From: a virus
Taxonomy: Duplodnaviria; Caudoviricetes
IMG/VR virus record: IMGVR_UViG_3300044998_000126
Coordinates: 1-40,771 of that record
Strand: one strand, 5' to 3'
Length of the DNA: 40,771 nt
Shown here: piece by piece, positions 1 to 40,771 of the stretch
How positions within the stretch are numbered: the stretch's first letter is position 1
How the letters are laid out: each line of letters opens with the position of its first letter
Program-made: the position numbers and the translations under genes
The notes under the pieces: model-generated
What the model was told of the DNA's origin: nothing
Databases searched by the model: none
The model's input: only the letters and a program-made list of their open reading frames with translations

Positions 1-1524
1 ATCGAGGCGCAGTACCGCAAGCCGGCCAAGGCCAAGATCATCGCCTCCGGCCCGCTGAAGGGGACGTTCTTCAACGAGCGCGACCAGGCGCTGATGCAGG
101 CGCTGGCGCAGTCGGGCGGCTCGATCATCGACAAGGTGGTCATGCGGGTGCACATGGCCGTGTTCACCGAGAGCCACATGCTGTCGATGGGGCCGAGCGT
201 GTTCCGGCACAACCGCTTCACGCTCACGCCGGTGTGGTGCTACCGCCGCGGCCGCGATCGCATGCCCTACGGCGTGATCCGCCGGGTGCGCGACATCCAG
301 CAGGATCTGAACAAGCGCGCCAGCAAGGCGCTGTTCCTGCTGAACACCAACCAGATCATCGCCGACGAGGGCGCGACCGACGACTGGAACCTGCTGCGCG
401 ACGAGGCGGACCGGCCGGACGGGCTCATCATCAAGAAGCAGGGCAAGGAGCTGTTGATCCGGCGCGACACGGACGCGGCCACCGGCCAGATCCAGATGAT
501 GACGCTGGACGCGCAGAGCATCCAGAAGTCGGCCGGCGTGAGTCAGGAGAACCTGGGCCGGCAGACCAATGCCGTCTCGGGCGAGGCGATCAAGGCCCGC
601 CAGCTTCAGGGTTCGGTCGTCACCACGGAGCCGTTCGACAACCTGCGCCTGGCGGTGCAGATCCATGGCGAGAAGCAGCTTTCCCTGGTCGAGCAGTTCT
701 ACACCGAGGAAAAGGTCGTGCGCCTGACGGGCGCCCGGGGCGCGATCGACTGGGTGAAGATCAACCAGCCAGAGCTCCAGGCGGACGGCTCGGTGCGCTT
801 CATCAACGACATCACGGCCAGCCAGGCCGATTTCATCGTGAGCGAGGCGGACTACGCCGGGACGATGCGTCAGGTGATGTTCGCCGCGCTCAACCAGCTG
901 GCCACACGCCTGCCGCCCGAGGTGTCGCTGCGGCTGATGACGATCGCCATGGACTTCTCGGACCTGCCGAACAAGGACGAGGTGGCCGACCAGATCCGCA
1001 AGCTGACGGGCGAGCGCGACCCGAACAAGCCGATGACGCCGGAAGAGGCCGCGCAAATGCAGCAGCAGATGCAGGCCCAGGCCGAGGCCCTTCAGATGCA
1101 GCGCCAGCAGGCCATGCAAGCCCTGGAAGAGCAGCAAGCCAAGATCCGCGAACTCAACGCCAAGGCCGCCAAGCTCGAGGCCGAGGCGCAGGCCGCCATG
1201 GCTGGCAGCGACGGTGGCCAGGCCGCCCAGCAAGCTCAGGCCGAAGTGCAGAGCGCAGTGATGCAGGTCCGCCAGCAGGCCAGCCAGGAAATCGAGCGCC
1301 TGTCTGAAGCCCTGCGTAAAGTGCAATCTGAACTGGCCAACCAGACCATGAAGATCCGCACGGACGCCGATGCCCGCCTCGAGGCCGCCCGTATCGACGC
1401 CGACGCCAAGGTGCGCGTGGCTGAGATTCAGGCCGCCAGCGACAAGAAGATCGAAGCCCTCCAGCAACGCCTTGACCGGCTGATGCAGCAACTGGAACCC
1501 AAGCAAGAAAGCAACAACGCATGA
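1..1524 (+). CDS. Portal protein (5'-truncated at window edge) with long C-terminal coiled coil
   Basis: Frame is open from base 1 (IEAQYRKP...). Motifs PYGVIRRVRDIQQDLNKRASK, LGRQTNAVSGEAIKARQLQG and EEKVVRLTG are typical of P22/N4-like podovirus portals. Q/A-rich helical tail; sits upstream of scaffold and capsid. Confidence 0.9.
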   Translation: MEAQYRKPAKAKIIASGPLKGTFFNERDQALMQALAQSGGSIIDKVVMRVHMAVFTESHMLSMGPSVFRHNRFTLTPVWCYRRGRDRMPYGVIRRVRDIQQDLNKRASKALFLLNTNQIIADEGATDDWNLLRDEADRPDGLIIKKQGKELLIRRDTDAATGQIQMMTLDAQSIQKSAGVSQENLGRQTNAVSGEAIKARQLQGSVVTTEPFDNLRLAVQIHGEKQLSLVEQFYTEEKVVRLTGARGAIDWVKINQPELQADGSVRFINDITASQADFIVSEADYAGTMRQVMFAALNQLATRLPPEVSLRLMTIAMDFSDLPNKDEVADQIRKLTGERDPNKPMTPEEAAQMQQQMQAQAEALQMQRQQAMQALEEQQAKIRELNAKAAKLEAEAQAAMAGSDGGQAAQQAQAEVQSAVMQVRQQASQEIERLSEALRKVQSELANQTMKIRTDADARLEAARIDADAKVRVAEIQAASDKKIEALQQRLDRLMQQLEPKQESNNA

Positions 1525-1892
1525 CCCACGATCGCGATTACACAGGGCCTGAGCGCCGCCGCGGAATCTTTGTCACCGACATCAGCGAGGCTCAGATCGC
1601 TTTGATGATCGAGGAAGAGGTGGGGCGACGCATGGATAATACCGAGCAAAAGCTGATGCTTCACATGGACACCAAGTTTGCGCAGCTTCACAAGCTGATC
1701 ACTGATGCATTCCCCGAGGGCGACCCGCACGGGCACCGCATGTACCACGAGAAGAGCATTCGCGATGCCGATGCCTGGTCCCGCATCAAGGGCGAAGTGC
1801 TGTCCAAGTTCCTCACATCAGGCCTGTGGGTGGCCGCTGGCTACCTGCTGTTCCTGATATGGAGCGCCATTAAAGAAGGAGTCCGTCAATGA
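1521..1892 (+). CDS. Putative lysis-associated membrane protein (one C-terminal TM helix; holin/antiholin-like)
   Basis: ATGA overlaps with portal and endolysin. Hydrophobic segment GLWVAAGYLLFLIWSAI; N-terminal YTGPERRR motif. Confidence 0.55.
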   Translation: MTHDRDYTGPERRRGIFVTDISEAQIALMIEEEVGRRMDNTEQKLMLHMDTKFAQLHKLITDAFPEGDPHGHRMYHEKSIRDADAWSRIKGEVLSKFLTSGLWVAAGYLLFLIWSAIKEGVRQ

Positions 1893-2440
1893 GTAAGTTC
1901 TATGAGTTCGTCAACAAGGTCATCAAGATCGAGGGCGGCTACGTCAACGATCCCAAGGACAGCGGCGGCGAAACCAACTGGGGCATCACGGTCGCCGTTG
2001 CCAGAGCCTTCGGCTACACCGGCCCCATGCGGGACATGACCCGCCAGCAGGCCGCAGAAATCTACAAGGCCCGTTTCTGGGACTCCATGCGCCTGGATGA
2101 CGTGGCCGCCGTCAGCCCGCAAATCGCCCTTGAGCTATTCGACTCCGGGGTGAACGTGGGCACCGGCCGCGCGGCCCAGTGGTTCCAGACCAGCCTCAAT
2201 GCCTTCAATCAGGAAGGCACCTGGTATCGGGACATCGCGGTCGATGGACGTATCGGCCCCATGACCCTGGCCGCCTTTCGTGAGTACATGACTCGCCGCG
2301 CCAGGATGCAGGGGGAGCTCGTCATGCTGCGTGCCCTCAACGCCCTGCAAGGCCACTTCTACGTGGACCTGTCGCAGCGCCGCCAGAAGGACGAGCGCTT
2401 CGTGTACGGCTGGATTCTCAACCGCGTGGAGATCGCATGA
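1889..2440 (+). CDS. Endolysin, glycoside hydrolase family 108 with C-terminal peptidoglycan-binding domain
   Basis: EGGYVNDPKDSGGETNWGIT catalytic motif; FDSGVNVG; VDGRIGPMTL; FVYGWILNRV. Confidence 0.93.
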   Translation: MSKFYEFVNKVIKIEGGYVNDPKDSGGETNWGITVAVARAFGYTGPMRDMTRQQAAEIYKARFWDSMRLDDVAAVSPQIALELFDSGVNVGTGRAAQWFQTSLNAFNQEGTWYRDIAVDGRIGPMTLAAFREYMTRRARMQGELVMLRALNALQGHFYVDLSQRRQKDERFVYGWILNRVEIA

Positions 2441-2640
2441 TCCGCCAGGCCATCGAGTCGGCCGGTGGCCGCCGCTTCCTGCTGGCGCTGTCCACCAACC
2501 TGATCACCGCTGTGCTGGTGCTGGCCGGCAAGGTTGGGGATGCCGTCTATGCCACCGTGATCATCGCCACGGTCGGGGCCTACATCGCGGGCAACACCGT
2601 TCAGAAGATCAGAGGCGGGCATGCTGACGATGTTGCTTAA
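2437..2640 (+). CDS. Putative holin
   Basis: 67 aa with two hydrophobic helices, between endolysin and spanins; ATGA overlap. Confidence 0.65.
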   Translation: MIRQAIESAGGRRFLLALSTNLITAVLVLAGKVGDAVYATVIIATVGAYIAGNTVQKIRGGHADDVA

Positions 2641-3184
2641 CCGACTGCCAGCCGCCATCGGGATCGCCCTTTCGGCTGTGCTTGTGTTGGTGTCAATCCA
2701 CCTCAAGTGGGAAAACGCTGGCCTGGAGCGCAGGCTGGCCCGCGCTGTCCTTGAGTTGAGCATGGATCGCCAGGAGTTCGCCAACGCCTACGCCCAAGCC
2801 AGCGAGTCTTACGCCCAGCTGGAAGCCCAGTTTCGCGCCACCGAACAGCGACTGCAAGCGCAGGCCGCCCAAGCCAGGAGAGAAAGAGATGCCCAAGTTG
2901 CTGCTGCCCGTCTTGCTGCTGACAGTCTTCGTGACCGGCTGCGCGTCTACACGGACGCCCCCATCGCTGCCGGTGATTACTCCCTCACTGCCTCAGCTGC
3001 CGCCGCTCGACCGTTTGCCCCCGGAAGTGTTGGAGCCATCATTCGTGACCAGGCTTCAGGAGCTGCTGGACGACTCATTGACGAAGCCGAGCGAGCCGAC
3101 ACCATCCGAGCCGCGCTGATGCAGTGCTACGCCGCGTATGACGCGGCGCGTGGCAAGCATGGCATCGTCACCGACGCTCATTGA
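2621..3184 (+). CDS. Rz-like inner-membrane spanin
   Basis: N-terminal TM helix, coiled coil, C-terminal ADTIRAALMQCYAAYD; contains an embedded lipoprotein ORF. Confidence 0.8.
   Translation: MLTMLLNRLPAAIGIALSAVLVLVSIHLKWENAGLERRLARAVLELSMDRQEFANAYAQASESYAQLEAQFRATEQRLQAQAAQARRERDAQVAAARLAADSLRDRLRVYTDAPIAAGDYSLTASAAAARPFAPGSVGAIIRDQASGAAGRLIDEAERADTIRAALMQCYAAYDAARGKHGIVTDAH
2889..3119 (+). CDS. Rz1-like outer-membrane spanin lipoprotein embedded in Rz (+1 frame)
   Basis: Signal peptide with lipobox VTGC, Pro-rich mature region, fully nested in the i-spanin gene. Confidence 0.85.
   Translation: MPKLLLPVLLLTVFVTGCASTRTPPSLPVITPSLPQLPPLDRLPPEVLEPSFVTRLQELLDDSLTKPSEPTPSEPR
3149..3164 (+). 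promoter_or_regulatory. 16-bp motif CGTGGCAAGCATGGCA, copy 1 (putative late promoter/activator site)
   Basis: Exact match to copies at 4681, 15676 and 18820; 41 nt upstream of ATG 3206. Confidence 0.65.
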
Positions 3185-3205
3185 CTTCCTTTTCTGGAGT
3201 ACCCC

Positions 3206-3388
3206 ATGGCCACCAAACGCTTAAAAGCCGTCGCAATCAAACCCGATGAAGAGTGGATGTGCGAACGCGACTGTCACACGCTGATGGAGGCCGAGAAGAT
3301 CAAGGCCGACCCGAAGCGGCACGAGAAGGCCAAAGCCTACGCCAAGAAAAAGATGATGGAGGCCGCAACCGTGGCCACCGACGACTGA
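3206..3388 (+). CDS. Small hypothetical protein (head module)
   Basis: RBS GGAG upstream, phage-like codon usage, downstream of motif copy 1. Confidence 0.75.
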   Translation: MATKRLKAVAIKPDEEWMCERDCHTLMEAEKIKADPKRHEKAKAYAKKKMMEAATVATDD

Positions 3389-3429
3389 TTCCCCCCCCCT
3401 GTTCCCTCAACCAACTAGGAGAAGCGCGC

Positions 3430-4338
3430 ATGAGTACGCTCGACGCCGACGCACTGGCAACCCTGACCCCCGAAGAACGCGAAGCCATCGAAGGCTCCGA
3501 ACACAGCGAGGCCGATCTGGAGGCGCTGAAGAAGATTGCCGGCGATGCCGACGATGATTCTGACGCCGATGATTCGGACAATGACGAGGAAGAGGGTGAC
3601 GAAGAGGCCCCGCCCGCTGAAGGAAAGACCGCCGCGGAGCCCGAGGCCGAAAAGCCAGCCGATCCCCCGGCAGTCCAGCCCGAGCCTGCCGCCCCGCGCT
3701 ACGAGGCCAAGCTGCCCAGCGACTACGACGACCAGATCAAATCCCTGAAGGACCGTGACGCCGAGTTGCGCCAGCGGTTCAAGGATGGCGAGATCGACAT
3801 CGATGAGCGTGACGCCGGCCTGGCGGAACTGGCCGAGCAGCGCGAGCAGTTGCTGGTGCTTCGCGCCAAGGCTGAGATCAGCCAGGAAATGAACCAGCAG
3901 TCGGCCGCCCAGCAGTGGCAGAACGCGGTCAACAAAGCGCTCAACGACTTTGCCAAGCCCGAGCAGGGCGGCATCGATTACCGCCAAGACACCGACAAGC
4001 AGGCCGACCTCGACCAGTTCGTCAAGCTGCTGGCGAACAAGTCGGAAAACGCCGACAAGTCCATGGAGTGGTTCTTGCAAGAAGCGCACAAGCGCGTGCT
4101 GGCCCTGCATGGCGTGGCGCCCGTGCCCAAGAAGGAAACGGTGGCCGAGGCGATCGCCAAGCGCAAGCCCCCGGTGGATGCGGCGCCCAAGACGCTCGCC
4201 CAGGTGCCAGGCTCTGACGGCCCTGGTGATGTGGGCAGCGAGTTTGCCGACATCGAGGCGCTGGAAGGCATGGAGTACGAGGACGCCATTGCGCGCATGT
4301 CACCCAGTCAGCGCGAGAAGTTTCTGCGGGGTCGCTGA
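3430..4338 (+). CDS. Capsid scaffolding protein (start at ATG 3430 rather than 3253)
   Basis: AGGAG RBS before 3430; acidic disordered N-terminus, coiled coil, C-terminal helix pair (EGMEYEDAIARMSPSQREKFL); precedes capsid. Confidence 0.8.
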   Translation: MSTLDADALATLTPEEREAIEGSEHSEADLEALKKIAGDADDDSDADDSDNDEEEGDEEAPPAEGKTAAEPEAEKPADPPAVQPEPAAPRYEAKLPSDYDDQIKSLKDRDAELRQRFKDGEIDIDERDAGLAELAEQREQLLVLRAKAEISQEMNQQSAAQQWQNAVNKALNDFAKPEQGGIDYRQDTDKQADLDQFVKLLANKSENADKSMEWFLQEAHKRVLALHGVAPVPKKETVAEAIAKRKPPVDAAPKTLAQVPGSDGPGDVGSEFADIEALEGMEYEDAIARMSPSQREKFLRGR

Positions 4339-4550
4339 TGACGAAAGCCACCAGACTGTCTGGCCTGGTGATGGATATGCGCCAGGGTGATGTCGTCACC
4401 CTGGGGCACAACATCAAGATCCATTTTCTGGAAAAGAGCGGGCGCATCACCCGTGTGCGTATCGCTGCTCCCCTTGATGTGAAGATCCGCAGAGAGTCTG
4501 AAAAAGGCGAGGAATGTCAATATGCAACAGATCACACTGGCCTGCGGTAA
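4338..4550 (+). CDS. csrA: CsrA/RsmA-like RNA-binding translational regulator
   Basis: LVMDMRQGDVVTLGHNIKIHFLEKSGRITRVRIAAPLDVKIRRES aligns by eye with CsrA ([45 protein letters not shown]), including the AP..V...RE motif and the R44 equivalent. Confidence 0.75.
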   Translation: MTKATRLSGLVMDMRQGDVVTLGHNIKIHFLEKSGRITRVRIAAPLDVKIRRESEKGEECQYATDHTGLR

Positions 4551-4680
4551 CTCCATTCTTGTCGATGACGGATGTGAGTTTGGTTGAGCGCTACAAGCGG
4601 CGTTTGCGTACGACATGGCCAGCCTTGATGTGCACGGCGATCTCGGCCGCAGAAACTTTTTGCCATTGGTTCAATAGCTT

Positions 4681-4717
4681 CGTGGCAAGCATGGCAGATT
4701 TCGTGGCAAGCATGAAA
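4681..4717 (+). promoter_or_regulatory. Tandem pair of the 16-bp motif (4681-4696 exact; 4702-4717 CGTGGCAAGCATGAAA), 21-bp period
   Basis: Seen directly; intergenic, upstream of the capsid leader. Confidence 0.65.
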
Positions 4718-4758
4718 TCATGCCCAACAGGTCGAAAGATCGACCGCTTTGTGTAACT

Positions 4759-4821
4759 GAGCGCAGGAGGTGCTCTTTCGGGCAACAGTGCCCAAAGGAG
4801 AACCATCATAGCCAGGACTAT
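4759..4821 (+). promoter_or_regulatory. Structured capsid 5' leader with GGA-loop hairpins (candidate CsrA sites) and RBS AAGGAG 4795-4800
   Basis: GAGCGC-AGGAG-GTGCTC (4759-4775), GGGCA-ACAG-TGCCC (4780-4793), ATAG-CCAGGA-CTAT (4808-4821). Confidence 0.55.
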
Positions 4822-5920
4822 TGTGGGCGTTAACGACGCCAAGGCAGTGAAAAAGTGGGCAGGCCTTCTTGCTTACGACACAAGCCAAAAATCCTATTTC
4901 AATCAGCGCTTCATGAAGCGCGGCGCCGAGGCTGAAGTGCCCATCCAGATTCTTACCGATCTGGAATCGGACGCTGGAGAGCAGATCAGCTACGACCTGC
5001 TGGCTGAGCTCAAGATGGCCCCCGTCGAGGGCGAGGACATCCTGGAGGGCAAGGAAGAAGGCCAGAGGTTCTACACCGACCAGATCTACATCGATCAGGC
5101 TCGTTGTGGCGTGAACACGGGCGGCCGGATGACGCGCAAGCGCACCCTGCACGATCTGCGCGAGAAGGCCAAGCGCCAGCAATCCAGCTGGTGGGCCCGC
5201 CTGATGGATGAACTGCTGTTCATCTACCTGTCTGGTGCCCGTGGCGTCAATGCCAACTTCCTGCTGCCGCAGAACTACACCGGCCGCGCGAACAACGGCC
5301 TGGTAACGCCTGATGCTGCTCATACCCTGTATGGCGGCGATGCCACTCAGTTCAACAACCTGGACAGCGCTGACCGTTTCGATCTGCGCCTGATCGACCG
5401 CGCCAAGACCAAGGCCGACAGCCAGGGCGGCGGTGCCACCGATATTCCAGTGCTTCAGCCCTGCAAGATCGACGGCAACGAAACCTTCGTGTGCGTGATG
5501 CACACGTTCCAGGAAGACGACCTGCGCAGCAACACCCAGACGGGCCAGTGGCTGGACATCCAGAAGGCCGCTGCCGGTGCCGAGGGTCGCAACAACCCGC
5601 TGTTCAAGGGCTCGCTGGGCATGTACCGCGGCGTGATCCTGCACAGCCACCGCAACGTGATCCGCTTCAACAACGCCGGTGCCGGCACTGTGGAAGCTGC
5701 ACGCGCCCTGTTCATGGGCTCCCAGGCTGCCGTGGTCGCCTTCGGTTCGCCGGGCACCAACCTGCGCTTCGATTGGCACGAGGAAACCCGTGACAACGGC
5801 GACAAGGTGGTGATCTCCACATCGTCCATCTTCGGTATCAAGAAGGTGACGTTCACCACCCCCGCAGGCCCGCAGGACTTCGGCGTGTTCTCCCTGGACA
5901 CCGCCGCAGCCTCGCGCTGA
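4808..5920 (+). CDS. Major capsid protein, N4-gp56 family (start at ATA 4808 or GTG 4823)
   Basis: Motifs LTDLESDAGEQISYDL, LEGKEEGQRFYTDQIYIDQAR, RNNPLFKGSLGMYRGVILH, RALFMGSQA, WHEETRDNG, DFGVFSLDT. Confidence 0.93.
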   Translation: MARTIVGVNDAKAVKKWAGLLAYDTSQKSYFNQRFMKRGAEAEVPIQILTDLESDAGEQISYDLLAELKMAPVEGEDILEGKEEGQRFYTDQIYIDQARCGVNTGGRMTRKRTLHDLREKAKRQQSSWWARLMDELLFIYLSGARGVNANFLLPQNYTGRANNGLVTPDAAHTLYGGDATQFNNLDSADRFDLRLIDRAKTKADSQGGGATDIPVLQPCKIDGNETFVCVMHTFQEDDLRSNTQTGQWLDIQKAAAGAEGRNNPLFKGSLGMYRGVILHSHRNVIRFNNAGAGTVEAARALFMGSQAAVVAFGSPGTNLRFDWHEETRDNGDKVVISTSSIFGIKKVTFTTPAGPQDFGVFSLDTAAASR

Positions 5921-5949
5921 TCTTTGGCCAATGAATCAGGAGAACTGAC

Positions 5950-6396
5950 ATGCCTTTTGCAAATTCCAATGACCGCCTGACTGGTCGCAAGCCGACCTTG
6001 TTCCCGGCTGGCGGTGAAGTGGTTGCCCAGCGTGACGCGATCGCGCTGGTCGCCAGCGACCTGGACGCCAACGATGCAGGCTCCGTGACCATCCTTCCGG
6101 CTGGTTGCGAACTGGTGGGCATCACCTACGACTCGGACGACCTGGACACCAACGCCAGCCCGACGATCACGGCTCAGGTGGGCATCATGAACGCGGCCGA
6201 TACCGATCTGGCCACGGTCCTGGTTTCCAACATCACAGCCAGCCGCGACGGCACTGCCGTGCACCTGGTCACGACCCCGATGCTTCGCCTGGCCGCCAGC
6301 CAGGAGGACCGCCGCATCGGCGTGAAGTTCACCGCAGCCTCTGCCACCAAGGCAACCGGCTCGGTGGGCCTGACGCTGCATCTGCGCGCCGCCTGA
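5950..6396 (+). CDS. Virion protein, probable capsid decoration/cement protein
   Basis: AGGAG RBS, directly after capsid and before a terminator; beta-rich with LPAG..LV...DDLDT motif. Confidence 0.65.
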   Translation: MPFANSNDRLTGRKPTLFPAGGEVVAQRDAIALVASDLDANDAGSVTILPAGCELVGITYDSDDLDTNASPTITAQVGIMNAADTDLATVLVSNITASRDGTAVHLVTTPMLRLAASQEDRRIGVKFTAASATKATGSVGLTLHLRAA

Positions 6397-6436
6397 GCGT
6401 AATCCGTTGTCTCCTGGGTGTTCAAAAACACCCTTG

Positions 6437-6469
6437 AAGGGCGGCGGGAAACTGCCGCCCTTATTTTTT
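6437..6469 (+). terminator. Rho-independent terminator after capsid/decoration genes
   Basis: AAGGGCGGCGG-GAAA-CTGCCGCCCTT stem-loop followed by ATTTTTT; preceded by a second hairpin GGGTGTT-CAAA-AACACCC (6416-6433). Confidence 0.9.
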
Positions 6470-6479
6470 GGAGTAGAGC

Positions 6480-6818
6480 ATGAAGCTGCAAACCTCGATC
6501 AAGCCGCGCCGCGATGGCACGGTTCGCGCCCAGGGGCTCGATGGTGTCACTTATGTATTCACCCCTGGTGAAGATGGCGAGTTGACTGCCGATGTCACGG
6601 ACGAGGCAACCGTCGCGTTCTTGTTGCGCACACAGAACTTTTGGCCGGCCGACCCAGAGGATGCCGAGCGCGCCATGGATCTGGTCAAGTCGAACGAGTC
6701 TGACGGTGAAGACGGTGAAGACGAGTCGGAAGATGAGGATGACGAGCCCTCAGTGGATGCGTTGCCTGTCGAGGCCAACACGCCGCCTGCACCTAAGCGC
6801 GCCCGCAAGGCGAAGTGA
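6480..6818 (+). CDS. Hypothetical protein with acidic/basic tail
   Basis: GGAG RBS; colinear with the structural operon. Confidence 0.75.
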   Translation: MKLQTSIKPRRDGTVRAQGLDGVTYVFTPGEDGELTADVTDEATVAFLLRTQNFWPADPEDAERAMDLVKSNESDGEDGEDESEDEDDEPSVDALPVEANTPPAPKRARKAK

Positions 6819-6826
6819 GGTAGCCA

Positions 6827-7447
6827 GTGGCCGCCTGGGACTTCTGGTTTTCTCGCGTGAAGCTGCACGCGCCTGATGCACCTGATCCACTGGTGACGCA
6901 GGCGCTGATTGATGCTTCGCGTGAGTTCTTCCAGCGCACGCGCGCTTGGATGGAGTGGTTGGACCCGGCCACCTCCAAAGCAGGCGCCAGCGTTGAGTAC
7001 GACTTCGATCTACCTTCCCAGACGGAACTGGTGCGAATTGAGCGGGCTACGCGCAATGGCAACCCGCTGGTTGTGCAGTCGTACCGCCAGAAGCAGCGCG
7101 ACTGGAGCCGCGATCAGGGAGACGCCCAGACCCTGGTGTCTCGCGACATGCTCAGCTTTGTGCTGACCGGCAATTTCCCGGTGGGCGACGAGATCCAGGT
7201 CCAGGTGTCGCTGATGCCATCGCTTCGGGCGGCCGGGATTCCCGACTACCTGGCGACTCGCTACCTGATCCCGATCGCAGAAGGCGCCAAGGCGATTGTG
7301 CTGATGACGCCGGATGTCCCTTACACCAGACCAGACATGGCGGCCGTGTCCATGGCCAAGTTTGAAGAGGCCATCGGTTGCTTTTCGTTGAGCGCTTACC
7401 GCGGGCACACCAACCAGGTGCCCCGCGCTTCTGTGAAGTGGTGTTGA
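6827..7447 (+). CDS. Head-tail adaptor-like virion protein
   Basis: GAGG RBS with GTG start; APDAPDPLVTQALIDASREFFQRTRAW N-terminus and IAEGAKAIVL motif resemble podovirus adaptors. Confidence 0.65.
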   Translation: MAAWDFWFSRVKLHAPDAPDPLVTQALIDASREFFQRTRAWMEWLDPATSKAGASVEYDFDLPSQTELVRIERATRNGNPLVVQSYRQKQRDWSRDQGDAQTLVSRDMLSFVLTGNFPVGDEIQVQVSLMPSLRAAGIPDYLATRYLIPIAEGAKAIVLMTPDVPYTRPDMAAVSMAKFEEAIGCFSLSAYRGHTNQVPRASVKWC

Positions 7448-7448
7448 C

Positions 7449-8105
7449 ATGCCGATTTCCGCTCAATCGATCATCAGGATTGCCCACGAAACCCTGCACG
7501 ATGTGGATGGTGTTCGCTGGCCAGCGTTTGAACTGGTGCGCTATCTGAATATCGGGCAGCGCGAGATCGTTCGCTTGCGGCCTGATCAGAAGTGCACCAC
7601 GGCGCCCGTTCCACTGGTCCCCGGCCACCGCCAGCAGTTGCCGGCCGTTGCCATGGCGCTGATGGACATCCCCAACAACGCCACCGGTCGCAAGCGCCGC
7701 ATCACCAAGGTCGATGTGCTGCAACTCGATGCAGTGTCGCCCGACTGGCGTAGCCGCCCAGGCGCCACGGAAATCGCGCACTTCATGCATGACTTGCGTG
7801 AGCCGCGCACCTTCGATGTCTTCCCGCCTGCCGCGTCTGGCGCCCAGGTGGACATGAGCTATTCGCTCTACCCGGTGGATGTTCCCGTGCCCGTGGATGG
7901 CTTCGCGGCTTCCAGCGTGAGCGGGAATATCGACTTACCTGATCACTGGGAGTCCGCGCTTCTGGATTACGTGCTGTTTCGTGCGTACTCCAAGGATGTG
8001 GAATTCGGTGGCAACGCTCAGATGGCCTCGAGCTATCTGGGGATGTTCAACGCGGCCGTCGGGTCGCAGCTTCAATCCACGGCGCTTGTCGCCCCGAAAA
8101 ACTGA
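7449..8105 (+). CDS. Second adaptor-like virion protein (DUF6682-like)
   Basis: RWPAFELVRYLNIGQREIV...FDVFPP...ALLDYVLFRAYSKD motifs. Confidence 0.7.
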   Translation: MPISAQSIIRIAHETLHDVDGVRWPAFELVRYLNIGQREIVRLRPDQKCTTAPVPLVPGHRQQLPAVAMALMDIPNNATGRKRRITKVDVLQLDAVSPDWRSRPGATEIAHFMHDLREPRTFDVFPPAASGAQVDMSYSLYPVDVPVPVDGFAASSVSGNIDLPDHWESALLDYVLFRAYSKDVEFGGNAQMASSYLGMFNAAVGSQLQSTALVAPKN

Positions 8106-8116
8106 CGGAGTAAACC

Positions 8117-8545
8117 ATGTCCAAGAGCGACACCTTTGAAAACCAGCTGCTGCAACTGATCTTCAACGGCACAGCCATCCCCAACCTGGCTCAGAACGGC
8201 ACTTCGCCACTGACGCAGCTGTTCGTGGCCCTGCACACCGCCGACCCTGGCGAGGGTGGCAACCAGTCCACGAGTGAGGTGAGCTACACCGGCTATGCGC
8301 GGGTAGGCGTGGCTCGCACGGCGGGCGGCTGGGTGGTGACTGGCAACTCGGTGAGCCCCGCGAACAACATCGAGTTTGGGGAAATGACGGCTGGCACTGC
8401 TGGCACGGCCACGCACGCCTCGATCGGCACAGCGGCCTCTGGCGCAGGCACCATCCTGTACCGCGGCGCCCTATCTCCCTCGGTGGTGTTCAACGTCGGT
8501 GTGATCCCCCGCATCCGCAACACCAGCACGATCACTGAGGAGTAA
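8117..8545 (+). CDS. Virion structural / tail-fibre-associated protein
   Basis: GGAG RBS; LFVALHTADPGE...EVSYTGYARV motif common in phage structural proteins. Confidence 0.7.
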   Translation: MSKSDTFENQLLQLIFNGTAIPNLAQNGTSPLTQLFVALHTADPGEGGNQSTSEVSYTGYARVGVARTAGGWVVTGNSVSPANNIEFGEMTAGTAGTATHASIGTAASGAGTILYRGALSPSVVFNVGVIPRIRNTSTITEE

Positions 8546-8550
8546 TCCTC

Positions 8551-9507
8551 ATGCCCAACATCAAGCACGCCTTCACCAGCGCGAAGCCTGACGGTCCTGA
8601 CCCGACCCAGGTTCAGCCGAGCAACTGGAATGCTGAGCATGTGGTGGATGAGCGGTTGGACTTCCCGTTTGTGGAGATGCCGTCTGTGCCGCCTAGCGAT
8701 CATGTGGCACTTTTTGGGCGACGCATTGCCGGCAGGATGATGCCCGCGTTTATCGGCCCATCGGGGCTGGATTCGACGCTCCAGCCCTGGCTGGCACGGA
8801 ACAAGATCGCGTGGTTCAACCCCCCGGGCAACAGCCCCGCGGTTCAACAGCTTGGTATGGCGCCCGTCGCGACGGGCACGGCAACCGCGGCCAACGTAGG
8901 TACGGCGAACATCCATCAGGCCATGCGCCGGCTGGAGTACGCAGTCACGACGGCGAGCACATCGGCCGTGGCGGGCGTCCGCGGTGGACAACTTCAATTC
9001 CGCATCGGGAGCGCGGCCACGCCATTCGGCGGCTTTACATTCATCGCCCGCTTCGGCCCCAGCCGTGGCTCTGCCGCCAATGCCACACGGCGATTCTTCG
9101 CGGGCATGTCGAGCAGCTTGAATGCACCGACCGATGTGGACCCCTCCGCTGGCTCGACTTGGCCCAACATCATCGGCGTGGGCGCGGACGCTGGGGATGA
9201 GAACTTCCACATCATGCACCGCACGGGCACGGGCGCTGTGGCGAAGATCAACACGGGCATCCCAAAGGCATACGACGACGCCACCGAAATGTTCGAGCTG
9301 GCGCTGTTCACGGCGCCTACCGGCACGCCATCAGTGGGATACCGCTTCACTCGGCTGAGCGACGGTGGGTTCTTCAGCGGGACCATCACAACCAAGCTGC
9401 CCGCCGCGACAACACTGCTGAACTGGCAAATTTGGACCAGCGTCGGTGGCACATCGTCCGTGGTGGGTATCTCCATCGCTTCGGTGTACCTGGAAACGGA
9501 CTTTTAA
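8551..9507 (+). CDS. Putative tail appendage protein (beta-rich)
   Basis: GAGGAG RBS; IKHAFTSAKPDGPD..VQPSNWNAEH N-terminus; tail module position. Confidence 0.6.
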   Translation: MPNIKHAFTSAKPDGPDPTQVQPSNWNAEHVVDERLDFPFVEMPSVPPSDHVALFGRRIAGRMMPAFIGPSGLDSTLQPWLARNKIAWFNPPGNSPAVQQLGMAPVATGTATAANVGTANIHQAMRRLEYAVTTASTSAVAGVRGGQLQFRIGSAATPFGGFTFIARFGPSRGSAANATRRFFAGMSSSLNAPTDVDPSAGSTWPNIIGVGADAGDENFHIMHRTGTGAVAKINTGIPKAYDDATEMFELALFTAPTGTPSVGYRFTRLSDGGFFSGTITTKLPAATTLLNWQIWTSVGGTSSVVGISIASVYLETDF

Positions 9508-9510
9508 GCC

Positions 9511-10479
9511 ATGAGCGCGTTCGACTCGGGAGCATTCGACTCGGGCGCGTTTTTCGCCGCTGCTGCCCCCCCTGCAACGGTGGTTGAAACCGACTTCGCC
9601 ATCGCAGGCGGCGCATCAACTTCGCTATCAGCCCGAGCGATCCGTGATGCAGGGCTCAACGCAGTAGGCACCTCGACGGCGGCCTTTGTGGACGAATCCA
9701 CGTATCCGTTTGTAGGCCCCGAGCGCTTCATTGAAGTCCTGGGCGCTGAAATTCTCCATTTCGAGATCGTCGGGGAAAACAAGGTCCCGACATTCAGTGA
9801 TGGAGACATGACGGCCTCTGGCGCGGCGAGCCTGGTGATCGGTGCGGCTCGCGTGCTGCCAACGCTCCACGCCTCGGCTGGCTCTGGTTCGACCTCTATT
9901 TCAGCCCGATCCATCAGCTTGGTCGGCCTGGCGCCCACCGGCACGTCTTCAGCGTCTTTCGGCGTGGCCCGCGTGCTCCCTTCCTCTGCCGCTTCATCGG
10001 GGTCTTCGGCCTTGAGCCTTGCGGCACGCGCCATTGCCCAGGCCGCAGCCACAGCGGCAGGCTCCAGCACGGTTGCCACACAGACCCAGGCTCGCAAGGA
10101 TGCCGTGGTCAATGGATTGGGTTCGTCCAACGTGTTTGCCCCCACTCAGGTGCTGGCCGCAGCTTCGGTGAACCTGCAAGGCTCATCGAGCGTGGACCTG
10201 CTCGGCCGCCCGGTGGCCCCTGGCGGCCTTGAGGCGCTTGGTGCATCTGCATCGGATCTGAGTGGCTTGGGCCTGGTCGCTCGCATCGATGCTCAGGACA
10301 TGGAGCGCGGCGCGGAATTTCGCGCGATGGAGCGCGGCGCGGAATTTCGCGCGATGGAGCGCGGCGCGGAATTTCGCGCGATGGAGCGCGGCGCGGAATT
10401 TCGCGCGATGGAGCGCGGCGAAGAATTTCGCGCGATGGAGCGCGGCGAAGAGCGCCGTTCGATGGAGGTTACATCATGA
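9511..10479 (+). CDS. Ala/Gly/Ser-rich putative tail fibre shaft protein with C-terminal 9-aa repeats
   Basis: AFDSGAFDSGAF N-terminus, A/S/G-rich body, about six MERGAEFRA-type repeats. Confidence 0.6.
   Translation: MSAFDSGAFDSGAFFAAAAPPATVVETDFAIAGGASTSLSARAIRDAGLNAVGTSTAAFVDESTYPFVGPERFIEVLGAEILHFEIVGENKVPTFSDGDMTASGAASLVIGAARVLPTLHASAGSGSTSISARSISLVGLAPTGTSSASFGVARVLPSSAASSGSSALSLAARAIAQAAATAAGSSTVATQTQARKDAVVNGLGSSNVFAPTQVLAAASVNLQGSSSVDLLGRPVAPGGLEALGASASDLSGLGLVARIDAQDMERGAEFRAMERGAEFRAMERGAEFRAMERGAEFRAMERGEEFRAMERGEERRSMEVTS
10300..10467 (+). repeat. 27-bp in-frame tandem repeat, 6 units (4 identical ATGGAGCGCGGCGCGGAATTTCGCGCG, 2 degenerate) plus a final ATGGAG
   Basis: Units start at 10300, 10327, 10354, 10381, 10408 and 10435; no spacers. 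Confidence 0.95.
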
Positions 10480-10775
10480 TTTTGGATCGAAAAGAGAAGC
10501 AGCCTGTCGAGATCAAGGATTACCCGATCAACTACGCCGACTGGCTGGCGGAGTCCGGCGACACGCTGAGCAACGTCAATGCAGCCATTGAGTGCCTCAC
10601 AGATATAGCCGACAACTCGCTAACAGTGCATAATCTCACACTGGCGCCCACGGCGGTGTCTGTCTGGCTTTCTGGCGGCACGGATGGTCAGCGCTACAAG
10701 GTCACCGTAACGGTCGACACGGTCGGCGGACGGCGAGACCAGAGTGAGTTCATTGTGCGGGTAAAGGATTACTGA
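10476..10775 (+). CDS. Fibre-tail adaptor-like protein
   Basis: KQPVEIKDYPINYADWL...VWLSGGTDGQRYKVTVTVDTVGGRRDQSEF motif. Confidence 0.75.
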   Translation: MILDRKEKQPVEIKDYPINYADWLAESGDTLSNVNAAIECLTDIADNSLTVHNLTLAPTAVSVWLSGGTDGQRYKVTVTVDTVGGRRDQSEFIVRVKDY

Positions 10776-10776
10776 C

Positions 10777-11745
10777 ATGCCACAACTGTTTACCAACAAC
10801 GCTCGGGCGCTTCTGGTGTCGGGCATCACTGACTCAGCCACGTCGTTGACCGTTGAGGCATCAAAGGCCGACCTATTTCCCACAGCGAATACAGGAACCG
10901 GCCCCGTATCGGCCGCGACCAACTGGTTCAAGATCACGCTCCAGAACGCCGTAGGCGAAGTGGAGATCATCTACGTTCGGACCCGCACGGCAGGCTCCGC
11001 GATCATGTCAAACCTGCTGCGCGGCCAGGAGGGCACGACTGCTCGGAGCTTCAGTGCCGGCACGGTGGTGGGCCTGCGAATCACGGCGGCTGACGTGGAG
11101 GGCTCCATCGCGGCGGCTGCGAACTCGGTGCAGTTGACGGGCAACCAGACCATCGCCGGCACCAAGACGTTCAGCAACCAGATTGTTGCGTCTGGTGGGG
11201 TTCAGGGAGACGTGACTGGCAACGCCGGAACCGTCACCAACGGTGTCTACACCACGGGCGATCAGATCATTGGCGGGAACAAGACGTTTTCTGGTGACGT
11301 TAGGGTCGCTTCCCGCATACTTATGAACAATGAGATTTCGCCCAATACGACTACATTGCAGTGGGGCGATAACACGGGCTGGACGTTCCGCATGATGACG
11401 AACGTATCAGGTACCCCCACCCTCCGATATTCCTTCACCGACACCGGAAACTTCACCGCCACCGGCAACGTCACCGCCTTCTCGGACATCCGCCTCAAGA
11501 CCGACCTGACCAAGATCAGCAACGCGCTGGCGAAGGTCAACCAGCTCAACGGCTACACATACAAGCGTATCGACACGGGCGAGCGCCAGACCGGCGTGGT
11601 GGCTCAGGAAGTCCAGGCTGTGCTGCCCGAAGCCGTACTAGACAACGGCGAGACGCTGGCCGTGGCCTACGGGAACATGGTGGGTCTTTTGATCGAGGCG
11701 GTGAAAGAACTCACCGCTCGCGTGGATAAGCTGGAGGGCCGTTGA
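10777..11745 (+). CDS. Tail fibre protein with C-terminal peptidase S74 intramolecular chaperone
   Basis: LTGNQTIAGTKTF shaft repeats; FSDIRLK...GVVAQEVQAVLPEAV...VAYGNMVGLLIEAVKEL. Confidence 0.88.
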   Translation: MPQLFTNNARALLVSGITDSATSLTVEASKADLFPTANTGTGPVSAATNWFKITLQNAVGEVEIIYVRTRTAGSAIMSNLLRGQEGTTARSFSAGTVVGLRITAADVEGSIAAAANSVQLTGNQTIAGTKTFSNQIVASGGVQGDVTGNAGTVTNGVYTTGDQIIGGNKTFSGDVRVASRILMNNEISPNTTTLQWGDNTGWTFRMMTNVSGTPTLRYSFTDTGNFTATGNVTAFSDIRLKTDLTKISNALAKVNQLNGYTYKRIDTGERQTGVVAQEVQAVLPEAVLDNGETLAVAYGNMVGLLIEAVKELTARVDKLEGR

Positions 11746-11746
11746 T

Positions 11747-12700
11747 ATGTCACTGGCAACCTCTGGCCCAATCAGCATCGGCGGCACGGACCCGGCGCGG
11801 TCGATCAACGCGCAGTTCGGTCGTGCCTCAAACGCTCAGACCTCGATGAGCCAGCTGTATCGTGGCGGCGGTATCGTGCCCAACGCCTCGCAGAACAACA
11901 ACGTCCCGACGTCTGGGCCGATCAGCCTCAGCAACTTCTATGGAGCGGTAAACCGCATCGCTCAGACCATCACCATCGCGTCCAACCAGACCGACTACGT
12001 CGCCAACACGGCGAAGGTGACTGGGTATCAGGCTGGGCTGATGGACGTCACGTTCGTCATCAACGGCGGTGTTTACTGCTCTCCAAGTGCGACTGGGACG
12101 CCCGGTTTTGATGTTGACACTTCTTGGACCACTGGCGACACCGTGACTGTTGTGAACAACGGTTTTATTGTCGGCAGAGGTGGGAATGGTGGCGCTGGCG
12201 TTTCGATTGTCGGCATCAGGAGCTTTAGCGGCGGTTCTGCCGGCTCCGCAGGAGGTTTAGCGTTTAGAGCACAACGTGGTGTTTCTGTTAACAACGCCGG
12301 AACTATTGGCGGCGGCGGCGGCGGCGGCGGCGGCGGAGGTGCGCTGTCTGGGGCTACCAACGAGGAATTACCGCAACTAGTAAACGTATCCGGTTCCGGT
12401 GGCGGCGGCGGTCGAGGTGTTTCAAGCGGAGGCGCGGGTGGCACGGTCTACACCGGCGGTGCAGCCTCAACGGGCGGTGCAGGAACGCTTACAGCAGCCG
12501 GCGCAGGCGGAAATACCGGTTTTGCTGGCGGAGCAGGGGGCGGACTGGGGGCTACCGGAGGTACGGGGCAAAGTGGCTCCGGAGGTAGTGACATGAGCGC
12601 CGCACCCGGGTTACCAGGAGGTTCCGCAGGCGCCGCCGTCTCCGGCAACGCAAACATCACATGGGTCGCCACCGGCACCCGTCTTGGAGCAATCACATGA
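11747..12700 (+). CDS. Glycine-rich receptor-binding adhesin (gp38-like)
   Basis: Follows the S74 fibre; VNNGFIVGRGGNGG, poly-Gly runs and a GAAVSGN...W...GTRLGAI C-terminus as in T-even gp38-type adhesins. Confidence 0.75.
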   Translation: MSLATSGPISIGGTDPARSINAQFGRASNAQTSMSQLYRGGGIVPNASQNNNVPTSGPISLSNFYGAVNRIAQTITIASNQTDYVANTAKVTGYQAGLMDVTFVINGGVYCSPSATGTPGFDVDTSWTTGDTVTVVNNGFIVGRGGNGGAGVSIVGIRSFSGGSAGSAGGLAFRAQRGVSVNNAGTIGGGGGGGGGGGALSGATNEELPQLVNVSGSGGGGGRGVSSGGAGGTVYTGGAASTGGAGTLTAAGAGGNTGFAGGAGGGLGATGGTGQSGSGGSDMSAAPGLPGGSAGAAVSGNANITWVATGTRLGAIT

Positions 12701-13206
12701 TCCCTTACAGCTACGAAATCATCAGCGTCGATCCGCAAGCGCGGGTCATGGAGGTCGTTTACTCCAGCCCCGGCCGTCAAACCATGCACATCAGTGCGCG
12801 GCTGCCGTTTGTTGGAGAGTCACTGGAAGCTGTCATTCAGATGTTCAGCCCCGTCGCATTTTGGCGCGAGCAGGAGGCGGAGGTGGTTGTGCCTGAACTC
12901 GGCTCCGGTCAGGTGACACCCCCAGCGGAGCCAACACCGGAAGAAACTTTGGCGCAATGGCGGGCAAGGTTTCAGATCACCATGCGCCAGTGCCGCCTGC
13001 ATCTGCTGATGACCGGCAAGCTGGATTTAGTGCAGCCAGCAATCGACTCGCTGCCGGAGCCAACAAAAACCGCTGCAAGCATCGAATGGGAGTATGGCGC
13101 TGTTGTCCAGCGCAACGCGCCCCTGATAGTGCAACTGGCTCCGGTACTTGGCTGGTCCACACCAGAGGAAATTGACGCCCAGTTCATTGCTGCTTCGCTG
13201 CTATGA
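12697..13206 (+). CDS. Tail-fibre-associated/assembly protein (start ATG 12697)
   Basis: ATGA overlap with adhesin, GGAG RBS; ITMRQCRLHLL...IEWEYG..VQRNAPL...EIDAQFIAA motif. Confidence 0.7.
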   Translation: MIPYSYEIISVDPQARVMEVVYSSPGRQTMHISARLPFVGESLEAVIQMFSPVAFWREQEAEVVVPELGSGQVTPPAEPTPEETLAQWRARFQITMRQCRLHLLMTGKLDLVQPAIDSLPEPTKTAASIEWEYGAVVQRNAPLIVQLAPVLGWSTPEEIDAQFIAASLL

Positions 13207-13457
13207 CCTACCTGTTCAACATCCTCATCGCACTGTCTCAGTTGGGTAACACCATCCTCGGCGGCTACCCCGATGAGAGCATGAGCGCCCGCGCGTGGCG
13301 TACCGGCAGCGCAGGCAAATGGCCTGGCGTGGCGACTCGCCCACTAATTGATGTGCTGTTTTTCGTCGTGACCTTCGGGCGCGACCGACAGCACTGCCAA
13401 GACGCCTACGACAGCGAGCGCCTGCGTCGGCAATTCCCTGAGCACTACCGTGGCTGA
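13203..13457 (+). CDS. Small conserved tail-module protein
   Basis: NILIALSQLGNTILGGYPDESMSARAWR...IDVLFF...HC motif; ATGA overlap. Confidence 0.75.
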   Translation: MTYLFNILIALSQLGNTILGGYPDESMSARAWRTGSAGKWPGVATRPLIDVLFFVVTFGRDRQHCQDAYDSERLRRQFPEHYRG

Positions 13458-13463
13458 TTCACC

Positions 13464-15482
13464 ATGGTCGCCATCAACATCAAGGCATTCAGGGGTGAAG
13501 TCCCCCGCGTGAGCGATCGACTCTTGCAGCCGAACCAGGCTTCGCGGGCGATGAACTGCAAGATCACGTCGGGCCGTCTGGACCCGCTGCGTGGCCTGGG
13601 CCTTGAGGCGACTGTCCAACTCAACCCGGTCAGGACGCTGTTCCGCTACCGGCACTTTATTAACGGGCTGCCCGTTGACCGCTGGCTGACCTTCAGCAAC
13701 GACGTGGATGTGGTGGACTCCCCACTGGCCAACGATACCCTGGGCCGCATCTTCTACACGGCGGATACCCACGAGCCGCGCATGTCCACTTACGAGAGGC
13801 TGACGGATGGCCCAGTCTTCCCCGCAAATTGGTTCGCGCTCGGCGTACCCAACCCCACCCAGGCGCCCACAGTCAGTGTTTCTGGTGGTGCAGCGCCGGT
13901 AGAGGACCGCGCCTACGCCTACACGTTCGTGACCGCACTGGGCGAGGAATCCGGCCCGTCCCCAGCGTCCGCACTGACCAACGGCAACGCCAACGGCACG
14001 TGGAACCTGTCGGACCTTCAGACTGCGCCACCCAACACCGGCACGATCACTGCGGCAGCCGCCAACACCCCCTCTGCGGGCCTGGTCCGCGTCACGCTCA
14101 ACACGACTTTCGGCCTCGACCCGTTCGACACCATCACCATCGCTGGTGTGGTGGGTATGACTGCGCTCAACGGCGTGCACCGCGTCCAGGCCGTCAACGG
14201 CAACCAGGTGGACATCGTTCTGGCGACGAGCCAGACCTACACCAGCGGCGGCACCTGGTCGCGCAACGCGCCGCTGAACACCACGGGGATGACCAAGCGC
14301 ATCTACCGCAGCGCGGGATCGACGGGGCAATTCCTGTTTGTTGATGAGATCCCTGTCGCGCAGACGACTTATGCCGACACCAAGGCGGGCACTGCGCTGG
14401 GCGAGTCCCTGGCCACACTGAACACACTTCCGCCACCTAAGAACCTCACCTGCTTGATCAGCCTGCCCAATGGCTGCTTGGTGGGCTTGTCAACCAATGA
14501 GTTGTGCTTCAGCGACCCGTACATGCCGTATTCCTGGCCCATGGGGAACCGCTACTCCTTTAGTGGCCGGGGCGTGGCGATTGTGCCGGCTGGAAACTCG
14601 GTGATTGTGTTAACCGATTCCTTCCCCATCCTGTTCACCGGCTCGGACCCTGAAGCCATGAGTCCATCAGTGATGGAGACTTACGCCCCTTGCGTGTCCA
14701 AGCGCGGCGTCGTGTACGTAGGCGGTGGGTGCCTGTACCCCAGCTTTGATGGCTTGTGGCTGGCCGCCCCTGGTCGCGTGGAGAACCTGACCCGGCGACT
14801 GTACCGAGAGCAGGAGTGGGCGGATCTCAACCCCCAGTCACTCGATGCCGAGTTTTTCGATGGGCAGTATGTTGGGGCTTACCGAACGTTGACTGCGGTT
14901 CGTCGGGTGCTAGTCATGGACATCAACGAGGCCGATAGCATCGTGGAGGTGGAGGATTGGTTCGACGCTCTACACCGCAACGAGTACGACGGTCGCCTCT
15001 ACGTGACCAAAGGCAACCAGATTTTCCAATGGGATGCCAACCCAGGCCTTGCCTACGAGTCGGACTGGATCAGCATGACCTACCAGTTGCCGCGGCCGAC
15101 GAACTTTGCCGTAGCCCAGGTGCATGCAGACTTTCAGGCCGTTGTACCGATTGATGAATCCATCACTCAGACCAATCAGTCCCTAATCGATGCTGGTGCA
15201 GATGCGGTCGCGGGCCACCTGAATGGTCAGGAACTCCTGGCGACCGAGATCAATGGGAGTCTCATCATTCCCAATATGCCGGACATCGCCAAGAAGGTGC
15301 AGTTCACGCTGTACGCGGACGGCGAGCCCGTGTTTACCAAGGGCGTTGCATCCAGCACACCGTTCCGATTGCCTTCCGGCTATCGCTCTGAGGTGTTTAA
15401 CGTCGGCCTGGACTCCAGTGTACCCACCTACTCGGTGACGATCGCAGAATCAACGGCCGAATTAGCGCAGGCGTCTTCATGA
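13464..15482 (+). CDS. Tail nozzle / DNA-stabilisation protein (beta-propeller type)
   Basis: FRGEVPRVSDRLL N-terminus, RAYAYTFVTALGEESGPSP, LCFSDPYMPYSWP, CVSKRG, FRLPSGY motifs; podovirus gene order. Confidence 0.75.
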   Translation: MVAINIKAFRGEVPRVSDRLLQPNQASRAMNCKITSGRLDPLRGLGLEATVQLNPVRTLFRYRHFINGLPVDRWLTFSNDVDVVDSPLANDTLGRIFYTADTHEPRMSTYERLTDGPVFPANWFALGVPNPTQAPTVSVSGGAAPVEDRAYAYTFVTALGEESGPSPASALTNGNANGTWNLSDLQTAPPNTGTITAAAANTPSAGLVRVTLNTTFGLDPFDTITIAGVVGMTALNGVHRVQAVNGNQVDIVLATSQTYTSGGTWSRNAPLNTTGMTKRIYRSAGSTGQFLFVDEIPVAQTTYADTKAGTALGESLATLNTLPPPKNLTCLISLPNGCLVGLSTNELCFSDPYMPYSWPMGNRYSFSGRGVAIVPAGNSVIVLTDSFPILFTGSDPEAMSPSVMETYAPCVSKRGVVYVGGGCLYPSFDGLWLAAPGRVENLTRRLYREQEWADLNPQSLDAEFFDGQYVGAYRTLTAVRRVLVMDINEADSIVEVEDWFDALHRNEYDGRLYVTKGNQIFQWDANPGLAYESDWISMTYQLPRPTNFAVAQVHADFQAVVPIDESITQTNQSLIDAGADAVAGHLNGQELLATEINGSLIIPNMPDIAKKVQFTLYADGEPVFTKGVASSTPFRLPSGYRSEVFNVGLDSSVPTYSVTIAESTAELAQASS

Positions 15483-15673
15483 AGAAAGCGGCCATCCCCA
15501 CCGTCCGCACTGGTCAACCTGACGTTGACCGCGCTTTCGATGCCATCAAGCAGAATCTGGATTCCATTACCGGCCAAGCCCGCAACGTGGAGCGCTTGCA
15601 GCCTTTGCCGGCTGACGCCTCAATGGCCCAGGTGATTGCACGCCTCAACGAGATCACCGCACGACTTCAGTGA
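15479..15673 (+). CDS. Small hypothetical virion protein
   Basis: ATGA overlap; helical 64 aa. Confidence 0.7.
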   Translation: MKKAAIPTVRTGQPDVDRAFDAIKQNLDSITGQARNVERLQPLPADASMAQVIARLNEITARLQ

Positions 15674-15675
15674 AG

Positions 15676-15691
15676 CGTGGCAAGCATGGCA
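15676..15691 (+). promoter_or_regulatory. 16-bp motif, copy upstream of GNAT/ejection block
   Basis: Exact CGTGGCAAGCATGGCA just after the upstream stop codon. Confidence 0.65.
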
Positions 15692-15703
15692 CCCTGCTGT
15701 GCC

Positions 15704-16123
15704 ATGTCGAACTACGCGCTTGAATTTGATCTGGACGCGGTTCTTCCTTTTGTGAAGAGTCGGATTCCAGGCTTTGCTCGCGGCGAAGACATGCGCTGCA
15801 TCGGACTGCGGCGCCACGGTGAATTGATCGCAGGCGTTGTTTATGAGGGCTTCAACGGTCGAAACATGATGATTCATGTGGCCGCTGAACCCGGCCGGCG
15901 CTGGCTGGTTCGTGAATACCTGCGCGCGTGCTTCGTGTACCCGTTCGAGATCTGCGGAGTGGAGCGCTTGACGGGCTACGTCAACGAGAGCAACACCGAG
16001 GCGCGACGGTTCGATGAGCATTTGGGGTTCAAGGAAGAAGCCCGGCTAAAAGGCGCGGCGCCCGATGGGGGCGACGTGATTCTCTATGTCATGTGGAAAT
16101 CGGAGTGCCGTTATGTGGCTTAA
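15704..16123 (+). CDS. GNAT-family acetyltransferase-like protein
   Basis: CFVYPFEICGVERLTGYVNESNTEARRFDEHLGFKEEARL motif; typical location before podovirus ejection genes. Start at ATG 15704 is inferred. Confidence 0.85.
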   Translation: MSNYALEFDLDAVLPFVKSRIPGFARGEDMRCIGLRRHGELIAGVVYEGFNGRNMMIHVAAEPGRRWLVREYLRACFVYPFEICGVERLTGYVNESNTEARRFDEHLGFKEEARLKGAAPDGGDVILYVMWKSECRYVA

Positions 16124-17213
16124 ATCCTTCTTTGACCCGCTGTATCGCTGGCTGACCGACTACATGGGGGCCTGCGGGTTCATCCTGTATGGAGGCGGGA
16201 AAGGCAGCAGCGCTCCCGCACCCGATCCGCGACTGGTCGAGGCGCAAATCAAGAGCCTGGGCATCCAGGACAGCATGATCGAAGAGATCATGGCCGTGAC
16301 GCGGGAAATGCAGCCGATCCAGAAGGAGCAGATGCAATTCGGCCTGGATTCTGCGCGGACGGCATTTGATCAGTCCCAAGCGGATCGCACTTATTCGCTG
16401 GAGCGCCGCGGTGTTCTCACTGGGTTGCAGGATCAGCTGGTCGCTGACGCGCGGAGCTTCAACGAGCAGGGCAGGGGAGAGCAGTTGGCCGGTCGCGCCA
16501 TTGCCGATGTGCAGACCCAGATGGATAACACGCGCGCGGGCACGGCGCGTCAGATGGCTCGCATGGGCATCAACCCCATGAGCGGGAACTTTGCAGCCAC
16601 GAACAACAGCATGGACGTAGCCACGGCATCGGCCAAGGCCGCGGCCGGCAACAACGCGCGTGAGGCCGCTCGCATGGAAGGCTACTCGCTGACCGATCGC
16701 GCAACGAATGCCCTGGCGGGCTATCCAGCCATGGGCTTGCAGACCACGGGTAATGCAGCGCAGTTTGCCGCTGGCGGCCTGAATCTGGCAAACCATGGCG
16801 CAGCCGGCATGATGGCTGGGAGCAAAAGCGCGGGTTCAATGGCAGGTCAGATGGGCAGCAATGCCGCCAATATGTGGGGCCAGCAAGCGAACTTCCACGC
16901 CAACATGCAGCAGCAAGACCAGACGGGCCAGATTCTTGGCGGCCTGGGTGGCTTTGTCGCGGGCTTGGCCAAGACCGGCATCTTTTCTTCGGATCGTCGC
17001 CTGAAAAAGGACATCGCTTTGATTGGCCAGGACGAGGCGACCCTGCTCAATCTGTACGAGTTCAGCTACGTGGACGGAGGCGGCACCCGATATGTGGGCG
17101 TCATGGCCGACGAGGTACAAGAGCGCTTCCCCGAGGCGGTTTATGAAATGCCTGACGGCTTCATGGCCGTCAACTACGCCCTGCTGGGCATTGAATTGAA
17201 AGAGGTGGCTTGA
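16113..17213 (+). CDS. DNA ejection (internal virion) protein with C-terminal peptidase S74-like domain
   Basis: GGAG RBS before ATG 16113; GGGKGSSAPAPDP motif; Q/A/G/M-rich helical body; SSDRRLK...GVMADEV...PEAV...VNY. Confidence 0.75.
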   Translation: MWLKSFFDPLYRWLTDYMGACGFILYGGGKGSSAPAPDPRLVEAQIKSLGIQDSMIEEIMAVTREMQPIQKEQMQFGLDSARTAFDQSQADRTYSLERRGVLTGLQDQLVADARSFNEQGRGEQLAGRAIADVQTQMDNTRAGTARQMARMGINPMSGNFAATNNSMDVATASAKAAAGNNAREAARMEGYSLTDRATNALAGYPAMGLQTTGNAAQFAAGGLNLANHGAAGMMAGSKSAGSMAGQMGSNAANMWGQQANFHANMQQQDQTGQILGGLGGFVAGLAKTGIFSSDRRLKKDIALIGQDEATLLNLYEFSYVDGGGTRYVGVMADEVQERFPEAVYEMPDGFMAVNYALLGIELKEVA

Positions 17214-18817
17214 TGTCTCGCAGACGTTCCTCCGTGGCGGATTTTTTGACCGCCTTCAATCAGGCGTACAACACGACCAACCAGGTCGTGCAGGATTTTG
17301 AGATCGCCAAGATCGCCAGAGCCAAGCCGCAGGAGTTCCAGGGCTTCACCGAAGGCCAGGGTAACGACCTGAGAGCGGCGGCCGAGCGCGGCGACAAGGT
17401 GGACATCCAATACAAGGATGATGGCCAGGGGAACCAGGTCTTTGACCGGTATGTGGTCACTCCCCAGATGCCCGAGGGCCAGGCGGGCCCAGTGCAACCG
17501 CGCCAGGTGGCCATGCAGGGCGTGACTGAGTTCATGGGCAACCGCGTTGCTGGCTCGATGAGTGACGATCAGGTCAACAGCGCACGACAGCGTGCCATGG
17601 CCGGCGTCATTTCGCGCAATGACCCGGTGCGTGGTGCCGCGATGATGCGCGACATCACCCGCGACGAGCGAGACACCACGCGCTTTGGCTGGGAGCGGCA
17701 GAACAACGAGCGCCAGATTCGACTTGATCTGGAAGCCGATGCGGACAAGGAGGCGTTGCGTGCGATCGACGTCAAGACTGGGGAGTGGTTCACCAATCGC
17801 CTGACGAACCCCGATGGAACCCGGCGAGAGGCGACGGTGGACGATCATCTAGCGGCTACCCAGTTCCGCGCTGCGCAGCTGATGGCGGCCGGCCGAACTG
17901 AAGCAGCTGGGCGCGTCATGAGCGAGTACAACGTCCAGAGCCTGATCAAGATCCAGCGCGATACCGCGGAGCGAAACGAGGCGATCGGCCAGGCCGCGGC
18001 TGCGCTGGCATCCGGCAACTTGCAGCCCCTGCAAGACTTCTACAACCGGTTCACACCAGACGGCGCCCAGGTCACGAGTATTTCCCGCAATGCGCAGGGC
18101 CAGATCGTGGTCGAGCGCACCACGGATGATGGACGCCCACTGCCGCCCGCCACGCTGGACCAGGGCCAGGTGCTGGCCTCTCTCAATAGCTTCAGTGATC
18201 CGAAGGCTCTATATAACTGGAGTCAGGACCAGTTCCGTAACAACTTGGCGTTGGCGGCAGAGCGCCGCGCTGGCGTACAGTTCGCCCAGGGCCAGATGGA
18301 TCGACGGCAGGCTCAGGCAGATGCCTCTGCGCGGTCGGAGGCTGCTGTTGCCTACGCTGAGTACAGGGCAAGAGCCCAAGGTAGAACGCTGAGCGATGCA
18401 GAAAGAAATGCCATCAGGACTGGCGTGATCGATGCGGTGCCGCGCTCAGATGGGAATGCGCCTGCCCAGGTTCAGTTGGCCCGCGCCATGGTGGAGTCTG
18501 GCCTTGCCCCTGACATGGCGACCGCCCTTGACAGAGTTATGAGTACGCCCTCGAAGTCGGCCCGCGACACGTACATCAATCTCATGAGGCCCGACTCATT
18601 CGGTAACACTCCAAATGAAGCCAGAATTGCACCCATCATGGAGGCGGTATTTGGTGCGGACTGGCGCGACCAGGTAAGGGGGCGGCCTGCCGGTCAATCC
18701 CGCGCGGCATCGCCTGCTCCAGCGCCGATTGCTCGTGGCCAGGTGGTCGATGGATACGAGTTCCGGGGTGGAGATCCGAACGACCAGAGAAACTGGCGTC
18801 AGGTCAACCGGCCGTAA
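17213..18817 (+). CDS. DNA ejection (internal virion) protein 2
   Basis: GAGG RBS, TGATG coupling, helical composition, lies between ejection protein 1 and the giant protein. Confidence 0.7.
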   Translation: MSRRRSSVADFLTAFNQAYNTTNQVVQDFEIAKIARAKPQEFQGFTEGQGNDLRAAAERGDKVDIQYKDDGQGNQVFDRYVVTPQMPEGQAGPVQPRQVAMQGVTEFMGNRVAGSMSDDQVNSARQRAMAGVISRNDPVRGAAMMRDITRDERDTTRFGWERQNNERQIRLDLEADADKEALRAIDVKTGEWFTNRLTNPDGTRREATVDDHLAATQFRAAQLMAAGRTEAAGRVMSEYNVQSLIKIQRDTAERNEAIGQAAAALASGNLQPLQDFYNRFTPDGAQVTSISRNAQGQIVVERTTDDGRPLPPATLDQGQVLASLNSFSDPKALYNWSQDQFRNNLALAAERRAGVQFAQGQMDRRQAQADASARSEAAVAYAEYRARAQGRTLSDAERNAIRTGVIDAVPRSDGNAPAQVQLARAMVESGLAPDMATALDRVMSTPSKSARDTYINLMRPDSFGNTPNEARIAPIMEAVFGADWRDQVRGRPAGQSRAASPAPAPIARGQVVDGYEFRGGDPNDQRNWRQVNRP

Positions 18818-18819
18818 AA

Positions 18820-18835
18820 CGTGGCAAGCATGGCA
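18820..18835 (+). promoter_or_regulatory. 16-bp motif, copy upstream of the giant gene
   Basis: Exact CGTGGCAAGCATGGCA, intergenic. Confidence 0.65.
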
Positions 18836-18869
18836 CCTTCAGGCTCTGTTGAAATGACGGGGCTTGAGC

Positions 18870-21800
18870 ATGTCAAAACCTTGGGAACGCGACTGGTCCA
18901 CACCTTCTGAATCTTCTGCCGGTCCAAAGCCATGGGAAAGAACCTGGGCGGCTGAAGCGCAGCCTGTCAGTCGCGGTGCAAGGGCTATTGCCTCTGATCT
19001 GGCTAAAGGCTTGGGTGGCGCAGTGGTTTCCGCTGTTGGCGCCGTACCGACTGCCGTAGGCCGAGCGGTACAAGAAGGCGGGGAAACACTTTTTGGGCTC
19101 AGTATGGATGAGGCCCGTCGCCTGGCTGAAGCCGATGGCACCCCTGAGAAGGCGCTGGAGTGGCACGAGCGCGCCAATCGACTCAACCCAATTTCTGCTG
19201 CTGGCCGGGCCATTGAATCAGGTGGGCAGTGGATAGGCCGTCAAGGCGATCGCTTGCGCGATTCACGTTCTGATGAGGCCAAGAAACGGGCTCGTCAATC
19301 CACCCCAGACGGCGATCTCATGCGTCCATCTACTTGGACGATGGGCGAGAACCCAACCGTCGAGGGTGTTGCTCAAGTCACTGCTGATGTGATTGGCAGC
19401 ATGGCTCCACCGATTGCCGCTGCGATTGCAACGCGTGGCCGCTCTGCCACGACGCAGATGCGCGTGGGTGGCGCAACAGTCGCCGGCCAGATTGGCGGCG
19501 CCGCCATGGAAGAGGCAGGCGACTACCTGAGCCAGTTCACCGACGATCAGCTACGACAAGCATCACCCGTGTTTCGTGATCTTGAGGCCAAGGGGTACAG
19601 CGCAGCCGATGCGCGAACCATCCTGAGCCGCGACGCAGAAAACCGAGCCGCCACGTTTGCTGCGCCTGTGGGTTATGTGGGTGGCCAGGCGACCGCCGCG
19701 ATCCTTGGCAAGCCTGGCGAACGGTTGGCCGGTGGTTTTGGAAGCATGGCCGCAAAGGCCGGCATATTGGGTGCTTTGGGTGCAACTGAAGAGGGTTTGC
19801 AGGAGGTTGCTGAAGGCGTGGCCACACGCGCCGGCATCAACAACGCCACGGGCATGGACCGCTCTTTAACCGAAGGCACCTTTGGCGAGTTCATCTTGGG
19901 CGCCAAGGGCGGCGGTGTCACGGGCGCAGGAAAGGGTGTGCTCGAAGGATTGCGTGCACGGCAAAGCGCTGATGGTGCCATCACTGATGATGGGACCAGC
20001 CCGACTGTCACACCGGAAGGCGGAAACATGCCGCCCGCCGCTGCTGCGCCAGAGGCGCCGCTTGTCACATCCCAATCCAGTGATCCGACTTCGCGCTTGG
20101 CGGAGTTGGATATCCTGGCCGAGCAGCGCGACCTGACGCCGGCCGAGCGCCAGGAAACGATTGACCTGCTGACCGCCCTGCAAGATGAGCAAGACGCAAC
20201 GCAAGGAACCGAAGGAGACGCCCCGCAAGCCCCGGCAGTGGAAGCGCCAAAGGCAACGGGAGGCGATGGAGCCGCCGCTGCTGGAGTACCCGCAGAACCT
20301 GCCGCCCCTAATGTGGAAGCCGCTGGGCTAGAGCCCGAGCGTGAGGCGGCCAAGCGCACCAATTTCTGGACCTGGATCGGCACCAAGGGCTACAAGCCCG
20401 CCGATGTCAAGGTCGGCACACCGCTGCACGCCGAGCTGAAGGCGGAGTTTGACGCGCTGCGCAACGGCCAACCGCTGCCGTCCAAGGCGCAGCCGGCCGC
20501 GCCGTCTGTCGATCCGGTGGCCGCCGTCACGGCATGGCGGGAGCGGTTCCCGGCCAAGCCGCCGTCCGGCATGAGTGAGGAGCAATTGCACCAGTTTGCC
20601 GGCGAGCGCCGCAACGCGGATGCGCAACTGGTGCAGCAACTGGAGCCGCAGGCCAATGGGCTGGTGCTGCCCACGGCCACCGGGTTCGGTGGCATCACGC
20701 AAGACCCGAGCGAGGCGGGCAAGTGGCGCATCACCCGCTTTGATGCGGCCATGGAGCCGGTCGGCCATGAGGTCTACAACAGCGCCCGCGAGGCGATCGA
20801 GAACCTGCTGCCGCGCTTCCAGGCGCCGCGGGCCAAGCAGGCAGAGCCCATCCTGCCGCCGCTGCAACCGCAGCCGAGCGTGGACTTGCAAAACCGTGAC
20901 CGCTCGCGCGCTGCGTCCGTGGTGCAGATGAGCGACATCGCCCGCAACCCCGATTACATGCGCCTGGGGCCAAGCCGCACTCCGGACAGCGGGGCGCCGA
21001 TGGTGTTTGCCGTGGGCGACGACGTGAGCCGCATCCCGGCGGAGAACTTCGGCCGCCAGGACGTGGCCGTGATGAGCGACGGCCAGCGTGTGCCGTTCCG
21101 CTACGCCGTGGTGGATGCCACGAAGGTCAACCCGTCGAACTTTGCCGATGGCCGCCAGAACCCGGAGTTCAGCAGCACGACGCCGGGCACGATCAAGGCG
21201 CTGAACAACGGCCGCACCGCAGGTGTTCGTGCCGCGCATGAGATGGGCACGGCCGGCGAGTACGTGGCCGGCATGCAAGCCGACGAGGCGATGCACGGCA
21301 TCCCGGCCGACGTGATCGCGCGCACGCCGAATCCGATGCTGGTGCGCGTCTACTCCGATGCGGCCAACACCGCCAACATGGCCGCCAAGAGCCAGGGCCA
21401 GGGCCTGGGCATGAGCCCGGCCGAGTTGGCCCGCCAGGACGCGCCGCTGATGGATTCGAGCGTGCTGGGCGTGTACGAGCCGGGCGAGATCACCAGCGCG
21501 GCCAACCGCGACTTCGTGCGTGCGTTCATTGGCAAGCTGCAAGCCGCCGGCCAGGACGTGGCCGGGATGATGACTGGCGACGGGCAACTGTCGCAGGACG
21601 GCCGCAAGCGCATCCAGGCCGCGCTGATGCAGGCCGCCTACGGCGATGTTGATCTGGTGGAGGAGATGTTTGACTCCACCGACACCGACATCAAAGCCAT
21701 CGGCGAGGCGCTGAAGGCCGTCGCCGGGCAGTGGGCCAACATGCGCGACTCGGCCCGACTGGGTGTGATCAACCCGCAGGTGGACGTGACCGAGAACCTG

Positions 21801-24800
21801 GTGCAGGCGGTGAACCTGATCCGCAAGGCCCGGCGCGAGCGCATGAGCCTCAAGGATCTGGTGGCGCAGCCCGACCTGATGACGGGCGAGACGCCGCACG
21901 CGCTGACCGTGGGCATACTGCGCGTGTTCTACGATGGCCAGAACTTCACGCGCGCGGTCGGCCGCGACAAAGTGGTGGCCAAGCTGGAGGAATACATCCG
22001 AGCGGCCATGGCCACCTCGGCAGACGCCGGTCTGTTTGGCGGCGAGCCTGTGTCGCCGGCCGACATTTTGGCTACCATCACCGGACAAGGAGCACTGGAT
22101 GCGCAAACTCAACCCGAAGAAGGCCGAGGAGAACCCGCTGGCAGCGGCGATTCTGGGGGCCGTGTTGGTGAAGTACGGCCGGCTGGAGAACAGCCAGACG
22201 CAGATCGAGGCGGGCGAGCGTCTGCTGAAGATCGCGGAGCAGAACCAGGACAAGATGCCGCGCCTGAAGCCCGACAGCAAGATGGCCAAGGCGATCAAGG
22301 CGGCCAAGGAGGCGATGGCGCCGGCCAAGGCGGTACCGCCGGAGGACAGCAAGGAAGCGCTGAAGGCCAAGCCGACAGACTGACCCTGCCTGTCAAAAGC
22401 CCGCTGGACGCCGACGCCAAGAAGCCCGCGCGAAAGGCAAAGGGCGAAGGTGTAAAGGCAAAGCCGGTAGAGGCCGCCAGCGACCAGCCGGCCATCGACC
22501 GCGAGAAGCTGGACAAGGATTTCCGCACCTTCCCGACACAGATCCTGAACAACCTGCTGGAGCGCGGCGAGGCCGCCAAGCTCTACAAGGCCGCGGGCGT
22601 CAAGGGCGCCAGCGCGTTTGGCGACTTGGCCATGGATGACAAGGCCGCCGCCTACGTCAAGTTCGTGCAGCAGGGCGGAAAGCCGGTCGAGAACCTGCCC
22701 AAGGACTACAACGCCTGGGTGAAGAGCGAAGAGCGCGCCGCCGAGGTGCGCCGGCTGCAATCCGACCGCGTGGTGCGCCAGGAAAACGGCAAGCCCTTCA
22801 AGAGCAAGACCAGCGCGCAGCAGTACCAGGAGCGTTACGACCTGACCGGCACGCATGAGGTGGTGGCGGTCGATGGCGGGTTTGAGCTGCGCCAGCTTTC
22901 GCCGGCCGCGCAGGCTGAGCTGAAGCGCAAGGCCGAGGGCCGCGAGAGCTACACCGAGGCGCAGGCTGCCGTGGCCGAGGAAATGGGCATCGGTCAGACG
23001 CCGGATGGCGAGTGGGACGCCACCGACGAGCAGTTTGACGAGATGGAGCGCCGCGTGCAGGCAAGGATGCGCGGCGAGCCTGCCGAACCCCTGCTGACCA
23101 ACCCCACCCGTGAGGACGTGCTGGCCCAGCAGGAGCGCGCCGAAAACGCGCAGGCCGCCGACGAGCGCGAGCAGATCCGCCGCGAGAGCGAAGCGGGCGC
23201 CGGCACCTTCAGCCTGGAGATGCAGGACGGGCGGCAGGACACGACGGCGGACCTGTTCCGCCAGACGGCACCCAAGCCGACCCGCCCGGCGGTCTCTCCC
23301 AACACCATCTTTACCGAGGACGCCGCGGCCAAGGCGCGTGAGCGCCTGCGCAAGAAGCTGTGGCAACTCAACAGCGGCCTCGACCCGGAAATGATGATGG
23401 ACGGCATCACGCTGGCCGGCTATCACATCGAGAAGGGCGCCCGCACCTTCGCCGCCTACGCCCGCGCGATGCTGGCGGACCTGGGCGACGGCGTGCGCCC
23501 CTATTTGAAATCGTGGTACATGGGTGTCAAATACGACCCACGGGCCGCGGGCTTTGACGGCATGGACGACGCCGCCACGGTGGAGTCTGCCGATCTTGAC
23601 GCGCTGACGGCGCAGGAGAATGACGATGTACCAGGTTCCGATGTCCGTGTGGAACGCGATCGCCAAGAGCCAGCCCCTGGGCCAGCCGTGGGCGACGCTG
23701 TTCCGGATGACGCCGGAGGATCTGCCGAGGGGAATCGCGCAGATGGTGGACGCACCCGCCGAGGCGGCCGGCGCGGACAACCGGACGGTGCTGGCGTATC
23801 GACTGGTGGCGCCGTTGCTGGTGGAGAACGAAGCGATCTCGGCCTACCTGGAGGAGACCCGGCAGCCGAACATGCGCGCGTGTCTACCGGAGCTGACTTC
23901 GGTGAACGAGGCAGTGACATTGGCGTCGATGGAGTATCGACTGACCCCATCCCAGCAACGCAAGTTGACGCAGTTGCTACGCGCGGCGATGAGCGGGCAG
24001 AGCGCGAGCAGGCCCAGCGACGCGCTGACCGCATCCCGGTAATTGCCGGCAACGCGGAGAACATCCGCCAGACGCTGCCGTATCTGCTGGCAGGCCAGCA
24101 GGAGGATGTGGCCAAGGCCGAAGCCCGGTTTGCGCAACCGGACGGCTACGGGATGCTGTTCACCAACGGCACCGGCACCGGCAAGACCTTCACCGGCCTC
24201 GGCATCGTCAAGCGCTTCGAGCGCCAGGGCAAGGGCAATGTCCTGATCGTCGTCCCCGACGACAAGATTGCATCCGACTGGATCGAGTCCGGCCGCGCGC
24301 TGGGCCTGACGATCACGGCGCTGCGCGACACCAAGGACGCCGGCCGCGGCATCACGGTGACGACTTACGCCAACCTGGGCGAAAACGACGCGCTGGTGTC
24401 GCGCCAATGGGATCTGTTCGTAGCTGACGAAGCGCACGAGCTGATGAAGTCGGCCGATGGCTATGTGACGAAAGGCCTGGCAGCGCTGCGCGCGCTGTCG
24501 CTGCACCCGGATGGCGCCCACACCCGCTACGAAATGCTCAACCGGCCGGACATTCAGAAGGCGGCCGCCCTGGACGAGCAGATCAAGGTCAACCTGCGCA
24601 TGATGTCCCGCGACGACACCATGGATGTCATGGTGGAGTCGCTGCGCCGGGAGAACCAGCGCATGGAGGCCGAGCTGGCCGCCCTGTACGCCAAGCTGGA
24701 CGCCGCCCGTACCGCGGTGCGCGAGGACGTGAAATCGCGCCAGGGCGCCAGCCGCCCCCGTGCGGTATTCCTGTCGGCCACGCCGTTCGCCTACGAGTTC

Positions 24801-27800
24801 AACATCGACTGGGCCAACGGCTATCTGTTTGATTACAACGAAGGCCAGTCGGACGAGAGCCTGGAGTTCCGCGGCTACAACCAAGGCAGCAACCGCGACC
24901 GCTTCTTCATGACCCACTTCGGGTACACGATGCGGTACAACAAGCTGACTAAGCCGGCCCCGTCCAAGGTGGACACCGGCCTGATGCAGCGGCAGTTCAA
25001 TTCCTGGTTGAAGTCGCGCGGGGTGCTGTCGGCCCGGATGCTGGACGTGCCGGCCGACTACGACCGCAAGTTTGTGCTGGTGGATTCTGCCATCGGCAAC
25101 CGCATTGACGAGGCGCTGTCCTGGCTTGACGAGCAGCGCCTGGCCGACAAGACCGGCGGTTTCAGGCTGCTGCGCGACACCATCGACGAGAAGTTTGACT
25201 ACCTGAGCCGACGCTACCTGCTGGAGGCGATCAAGGCGACGGAATCGGTGCCGATTGTGCGCGAGCACCTGCGCCTGGGCCGCAAGGTCGTTGTGTTCCA
25301 CGACTACAAGAAGGGCGGCGGTTTCAACCCGTTCGACATCAAGCCGTCCGACGCGCCGGCGCTCGATGGCGAGCGCCAATCCGATCAGCAGGCGTTCAAT
25401 GACACGCTGGCCACCTTCCGCGAGAAGTTCAAGGATCTGGTGGACGCCCCGCTGGGGCGGCTGCCGAGCCCGATCGAGGTGTTCAAGCGCGAGTTCCCTG
25501 ACGTTCTGCTGGTCAACGGCGACGAGAAGAAGGCCGACCTGCTGGCGCGCTACAAGAAGTTCCAGGACGACGCGAGCGGCCCGCAGGTGATGCTGGTGCA
25601 GTCGGCCAAGAACAAGGGATGGAGCGGCCACGACACGACGGGCAAGCATCAGCGCGTGCTCATCAACCTGGGCATGCCGACCGCGCCGACCCTGGCCATC
25701 CAGCAGGAGGGACGGATCTACCGCACGGGCCAGGTCAGCAACGCCATCATCCGCTACCTGAACACAGGCACCAACTGGGAGCGCTGGGCGTTTGCCACGA
25801 CGATCGCCAGCCGGGCCAGCACAGCCGAGAACCTGGCCATGGGCGAGCAGGCGCGCGCCCTGAAGGATGCCTTCGTCGCTGTGTTTGAAGAATCGGACGC
25901 CTACCCGCCGGGGCACGAGGGCGAGGGCACAGGCGGCAAGGCGCGCGACGCTGCGGCCAACAACGCCTTGACGGCCTACGACCGCGCCAAGTACTTCTAT
26001 TGGGCAACCCAGAAGAAGAACAGCAAGACCAAGGCGCAGGAGGGCACGGACTACTTTGCCACGCCGGAGCCGGTCGGCCTGAAGATGGCCGAGTGGCTGG
26101 CCCTGCGTGGCGGCGAAGAGGCACTGGAGCCCAGCGCCGGCCATGGCGCGATTGCCCGCTGGCTGCCGGATACGGTCAAGCGCACCGCCATCGAGCCGTC
26201 CGGCGCGCTGCGCGCCCGCCTGGCGATGGTGATGAGCCCGAAGGATGACCGCATCATCGACGGCGTGTTTGAGGACCACCACGTCAGCAACAAGTACGAC
26301 GGGATCGTGATGAACCCGCCGTTCGGGGTGGGCGGCAAGACGGCCATCGAGCACTTGGCCAAGGCGGCTACGCACCTGCGCGACGGAGGCCGCATCGTCG
26401 CGCTGATCCCGACCGGACCGGCCGCAGACAAGCGTTACGAGCAGTGGATGTACGGCACCGAGCAGCGTCCGGTCAAGCCGCTGCTGGAGCATCCGACCCT
26501 GGGCTCGATCTACGCCGGCGACACGGTTCGCACCCGCGCCGCCTGGGCGCCAGAGGGTCGCGTGGTGCGTGCGCGTGATGGCGCGCTGATGGTAAAGGTC
26601 GAGGGGCAGCCCGGAGAGAGCATGGTGTCCCTGGGCGCCGTGACCGAGGTGCAGCCGACAGGCGTGCGAACCCGCGAGGTCCGTCCGGCCGAAGGCATTT
26701 ACACCGTGGGCGAGATCCGACTGCCGCAGGTGACGTTTGAGCGTGCCGGCACAAAGGTGGCCACGCGCATCGTGATCCTGGAGAAACAGTCCGACCGCGA
26801 GCGCGCGCCGAATGCCCGCGCGCCGATCGACCTGACCGATGTCACAGACATTCGGGAGCTATTCGACCGCCTGGAGAGGCTGGAAATGCCCGGCCGCCGC
26901 ATGACGGCCGCGCAAGAGCAGGCCGCAGAGGCCGAGCGTGCCGAGCAGGAGCGCGCCAGGCAGCGCGAGGAAGCCCGCGCCAAAAAGGCCGAGCCGGGTG
27001 CGCCGAAGGCGGCCAACCCCGATGCCGTTGGCACCGTGGACCGGGCTGGCCATGAAATCATCGAGCACGTCACCCAGAAGGGCAAGACGATCCGCGGCAT
27101 CGTGCGCACGGATCTTTTGAAGGAAGAGGCGCAGAAGATCGACCCGTACACCTTCCGCAAGTATGGCGGCTGGTTCATCCGCGAGGTGTATCTCAAGTCT
27201 GACGACGCCCCGATGGCCAGCCGCGGCCGCGCCGGCGGCATGACGGAATCCGCCGTGCGCCAGGTGGCCGACACCATCACGTCACGCTGGACCAAGGCGC
27301 CGACCGTGGTGGTGGTGCCGAACATGCAGGACATGCGCGTGCCGGAGGCCGCGCGCCAGGAGGACGCCCGCCAGCGCGCCGCCGGCGCGACGGGGGTGCC
27401 GCGCGCCTTCTACGACCGCGGCACCGTGTACCTGGTGGCCGATGGTCTGAAGAGCGTCACCGACGCCGCCGAAGCGCTGTTTCACGAGGCGCTGGGCCAC
27501 TACGGGCTGCGCGCCGTGTTCGGCTCCGCGCTGGACGGCATCCTGGACCAGATCGCCGTGGCACGGCCGGACCTGATGCGACCGAAGGCCAAGGAGTACG
27601 GCAAAGATCTGAAGGTGCTGAAGCAGCGCCGCGAGGTGGCCGAGGAAGTCCTGGCCGAAATGGCGCAGACGAAGCCGAACCTGGGATTCGTCAAGCGCGC
27701 GATCGCAGCCATCCGCACCTGGTTGCGCCAGAACGTGCCGGCCCTGAAGGACATGGCGCTGACGGATGCCGAGATCATCAACAACTTCATCCTGCCCGCG

Positions 27801-30800
27801 CGCGGCTGGGTGGAGCGTGGTGAGCGGGCGATGCGGCCGGGTGGGAAGGTGGCGATGAGTCGTGATGGCGCCGACCAGCCGCAAGACCAGACCCAGACCG
27901 AAGCCTTCCGCCGCTGGTTTGGTGACAGCAAGGTGGTGGATGCCGATGGCAACCCGCTGGTGGTGTATCACGGGACGCGGGCTGACATCACTACGTTTGA
28001 CCCTGAACGCGCTGGCTCAAAGACTGATTCTGGTGCGTGGGGCAGAGGAATCTACTTCGCAGCCGATCCCGAATACGCTGGCGCTTATGCGGGGCGGACT
28101 GAGGGATCGAACATCGTTCCGGCGTACATCTCCTTGCAAAACCCGCTTGTCGTGGACGCGCGAGAACGCACGGCGGCTATTCGTGGGATCGGGCTTGAGG
28201 TGCCTCGCGGCGACCCGACGCCCGCGTGGTCGCAGCAATTTGCCAATGCGGTAGCACAACGCGGTTACGATGGGGTGATCGTGACATTGGACGGGGCTCC
28301 GGCGGAGATCGTCGCCTTCCGCCCCGAGCAGATCAAGAGCGCCACCGGCAACCGCGGCACGTTCGATCCCGAGAACCCGGACATCCGCTTTAGCCGCTCC
28401 ACCCTGGGCAACACCCCGCCCACGCCGCCGCAGAACCCAAACGCCTGGCAGAAGCTGAAAGCCAAGGCGCTGGAGCTGACCAACCCGGACGCGATCGAGA
28501 GCCTGATCTACGAGTACCAGGACAAGAACATTGACCTGAAGCGGCTGCGCGATCACATCAAGGAGCTGGGCGGCACGATCACGGACCTGAACGACGCCTA
28601 CCTGGGCGAAGAGCTGTACCACAAGCGCCTGGCCAAGCGGACGCAGGACTTTTTGAGCGAAGAGCTCAAGCCGCTGCTGGCCGACATGCGCGCCCGCGGG
28701 GTGGACATGCCGACGCTGGAGCGCTATCTGCACGCCCGCCATGCGCCCGAGGCCAACCGCGTGCTGGCCGAGCGCAACCCGAATGCCCAGATGATCGAGG
28801 CCGGCAAGGCCAAGGCGCTGGCCGAGGTGAAGGCGCTGGAGGTGCAACTGCAACGCGCCCGCGCGCAGGGCACGGCCACCAAGGCGGTCGAGCAGGCGCT
28901 GGAGCAGGCGCTGGCCGAACGCGACCGCTGGACCGGGGCGCAGGCCTTCAAGGGCACCGAGGCCGAGCGCCTGAGCCTGTCGGGCATGAGCGACGCCGAG
29001 GCGGCCGCTTTCATGGGCGGTCTGCCGGCCGGCCAGAAGGTGCACCTGGAGGCGCTGGCTGCCAGGGTGGATGCGATGCAGGCCAAGACGCTGGAGGTGC
29101 TGGAGAAATATGGCCTGATGGACAAGGCCACGCTGGACGCCTGGCGCAGCACGTACCAGTTCTATGTGCCGCTGCACCGTGACGAAGCCCATCCGGATGC
29201 CGTGAGCCACCCGATCGGGCAGGGCTTCAGCACCAAGGGCGATGCGTCGAAACGCCGCACCGGCTCCAACGAGAAGGTGACGAACATCCTGGCGCACATT
29301 GCCATGCAGCGCGAGGCGGCGCTCACCCGCGGTGAAAAGAACCGCGTGGCCAAGAAGCTGTACCTGATGGCCGCGCAGAACCCGGACCCGGAGATCTGGT
29401 CGGTGGACAAGCCGCCGATGATGAAAACCGTGGACCGGGAGACGGGCTTTGTACGCACGACGGTGGACCCGACGTACCGCAACAAGCCGAACGTGGTGAT
29501 GGTGCGCATCGGCGGCAAGGACCACGCGATCACGTTCAACGAGCGCAACCCGAAGGCGGTGCGGATGGCGCAGTCGATCAAGGGCGCGGACGTGGGCGAC
29601 CTGAACGCCTTTGAGTCGATCATGGGCAAGGCCACCCGCTGGCTGGCCAGCGTCAACACCCAATACAACCCGATCTTCGGCATCATCAACTTCGCCCGTG
29701 ACGTGCAGGCCGCCATCCTGCAACTGAGCACGACACCGCTGAAGGGCCAGGAGCGCGCCGTGGCCGCCTATGTGCCGGCGGCGCTCAAGGGCATCTATGC
29801 CGAGGTGCGCAGCCGCCGCAAGGGGCAGTCTCGCGGCACGGGGCAGTGGGCCAAGCTGTGGGAGGACATGCAGGACGAAGGCGGCACCACCGGATACCGC
29901 GAGCTGTTCATCACGCCGGATGAGCGGGTGAAGGCGCTGACCAAGGAGCTCAACGCGCTGGAGCGCGGCAAGGTATCCGAGGCCGCGCATGCCGTGGTGG
30001 ACTGGCTGTCCGACTACAACGAGACGATGGAGAACGCCGTGCGCCTGGCCGCCTACAAGGTGGCGCTGGACCAGGGCATGAGCAAGGAGCGCGCCGCCAG
30101 CCTGGCCAAGAATCTGACGGTCAACTTCAACCGCCGCGGCCGGCAGACGGCCCGACTGGGTGCGTATTACGCCTTCCTGAATGCCGCGATCCAGGGCACG
30201 ACCCGCATGGTGGAGACGCTGCGCGGGCCGCTGGGCCGCAAGATCATGCTGGGGGGTGTTATGCTGGGCGCCGTGAATGCCTTGATCGGCATGGCCATGA
30301 TGGGCGGCGACGACGAAGAGGACAACTGGGAGAAGATCCCCGACTTTGTGAAGGAGCGCAGCCTCATCGTCCCGCTGGGGCGCGAGGACTACCTGGCCAT
30401 CCCCATGCCGCTTGGCTATCACGTGTTCCCGAACCTGGGCCGCAAGGCGGTGGAGATGATGATGCACGACGATCCGACCAAGGGCGTCGGCAGCCACATT
30501 GCGGAGATGCTGCGCATCACGCTGGATGCATTCAACCCGCTGGGCGGATCGGAGAACCTGGCGCAGATGGTGACGCCGACGCCGTTCGACCCGGCCGTCG
30601 CGCTGATGATGAACCGCGACTGGACGGGCAAGCCGATCTACCGCGAGGACAACAGCAACCTGGACCCAACGCCGGGCCACCAGCGCACCAAGGACACCGC
30701 GAGCGCCTTCAGCAAGGCCGTGTCCGAGGCGCTGAACAAGATCACGGGCGGCACGGACTACCAACCGGGCGCCGTGAGCGTGACGCCGGACCAGATCGAC

Positions 30801-31262
30801 TACGTGATCGGGCAGATCACCGGCGGCCTGGGCCGCGAGATCCTGAAACTGGAGAACTCGATCACGGCCCCGCTGACCGGAGACGAGTTGCCGGCCTACA
30901 AGATCCCCCTGGTGGGCCGTCTATACGGCAACACCCGCGGGCCGGCCAACAACGCGGAGCTGTTCTACGAGCACGTGCGCGAGCTCAACCAGATCGAGAA
31001 CGAGATCCGCGGCCGCGCCCGAGACGGCGGCGATGTGGCGGGCTACATGGCCGAGGAACCGCTGTCCGCTCTGGTTGGCATGGGCAACGCGGCGGAGAAC
31101 CAGATCCGCAAGCTGCGACAGTACCGCGCGGAGGTGGTGCGCCGCGCCGAACCGGGCTACCAGGATGAGGTCAAGCGCATCAACGAGCAGATGGGCGAGG
31201 TGATGAAGCTGCTCAACCAGGAGGTGCGGCGGGCGAAGATGGAGGCGGCGGCTGCCCAGTAA
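18870..31262 (+). CDS. Giant polyvalent DarB-like internal virion protein (~4130 aa): ddrB-like ParB domain, SF2 helicase, N6-adenine methyltransferase, zincin-like peptidase, ART-PolyVal, LPD38-like C-terminus
   Basis: LQNRDRSR/NNGRT (~20880-21450); GTGTGKT (24168), DEAH (24426), SAT, QQEGRIYR; EPSAGHG and NPPF (26313); HEALGH (27483); YHGT...GIYFA...GYDGVI...EIVAF (~27890-28400); WEKIPDFVKERSLIVP...IPMPLG. Confidence 0.9.
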   Translation: MSKPWERDWSTPSESSAGPKPWERTWAAEAQPVSRGARAIASDLAKGLGGAVVSAVGAVPTAVGRAVQEGGETLFGLSMDEARRLAEADGTPEKALEWHERANRLNPISAAGRAIESGGQWIGRQGDRLRDSRSDEAKKRARQSTPDGDLMRPSTWTMGENPTVEGVAQVTADVIGSMAPPIAAAIATRGRSATTQMRVGGATVAGQIGGAAMEEAGDYLSQFTDDQLRQASPVFRDLEAKGYSAADARTILSRDAENRAATFAAPVGYVGGQATAAILGKPGERLAGGFGSMAAKAGILGALGATEEGLQEVAEGVATRAGINNATGMDRSLTEGTFGEFILGAKGGGVTGAGKGVLEGLRARQSADGAITDDGTSPTVTPEGGNMPPAAAAPEAPLVTSQSSDPTSRLAELDILAEQRDLTPAERQETIDLLTALQDEQDATQGTEGDAPQAPAVEAPKATGGDGAAAAGVPAEPAAPNVEAAGLEPEREAAKRTNFWTWIGTKGYKPADVKVGTPLHAELKAEFDALRNGQPLPSKAQPAAPSVDPVAAVTAWRERFPAKPPSGMSEEQLHQFAGERRNADAQLVQQLEPQANGLVLPTATGFGGITQDPSEAGKWRITRFDAAMEPVGHEVYNSAREAIENLLPRFQAPRAKQAEPILPPLQPQPSVDLQNRDRSRAASVVQMSDIARNPDYMRLGPSRTPDSGAPMVFAVGDDVSRIPAENFGRQDVAVMSDGQRVPFRYAVVDATKVNPSNFADGRQNPEFSSTTPGTIKALNNGRTAGVRAAHEMGTAGEYVAGMQADEAMHGIPADVIARTPNPMLVRVYSDAANTANMAAKSQGQGLGMSPAELARQDAPLMDSSVLGVYEPGEITSAANRDFVRAFIGKLQAAGQDVAGMMTGDGQLSQDGRKRIQAALMQAAYGDVDLVEEMFDSTDTDIKAIGEALKAVAGQWANMRDSARLGVINPQVDVTENLVQAVNLIRKARRERMSLKDLVAQPDLMTGETPHALTVGILRVFYDGQNFTRAVGRDKVVAKLEEYIRAAMATSADAGLFGGEPVSPADILATITGQGALDAQTQPEEGRGEPAGSGDSGGRVGEVRPAGEQPDADRGGRASAEDRGAEPGQDAAPEARQQDGQGDQGGQGGDGAGQGGTAGGQQGSAEGQADRLTLPVKSPLDADAKKPARKAKGEGVKAKPVEAASDQPAIDREKLDKDFRTFPTQILNNLLERGEAAKLYKAAGVKGASAFGDLAMDDKAAAYVKFVQQGGKPVENLPKDYNAWVKSEERAAEVRRLQSDRVVRQENGKPFKSKTSAQQYQERYDLTGTHEVVAVDGGFELRQLSPAAQAELKRKAEGRESYTEAQAAVAEEMGIGQTPDGEWDATDEQFDEMERRVQARMRGEPAEPLLTNPTREDVLAQQERAENAQAADEREQIRRESEAGAGTFSLEMQDGRQDTTADLFRQTAPKPTRPAVSPNTIFTEDAAAKARERLRKKLWQLNSGLDPEMMMDGITLAGYHIEKGARTFAAYARAMLADLGDGVRPYLKSWYMGVKYDPRAAGFDGMDDAATVESADLDALTAQENDDVPGSDVRVERDRQEPAPGPAVGDAVPDDAGGSAEGNRADGGRTRRGGRRGQPDGAGVSTGGAVAGGERSDLGLPGGDPAAEHARVSTGADFGERGSDIGVDGVSTDPIPATQVDAVATRGDERAEREQAQRRADRIPVIAGNAENIRQTLPYLLAGQQEDVAKAEARFAQPDGYGMLFTNGTGTGKTFTGLGIVKRFERQGKGNVLIVVPDDKIASDWIESGRALGLTITALRDTKDAGRGITVTTYANLGENDALVSRQWDLFVADEAHELMKSADGYVTKGLAALRALSLHPDGAHTRYEMLNRPDIQKAAALDEQIKVNLRMMSRDDTMDVMVESLRRENQRMEAELAALYAKLDAARTAVREDVKSRQGASRPRAVFLSATPFAYEFNIDWANGYLFDYNEGQSDESLEFRGYNQGSNRDRFFMTHFGYTMRYNKLTKPAPSKVDTGLMQRQFNSWLKSRGVLSARMLDVPADYDRKFVLVDSAIGNRIDEALSWLDEQRLADKTGGFRLLRDTIDEKFDYLSRRYLLEAIKATESVPIVREHLRLGRKVVVFHDYKKGGGFNPFDIKPSDAPALDGERQSDQQAFNDTLATFREKFKDLVDAPLGRLPSPIEVFKREFPDVLLVNGDEKKADLLARYKKFQDDASGPQVMLVQSAKNKGWSGHDTTGKHQRVLINLGMPTAPTLAIQQEGRIYRTGQVSNAIIRYLNTGTNWERWAFATTIASRASTAENLAMGEQARALKDAFVAVFEESDAYPPGHEGEGTGGKARDAAANNALTAYDRAKYFYWATQKKNSKTKAQEGTDYFATPEPVGLKMAEWLALRGGEEALEPSAGHGAIARWLPDTVKRTAIEPSGALRARLAMVMSPKDDRIIDGVFEDHHVSNKYDGIVMNPPFGVGGKTAIEHLAKAATHLRDGGRIVALIPTGPAADKRYEQWMYGTEQRPVKPLLEHPTLGSIYAGDTVRTRAAWAPEGRVVRARDGALMVKVEGQPGESMVSLGAVTEVQPTGVRTREVRPAEGIYTVGEIRLPQVTFERAGTKVATRIVILEKQSDRERAPNARAPIDLTDVTDIRELFDRLERLEMPGRRMTAAQEQAAEAERAEQERARQREEARAKKAEPGAPKAANPDAVGTVDRAGHEIIEHVTQKGKTIRGIVRTDLLKEEAQKIDPYTFRKYGGWFIREVYLKSDDAPMASRGRAGGMTESAVRQVADTITSRWTKAPTVVVVPNMQDMRVPEAARQEDARQRAAGATGVPRAFYDRGTVYLVADGLKSVTDAAEALFHEALGHYGLRAVFGSALDGILDQIAVARPDLMRPKAKEYGKDLKVLKQRREVAEEVLAEMAQTKPNLGFVKRAIAAIRTWLRQNVPALKDMALTDAEIINNFILPARGWVERGERAMRPGGKVAMSRDGADQPQDQTQTEAFRRWFGDSKVVDADGNPLVVYHGTRADITTFDPERAGSKTDSGAWGRGIYFAADPEYAGAYAGRTEGSNIVPAYISLQNPLVVDARERTAAIRGIGLEVPRGDPTPAWSQQFANAVAQRGYDGVIVTLDGAPAEIVAFRPEQIKSATGNRGTFDPENPDIRFSRSTLGNTPPTPPQNPNAWQKLKAKALELTNPDAIESLIYEYQDKNIDLKRLRDHIKELGGTITDLNDAYLGEELYHKRLAKRTQDFLSEELKPLLADMRARGVDMPTLERYLHARHAPEANRVLAERNPNAQMIEAGKAKALAEVKALEVQLQRARAQGTATKAVEQALEQALAERDRWTGAQAFKGTEAERLSLSGMSDAEAAAFMGGLPAGQKVHLEALAARVDAMQAKTLEVLEKYGLMDKATLDAWRSTYQFYVPLHRDEAHPDAVSHPIGQGFSTKGDASKRRTGSNEKVTNILAHIAMQREAALTRGEKNRVAKKLYLMAAQNPDPEIWSVDKPPMMKTVDRETGFVRTTVDPTYRNKPNVVMVRIGGKDHAITFNERNPKAVRMAQSIKGADVGDLNAFESIMGKATRWLASVNTQYNPIFGIINFARDVQAAILQLSTTPLKGQERAVAAYVPAALKGIYAEVRSRRKGQSRGTGQWAKLWEDMQDEGGTTGYRELFITPDERVKALTKELNALERGKVSEAAHAVVDWLSDYNETMENAVRLAAYKVALDQGMSKERAASLAKNLTVNFNRRGRQTARLGAYYAFLNAAIQGTTRMVETLRGPLGRKIMLGGVMLGAVNALIGMAMMGGDDEEDNWEKIPDFVKERSLIVPLGREDYLAIPMPLGYHVFPNLGRKAVEMMMHDDPTKGVGSHIAEMLRITLDAFNPLGGSENLAQMVTPTPFDPAVALMMNRDWTGKPIYREDNSNLDPTPGHQRTKDTASAFSKAVSEALNKITGGTDYQPGAVSVTPDQIDYVIGQITGGLGREILKLENSITAPLTGDELPAYKIPLVGRLYGNTRGPANNAELFYEHVRELNQIENEIRGRARDGGDVAGYMAEEPLSALVGMGNAAENQIRKLRQYRAEVVRRAEPGYQDEVKRINEQMGEVMKLLNQEVRRAKMEAAAAQ
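20185..20331 (+). CDS. Possible nested 48-aa ORF in the +1 frame of the giant gene
   Basis: MSKTQRKEPK...LLEYPQNLPPLMWKPLG*. The +1 codons end mostly in G/C while host-frame codons become A/T-ending. No clear RBS. Confidence 0.35.
   Translation: MSKTQRKEPKETPRKPRQWKRQRQREAMEPPLLEYPQNLPPLMWKPLG
22099..22383 (+). CDS. Nested 94-aa protein overprinted in the +1 frame of the giant gene
   Basis: AAGGAG RBS 22087-22092 with 6-nt spacing; protein-like helical sequence; host frame becomes G/E/Q/D low complexity over this span. Confidence 0.75.
   Translation: MRKLNPKKAEENPLAAAILGAVLVKYGRLENSQTQIEAGERLLKIAEQNQDKMPRLKPDSKMAKAIKAAKEAMAPAKAVPPEDSKEALKAKPTD
23626..24042 (+). CDS. Nested 138-aa protein overprinted in the +1 frame of the giant gene
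   Basis: AGGAG RBS 23614-23618 with 7-nt spacing to ATG 23626; globular composition and GC3-rich codons; host frame G/R/D-rich over the same span. Confidence 0.8.
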   Translation: MYQVPMSVWNAIAKSQPLGQPWATLFRMTPEDLPRGIAQMVDAPAEAAGADNRTVLAYRLVAPLLVENEAISAYLEETRQPNMRACLPELTSVNEAVTLASMEYRLTPSQQRKLTQLLRAAMSGQSASRPSDALTASR

Positions 31263-31292
31263 TCACTGGCCAAGCAAGGAGTGGACGGACAT

Positions 31293-31338
31293 AAAACGAG
31301 ACGGCCCAAGGAATCAACGCCTTGGGCCGTTCTGTTTT
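31293..31338. terminator. Bidirectional intrinsic terminator between convergent late and early arms
   Basis: ACGGCCCAAGG-AATCAACG-CCTTGGGCCGT (31301-31330) flanked by AAAAC and GTTTT. Confidence 0.8.
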
Positions 31339-31361
31339 CGGCGCGTAGCACGGATGTAGCA

Positions 31362-31622
31362 CTATGCCGCCAGTTGCTCCATTTCTTTCCGGGCCGCCTC
31401 GCGCCGCCGATCGAGGTAGTCCGCCAGATCCTGGAGGTGCACGCCCTTGGCGGCCTTCTGGCTACCTTCCATGCGCACCAGCGGCAGGCAGATCTCGCCG
31501 GACGAGCATTTGCGCACGAACTTGTCGGGCGTCAGGTGCTGGAAGTAGTCGCGGCACACGATCTCCACAGGGATGACGGCGCGCGCGTCGTACTGGGTCA
31601 TCAGGAGCATGAGTGTCTTCAA
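31362..31622 (-). CDS. Pyocin activator PrtN-family (excisionase-like) DNA-binding protein
   Basis: LLMTQYDARAVIPVEIVCRDYF...LPLVRMEGSQKAAKGVHLQDLADYLD matches the PrtN family pattern. Confidence 0.88.
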   Translation of the reverse strand: MKTLMLLMTQYDARAVIPVEIVCRDYFQHLTPDKFVRKCSSGEICLPLVRMEGSQKAAKGVHLQDLADYLDRRREAARKEMEQLAA

Positions 31623-32149
31623 ACCGTCACCTCCACATCGTGGGGCTGGCGCTTGCCAGCCAGAATCTCGGCGATGCGCTGCTCGGTCAGCCGGTGGCAG
31701 CGCACCATGCTGCGCGCTGGCAGCGTCTCCAGCACCATGGCGTAGTCCTCCAGCACGGCGCGCACGGCGCGGATGCCAGCGCCATCCAGCCGGATCGGCC
31801 CTCCAGCACGGTGTCGTTGTCCGGCCATCGCCAGCGCCGTGATGGCGTCATCCAGCAGGCCGTTGTCGGCGATTTCGACCAGCGATCCGTCGCAGGCCAT
31901 CCACGGGCCGCGCGTGACAAGGGTCTCCAGCATGTTGACGGCATCGCTGCAGACGCGCCAGTCGTCGGTGGTGGGGCTGGGCGCTGTCTCCAGCGCCACC
32001 AGCCCCTGCCACATGCGTGTCAGGTGGTGCGTGCGCCACTCCTGCGGCAGCGGCTCGGTCGGGCTCGCCATCAGTTCGTGCCACGGCGTGTAGCTGCGGA
32101 TCACGCGGGGCGTGGCGCGCCTGCGCTTGGGCTTGGTGCGGCCGGCCAC
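31619..32149 (-). CDS. Hypothetical phage protein (probable GTG start 32149)
   Basis: GGAG RBS, coupled to both neighbours; PTTDDWRVCSDAVNMLETL motif. Confidence 0.7.
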   Translation of the reverse strand: MAGRTKPKRRRATPRVIRSYTPWHELMASPTEPLPQEWRTHHLTRMWQGLVALETAPSPTTDDWRVCSDAVNMLETLVTRGPWMACDGSLVEIADNGLLDDAITALAMAGQRHRAGGPIRLDGAGIRAVRAVLEDYAMVLETLPARSMVRCHRLTEQRIAEILAGKRQPHDVEVTV

Positions 32150-32150
32150 T

Positions 32151-32588
32151 TCAATCGCTCCGCCACTGTTCTGTCGACAGTGCAGGCGTGGCTTCACTGT
32201 CGGCGGGATGTTCTCCACGGAAAGTCACGATCACGTCGCCGGTGTTGTGATCCCCCGCCACGTCGGCCATTTGCCTCCATGCCAGATGCTGGAGGCAGTC
32301 GCTCAGGTAGGCGCGGTCGGCGTCGAGCACTTCGCGCGCGATGCGCCACACGCCTTGGCGCTGGATTTGCCCTTCGGTGCAGATGACGCTTTCGGCGGCG
32401 TCGTCGGCCAGGCGCAGGGCGCGAGCCCAGTCATCGGACTGCGAAAGCGCATCGCACACCGTGTCGATGGCGATGCCGATCTGTCGAGGGTCGCCCATGG
32501 CTGGCATAGCATCTTCAGGGAGATGCGCCGGGGCACGGCGCCATTCGTTGTGCGCGCGCAGAATGCTCACTGCTTCGTCGATTTTCAT
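32151..32588 (-). CDS. Hypothetical phage protein
   Basis: GGAG RBS; AVSILRAHNEWRR...PRQIGIAIDTV motif. Confidence 0.7.
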   Translation of the reverse strand: MKIDEAVSILRAHNEWRRAPAHLPEDAMPAMGDPRQIGIAIDTVCDALSQSDDWARALRLADDAAESVICTEGQIQRQGVWRIAREVLDADRAYLSDCLQHLAWRQMADVAGDHNTGDVIVTFRGEHPADSEATPALSTEQWRSD

Positions 32589-32624
32589 GACTCGTCTCCG
32601 AAAAGTCCTCGCTGTCCGACGCCT

Positions 32625-32837
32625 TCAATCGCCCGCACGCTGCGCGTCATCTTTCAGGAAGCCAATCTCTGGAGACTCATTACGCAGCGCGTAATACTCC
32701 ACCTGCACCTTGGCGGAAGCGATCATCTTCCCGGCCAAGTTGGCAAGCTCTGCCGCCTCGCCTGGCTTGATTTCGCCCGCCTTCAGTTGGGCGAATACCT
32801 GCGCCAGTTCGGCGCGAAGTTCAGATGCTGTGTTCAC
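32625..32837 (-). CDS. Hypothetical helical protein (GTG start)
   Basis: GAGG RBS; ELRAELAQVFAQLKAGEI...ANLAGKMIASAKVQVEY. Confidence 0.7.
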   Translation of the reverse strand: MNTASELRAELAQVFAQLKAGEIKPGEAAELANLAGKMIASAKVQVEYYALRNESPEIGFLKDDAQRAGD

Positions 32838-33231
32838 GGATGTACCTCTTGATCTTGAGTAGTTCGCGTTGGGCTTCGACCAGCGGCTGCGGGATGTCTT
32901 TGCAGCGCAGCCCCATTTCCTGCGCCAGCATCCGGCGCACGTAGGCATCGCTGAGCTTGGCACGCTGGCGGGCCATGTTTTCCCGGCACACGTCGCGGCG
33001 CTTGTCCGGGTTGGCCTTTGTCCACTCGACGGCGCGGGCCTTCACGGACTCGGCATGGGCCGCGTACCACTGGCGGTAGTACGCCTTCATCTCGGGCCGC
33101 TGGTGCGGCTTGACTGCCTGCGCGGCGTACCATTCGCGGCGTTGTGCTTTCTCGCACTCGCGGCACGCGCTTCTGGTGCCTCGGTAGGCGTCGGCGGGCT
33201 TTGTCTGGTTGCAGGTGCGGCAGGTTTTCAT
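32821..33231 (-). CDS. Zinc-ribbon (CxxC...CxxC) protein, HNH-associated-type N-terminus without an evident nuclease domain
   Basis: MKTCRTC...ACREC; GGAG RBS; ATGA overlap. Confidence 0.7.
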   Translation of the reverse strand: MKTCRTCNQTKPADAYRGTRSACRECEKAQRREWYAAQAVKPHQRPEMKAYYRQWYAAHAESVKARAVEWTKANPDKRRDVCRENMARQRAKLSDAYVRRMLAQEMGLRCKDIPQPLVEAQRELLKIKRYIREHSI

Positions 33232-33866
33232 GCTTGCTCCTGCTGCTCCAGTTTCTTGAACTCGATCACCCACACCCAAGGGTTGGCGTCCCATGAGCCG
33301 GGGCCATTGATGGATTCCCACAGCGTGCGGTAGGATTCGGTGGGGAAGTTGAGCATCGGCGCGCACATGGCTTCGGCGTCGCTCAGCGAGTAATTGCGCC
33401 AGTAGCGGCCGCCCTCCACGAAAGCGCCATCAATTCCCTCTGCGATCGCATCGGCCTCGCTGATGTCCTGCAACCGCTCGACGCGCACGTCGGTGATCTC
33501 CAGCGTGATGCGAGAGGCCCAGCGGGGCATGTGGATGCTTGGGCGCCAACGCCATGTGTCGCGTTCGTTCTGATACTCGCCATCGGCTCTGTAGCGCAAG
33601 GATTCCCTCTGAAAACCGCCGAGCATGTGGGGCAGCGCGCCCCAGGTCTCCCGGACCCAAAGTCTGTCTCCGGGCTCGCCGAAGGGGCACTGGTGCCAAA
33701 AGTCCTCGGCAAGCTCCGCGTCCTCCGACCACGGCCACAGCTTGCCGTCATCGTTCTCACAGATGGAATGGCAGCGCACTTTCACCGCCCGCCTCGTCTG
33801 TGTCTTGGCACCGGACATGATCGCGCGGACCATCGGCGCGCTGAAGATGATTGGGCGCTCCTTCAT
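33228..33866 (-). CDS. Conserved phage protein (ASCH/PUA-like, MKERPIIF family)
   Basis: PIIFSAPMVRAI..G.KTQTRR, CPFGEPGDRLWVRETW, WRPSIHMPRWASRI, WDANPWVWVIEF. Confidence 0.85.
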   Translation of the reverse strand: MKERPIIFSAPMVRAIMSGAKTQTRRAVKVRCHSICENDDGKLWPWSEDAELAEDFWHQCPFGEPGDRLWVRETWGALPHMLGGFQRESLRYRADGEYQNERDTWRWRPSIHMPRWASRITLEITDVRVERLQDISEADAIAEGIDGAFVEGGRYWRNYSLSDAEAMCAPMLNFPTESYRTLWESINGPGSWDANPWVWVIEFKKLEQQEQA

Positions 33867-34315
33867 GCCTTCTGCTCCATGCCTTTCTCCAGCCGCTCGC
33901 GCAGAGCGGCGATGGTCGGAAAAAGCAGCTTGAGCGCACCTTCTCTAGCCAGCCCGCCCTCACCAAAGTCTTCGCTGCCCGTTGTCCAGTTCAGCGCCCC
34001 CAGCGCCTGCCCCAGCAGGGCTTCGTCGCGCTCGACCTTCGCAGCCAACGCATCGCGTTCGGCGAGCAGCTCACGGATGGTGTCGGGGTCGCATGCGGCA
34101 ATCAGCAGCGTGTTGGCTTTCTGCTCCACCCAGCCGGAACGCCCGCCGACATGCACGTACAGCGGCATCCACTCCGTGCTTTTTTCATCACTCGCCCCTG
34201 CGCCAAGAACCAGGTACGGCAAATCGCTGTACTGCCGATCCGTAACCGGTTCCCACGGCCCAGGCGTCGGCCCCTTCGCCAGCGCCCGGCGAATGTTCTC
34301 GTATCGGTCGGTCAT
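33863..34315 (-). CDS. Ead/Ea22-like hypothetical protein
   Basis: TPGPW...ANTLLIAACDPDTIRELLAERD motif. Confidence 0.7.
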   Translation of the reverse strand: MTDRYENIRRALAKGPTPGPWEPVTDRQYSDLPYLVLGAGASDEKSTEWMPLYVHVGGRSGWVEQKANTLLIAACDPDTIRELLAERDALAAKVERDEALLGQALGALNWTTGSEDFGEGGLAREGALKLLFPTIAALRERLEKGMEQKA

Positions 34316-35361
34316 GACAGTTCTCCTTGTTGCTTGAGTGGCGCAGCGGTAGGCGGCGCGGGCATGCAGTCCAGATATGCGCGGATCACTTCCGCCGCGA
34401 GCGGGGGGACGATGGCATTACCGTAGGCGCGCAGGCGTCCCACTCTGGCGGGAACCCCATGAGCCAGCAGGCGAATTGAGGGTTCAACGCGCCGGGCTTT
34501 TCCGTCGTGGCCGATGATCCAGCCGTGGTTGCCCCAATGGCCGCGCTCGACAGATAGAGGCCGTGGCGACCGTCCAGTTGTGATGGTGGAATCTTCGTCG
34601 TGCGGTTCTCGTTGGCCGATGCCCTCGCCGTCGGCCGCAGCGCCATCGCCACCTGTTGCGGCAGTGGGTGACCCGTGTCGTGCGGCCTCACTGTTCCGAT
34701 GCCGCGTCGGCCATCCGTCGCGGTCGGCGACACCCACAGCGCGCGCGGCGTGTTCTGCGCGATCCAGTAGACCTGGCGCGGCAGCAGGTCCAGCCGACTC
34801 GCCCCGTCCTTGCGCGGAGCGAAGGACATGCCCGGCGAATCCTTGTGATCCCGTGTCGTAGGCGTGGGCCACAAACCAGAGTCGATCCCTTCGGTGGGGC
34901 GCGTCGGCGGCACAAGCCGGGACAACGACCGCCCCGCAGGCGTAACCGACGCCTTCCATGTCAGCAAACACTCCGTCGAGCCAGTCCTTGCCAACCGCTG
35001 CCGCAACCTGCTCTCCCATGATGACAGCGGGCCGTCGGGCACTGGCGAGGCGAAATAGGTGGGGCCACAGGTGCCGGTCGTCAGCTTGGGCTTTGCCTTT
35101 TCCCGCGACGGAGAAAGGCTGGCAGGGCGGGCTGCCGGTCCACAGTTCGCGGTCGTCGGGCCATCCGGCAAGGCGGGCGGCGAGTGCCCATCCGCCGATG
35201 CCGGCGAAGAAATGGCATTGCGTGAATCCGGCGAGGTCGCCGGGCTGCACATCGACGATACTGCGTTCATCTACTTCCCCGTGCGGGATCAGGTTGTTGG
35301 AAATCAGGTTGCGCAGCCACAGGGCCGCATATGGATCATGTTCGTTGTAGTAGGCGGTCAT
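34312..35361 (-). CDS. C5-cytosine DNA methyltransferase, main (alpha) chain (start ATG 35361)
   Basis: FFAGIGG (motif I), GSPPCQPFS (IV), EQV (VI), APHRRDRLWFV (VIII), RLRAYGNAIV (X). Confidence 0.9.
   Translation of the reverse strand: MTAYYNEHDPYAALWLRNLISNNLIPHGEVDERSIVDVQPGDLAGFTQCHFFAGIGGWALAARLAGWPDDRELWTGSPPCQPFSVAGKGKAQADDRHLWPHLFRLASARRPAVIMGEQVAAAVGKDWLDGVFADMEGVGYACGAVVVPACAADAPHRRDRLWFVAHAYDTGSQGFAGHVLRSAQGRGESAGPAAAPGLLDRAEHAARAVGVADRDGWPTRHRNSEAARHGSPTAATGGDGAAADGEGIGQREPHDEDSTITTGRSPRPLSVERGHWGNHGWIIGHDGKARRVEPSIRLLAHGVPARVGRLRAYGNAIVPPLAAEVIRAYLDCMPAPPTAAPLKQQGELS
34386..35270 (-). CDS. Alternative-frame (beta) chain of the C5 methyltransferase carrying TRD-like repeats and motif IX
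   Basis: WPTPTTRDHKD and WVSPTATDGRRG repeats, LNPQFACWLMGFPPEW; fully nested in the MTase gene. Exact start uncertain. Confidence 0.75.
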   Translation of the reverse strand: MNAVSSMCSPATSPDSRNAISSPASADGHSPPALPDGPTTANCGPAARPASLSPSREKAKPKLTTGTCGPTYFASPVPDGPLSSWESRLRQRLARTGSTECLLTWKASVTPAGRSLSRLVPPTRPTEGIDSGLWPTPTTRDHKDSPGMSFAPRKDGASRLDLLPRQVYWIAQNTPRALWVSPTATDGRRGIGTVRPHDTGHPLPQQVAMALRPTARASANENRTTKIPPSQLDGRHGLYLSSAAIGATTAGSSATTEKPGALNPQFACWLMGFPPEWDACAPTVMPSSPRSRRK

Positions 35362-35654
35362 TCCTTCTGCCCCTTGGTCATGGCGGCCCACCATGCGCGC
35401 ACCTCTTGCGGGTCGTACCACGTGTTGCGCTGCGACGCCGTTTTATGGTCGCCGGTGCTGTAGATGGGCTTCGGTGCGCCCTTGCATCTGGCCAGCTTTG
35501 CCTGCAAGGTCTTGTGCGGAACGCCGAATTCCTCCGCCAGTTCCCGCAAGCTGCGTAGCGGCTTACGTGCGCCACCATTACGCACACGCTGGTAGAACTG
35601 CGGTAGCGTTTCACGCTCGATTGAGGTGCTGATGCTGACTCGCTTGGCTCTCAT
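35358..35654 (-). CDS. HTH/excisionase-like DNA-binding protein
   Basis: LRSLRELAEEFGVPHKTL...WYDPQEVRAWW winged-helix pattern. Confidence 0.7.
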   Translation of the reverse strand: MRAKRVSISTSIERETLPQFYQRVRNGGARKPLRSLRELAEEFGVPHKTLQAKLARCKGAPKPIYSTGDHKTASQRNTWYDPQEVRAWWAAMTKGQKE

Positions 35655-35809
35655 CGCTGCTGCCCCTTTTCCTCAAGCGATGCCGCGCACACCGCCTTGT
35701 AGGCTCTGCGGCCGCACGAAAAGCCCGCCTCGTAGGCTCGACGCAAGGTGTCGAGCAAGCGGAACCAGTCCGCAACCTCTCGCAGCTCATCGACCAACTG
35801 CACGTTCAT
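35651..35809 (-). CDS. 52-aa hypothetical protein (below ORF-track cutoff)
   Basis: MNVQLVDELREVADWF...EEKGQQR*; GGAGG RBS; ATGA coupling to the next gene; fills the operon gap. Confidence 0.6.
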   Translation of the reverse strand: MNVQLVDELREVADWFRLLDTLRRAYEAGFSCGRRAYKAVCAASLEEKGQQR

Positions 35810-36113
35810 TGGTAGTGTCCTCCCGCGCGGCGTCGGCCGCCTCCATGGCCCGCACTGCTTGCCGCCACTGCTCCAGCGCCTTGTGGGCGCTGTCCCACCA
35901 CTTGGAGACGGCGGCGGTGTCGCGCGTCTCCAGCAGCAGGCATTCCAGCTCCAGCGCCAGGCGGGCGCCGGCAGAAAAGAGCGCGTCGGACTGACGCCGC
36001 TGCCGCTCGGCCTCGGCGCAGTGCTGCGTGATGAGCTGGCCCATCGCGCACCGGCGCCAGCCGTCGCGCAGCAGAGCCTCGTAGTAGGCGTCGTCGATGA
36101 CTTGCATGGTCAT
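35787..36113 (-). CDS. Hypothetical protein
   Basis: MTMQVIDDAYYEALL...; colinear in the early operon. Confidence 0.65.
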   Translation of the reverse strand: MTMQVIDDAYYEALLRDGWRRCAMGQLITQHCAEAERQRRQSDALFSAGARLALELECLLLETRDTAAVSKWWDSAHKALEQWRQAVRAMEAADAAREDTTNERAVGR

Positions 36114-36132
36114 TCCCCCACCGCGCGCGGCT

Positions 36133-36474
36133 TCATGCCGCGCTCCTGCCGCGTTTCTTGACGCTGGACGCATCCAGCACCCACACGCGCGCGATGCCAT
36201 CCTCGGTCTTTTGCTTGTAGCGCACGGCCCAGCGCTTGCCCTTGCGGTCTGCGATCTTCTGGATCGCGCAGGCCACGGCCTGGGCCTTCAGCCCATCGGC
36301 CACCTGTATGCAGGAGCCGATGGAGAGCTTTTCAAACAGCGCGTCGTACTTGCTGCTGACCGTGCGCCTGGGCATCGGCTCCTTGGTGATGGCCAGCACG
36401 AAGTCCGGCAGATCGGGGTCGCGGAACGGGCTCTTGCCCGCGAAGGTGGTTTTGGGTTTGGTGCTCACGATCAA
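36133..36474 (-). CDS. Hypothetical basic protein (start 36474 or GTG 36468)
   Basis: SKYDALFEKLSIGSCI...ARVW motif; follows ssb. Confidence 0.7.
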   Translation of the reverse strand: MIVSTKPKTTFAGKSPFRDPDLPDFVLAITKEPMPRRTVSSKYDALFEKLSIGSCIQVADGLKAQAVACAIQKIADRKGKRWAVRYKQKTEDGIARVWVLDASSVKKRGRSAA

Positions 36475-36938
36475 AACGGGATGTCGTTGTCCATGTCGTC
36501 AAAGCCGCTGCCGGTGTTGGCCGGCGGGGCTGACGAGGCTCGCTGCGACGGTGCGCTGGGCTGACGATCGGGCGGCGCGGAGGCTTCGCCATCCGACGAG
36601 CCGTTGGCATCGCGCCCGGAGAGCATCTTCATCTCGCTGGCCCGGATCTCGACCGAGGTGCGCTCGATGCCGTCCTGGCCGGTGTATTTGCGGTGGACCA
36701 TCTTGCCCTCAATGTAGACGAGCGCGCCCTTTTTCAGGTACTCGCCGGCGATCTCGCCAAGCTTTCCCCAGCAGCTCACGCGGTGCCAGGTCGTGTCCTC
36801 GGTGACTTCGCCGGTCTCCTTGTTCTTGCGGCGCTCGCTGGTCGCCACGGAAAACACCGCGACGGCATCCCCGCTGGGCATGTAGCGCACTTCCGGGTCG
36901 CGCCCGACCCGGCCGATGATGGTCGCCTTGTTCAGCAT
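36471..36938 (-). CDS. ssb: Single-stranded DNA-binding protein
   Basis: LNKATIIGRVGRDPEVRY...TTWHRV...EYLKKGALVYIEGK...DDMDNDIPF. Confidence 0.96.
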   Translation of the reverse strand: MLNKATIIGRVGRDPEVRYMPSGDAVAVFSVATSERRKNKETGEVTEDTTWHRVSCWGKLGEIAGEYLKKGALVYIEGKMVHRKYTGQDGIERTSVEIRASEMKMLSGRDANGSSDGEASAPPDRQPSAPSQRASSAPPANTGSGFDDMDNDIPF

Positions 36939-37375
36939 CAGAAGAGCCCTTTTAGGTTGGGTTTGGAGTAGTATTGGCCTTTGGCGACCTTGCCGCGGGC
37001 GTCCCGGACCGGCTTGCCGTCCACGAATTTCGACCAGTTCGACCTGTCCACCTCAACTAGCGCATCTTCGATGCGCATGCCCGCGCAGTGCGCCACCCCT
37101 ACCGCGGTCACGATCTGGTCGCAGATGGCGTCGAGCGCTTCCTTGCGGTTGCCGATCGTCACTTCATACTCGCCGGACTTGATCCGGTCGGCCAGCTGGT
37201 GCATCAGGGCGCGCGCCCCGGTCAATGCGGTTGCGCCGTCAGGGTTCAGGCCGATGAGGCTGTCCAGGAACTCCGCGACTTCCTCGACGTGCACGCCGAT
37301 CTGGACGCGAAGATCAGCCTCGGTCGGCGCCGGGCGCGCGGCCTGGTGCCAGGCGTTGATGGATGCGATGCTCAC
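36938..37375 (-). CDS. MazG-like / PRA-PH nucleoside triphosphate pyrophosphohydrolase (GTG start 37375)
   Basis: EEVAEF...EALDAICDQIVT...EVDRSNWSKF...GKVAKGQYYSKPNL. Confidence 0.85.
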   Translation of the reverse strand: MSIASINAWHQAARPAPTEADLRVQIGVHVEEVAEFLDSLIGLNPDGATALTGARALMHQLADRIKSGEYEVTIGNRKEALDAICDQIVTAVGVAHCAGMRIEDALVEVDRSNWSKFVDGKPVRDARGKVAKGQYYSKPNLKGLF

Positions 37376-37761
37376 GCTTTGCCCTCCGACAACTTGCTGC
37401 GCAGTTCGTAACCCATCAGCGGCCATATCTGTTCGACCGCTTTCTCGCGGGCAATCTTGCGGCCGATCTCGTCGTTGAAGTTCTCCGGGCTGGCGCATGC
37501 GCTGTGGCCGACGACGGTGAAGCCGTTGCGCAGTACCAGGACGCAGAAGGTCAGCAGGTCCAGGGCCACCAGGTCCGCGTCTTTGTGCCGCGGCCGCTCT
37601 CGACCGACATACGTGCCATCTGCGATCGCCCCTCGCCGGCCGTCTCGTGCTGTGAAGTAGTGCTCGCTTGCGATATTCGCCTCGATGTCCGCAGGCGTGA
37701 TGCGCGGGGCCACGTTGGCGCCGGCTGCTTGAATCTCTTTCTCGATGTCGTCGTTGCTCAT
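37372..37761 (-). CDS. Phage Gp49/Sf6 gp66-family protein (Acb4-like nucleotide sponge candidate)
   Basis: APRITPADIEANI...LTFCVLVLRNGFTVVGHSACASPENFNDEIGRKIA...IWPLMGYEL family signature. Confidence 0.85.
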   Translation of the reverse strand: MSNDDIEKEIQAAGANVAPRITPADIEANIASEHYFTARDGRRGAIADGTYVGRERPRHKDADLVALDLLTFCVLVLRNGFTVVGHSACASPENFNDEIGRKIAREKAVEQIWPLMGYELRSKLSEGKA

Positions 37762-37946
37762 GGTGCTGCTCGTTGCTGGTTGAAACGCCGCCTTCCCAGG
37801 ATTGGCCCTCAATGACTTGCGGCCTGCCGGGCTTTGATCTACTCCGATGCGTGTCTCATTCGCGGGCGCGATCGGTTCGACATCCTGGGCTGTGCCCCAC
37901 GCGGCGGTGGGCGCGGGCAAAGGTTTGGCCGGTCCCGCTTTGGGTG

Positions 37947-38771
37947 TTACGGGCGGCCCGTGTAGTCGCCAATCAGGACCGGGCAGGCGTCACCGACTGC
38001 GGCGCGCACCTTGTCGGCCAGCTCCTGGGCCATCTGCTCTTCGTGCAGCTCGACGTTGACGATGCGCAGGGTGATGGCGGGCTTGTCACTGGTGCGGATG
38101 CCCAGGCGCATCACGAACAGCCGGTTTTCAAATCCCTGGTAGGGCTCACAGCGGAAATAGATCGTCGTCGGCAGCGGATCTTTGCTGCTGGCGGTCACGG
38201 CCTCAAAAGTGGATTTGCTGGCGCTCAGCTGCTGCTCGCTCGCCTCCACCTTGCGCAGGCCCTCGATGGTGATGTTGCGCACGGCGGCGATGGCGTGCTT
38301 GAGCGTCACCTCGCCCTCGTCCTTGAAGCAGCTGATGTGTGGTGCCCAGTCCTCCAAGAACTCGGCCACCCGCGTCTGGTCGAGCGCCTGGCCTTGTGCG
38401 ACTGCTCGCAGGGCAGCATAGGCAGCAGTGGTGTCGGGCTTGATCTGCGCCCGGTTGTCGGCGTGGCCGGGGGCGTCTGGCGTGCCCAGGTTCAGCACGG
38501 CATTGGCCACCATGGACTTGCCGGAGACGAACACCGTGGCGCCGGCCTCTGCGTTTCGAGTCACGTAGAGGGCGAAGTCTTGGATGCTGCTGGTTTCCAT
38601 CATGCCGCGCGCCCGACGCCGGTTGGGCATGAACTTTTCGAGGTCGTGCAGGGTGAAATGGTTGGGCAGGCTGACCAGCTTATGGCTGGTGTAGGCCTCG
38701 ATTACGGCGCTGCTGGCTTCTAGGATGCCGCCGCCGTATTGCAGGGCTTCGATGGCTTCTTTGTCGAACAT
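37947..38771 (-). CDS. DUF2303/YfdQ-family protein (start ATG 38771)
   Basis: DLEKFMPNRRRARG...AVLNLGTPDAPGHADN...AEFLEDW...FRCEPYQG. Confidence 0.85.
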   Translation of the reverse strand: MFDKEAIEALQYGGGILEASSAVIEAYTSHKLVSLPNHFTLHDLEKFMPNRRRARGMMETSSIQDFALYVTRNAEAGATVFVSGKSMVANAVLNLGTPDAPGHADNRAQIKPDTTAAYAALRAVAQGQALDQTRVAEFLEDWAPHISCFKDEGEVTLKHAIAAVRNITIEGLRKVEASEQQLSASKSTFEAVTASSKDPLPTTIYFRCEPYQGFENRLFVMRLGIRTSDKPAITLRIVNVELHEEQMAQELADKVRAAVGDACPVLIGDYTGRP

Positions 38772-38805
38772 GGGTAAATCCTTGTGCTTTGGGCTTGATG
38801 CTGGA

Positions 38806-39165
38806 TCAGTCCGCGATCCGGGTTTGGCGGCTGTCCTCCAAGAGGGACGGCTGAGCCAGAGACAGGCAGCCGTACTTGCCCACATGCAGGACGGTGGCGC
38901 CGCTGGTTTCCTCGCTGGCGCTGCCCATGCTGGTGGGCTTTTTGAACTTCACGTCATGTTGAAGTCGCACCTGGGTCGTGCCCTGGATGCGCTCGATCTT
39001 GAACTTGATGTTCACCTCGCCCACCTTGCCGTGATCGACGGCGGCCGCGGCCGTCTCGCTTAGCGCCTGGGACAAGATGCGTTCAAACATGCCGCCATCG
39101 AGGTCGGTGATGAACTCGGGGACATCGGTGGCCGCGGATGCCGGCCGGTTTGCTGTGGTGCTCAT
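38806..39165 (-). CDS. YfdP-like conserved prophage protein (usual partner of DUF2303)
   Basis: TDVPEFITDLDGGMFE...GEVNIKF...LHVGKYGCLSL; AAGGAG RBS. Confidence 0.8.
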   Translation of the reverse strand: MSTTANRPASAATDVPEFITDLDGGMFERILSQALSETAAAAVDHGKVGEVNIKFKIERIQGTTQVRLQHDVKFKKPTSMGSASEETSGATVLHVGKYGCLSLAQPSLLEDSRQTRIAD

Positions 39166-39247
39166 GTGGTACTCCTTGATGAGCGGTTGAGGGGAATCGT
39201 TACGCCGTTTTCCTCAATGGCTGTGAATAGAAGCCTGCCGCGCCTCT

Positions 39248-40771
39248 TCAGCCCTGAGCGGCGCAGCAGAGGAGGTGGTCGGCCAAGCGGCGGATGACGT
39301 GGGGGATGGCCTCTGCCGTCAGGGGTGTGTCGATGCCCAGCTCCGCAAGGCCCGCCTCGTCGATGCGCAGCGGGTGGATCGCGGCGTTGATCTGGCCGAT
39401 GGTGAGGTGGGAGGTGGCCGGAATCGAACCGGCCCCACGGGTTAGCGGCCCGTTGCCCGCGTTCGCCGCCGACGTCGCTGCGGCTGCCATCGGGTACCCC
39501 TGCGGCACGGCAGTACTACCGCCCGCAGCGAAGGCGCATCCAGCGCCACCCCCCTTGATCTCCTGCTCGCGCAGCCGCTGCGCCTCGGCGATCTTGCGCT
39601 GGCGCTCGGCGTGCTCGGCCACGCGCTGCGCGATGATGCCGCGCAGCGCCTCCTCGCTCAGCTCGCGGCACAGGCGCGGCGCATCCGGCCACAGGTTGCC
39701 GTGTTCCTCGATGGCCTGGCTGACGACGGCCATGTTGGCGCGCACGAACCGAGCCAGCTCATCCGCATCGATCTTGTACCGTGCTACCTCCGCATCCAGC
39801 GCGTCGGCCATGGATTGCAGGGACTTCTTGCCCTTGATGACCGCACCAAGGTCGGCGGTCAGGCTGGCCGGGATGCCGGGCGCGTAGTCGCCCAGGTCGG
39901 CGGCGATGTCCTGGTAGTGCGCGCGCACGCGCTGCACGGCTTGCTGTACCAGGTCTGCGCGGATCTGCTCCTTGCGCGTCTTGACCGCTTTCTCCAGCGC
40001 CAGCCGCGCCTGCCGAATCGACTCGGACACAGTGTCTGCCGTGCGCAGCACCGCCTCCACGTCGGCCATCTGCGCGATGGCCTGCTCCTTGGCGGCCTTG
40101 ATGCGGGCCTCGGCGTCGCTGCACGCCTTGGCCGCAGCCTCGGCGTCGGCGAAGTCCTGGTCGTCCTTGAGGTCGGACGGCTTGGGCAGCCGCGCCAGGA
40201 ACGCATCCGCCCCGGCGCGGAAGGCGTCGAGGTTGGAGGCCACCACGCGGCCCTCCACGCGCAGCACCAGCGTGCCGAAGCCTTCGACCGGCTTGGCCTG
40301 CACGGGCTCCGGCTCGGGCCGGAAGTTGGTCATGTCCGGGTCGTTCAGGTCGCGCTGGAACTGCCTCCAGCCTTCGATGAGCGCCTTGCGGCGCTCGGGC
40401 TTGCTGGTGTACCAGCAGTGGGCCGGGGGCTCGCTTTCGTCTCCGCAGGTGAACAGAATGCGGTCGGCGCCGGACACCAGCATCTGCTGTTCCAGTTGCC
40501 ATACGTGGTGGATGGGTGGCTCGCCGTGCTGTTCAATGTGCGCGATCGTCGAGGCGTTGCGCAGTTTGTTTTCCCAGCCGATGTCGCCCGTCATGGTCAG
40601 GCCGTCCATGCTGGCCAGCAGCTTGATGCCGTCAACCTCGGTGGTGATCGTGGCGGGGAACAGTTCTTCACCGATCATGGCTTCTGCCACCGGGCGCATG
40701 GCCGCCTCGGCACGGTGGCCGTCGTCGAACCGGCTCTGGGTGGCAGCGTCCACGTCCGGCACCAGGCCGGT
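39248..40771 (-). CDS. YqaJ-like viral recombinase exonuclease fused to a long coiled-coil region (5'-truncated)
   Basis: FDDGHRAE, LLASMDGL, WENK, WQLEQQMLVSGA motifs; frame open to the window edge. Confidence 0.9.
   Translation of the reverse strand, partial: TGLVPDVDAATQSRFDDGHRAEAAMRPVAEAMIGEELFPATITTEVDGIKLLASMDGLTMTGDIGWENKLRNASTIAHIEQHGEPPIHHVWQLEQQMLVSGADRILFTCGDESEPPAHCWYTSKPERRKALIEGWRQFQRDLNDPDMTNFRPEPEPVQAKPVEGFGTLVLRVEGRVVASNLDAFRAGADAFLARLPKPSDLKDDQDFADAEAAAKACSDAEARIKAAKEQAIAQMADVEAVLRTADTVSESIRQARLALEKAVKTRKEQIRADLVQQAVQRVRAHYQDIAADLGDYAPGIPASLTADLGAVIKGKKSLQSMADALDAEVARYKIDADELARFVRANMAVVSQAIEEHGNLWPDAPRLCRELSEEALRGIIAQRVAEHAERQRKIAEAQRLREQEIKGGGAGCAFAAGGSTAVPQGYPMAAAATSAANAGNGPLTRGAGSIPATSHLTIGQINAAIHPLRIDEAGLAELGIDTPLTAEAIPHVIRRLADHLLCCAAQG
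39405..39554 (-). ncRNA. tRNA-like structured RNA embedded in the YqaJ coding sequence
   Basis: Acceptor-like GGGGGGTG/CACCTCCC, D-like GCGC-TGGAT-GCGC, 9-bp TCGCTGCGG/CCGCAGCGA stem, ACGGG/CCCGT hairpin, canonical T-arm GCCGG-TTCGATT-CCGGC. Confidence 0.6.

Follow-up and report, generated by a model that had tools for sequence, protein, structure and literature searches.

Small genes nested in the +1 frame of a giant polyvalent phage gene and the enzyme modules beside them

The giant gene and its +1 reading frames

The window (the whole 40,771-nucleotide stretch of DNA that was analysed) is a 40.8-kb virus record with a completeness of about 69%. Genes for a P22-like portal, capsid, fibre and internal-virion proteins (Pfam, PHROG) lie upstream of a giant gene, in and across which the following features were placed.

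18870..31262, plus strand: giant polyvalent (DarB-like) gene, 4130 aa, open ORF, terminal gene of a P22-like podovirus structural module
20185..20331, plus strand: nested ORF A, candidate only, +1 frame, 48 aa, basic
20862..22079, plus strand: ddrB-ParB (aa 665-828) and unnamed domain Y (aa 840-1070); Pfam PF18763, E 1e-16, with PHROG matches
22087..22092, plus strand: Shine-Dalgarno (SD) site AAGGAG of nested gene B, 6 nt before 22099
22099..22383, plus strand: nested gene B, +1 frame, 94 aa, basic, following ParB+Y
23268..23603, plus strand: domain X (aa 1467-1578), outer frame, matched by X-like profiles
23614..23618, plus strand: SD site AGGAG of nested gene C, 7 nt before 23626
23626..24042, plus strand: nested gene C, +1 frame, 138 aa, predicted all-helical, unnamed family
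24045..26459, plus strand: SWI2/SNF2 Strawberry-notch-like helicase, then N6-adenine methyltransferase (MTase); GTGTGKT at aa 1767, DEAH at 1853, NPPF at 2482
27939..28364, plus strand: ART-PolyVal (Pfam)
30321..30914, plus strand: LPD38 (Pfam)

Pfam searches of the outer frame recovered ddrB-ParB, a SWI2/SNF2 helicase, an N6-MTase, ART-PolyVal and LPD38 in a late-gene context, the same content that the main text of Iyer et al. 2017 (PMC5512222) gives for polyvalent proteins, among them proteins that unite a methylase-SWI2/SNF2 dyad with DdrB-ParB. The giant protein belongs with these in two respects, as unrelated enzymatic and LPD domains are joined in a single chain (Pfam, PHROG) and its gene is placed among the late virion genes. 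The MTase is homologous to that of P1 DarB (E 9e-8), but the order differs, the window running from helicase to MTase and DarB from an N-terminal MTase to a SNF2 helicase. Given its gene position and the related DarB-like/LPD38 proteins, which have been detected in the virions of phages JC1 and phi24B, the product of 18870-31262 is probably a virion or ejection protein. In phage genomes of this kind, about one fifth of the length is taken by the DarB-like giant gene, which annotation treats as a single gene. A HEALGH zincin-like motif (aa 2872; window 27267-27824), present in 38 of the 105 distinct hosts of C described below, may mark an autoprocessing peptidase.

A first-pass annotation of this DNA had proposed three ORFs in the +1 frame of the open 4130-aa ORF, beneath linkers with atypical codons, and both observations hold: the ORFs are present as listed, and GC3 within the overlaps is 0.40-0.50 in the outer frame versus 0.86-0.92 in the +1 frame (0.82 for the whole giant gene). 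It had also described the SD sites as strong for B and C, which they are, and as weaker for A, where no SD of 4 or more nt lies upstream of 20185. Openness of the +1 frame by itself is weak evidence for genes, and it is homologues that supply the proof; in 5000 redraws of the codons under a fixed outer protein, 86% left the +1 frame open for A, 10% for B and 5.5% for C. None of the three ORFs has a Pfam family above cut-off, a PHROG or a PADLOC match, and no sigma-70-like promoter was found in 18500-24300. GC3 is also low in the N-terminal ~480 aa (window 18870-20300) and in the ART domain (27870-28300), regions in which A is the sole gene-like +1 ORF detected, a pattern that suggests recent module swaps; a +1 ORF at 27862-28254 across the ART domain was rejected as a gene since the codon signature is absent.

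Conservation of C, B and A

ORF C is certainly a conserved gene, as established by its conservation, frame, SD, per-frame selection and predicted fold. Eight phage records, corresponding to six distinct phages (Skulduggery, Parlo, ZX1, two Vibrio phages and Ruegeria 45A6), were matched by tblastn at 30-40% identity, and each of the six carries C, complete with ATG and SD, in +1 of its giant gene. The expectation that standard annotation would miss nested genes is borne out by these cultured phages, in all six of which C is unannotated. Searching with C gave 67 entries, which include the window and some duplicates; 65 are nested, all in +1, and two stand alone, with three of the nested entries in short or broken hosts and one truncated to 32 aa. 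Searching with the helicase, from seeds taken from C-bearing loci and in a set that overlaps the first, returned a nested +1 C in 79 of the best 80 of 353 loci, the single miss being an AT-rich phage in which the helicase has a gene of its own, outside any giant gene. One further sequence (P0075), in which C is joined to the helicase start, was taken as a likely frameshift artefact.

Among 108 distinct C sequences, +1 identity was greater than outer identity in 5756 of 5778 pairs, and in close pairs changes are concentrated at third +1 codon positions (0.052/0.042/0.126). Alignment on the outer frame removes the bias toward +1 in this comparison, and +1 was again more conserved in all 136 pairs so aligned (0.56 vs 0.36), compared with none of 136 for the helicase control. 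An SD of 4 or more nt precedes C in 93 of 105 distinct hosts versus 14% of 1826 background ATGs, where the start scored was the start codon nearest the profile start, with ATG preferred in the helicase-selected loci.

The C family comprises 616 clusters at 50% identity, with a median pI of 5.1. AlphaFold predicts a fold of eight helices (pLDDT 88, pTM 0.82), and only one residue is invariant, so that no obvious catalytic set is present. A comparison of the structure with BFVD gave no match at E<=0.001, the best structural match reached Z 4.7 (rmsd 4.0 over 72 aligned residues), a search of the ESM Atlas gave no usable match, and the best PDB sequence match had E 0.18. Weak Pfam matches never involved more than three members, and PF14198 (TnpV) was absent among the best 25 of 47 weak families found with 72 members; a hint of the PrmC/HemK N-domain, in 3 of these 72, was set aside as weak.

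Sequence comparison makes a strong case that B, which annotation likewise misses, is a member of a set of small +1 genes behind the ParB+Y module. B has 14 database homologues, with nested homologues in 10 other loci, and no tblastn match among cultured phages; in pairs aligned on the outer frame, +1 was the more conserved in 28 of 36. In the contigs of three close relatives the flanks have diverged and the alignment (85%) resumes at 22098, one base before the ATG of B. ParB+Y was found in 25 of the 105 hosts, and a +1 ORF of 45-107 codons comes right after Y in 24 of these, by a lax test under which two of the 24 are doubtful by eye and the one miss has a truncated Y. The B-type genes relocate together with ParB+Y to new positions. 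At four loci (L028, L034, L041 and L043) the B-type gene has its stop codon directly against the ATG of C, so that the pair makes up a nested operon of two genes.

For A, the odds of its being a gene are about even. Four homologues have a similar start and share the end (W/Y)KxxG-stop, which is built from rare NTA outer codons in five of five; a separate scan for region A returned no match. With alignment on +1, that frame is the more conserved in all 10 pairs; with alignment on the outer frame, it is so in 5 of 10. The first-pass annotation had looked to homologues for conservation of the +1 frame and of its ribosome-binding site, and by this measure C is certain and B strong, with no such outcome for A; selection per frame likewise favours +1 for C and B but is split for A.

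Neighbouring modules, free copies and the origin of the linkers

The placement of the nested ORFs beside enzymatic modules needs some correction. C does lie directly before the helicase and B after ParB, but domain Y intervenes between ParB and B, and X is directly upstream of C. A helicase-MTase query returned exactly the eight phage records of C, and in a set of 105 distinct hosts, part of which was selected by helicase, a Walker A motif lies downstream of C in 103, at most 70 codons away in 95 and across a gap of 124-359 codons in eight. One of the two misses is a contig end and the other a Delftia acidovorans prophage (L058, ~8133) with a clean in-frame deletion of the helicase-MTase and an intact C. 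Even at 20-30% identity C keeps its place ahead of the helicase, while upstream domains change or move. X-like profiles match 97 of the 105 hosts, at most 60 aa from C in 84, and X is the outer-frame part retained in orphan fusions with C. On these comparisons the helicase-MTase is the stricter link to C, with X, linked almost as tightly, a serious alternative as partner. The nested genes are tied to specific modules: where modules have been shuffled, C is still found with the helicase-MTase, as B-type genes are with ParB+Y. In one host (L046, ~10540-11640) an insertion of ~370 aa lies at the helicase Walker A (GTGKAQPLD...), which we take from its motif to be a likely intein.

Copies of C also occur outside giant genes. 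In two Burkholderiales MAGs, stand-alone C genes (L056, 1948-2322; L057, 10001-10375) lie among housekeeping genes, directly after an epimerase-like gene, in a cluster of 28 members, and the former outer frame contains 5-6 stops. These copies may be decaying, as they have no SD and differ from each other by 6 non-synonymous versus 8 synonymous codon differences. Among the top 150 C representatives, 34 are at least 165 aa long; the extra part matches another nested family in 8 of the 34 (E 2e-12 to 2e-3, scored against a small seed set, so that the weakest are tentative), with examples in Bradyrhizobium genomes and on an integrase/VapE island, and X-like parts occur in 6. The stand-alone fusions of C, with nested-type proteins and X, are as follows.

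L152, 5986-7230: C fusion
L150, 325-1590: C fusion
L151, 1339-2343: C fusion
P0172, P0219, P0200, P0224, P0230, P0234: C fusions

One architecture, composed of nested family 14, an X-like part, C and an unnamed domain, recurs at ~60% identity in five sequences (three metagenome loci, P0219 and Bradyrhizobium japonicum WP_354269332.1). Its gene context was seen for L152 alone, where the C fusion lies next to a BrxH/DrmD-like helicase on an island that also encodes a VapE-like protein and a tyrosine integrase. A sample of 301 genomes of one class and 41 of one genus gave no new orphan, the sole new match being nested, and a plasmid search for C gave just one phage-like record.

The nesting extends beyond A, B and C. 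Across the 105 hosts, the host codon model was better matched by the candidate's own frame for 83 of 995 +1 candidates, versus 0 of 109 +2 candidates. The +1 genes form many small families, with a pI >9 in 43 of 61; part of this basic bias may reflect the acidity of the outer frame. Other +1 ORFs lie directly behind GGDEF-like (three loci) and InPase (one locus) domains, and most of the 48 flanks scanned beside +1 genes held no Pfam domain. Complete HNH endonuclease genes (phrog_3377, E 1e-44 to 4e-52) occupy the +1 frame in three hosts.

L106, 4642-5181: nested HNH gene, +1 frame inside an open giant ORF
L117, 4147-4626: nested HNH gene, +1 frame inside an open giant ORF
L076, 5701-6273: nested HNH gene, +1 frame inside an open giant ORF

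The outer frame across these genes is the same type of linker. The HNH genes predate the linkers, so the outer frame is the overprint at these loci; extending from them, C and B are likely to be the older frame as well, with the linker as the overprint. The proposal that each module carries its own small partner overprinted in a linker survives in part: C and B are conserved genes tied to modules, but A is not established and the direction of overprinting is reversed. Through nesting in +1, homing endonucleases might also be able to insert with neither intron nor intein. Ordinary genes of this phage, read at -1, give 67% G/A/D/E/R/Q/P and 2.0 stops per 100 codons (48% and 3.3 at -2), compared with 75-90% G/A/D/E/R/Q/P, 1-5% hydrophobic residues and zero stops in the outer frame of the real overlaps. 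As this composition goes beyond that of -1 read-through, the outer frame has also been selected as a linker.

Possible roles of the nested proteins

The reading that we prefer, and to which we give an even chance, is that C and B would act as module-specific binding partners that restrain their enzymes in the producing cell. C would bind the helicase-methylase region, possibly through domain X, and B would bind ParB+Y; late mRNA would give both the giant protein and the small nested proteins, and the enzymes would be unrestrained once ejected into a new cell. As to origin, we infer that separate enzyme-plus-partner cassettes may have been fused by reading through the partner gene one base off. 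In GC-rich DNA the out-of-step frame would be stop-poor and would yield a linker rich in Gly/Ala/Asp/Glu/Arg/Gln/Pro, and the fusion product would be one packageable polypeptide. For bacteria or islands, retaining a copy of this kind, stand-alone or fused, would provide a ready antidote against incoming phage enzymes. Although the ART domain would be an obvious enzyme to need an antidote, no nested partner accompanies it, which speaks against a universal rule of one antidote per enzyme. Physical adjacency alone produces co-inheritance of C and its module, and, as the nested HNH genes illustrate, a passenger is not necessarily a partner.

Several known systems offer parallels. In lambda, Rz1 lies in the +1 frame of Rz. 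The embedded spanins Rz/Rz1, in the passages of PMC9144972 that deal with them, are alike in that a small gene sits inside a gene on the same strand and the products cooperate. The window gene differs in that several unrelated nested genes lie within one gene of 12 kb, each beside a module; from phage to phage the nested set varies, and the overprint seems to be the outer linker. In polymorphic toxin systems a small immunity gene follows each enzyme, and orphan and concatenated copies occur in bacteria. The orphan and fused copies of C resemble such orphan and poly-immunity genes and would fit an antidote-like role, although the single gene context, that of L152, is thin ground for the likeness; unlike in these cassettes, the partner genes here lie within the enzyme gene and C precedes its module. 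The likeness is one of genomic linkage. Abstracts and main-text passages of the literature held no description of such nested partner genes; the main text of PMC5512222 has nothing on overlap, linkers or low complexity, and there "nested" refers to a hairpin.

Somewhat unlikely, though on several points an equally good fit, is that C and B are assembly helpers like Ulx and Hdf of P1, which would fold or load the giant protein and might be packaged and ejected along with it. In P1, ulx adjoins darB. According to PMC9024508 and PMC12810830, the 17-kDa Ulx is found in heads, so packaged and not excluded, and is listed as an aid to DarB localisation. Ulx, Hdf and DdrA resemble the nested proteins in being small, in having genes near that of a giant virion MTase-helicase and in being required by it; their genes are separate, their products are packaged in heads, and C is not similar to Ulx (hhalign probability 0.1%). 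A helper role agrees with the sole stand-alone helicase, which has no C and would not need loading, and with C outlasting helicase loss in L058 and tracking X, but it explains poorly the multi-nested-protein fusions kept by bacteria and islands, and a different small gene for each enzyme module.

It is unlikely that the nested genes, though real, are simply neighbours from an operon that a read-through fusion has trapped, and that what they do late in infection or in the lysogen has nothing to do with the domain beside them. HNH endonucleases have been trapped alike, -1 read-through of ordinary genes is already linker-like, and L058 keeps C with no helicase; against this, C holds its helicase neighbour across the divergence described above despite upstream change, and B-type genes travel with ParB+Y. 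It is highly improbable that linker composition alone accounts for the +1 frames and that these contain no genes: linker codons starting with G or C do force a high +1 GC3, and A is usually open by chance, but the reading is refuted for C by conservation, SD enrichment, fold and stand-alone copies, and is possible for A only.

The preferred reading of C and B as restraining partners can be widened, tentatively and as a rather unlikely proposal, to one in which giant ejection proteins would be built from enzyme-plus-antidote cassettes, the antidote gene doubling as the linker, and bacteria or satellite-like islands would have shed the enzymes and stitched the antidotes into single poly-antidote proteins able to disarm what incoming phages inject. 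Orphan antidotes in bacteria are possible and, if true, would constitute an undescribed layer of anti-phage defence. The restraining role also provides a testable answer to how phages make DNA- or nucleotide-targeting enzymes without harming their own production, and the cultured phages Skulduggery, Parlo and 45A6 carry C. Out-of-frame read-through that creates linkers suggests a route by which multidomain proteins grow. Giant genes hide a large and uncounted set of small genes, with the C family alone contributing its 616 clusters without a structural match, and codon-optimising or deleting such linkers would silently destroy them. Further unannotated +1 genes lie in Parlo (L002, 9952-10167), ZX1 (L003, 10336-10548) and 45A6 (L006, 11461-11613).

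What the first reader, a model, noticed from the sequence alone, without database searches (positions are those of the whole stretch)
22087..22383. Nested ORF B: 94-aa protein with a strong RBS right after the ddrB/ParB-like module
Seen: AAGGAG-CACTGG-ATG, then MRKLNPKKAEENPLAAAILGAVLVKYGRLENSQTQIEAGERLLKIAEQNQDKMPRLKPDSKMAKAIKAAKEAM... with amphipathic helices and a Lys-rich tail. Its start and stop match the borders of the host-frame GDQGGQGGDG-type linker. Inference: cognate inhibitor or regulator of the upstream domain.
Basis: partly seen in the sequence, partly recalled or inferred. Interest (0 to 1): 0.8.

Follow-up and report, generated by a model that had tools for sequence, protein, structure and literature searches.

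The report
Hidden partner genes inside phage giant
A 94-codon gene lies one base out of frame inside a giant phage gene, is conserved right behind the same ParB-like module in related phages and also occurs as a free gene on integrative elements; it likely encodes a small partner that restrains that module, which is untested.

Summary
ORF B (22099-22383, AAGGAG 6 nt upstream) is in the +1 frame of a 4,132-codon polyvalent phage gene, just after its DdrB-like ParB module. Openness alone means little (P=0.95 by chance), but codon bias follows ORF B, and in close pairs pN/pS is 0.15 for ORF B against 7.6 for the host frame. Of 45 loci with the whole module, 39 carry a clear homologue at this spot, 3 a divergent one, and one clade of 3 none. 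P1 DdrB and other distant modules lack it. Three homologues stand alone behind integrases (one frameshifted), with the host frame closed, so the protein is selected for itself. Two further nested families track two helicase types (9 of 9, 6 of 6, 0 of 24). The conserved core is a hydrophobic helical hairpin with no family or fold match. Best reading: a cognate partner that keeps the module off during late expression (0.4). Binding and expression are untested; a module-independent role is a close rival. The SD is missing in 10 of 26 homologues. Not found in print; this scan noted similar nested genes on other DNA.

The parts
22087..22092 (+). Shine-Dalgarno motif AAGGAG, 6 nt before the ATG
   Evidence: anti-SD duplex -7.7 kcal/mol, top 3% of the module background; start region less structured than every background window
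22099..22383 (+). ORF B, 94 aa, +1 frame; conserved core aa 9-49 is a predicted helical hairpin (H13-29, H33-48), then helix 61-73 and a variable Lys/Pro tail
20886..22085 (+). DdrB-like ParB module of the host protein (ParB/Srx part plus helical part), the constant upstream neighbour of ORF B
   Evidence: PF18763 E=9.7e-17; tblastn to P1 DdrB 25% over query 48-393
22098..22385 (+). Host-frame G/D/Q/A-rich linker overlapping ORF B; open, but not conserved as protein
   Evidence: host pN/pS 7.55 in close pairs, 1.68 over 12 disjoint pairs
18864..31262 (+). Host gene: 4,132-codon polyvalent (DarB-like) protein with ddrB-ParB, SF2 helicase, methyltransferase, ART-PolyVal and LPD38, at the end of the virion gene block
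23626..24042 (+). ORF C, 138 aa, second +1 nested gene with AGGAG, upstream of the helicase; parallel case
   Evidence: present in 9 of 9 loci with this helicase type and in 0 of the 30 others

Best explanation
ORF B is a conserved gene written in the +1 frame of the linker behind the DdrB-like ParB module of a giant phage protein, and its product likely binds that module and would keep it inactive while the giant protein is made late in infection. Shown: frame, start signals, codon bias, purifying selection, fixed position behind the module, free-standing copies. Inferred: translation from its own start on the late mRNA; a two-helix hairpin (predicted) whose surplus hydrophobic face docks on the module; the module is a nucleotide-consuming or DNA-acting effector (Iyer et al. 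prediction) that is packaged and injected without ORF B, so it acts only in the next cell. Being nested just behind the module means that module and partner move as one cassette when domains are shuffled. Integrative elements that carry ORF B alone would use it as orphan immunity against an injected module.
For: Real gene: (GC3; pN/pS 0.15 vs 7.55 in 6 close pairs; L047/L016 10 synonymous and 0 non-synonymous changes in ORF B, 1 and 9 in the host frame); start codon column invariant in 49 of 49 aligned proteins; 23 of 26 nested starts less structured than 95% of the module background. Tie to the module: 39 of 45 clear hits 13-127 nt behind the module plus 3 divergent hits; the next 200 host residues fall in 14 clusters among 34 ORF B-bearing loci; ORF B-centred searches gave 12 distinct loci nested behind the module, 1 behind its last helix only, 3 free, none behind another domain. 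Parallels: ORF C with one helicase type 9 of 9, family D with another 6 of 6, neither in 24 loci without them, on scattered branches of the module tree. Orphans: L030, L032, L089 directly behind tyrosine integrases, host frame closed, pN/pS 0.43-0.52 among them, not one clade; no module found in genome G455. Helix 1 has almost no charged columns at positions 13-24, yet no member reaches a membrane-helix score (0 of 49).
Against: One well-supported clade (L017, L048, L055; 100/100) keeps an intact module without any linker ORF. None of 10 distant annotated phage modules (P1, D6, Acinetobacter, Alcaligenes, Aeromonas, Shewanella, Dartukuta, two spring-water podoviruses; 23-33% identity) has an ORF B homologue behind it. 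P1 DdrB is non-essential and is listed as aiding DarB loading, not as a toxin (PMC10695390, PMC9024508). Tight linkage alone also makes neighbours travel together. The window/L012 pair shows pN/pS near 1 in ORF B. Orphan copies also fit a role that needs no module, and L089 has a one-base shift near its start. No SD in 10 of 26 nested homologues.
Confidence: 0.4

Rival explanations
1. ORF B is a real but module-independent accessory protein (anti-defence, exclusion or host-modulating) parked in a free linker, like comS in srfAB; it travels with the module by linkage only.
For: Free copies are under purifying selection on elements without the module; ORF B is intact with GGAGG in a decayed prophage whose module is half lost (L091); module works without it in one clade and in P1. 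comS precedent: PMC12915044.
Against: Never found nested behind another domain although these genes have many linkers; families C and D are equally domain-specific.
Confidence: 0.3
2. ORF B binds the module or giant protein as a folding or packaging chaperone (compare P1 Ulx, which aids DarB loading) rather than as an inhibitor.
For: Same linkage data; hydrophobic hairpin; P1 uses small helpers for Dar loading (PMC9024508, PMC10695390).
Against: Gives no reason for orphan copies on integrative elements without virion genes seen nearby.
Confidence: 0.18
3. ORF B is read by a +1 frameshift as an alternative C-terminal end of the module, giving a shorter host protein.
For: No SD in one clade of 10; one 202-aa database protein joins ORF B to a downstream host domain (P0033).
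Against: A +1 stop lies 1-9 codons before the ATG in 14 of 26 nested loci; start column invariant; free copies start at the same Met.
Confidence: 0.06
4. A chance open frame produced by a linker without hydrophobic residues.
For: Openness has P=0.95 under the host-linker null; a uniform-codon null also gives the same hydrophobic fraction.
Against: Selection acts on the +1 frame, not the host frame; free-standing homologues exist where the host frame has stops.
Confidence: 0.04

Closest known systems
Polyvalent proteins with a DdrB-like ParB domain (Iyer et al. 2017, PMC5512222; section 15 and passages read)
   Same: The host gene is one: ddrB-ParB, SF2 helicase, methyltransferase, ART-PolyVal, LPD38, in a late virion block.
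   Different: The main text has no occurrence of 'overlap' or 'linker', and 'nested' only in another sense in the passage shown; no nested genes or cognate inhibitors are described in what I read. The paper's FTP supplements were not seen.
Phage P1 iddB, 'internal to ddrB' (NC_005856; PMC10695390 passages)
   Same: An annotated gene inside a ddrB gene, unknown function, non-essential.
   Different: Antisense, inside the module, 132 codons; not the positional or sequence equivalent.
Bacillus subtilis comS inside srfAB (PMC12915044, passages)
   Same: Small protein-binding regulator encoded in another frame inside a giant multidomain gene and co-transcribed with it.
   Different: ComS acts on MecA/ClpCP, not on its host gene's product; no family of domain-specific nested genes.
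Embedded Rz/Rz1 spanin genes (PMC9144972 passage)
   Same: Nested gene whose product partners the host gene's product.
   Different: Rz1 is a lipoprotein; ORF B has no membrane-helix score and sits in a linker between enzyme domains.
Toxin-immunity pairs and orphan immunity genes of polymorphic toxin systems (recalled, not retrieved)
   Same: Small gene directly behind an effector domain, moving with it, with orphan copies on mobile elements.
   Different: Here the effector is an internal domain, so the partner is in an overlapping frame; toxicity and neutralisation are untested; no sequence or fold match.

Membership tests
Nested (out-of-frame, same-strand) protein-coding gene | Own start codon and initiation signal conserved | tested here: met
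   Start invariant 49 of 49; SD in top 10% of background in 15 of 26, unstructured start in 23 of 26
Nested (out-of-frame, same-strand) protein-coding gene | Purifying selection in its own frame | tested here: met
   pN/pS 0.15 close pairs, 0.55 over 12 disjoint pairs, host frame 7.55 and 1.68; window/L012 pair near 1
Nested (out-of-frame, same-strand) protein-coding gene | Translated in vivo | not testable with these tools
   Only assembled contigs of RNA libraries were available
Polyvalent protein (host gene) | Several conflict domains in one polypeptide in a late virion block | tested here: met
DdrB-like ParB domain (host module) | Profile match and conserved Arg and Asn/Asp motifs | tested here: met
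   PF18763 61.7 bits over cut-off 27.6; NNGR Arg and SN invariant in 28 rows; segment order differs from P1 DdrB
Cognate immunity / type II antitoxin | Gene adjacent to and co-inherited with the effector | tested here: met
   42 of 45 loci; absent in one clade and in distant modules
Cognate immunity / type II antitoxin | Effector is toxic without it | not testable with these tools
   Needs expression tests; a clade with intact module and no ORF B argues for caution
Cognate immunity / type II antitoxin | Direct binding and neutralisation | not testable with these tools
   Needs pull-down and rescue experiments
Any described protein family or fold | Profile or structural match | tested here: inconclusive
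   Pfam, PHROGs, Atlas, PDB and BFVD searches; see Tried and rejected
Rz1-type embedded spanin | Membrane or lipoprotein signal, inside Rz | tested here: not met
   Max 19-residue hydropathy 0.89, 0 of 49 at 1.6 or more; no Cys in ORF B; host is not Rz

The most novel reading that the evidence does not exclude
Giant injected phage proteins carry their own set of domain-specific inhibitors written in the +1 frame of their linkers (B for the ParB module, C and D for two helicases, E for a phosphoribosyltransferase), so each effector domain moves with its off-switch; satellites and islands collect these hidden genes as orphan immunity against injected phage proteins.
Probability: 0.25. Interest if true: 0.9.

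Novelty: new variant of a known kind. Interest (0 to 1): 0.72.

Why it matters
Gene callers annotate these 10-13 kb genes as one protein and miss the nested genes; their odd G/D/Q-rich 'linkers' are the shadow of a second reading frame. If the nested products are cognate partners, they explain how a phage can make nucleotide- or DNA-attacking virion proteins without harming its own production, give ready reagents to find the unknown activity of DdrB-like ParB domains, and point to a class of small anti-phage genes on satellites. Host-silent stop codons make it directly testable.

Tried and rejected
Complex prediction of module (28-row alignment) with ORF B (49 rows): score 0.00 in two runs, verdict 'no answer', no evidence either way. 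No family for ORF B in Pfam (4 single-member hits among 49, E 0.009-0.04), PHROGs or the ESM Atlas. Fold searches of the ORF B model: best Z 5.3 over 42 residues, rmsd 2.0, a common hairpin; no BFVD match at E 0.001. Fold searches of the module model found nothing significant; ParB and KorB appear only as weak rows. No ORF B homologue in 50,697 phage records or, with the L032 copy, 72,556 plasmids. Search for longer fused forms: none among 7,995 candidates, weak evidence. First viral scan with the single protein found nothing. RNA-library runs: four laid, only scattered contigs, cannot show expression. No sigma-70-like promoter at 21500-22600. The three modules without ORF B have ASH where ORF B-bearing ones have PSN, but this is one event and L077 has ASH with a divergent ORF B, so I do not use it. 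P1 iddB rejected as the equivalent. Signal peptide or membrane anchor rejected. ORF B in GTDB samples: 3 of 401 and 4 of 401 genomes, 1 of 9 in G455's family. Paper searches that found no description of nested genes in polyvalent proteins.

Full report
Setting. The window is a 40.8-kb virus record with portal, capsid, tail-fibre, internal virion and acetyltransferase genes, followed by a 4,132-codon ORF (18864-31262) with ddrB-ParB, SF2 helicase, methyltransferase, ART-PolyVal and LPD38 matches: a polyvalent protein in the sense of Iyer et al. (PMC5512222; I read section 15 and searched passages). The closest named relative is a prophage in Extensimonas vulgaris, 89% identical in the module, so the host is likely a betaproteobacterium (inference).

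Observation. AAGGAG (22087-92), six bases, ATG 22099, TGA 22383, 94 aa, +1 frame. Across the ORF the GC-rich codon position moves from the host's third to ORF B's third: host GC3 0.41 against 0.89+-0.03 in 20,000 recodings with the host's own codon usage; ORF B GC3 0.93. The open frame itself is not evidence: it stays open in 95% of those recodings (63% with uniform codons). I tested this because an earlier scan note (e1-6746629) raised it for another locus.

Conservation. A word-based search gave 14 homologues at 62-90% identity, six of them 94 aa; a profile search gave 30 representatives at 50% clustering. Scans with the module gave loci for an unbiased test. Of 50 loci examined, 5 were dropped (L050, L060, L074, L076, L078: module incomplete in the match or no downstream DNA); duplicates L015, L029, L034 and truncated L013 were not entered. 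Of the 45 left (42 different modules), 39 have an ORF B hit in the +1 frame 13-127 nt behind the module. A wider profile adds L077 (E 4e-5), L057 (5e-4) and weakly L045 (0.012) among 92 segments. L017, L048 and L055 have none; they form one clade (100/100) inside ORF B-bearing branches, so probably one loss. Ten distant annotated phage modules, P1 DdrB among them, have no homologue there; Dartukuta has a different 56-codon +1 ORF at the spot. P1's annotated iddB is antisense and inside the module.

Which frame is selected. On 41 core codons of 26 nested copies, pairs under 15% divergence (6 pairs) give pN/pS 0.15 for ORF B and 7.55 for the host frame; 12 disjoint pairs give 0.55 and 1.68; values are uncorrected counts and approach 0.8 and 1.3 at high divergence. 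The window/L012 pair is an exception, near 1. An SD in the top tenth of background is present in 15 of 26; one clade of 10 has A/C-rich leaders instead; 23 of 26 starts are less structured than 95% of module windows (my note said 22, the output gives 23), though Lys/Pro-rich N-termini favour that by composition.

Free-standing copies. ORF B-centred searches returned 12 distinct loci nested behind the module, one remnant with only its last helix (L033), and three free copies. L030 and L032 are 74-aa genes directly behind a tyrosine integrase, with stops in the former host frame; L032 also has AlpA and a CHC2 zinc-finger gene, an arrangement I recall from phage satellites. L089 follows an integrase only 29% identical to L032's and has a one-base shift near its start; its genome showed no module (completeness not given). 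The three are not one clade and show pN/pS 0.43-0.52 (short alignment, weak tree). This settles that the protein is selected for itself, and it cuts both ways on function.

Tie to the module. In one search (39 loci; three identical duplicates, L053, L045 and L046 left out) the host sequence after ORF B fell into 14 clusters among 34 ORF B-bearing loci, while the upstream neighbour never changed; low-complexity linkers inflate that count. ORF C (23626-24042) was present in 9 of 9 loci with one helicase motif, an unrelated family D in 6 of 6 with another, and neither in the other 24 (within about 4 kb of flank). Helicase and ORF C are gained or lost together between close sister modules (window vs L012, L037 vs L028, L063 vs L068). 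A fourth family (E) overlaps the tail of a phosphoribosyltransferase-like domain (my reading of its motif) in L065 and has homologues next to the orphan ORF B in L032 and 2.3 kb from it in L094 (E 2-3e-5 among 16,032 segments).

Protein. AlphaFold2 on 49 sequences gives pLDDT 85 with helices 13-29, 33-48 and 61-73. Conservation is confined to the hairpin (P13, L19, L23, L42, A46); positions 13-24 are nearly free of charge, more than one partner helix could cover (inference), yet no member looks like a membrane helix. The Lys-rich tail is dispensable.

Mechanism. Shown: gene, selection, position, orphans. Inferred: ORF B is translated from the late mRNA, binds the module and holds it off until the giant protein is packaged; orphans protect against an injected module (0.40). 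Rivals: module-independent accessory like comS (0.30; PMC12915044 passages), chaperone like Ulx (0.18; PMC9024508 and PMC10695390 passages), frameshift extension (0.06), chance (0.04). The module's activity is itself only predicted (NTP sensing or degradation, or DNase; PMC5512222), and P1 DdrB is listed as non-essential and aiding DarB loading.

Novelty. Nine paper searches found no description of nested genes in polyvalent proteins; the library lacks most subscription journals and I did not see Iyer's FTP supplements. This scan had noted similar nested genes beside ddrB-ParB on other DNA, with conflicting views on the tie; none was returned by sequence. Embedded genes are a known kind; a set of domain-specific ones with orphan copies on integrative elements is, as far as I found, a new variant. 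Interest 0.72.

Noticed in passing
window 23626-24042 (+): ORF C, 138-aa +1 nested gene before the helicase; homologues in 9 of 9 loci with this helicase type.
   Followed up: partly
window 20185-20331 (+): 48-codon +1 ORF upstream of the module, GC3 about 0.9; similar ORFs ending in a shared motif in L028, L037, L053 and L005, absent from most module loci.
   Followed up: partly
L011:11317-11766 (+): Family D, 149-aa +1 nested gene with AAGGAG between methyltransferase and a second helicase type; 6 of 6 such loci.
   Followed up: partly
L065 about 6939-7187; L032:1753-1929; L094:5688-5876: Family E small ORFs: nested over a phosphoribosyltransferase-like tail in L065, free in L032 right after orphan ORF B; P0019 is a B+E fusion.
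   Followed up: partly
window 20886-21250: The module is permuted relative to P1 DdrB: the QNRDR...GAPMV segment precedes the YAVV...SN segment, the reverse of P1 and D6; Dartukuta shares the window's order.
   Followed up: no
L019:3600-3770 (Dartukuta, MW749009.1): Unannotated 56-codon +1 ORF with GGAG and GC3 0.82 right behind its ddrB-ParB module, unrelated to ORF B by profile.
   Followed up: no
L091 (G603:C2 about 255400-256230): Decayed prophage piece: half a module, host frame broken on both sides, ORF B intact with GGAGG.
   Followed up: partly
window 18864-20330: The first 490 codons of the giant gene have low GC3 (0.46-0.70 vs 0.9) and differ wholly between relatives, suggesting a swapped N-terminal region.
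   Followed up: no
window 27859-28254: GC3 dip over the ART-PolyVal domain with a 131-codon +1 frame lacking an SD; may be recent acquisition or another nested gene.
   Followed up: no
L020:3628-3885; L025:3618-3971; L027:3898-4455: Where the module ends its protein (Acinetobacter phages, D6), unrelated low-GC small genes follow as separate ORFs.
   Followed up: no

Follow-up and report, generated by a model that had tools for sequence, protein, structure and literature searches.

Does a 138-codon reading frame that lies entirely within another gene, in a shifted frame, encode a protein of its own, and if so, what would that protein do for the enzyme it directly precedes? The question is raised by the window, the 40,771-nucleotide stretch analysed here, which is a whole 40.8-kb virus record with genes for a P22-like portal, capsid, tail and lysis (Pfam). 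Nested genes that are both long and conserved are rare among prokaryotes and their viruses, and they go unseen in standard gene calling. The features on which the argument rests are as follows.

18870..31262, plus strand: host giant gene of 4,130 codons for a polyvalent protein, closing the virion gene block (open reading frame and domain scan)
20862..21353, plus strand: ddrB-like ParB domain of the giant protein (PF18763, E 9.7e-17)
22099..22383, plus strand: ORF B, a second nested +1-frame ORF, 94 aa, Shine-Dalgarno (SD) AAGGAG, right after the ParB module
23614..23618, plus strand: Shine-Dalgarno AGGAG of ORF C, with a 7-nt spacer to the ATG; conserved among relatives
23616..23954, plus strand: linker of the host frame across ORF C, predicted to be disordered (pLDDT <50, model residues 108-220)
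23626..24042, plus strand: ORF C, nested +1-frame gene, 138 aa, with a predicted all-helical core at about residues 5-125 and a variable tail
24075..25958 (end approximate), plus strand: SF2 helicase-like module of the giant protein (ResIII E 1.8e-10; Helicase_C_4 E 1e-4, under cut-off)
26016..26903 (bounds approximate), plus strand: adenine methyltransferase-like module with motifs EPSAGHG and NPPF (MTS E 0.001, under cut-off)
27939..28364, plus strand: ART-PolyVal domain of the giant protein (PF18760, E 1.4e-29)
30321..30914, plus strand: LPD38 domain of the giant protein (PF18857, E 3.1e-50)

The host gene carries PF18763, PF18760, PF18857 and PF04851, all above cut-off, in one polypeptide, as a polyvalent protein does. 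With ddrB-ParB, SF2 helicase, adenine methylase, ART-PolyVal and LPD38 domains in a giant of the virion block, it belongs to the polyvalent proteins with a helicase-methylase dyad, which include P1 DarB and the 'DarB-like' giants of Parlo, Skulduggery and ZX1. The original prediction called the enzyme DarB-like, which is a loose term here: in the window the helicase precedes the methylase and no LPD36 match is present, whereas P1 DarB sensu stricto has an LPD36-methylase followed by a C-terminal SF2 helicase (PMC5512222, main text). The giant protein is cysteine-free (0 in about 4,130 residues), and the median across 45 giant proteins longer than 2,500 aa is 0 cysteines per 1,000 residues. Gene position and the lack of cysteine are only suggestive of a giant that would be packaged in the virion and shield injected DNA from restriction. 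Close relatives of the window were found in assemblies of Comamonadaceae and other Burkholderiales, and a betaproteobacterial host is therefore likely. Elsewhere in the window, the genes at 10777-11745 and 16086-17213 each encode Peptidase_S74 chaperone domains, and a Gp38-like adhesin gene follows the former.

The AGGAG-N7-ATG at 23626 and the 138-aa sequence originally quoted were re-read in the window, and all match. ORF C occupies the +1 frame relative to the giant ORF (18870-31262) and ends with TAA at 24040-24042; the helicase motif LPYLLAGQQED, expected about 30 nt beyond the stop, begins at 24075, 32 nt past it, and the Walker A motif GTGTGKT of the helicase module lies 183 codons downstream of the ORF C start. 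An alternative upstream ATG at 23620 is only 1 nt from the SD, and the profile start of all relatives is 23626. The +1 frame of the giant contains 130 stops in 4,130 codons and two stop-free runs of at least 138 codons, namely ORF C and the run with ORF B. Length alone would not prove a gene; it is conservation that makes ORF C a real one. A public contig, possibly the source of the window DNA, is identical to the window across 21500-26500; an assembly error confined to the window file is thus not the source of the frames.

Conservation is broad. Homologues account for 119 of 178 candidates, a profile search gave 202 matches out of 7,991, and 363 cluster representatives (50% clustering) were related at E<=0.001, most of them 120-140 aa long and aligned from residue 1. 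With tblastn, ORF C matched 8 of 50,697 phage records at 30-40% identity; these represent six distinct phages, of Pseudomonas, Serratia, Klebsiella, Vibrio (two) and Ruegeria, and one Comamonas plasmid record was also matched. In six deposited cultured-phage records the giant CDS is the sole feature over the match, the nested gene being unannotated. The embedded spanin is annotated in the Parlo record. Of the first 45 loci, counted with duplicates, 43 place the match within a long ORF, in its +1 frame, and two have no host ORF. Start signals are conserved as well. Among 62 helicase-bearing hosts, a set from which 12 duplicate loci had been removed and most of which were found through ORF C, the start is ATG in 60 and GTG in two, a stop is present in all, and an SD-like motif precedes 53 of the 62 starts, compared with 88 of 1,003 (8.8%) other +1-frame ATGs. 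The family is mildly acidic (median net charge -4; the window copy is at 0).

Selection acts on the nested frame. Across 38 distinct copies, mean identity over the same bases is 45% in the ORF C frame and 29% in the host frame, and variability by codon position of the ORF C frame is 0.45, 0.36 and 0.50, the third position being highest. From 63 pairs with at least 70% DNA identity, which are not independent of one another, dN/dS comes to 0.29 for the ORF C frame and 1.86 for the host frame. The host frame must nevertheless stay open through ORF C, and has no stop there in any of the 38 distinct copies, whereas synonymous choice alone would leave it open in about 18% per copy.

The AlphaFold2 model of ORF C is a compact eight-helix fold with a loose tail (pLDDT 86.3, pTM 0.81), so the confidence check proposed for it favours a folded protein. 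In the host frame, the stretch predicted to be disordered covers most of ORF C and sits between two folded domains of the model. Because selection favours the ORF C frame and the host frame is modelled as disordered there, the low-complexity linker is presumably a shadow of ORF C; a feature of a giant virion protein would thus be explained as the by-product of a second gene. Together, the homologues, the selection on the nested frame and the confident predicted fold bear out the original claim of a real folded protein rather than a shadow ORF. Judged from sequence, ORF C is a real, widely conserved nested gene, previously unannotated, of a new protein family.

No significant match to ORF C was found in Pfam, PHROGs, NCBIfam, PADLOC or PDB sequences, and the ESM Atlas gave no usable match. 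Foldseek returned best E values of 0.83 (PDB) and 0.94 (BFVD), and VIA-align a best Z of 4.7 (rmsd 4.0, 72 aligned). The modelled family is without a matched fold, and absence of a match is no proof of a new one. The matches to Pfam TPR_LAA1_C (E 1.4e-4, under cut-off, 2 of 119 members), to PrmC_N (3 of 119 members, best E 0.01; HemK E 0.64) and, in one member, to TALE repeats were treated as chance because no structure search backs them; the best PHROG link (2 of 119 members, E 0.0045) assigned no family. TnpV (PF14198) was set aside too, as it was matched by 0 of 119 members at E<=0.1 among the best 25 of 55 families and the window protein had no match at E<=10. A TnpV-looking ORF at a remnant locus (L075) gave a profile match probability of 0.1% with ORF C, and its own TnpV label is without Pfam support. 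A remote kinship of ORF C and TnpV may exist.

Embedded phage genes and polyvalent giants are already known; new are the nested gene ORF C and its protein family, the ORF-B-type nested ORF after ParB and the repeated helicase-free copies. One parallel is Rz1, a whole phage gene embedded in a shifted frame within Rz, the gene of its probable partner. ORF C likewise is a whole frame-shifted gene inside the gene of a probable partner; it differs in encoding a soluble protein of 120-140 aa, helical in the model, within an enzyme gene of 9-16 kb and in its attachment to a single module. Neither a spanin nor a lipoprotein family appears among the best 25 of 55 Pfam families matched by the 119 members. 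A second parallel is ShiLan, where a hidden out-of-frame HNH endonuclease with its own start lies in phage methylase genes and the host frame is read through as a loop, according to PMC11855218. The two are alike in lying out of frame, each with its own start, within a phage methylase gene, but the ShiLan element is a patchy homing element, whereas ORF C is in every helicase-bearing relative examined and is predicted to be all-helical. A hidden homing endonuclease of this type was rejected for ORF C on the all-helical model, the lack of an HNH family among those best 25 and its presence in 15 of 15 loci found through the helicase. We found no account of ORF C in the literature covered, chiefly open-access papers; in the main text of PMC5512222 the words 'overlap' and 'disorder' do not occur, and 'nested' refers to nothing but a hairpin.

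What, then, does ORF C go with? All 62 helicase-bearing hosts carry it, starting 172-201 codons before Walker A (183 codons in 30 hosts) and ending 42-67 codons before it, with ORF C lengths of 120-140. With the helicase alone as query, all 15 viral loci found have ORF C, 12 of them new, and this query matches the same 8 of 50,697 phage records as ORF C does. The giants differ in whether they have ParB, MPTase, ART and the upstream domain, while ORF C tracks the helicase-methylase, and no ORF C was seen in a giant gene without this helicase except as broken remnants. Such tight linkage is also expected because the two are physically nested. ORF C distances correlate with those of the helicase at r 0.81, other module parts correlate among themselves at r 0.80-0.81, and no partner is singled out.

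Complex prediction of ORF C with an 815-residue helicase-methylase stretch gave a score of 0.60, the best of three controls giving 0.00. The runs scored 0.60, 0.60 and 0.00, with contacts agreeing in at least 0%, a partner pLDDT of at least 75 and no interface given. Of 157 solved pairs, 116 attained the mark used for such scores, as did 2 of 215 mismatched ones; among the pairs attaining it, 18 solved ones and both mismatches lay at or below 0.60. The proposal that ORF C is a partner of the helicase-methyltransferase thus draws strong support from genomic linkage and weak support from the multimer prediction, one run of which fell to the level of the controls.

The original prediction also looked for stand-alone homologues next to helicase genes, but every relative seen is either nested or alone without a helicase. 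Among 151 genomes related to one that carries a lone copy (G001), four match ORF C: G020 alone has the full helicase-methylase, G029 matches only part of the methylase, and G001 and G002 have no helicase match. ORF C without helicase therefore occurs in 3 of 151 genomes, one of which is the centre of the search and any of which may be incomplete, and helicase without ORF C in none. Of 25 metagenome loci, 15 have a nested ORF C followed by a helicase that looks intact; in the other 10 (7 distinct) the helicase is absent or broken. Lone copies, all of which were found with ORF C as query, are sporadic (1 of 401, 2 of 101 and 1 of 101 genomes). Similarity of L039, L040, L062, L063, L071 (near a contig end) and L072 to phage loci at the DNA level is confined to about -30 to +380 around the ORF C start, and the tree needs at least five origins for nine lone or remnant rows.

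One lone lineage is under purifying selection. Where the host frame of lone copies has 2-6 stops, the ORF C frame is still open. A supported clade made up only of lone copies, in two chromosomal settings, unites L039, L040 and L063; its dN/dS is 0.13 and its synonymous divergence 0.70, versus a maximum of 0.63 in 34 nested pairs of like protein distance, as expected if selection on ORF C continued once it had left the host frame. L039 and L040 have no SD, and their dN/dS is 0.23 versus 0.02 for the neighbouring gene. Both copies are intact and lie directly behind an NAD-dependent epimerase gene, as does, at the same chromosomal site, the internally deleted copy of L089. In G152 (L091:3862-12273), an integrase-borne island carries a complete type III mod-res followed by a lone ORF C, and also a 503-aa gene. 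Truncated remnants of the ORF C locus are found in L075, L083-L085 and L088. At L075:33-3548 a PDC-S14-like defence gene (PADLOC E 4e-58) is inserted in a broken giant gene, with the TnpV-looking ORF upstream; ORF C is intact there and the helicase is cut after about 25 residues.

The reading that we tentatively prefer, and hold to fall just short of being probable, is that ORF C is a cognate inhibitor or chaperone of the helicase-methylase. ORF C would be made by internal translation initiation on the same late mRNA as the giant, and the small helical protein would bind the neighbouring helicase-methylase module, holding it inactive or packaging-ready in the virion-producing cell. By analogy with P1 DarB and from the gene position, the giant would be packaged and ejected with the DNA, while ORF C would stay behind or be stripped off, so that the enzyme works only on arrival in the next cell. 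Once freed of ORF C it would modify incoming DNA, as the main text of PMC5512222 proposes for the dyad; the anti-restriction role of the giant is itself an analogy. Nesting would make ORF C and the helicase-methylase one cassette that survives domain shuffling of giant genes, and a lone ORF C would let the bacteria that keep it block the enzyme as it comes in. ORF C is thus a candidate for the control of a phage DNA translocase-methylase between synthesis and injection, which is an open point for DarB-like proteins. If it does restrain the helicase-methylase, giant phage genes carry hidden built-in regulators; and if lone copies indeed block the injected enzyme, they would be a new defence against phages that the phage itself supplied.

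A bolder version, which we regard as possible but rather doubtful, sees the giants as two-layer operons in which each injected module has a +1-frame cognate inhibitor (ORF C for the helicase-methylase, ORF B for ParB) and is shuffled with it as one cassette. Bacteria would repeatedly capture ORF C alone, disarming the injected anti-restriction enzyme as a counter-counter-defence.

ORF C could instead be a positive accessory subunit, either a packaging factor or a co-ejected activator, as Ulx might be regarded for DarB. Ulx helps DarB incorporation in P1. The P1 Dar helpers Ulx, Hdf and DdrA are small proteins that go with a giant virion-borne methylase-helicase, as proposed for ORF C, but they are separate genes in P1 and no homology to ORF C was detected (Pfam, PHROGs). 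Ulx is a P1 Dar virion protein that is incorporated last, according to PMC12810830. An accessory subunit would account equally for the linkage and the weak complex score, and the conservation of ORF C equals that of the enzyme module; it leaves unexplained the lone copies under purifying selection without a helicase and finds no sequence link of ORF C to any PHROG family. We consider it unlikely, and favour an inhibitor over an activator because a bacterium would have a use for a lone inhibitor but none for a lone activator.

Alternatively, ORF C may have a target of its own (a host protein, a host restriction enzyme or a superinfecting phage), the disordered linker serving only as coding space. 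This would fit the persistence of lone copies without helicase, the one that adjoins a type III R-M system it could regulate, and the unrelated HNH-like ORF in the same frame of another locus (L023), by which linkers are seen to accept passengers. A passenger, however, need not keep a distance of 172-201 codons across phages of Pseudomonas, Serratia, Klebsiella, Vibrio, Ruegeria and Comamonadaceae. Nor would its absence from giants without this helicase, broken remnants aside, or a complex score above the controls be expected, and we judge such a target unlikely as well.

That ORF C is joined to the giant polypeptide or the helicase by ribosomal frameshifting, with no separate protein made, would suit its near-constant distance to Walker A, with its end 42-67 codons before it. 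This is very improbable given that its own SD and ATG are conserved, that its stop is always present yet variably placed, that a canonical -1 slippery heptamer occurs in the last 30 codons of ORF C in 0 of 62 loci, and that the host frame is kept stop-free through ORF C beyond what synonymous choice gives. An untranslated shadow of the host frame, for which the lack of a sigma-70 promoter-like site in a scan of 23000-24300 might speak, is barely credible against the dN/dS contrast, the conserved start signals, the confident fold predicted over a disordered host segment and a nested frame that stays open in lone copies despite host-frame stops.

ORF C is not the only reading frame of its kind in these giants. 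As a parallel that speaks for the reading we prefer, in all 14 ParB-bearing hosts a +1 ORF of 50-105 aa begins at the end of the ParB module, a count made without a chance control. Homology to ORF B is recognisable in L002, L015, L017 and L018, and faint or absent in other ParB-bearing loci; among cultured phages ORF B has no match. The other +1 ORFs of the window (20575/20656, 25255 and 27862/27940) were rejected, having a shadow-like composition rich in R, P, S, C and W or no relatives. In L025 and L028-L031, at about 9842-10000, a 52-aa nested ORF ends with a TAA directly before the ORF C ATG, and this tandem may be translationally coupled. Further small +1-frame ORFs with an SD and protein-like composition were seen at L005:9952, L006:10336, L049:7416 and L052:7335, in L010-L012, L020, L021 and L046, at position 13307 of L014 and L022, and at L002:14924 and L015:14138. 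They make up apparent small families at other giant-gene linkers. A nested +1-frame ORF of 151 aa at L023:8240 (plus strand), unrelated to ORF C, reads like an HNH endonuclease and recalls the ShiLan elements. In L082, a putative intein-like insertion begins right at the GTGTGK of the helicase Walker A.

Follow-up and report, generated by a model that had tools for sequence, protein, structure and literature searches.

A family of tRNA-like RNAs nested in frame in phage exonuclease and transposase genes

A tRNA-like module in a phage exonuclease gene

The window, meaning the whole 40,771-nt stretch of viral DNA analysed here, has at one end an ORF of 507 codons, cut short by the contig edge, which holds, in frame, a structured stretch of 150 nt at 39405-39554 (-). 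The first-pass annotation had placed a tRNA-like cloverleaf here inside a YqaJ exonuclease gene. The host gene is borne out by the match of the ORF to PHROG 7655 (RecE/YqaJ-type exonuclease, E 2e-124) and by PF09588 on 118/120 listed homologues; a Pfam search of the 5′-truncated ORF itself gave no match. Folded as a single sequence, the stretch reaches -85.9 kcal/mol (z = -2.44; 2/200 shuffles as good). The elements described earlier, namely an acceptor-like helix pairing 39554-39547 with 39416-39409 through one G-U and followed by an ACCT trailer, a D-like arm, an ACGGG/CCCGT hairpin, a T arm, and the linker peptide encoded in frame, were all confirmed in the sequence. Table 1 gives the features as delimited in the family fold.

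Table 1. Features of the tRNA-like module and its host gene in the window
Feature	Coordinates	Strand	Basis
Host gene, YqaJ/RecE-like exonuclease, 5′ end off contig	39248..40771	(-)	RNA encodes its linker; conserved C-terminal domain then follows
Whole tRNA-like RNA module, 146 nt, six-way junction	39409..39554	(-)	Family fold, covariation
Acceptor stem 5′ strand, with the predicted -1 base at 39554	39548..39554	(-)	6/7 pairs two-sided, 97.3% paired
D-like arm P2, 5-bp stem, loop UGGAU	39533..39547	(-)	100% paired, 2/5 pairs two-sided
Long arm P3 with self-complementary apical loop GUAC (39516-39513), predicted dimer site	39497..39532	(-)	Helices 3+4: 11/15 pairs two-sided
Arm P4/P5: 4-bp basal stem, purine-rich internal loop, GACG-loop hairpin	39456..39494	(-)	8/10 pairs two-sided
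Anticodon-like hairpin P6, loop CCGCUAA, GCU at 34-36	39437..39453	(-)	C-G to A-U change in 10/26
T arm, 5-6 bp, loop UUCGAUU	39416..39434	(-)	100% paired; loop identical in 24/26
Acceptor 3′ strand, discriminator, trailer; no encoded CCA in window copy	39405..39415	(-)	N73 purine in 22/26

The linker peptide that the element encodes is carried by 4/121 YqaJ proteins examined, in agreement with the earlier proposal of a tRNA-derived insertion, here acquired by one YqaJ lineage. Because an ordinary linker of about the same length is present in the nearest YqaJ proteins without this peptide (54-72% identical), we conclude that the RNA recently replaced the linker rather than extending it. The C-terminal domain resumes past the element, its first 25 codons specifying the same residues in the window and in the close relative L001 with two synonymous changes. 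The last ~25 residues, encoded at 39248-39335 (-), equal those of the element-free proteins P0013 and P0023, and the tail of L001 differs; judged from these comparisons, the end of the YqaJ gene is a recombination mosaic. The window DNA was matched best by hot-spring and microbial-mat runs, possibly its place of origin, with relatives in wastewater and freshwater runs.

Elsewhere in the window, two long ORFs (369 and 294 aa) at 34312-35421 and 34386-35270 (-) overlap on the same strand in different frames. The first is cytosine methylase-like by eye, and the pair presumably recalls two-chain methylases with nested frames. A 4132-aa ORF spans 18864-31262 (+), its first 1645 aa matching DarB-like antirestriction and endolysin PHROGs.

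An RNA family in protein linkers and between genes

A protein search of viral contigs returned three loci: L001, a close YqaJ relative that contains the element; L002, a distant YqaJ relative without it; and L003, whose contig matches the element alone, inside a Mu-like transposase gene. Pattern scans covered viral, genome, and metagenome contigs. They gave six matches among 185,579 species genomes (Tepidiphilus, Caldimonas, Tibeticola, and Rhodocyclaceae, Porticoccaceae, and Thiotrichales MAGs) and 12 in metagenome contigs. Some copies lie in named type strains of the first three genera; Tepidiphilus succinatimandens DSM 15512, Caldimonas manganoxidans ATCC BAA-369, and Tibeticola sediminis DSM 101684 carry Mu-like prophages. 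In all, 27 distinct copies were collected, three in YqaJ linkers, 20 in Mu-like transposases, and four free-standing, with one copy per record in 5/5 records searched. The transposase copies lie in frame in the linker past the N-terminal domain, in proteins whose groups share only 21-30% identity with one another; identity to MuA is 41.8% for a related protein. In four of these 20 (L003, L064, L071, and L074), the frame stops early or turns unlike further downstream.

Among the free copies, L004 lies between a 92-codon ORF and recT, L010 and L012 lie between a degenerate tRNA and tRNA-Met, and L022 follows a sigma-70 promoter match (11/12) that ends 14 nt upstream of it. Short open frames (65-71 codons) run across L004 and L022, a common occurrence in GC-rich DNA. 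The free copies have 60-71% GC in loci of 34-58% GC (60% against 34% at L010/L012). The degenerate tRNA directly upstream of one free copy (L010:1408-1477 (+)) scores 35.8 bits and has a UAU anticodon loop.

Wider searches added little. A looser 3′ pattern hit 48 loci, mostly ordinary or odd tRNAs or chance matches, and a pattern without the T arm hit 119, of which the 108 unrecognised ones, scanned with the model, yielded one repeat of L011 and no new member. The model scan of 101 Tepidiphilus-related genomes gave one further copy, G026 (the same as L006 by eye), and two false matches, both on tRNA-Cys. Searched against 1.84 billion proteins, a peptide profile returned seven matches (five Mu-type, one YqaJ-type with a deletion, and one unrelated repeat protein) and no third host protein family. 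BLASTN found short matches only in annotated phages (at most 21% of the query covered) and none in plasmids, and no Rfam 15 family scored above threshold. The family is apparently undescribed: we found no description in the accessible literature searched or in the searchable supplement files of PMC10690425. The accessible text of that paper presents a screen for structured RNAs in DNA phages that covered intergenic regions alone, which would therefore miss 23/27 copies.

All 22 aligned nested copies have lengths of 137, 146, or 167 nt, differing by multiples of 3 and in one phase, and the free copies have 142, 142, 147, and 168 nt; a whole RNA in an ORF with a frame-preserving length, as expected of a nested gene, was thus found in 22/22 nested versus 0/4 free copies. 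In 6/22 nested copies a +2/-2 shift causes the middle peptide to be read in another frame and changes it completely, with the GACG loop unchanged. The linker peptide is not conserved between subgroups, paired changes in the D stem alter amino acids freely, and in the D-like, P6, and T regions the third codon positions are invariant at 11/19. From these frame shifts, the free change of the peptide, and the retention of the downstream domain, it follows that any open linker suffices for the protein and that the fold is what the RNA requires. YqaJ alleles in other, independent wastewater runs carry further paired changes in P3 and the acceptor. One wastewater run contains both YqaJ-type and Mu-type flanks of the element; RNA subtypes are mixed across transposase groups, from which we infer recombination between phages of one community.

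Rickettsia palindromic elements offer a parallel for a selfish or neutral insert, which would spread as a mobile RNA-like sequence into tolerant linkers with no benefit to the phage. We consider this quite improbable here. The presence in unrelated genes, the shuffling of subtypes across such divergent transposases, the recent arrival in YqaJ, and the existence of decayed copies are what such an insert would produce, yet it is found once per record and rarely among species genomes, it replaced the YqaJ linker instead of lengthening it, and its invariant loops, together with a promoter match at free copies, indicate that function is under selection.

Two further structures accompany some copies. 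Fourteen genes for Mu-like transposases (L003:415-504, L007:1404-1493, L063:2639-2728 (-), and 11 more) hold a second conserved RNA of ~80 nt, in frame and immediately upstream of the element. It forms a three-way junction and has two C-rich loops; 10/26 of its pairs change on both sides, and it has no Rfam match. In L041, L062, L063, L069, and L078, a strong terminator-like hairpin with a U-run lies in the transposase frame 106-151 nt past the acceptor. Both structures are absent from the window.

Fold, ends, and relation to known tRNA-like RNAs

The alignment comprised 26 copies, L021 being left out as it has lost the D-like arm. The consensus fold is a six-way junction of 47 pairs, in which 98.1% of 1219 alignment cells pair and 29/47 pairs change on both sides. 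None of 500 shuffles reached the observed level and slid controls paired at 43-50%; since the copies are related and sequences were counted rather than events, these counts overstate independent events. On the strength of this covariation the structure is real and selected as RNA. The first-pass annotation had suggested aligning YqaJ homologues for presence of the element and compensatory changes. Presence proved limited to the few proteins counted above and compensatory changes were found across the 26 copies, in support of its reading that a translated gene contains a tRNA-like RNA, and of selection acting on that RNA.

Several details of the earlier description changed. A perfect 9-bp stem (39531-39523/39483-39475) is complete in the window copy, but the other 25 copies form 3-8 of its 9 pairs, and in place of the anticodon stem proposed there the conserved fold has two separate arms, P3 and P4/P5. 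The G3-U70 pair, taken as an alanine/tmRNA identity element, occurs in 3/26 copies. Instead of 8/5 geometry, the base changes favour a 12-bp acceptor-T helix (7/5 or 6/6) with an additional -1/73 pair. In every copy the base at 39416 is compatible with both possible partners (G at 39547 and a purine at 39434), and A at 39434 occurs only with U at 39416 (7/7).

The P4/P5 loop GACG (39476-39473) is invariant in 26/26 copies, in two different codon phases. P4/P5 sits where the D arm of a tRNA would sit, with YA before it and YA and CAA flanks in 26/26. The arms allow two readings of ancestry, one in which P2 is the D arm and P3 holds the anticodon position, and another in which P4/P5 is an extended D arm, P6 a GCU anticodon arm, and P2 and P3 inserts past the acceptor. 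We favour the second on account of the spacing and of an 18-nt arm (the P6 hairpin) that is identical in one E-loop tRNA1(GCU) in the accessible supplement of PMC5389517, an identity that may be convergence. We infer that the P2 loop, the better conserved GG loop, is the likelier partner of the T loop; as P2 follows the acceptor without a linker, an L-shaped tRNA fold is not guaranteed. In-frame deletions take out the D-like arm in L021 (27 nt) and P0006 (11 codons), so this arm is dispensable in some lineages. A pseudoknot between the GCU loop and a GGY junction was rejected by eye, as L078 and L009 break the pairing, and the covarying 5′ acceptor strand led us to reject a phage attP site copied from the 3′ end of a tRNA.

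The tip of P3 shows a further pattern. Its four apical bases are self-complementary in 22/23 in-register copies, where shuffling of the inner pair gives a mean of 11.1 (0/20000 shuffles as high). Counted as distinct loops, 9/10 are self-complementary, three of them through G-U pairs (binomial 0.003 for the inner pair alone), and the three out-of-register copies have GCGC in 8-base loops. Because a single hairpin does not allow its two central bases to pair with each other, the covariation points to pairing between two molecules, and P3 is predicted to mediate a homodimer; the HIV-1 dimerisation loop is an analogue for such loop-loop pairing. In duplex calculations, in which any hairpin gains some stability, the dimer was favoured by 12-21 kcal/mol for palindromic arms compared to 9.7 for the exception. 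This exception, GCAC, is carried by L075 and by the predominant YqaJ allele in runs X14-X17, and its frequency among YqaJ alleles counts against a strict need for the palindrome in that lineage. A palindrome acting at the DNA level is disfavoured, since G-U pairing is required in three variants of the loop and at many pairs of the stem.

The ends follow a regular pattern, with a pyrimidine at -1 in 23/26 copies, G at +1 in 23/26, and past the 12-bp helix a purine in 22/26 and then CC in 19/26 (RCCA in 11/26; C then ACC in the window copy). From this family pattern we predict a mature 5′ end at 39553 and a discriminator position at 39409. Bacterial RNase P prefers particular bases at the ends of its substrates, and by these preferences the ends of the element resemble those of a pre-tRNA and would fit a substrate cut between 39554 and 39553, as proposed earlier.

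The 12-bp helix, the T loop, the discriminator, and a CCA encoded in 11/26 copies are features of canonical tRNA; a four-arm cloverleaf call and, in nearly all copies, a 7-base anticodon loop with U33 are absent. ARAGORN reported 0 tRNA and 0 tmRNA in the window, RF00005 did not match the element, and a partial tRNA-His call at 1/6 loci uses a different, non-conserved fold. Among the seven-base P6 loops, GCU stands at 34-36 in 23/24 and U33 in 1/24, and the loop has 5 bases in L010 and L012 (2/26); the near absence of U33 and the short loops make decoding unlikely. These observations bear on whether the RNA is a working adaptor, aminoacylated (for example with serine) for translation or for non-ribosomal amino-acid transfer. 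The GCU triplet, the purine at 73 (22/26), and RCCA (11/26) would suit such a molecule, and some irregular tRNAs are charged according to the accessible part of PMC5389517. However, the scarcity of U33, the 5-base loops, and two large extra arms stand against it, as does the E-loop tRNA1(GCU) tested in the same source, which E. coli GlyRS and ThrRS left uncharged, and host tRNA-Ser(GCU) shares little with the element past the GCUAA loop (by eye). An adaptor function thus has a low probability.

Membership of known classes was assessed one by one. The irregular allo-tRNAs and E-loop tRNA1 of soil bacteria (Mukai et al. 2017, PMC5389517; PMC7609411) mostly do not serve in translation, and one pseudogene among them overlaps a transposon-related ORF, as far as the accessible texts go. 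They measure ~80-90 nt with 8/4 or 9/3 helices, that is, with a T stem of 3-4 bp and an acceptor of 8-9 bp; unlike them, the element has a T stem of 5-6 bp (paired in 26/26), two added arms, an extended arm in the D position, and a palindromic tip. Their extra element between the acceptor and D stems is present here if P4/P5 is the D arm and absent if P2 is. The tRNA-Sec model RF01852 gave 18.3 bits against a cut-off of 47, and this class (UCA anticodon, 13-bp 8/5 helix, long variable arm) was rejected, the element having a GCU loop and only 2-3 bases between hairpin and T arm.

The first-pass annotation had also raised YrlA and tmRNA, and a re-ordered YrlA-type Y RNA (a Ro60 tether) or a minimal tmRNA is the least probable explanation that we weighed. 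YrlA RNAs (RF02553; Chen et al. 2014, PMC4201824, accessible text) are tRNA mimics with D- and T-loop features, found in phages and in one species a substrate of RNase P. The window copy has GNCGAAN0-1G just before the last hairpin and T arm, as in a tRNA-ordered YrlA, but the exact Ro60-binding motif occurs in 5/26 copies (18/26 within one mismatch), and its partner strand and a canonical D arm are absent, unlike in the 10 YrlA matches viewed. The YrlA order, V-T-closed acceptor-D in a terminal stem, is also not that of the element, whose acceptor ends are open and covary; it lacks the closed acceptor loop, the stem that binds Ro60, and a Ro60 gene nearby. RF02553 did not match, and TROVE (Ro60) genes were found in 0/5 phage records and 0/5 host genomes, some of these incomplete, with the control positive in 2/14. 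As to tmRNA (RF00023, RF04321), the T arm and acceptor 3′ strand are similar to its tRNA-like domain and the 3′ end of the element gives a weak permuted-tmRNA match (E 0.22), but the models scored 10.2 and 14.9 bits against a cut-off of 47, there is no tag frame or conserved G3-U70, and the D-like arm is paired. Membership is not supported by ARAGORN, by the Rfam models for tRNA, tmRNA, and YrlA (sub-threshold matches only), or by the TROVE search, and the YrlA reading was rejected.

The closest precedent for nesting is selC, which lies in frame in selB of Alphaproteobacteria and was called the first nested bacterial tRNA gene (Mukai 2021, PMC8124441), in a study that left its processing model untested. 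Both cases have a whole tRNA-shaped RNA in a translated ORF, multiple-of-three lengths, remnant copies, and a proposed either/or output of RNA and protein. Unlike selC, a decoding tRNA at the end of its partner's gene, the element is larger, non-decoding, placed in mid-protein linkers of two unrelated phage families, and also free-standing. The nested, free, and decayed copies form a natural test set for that model.

In one study, RNA run X18 (depth ~3, assembled contigs) contains contigs that flank the element and none that covers it, and its 3′ contig runs into unlike sequence; this pattern is no evidence on expression. Runs X14, X16, and X17 are probably DNA.

Candidate functions

We propose, with a probability of roughly 0.45, that the element is a non-decoding tRNA mimic or decoy of early operons that is released by RNase P, is dimeric, and acts in trans. 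It would be transcribed within the early operon and cut by RNase P between 39554 and 39553, with 3′ maturation near 39409. Two molecules would then join through P3 as a kissing complex or extended duplex that presents two acceptor/T-arm elbows, and the dimer might titrate a protein by which the host senses the shape of tRNA, for example a tRNase or toxin directed against phages. Nesting would allow a compact temperate phage to carry the RNA in a tolerant protein linker, and each excision would come at the cost of one mRNA for YqaJ or MuA.

Since the same RNA is found outside protein genes in 4/27 copies, the RNA product does not need a host ORF. Its occurrence both free-standing and in Mu-like transposases likewise favours a trans-acting RNA over a YqaJ-specific switch. 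By analogy, the early-operon placement and the tRNA shape fit counter-defence: phage tRNAs counter anticodon nucleases (PMC10264068, accessible text), and poliovirus carries a decoy RNA inside its coding region. If the decoy reading holds, the element would represent RNA counter-defence against tRNA-targeting immunity. Several observations speak against it. Most copies (23/27) are nested in genes whose dose matters and 5/27 have an in-frame terminator-like hairpin downstream, both of which fit a role in cis, and no defence target is linked to the element. The direct junction of acceptor and P2, the GCAC loops, the deletions of the D-like arm, and the lack of an encoded CCA in the window copy count against it as well.

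RNase P frees the phage RNAs P4 CI and P1 C4 from early transcripts; no C4-type match for the element was found in Rfam. The poliovirus ciRNA is, like the element, a structured RNA in a coding region, and it inhibits a host nuclease (bioRxiv 10.64898/2026.06.29.735259, accessible text). The element shares no sequence or fold with ciRNA, CI, or C4, which are functional analogues alone.

A more specific version of the trans-acting decoy remains tentative and is rather doubtful as a whole. Here the element would be a self-dimerising, two-headed tRNA mimic encoded by a portable gene, stand-alone or overprinted in frame on linkers of unrelated early proteins, and released by host RNase P; it would neutralise a dimeric tRNA-targeting defence enzyme and at the same time throttle the carrier protein.

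The main rival is a cis-acting switch of mRNA processing or attenuation, in which RNase P cuts the YqaJ or MuA message, limits a dose-sensitive protein, and separates segments of the operon. We judge it unlikely, and it may also act alongside a role in trans. The in-frame location of 23/27 copies in recombination or transposition genes, the terminator-like hairpins downstream in five, the second conserved structure upstream in 14 Mu-type copies, and the place of L004 between a small ORF and recT are all compatible with a switch, for which the model proposed for tRNA-Sec nested in selB (PMC8124441) provides a template. A cleavage mark, however, needs the acceptor and T arm alone, yet P3, P5, GACG, and the palindromic tip are conserved as well; L022 has its own promoter match, L010 and L012 stand among tRNA genes, and the window holds no terminator on the strand of the element.

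Whichever role applies, two traits make the family unusual: it is portable, occurring both as free genes and in protein linkers, and it has a self-complementary loop that covaries. It shows a structured RNA gene able to change places between intergenic positions and the interior of unrelated protein genes while selection continues to act on the RNA. In a tRNA mimic, a palindromic loop that covaries predicts dimerisation by design.

Small, atypical tRNA-like RNAs of phages, in which the variable loop is very short, were also observed at L015:1484-1579 (-), L043:1483-1579 (-), and L046:1400-1554 (+). Their 3′ halves resemble the element, and those of L015 and L043 have a CUA-containing loop.
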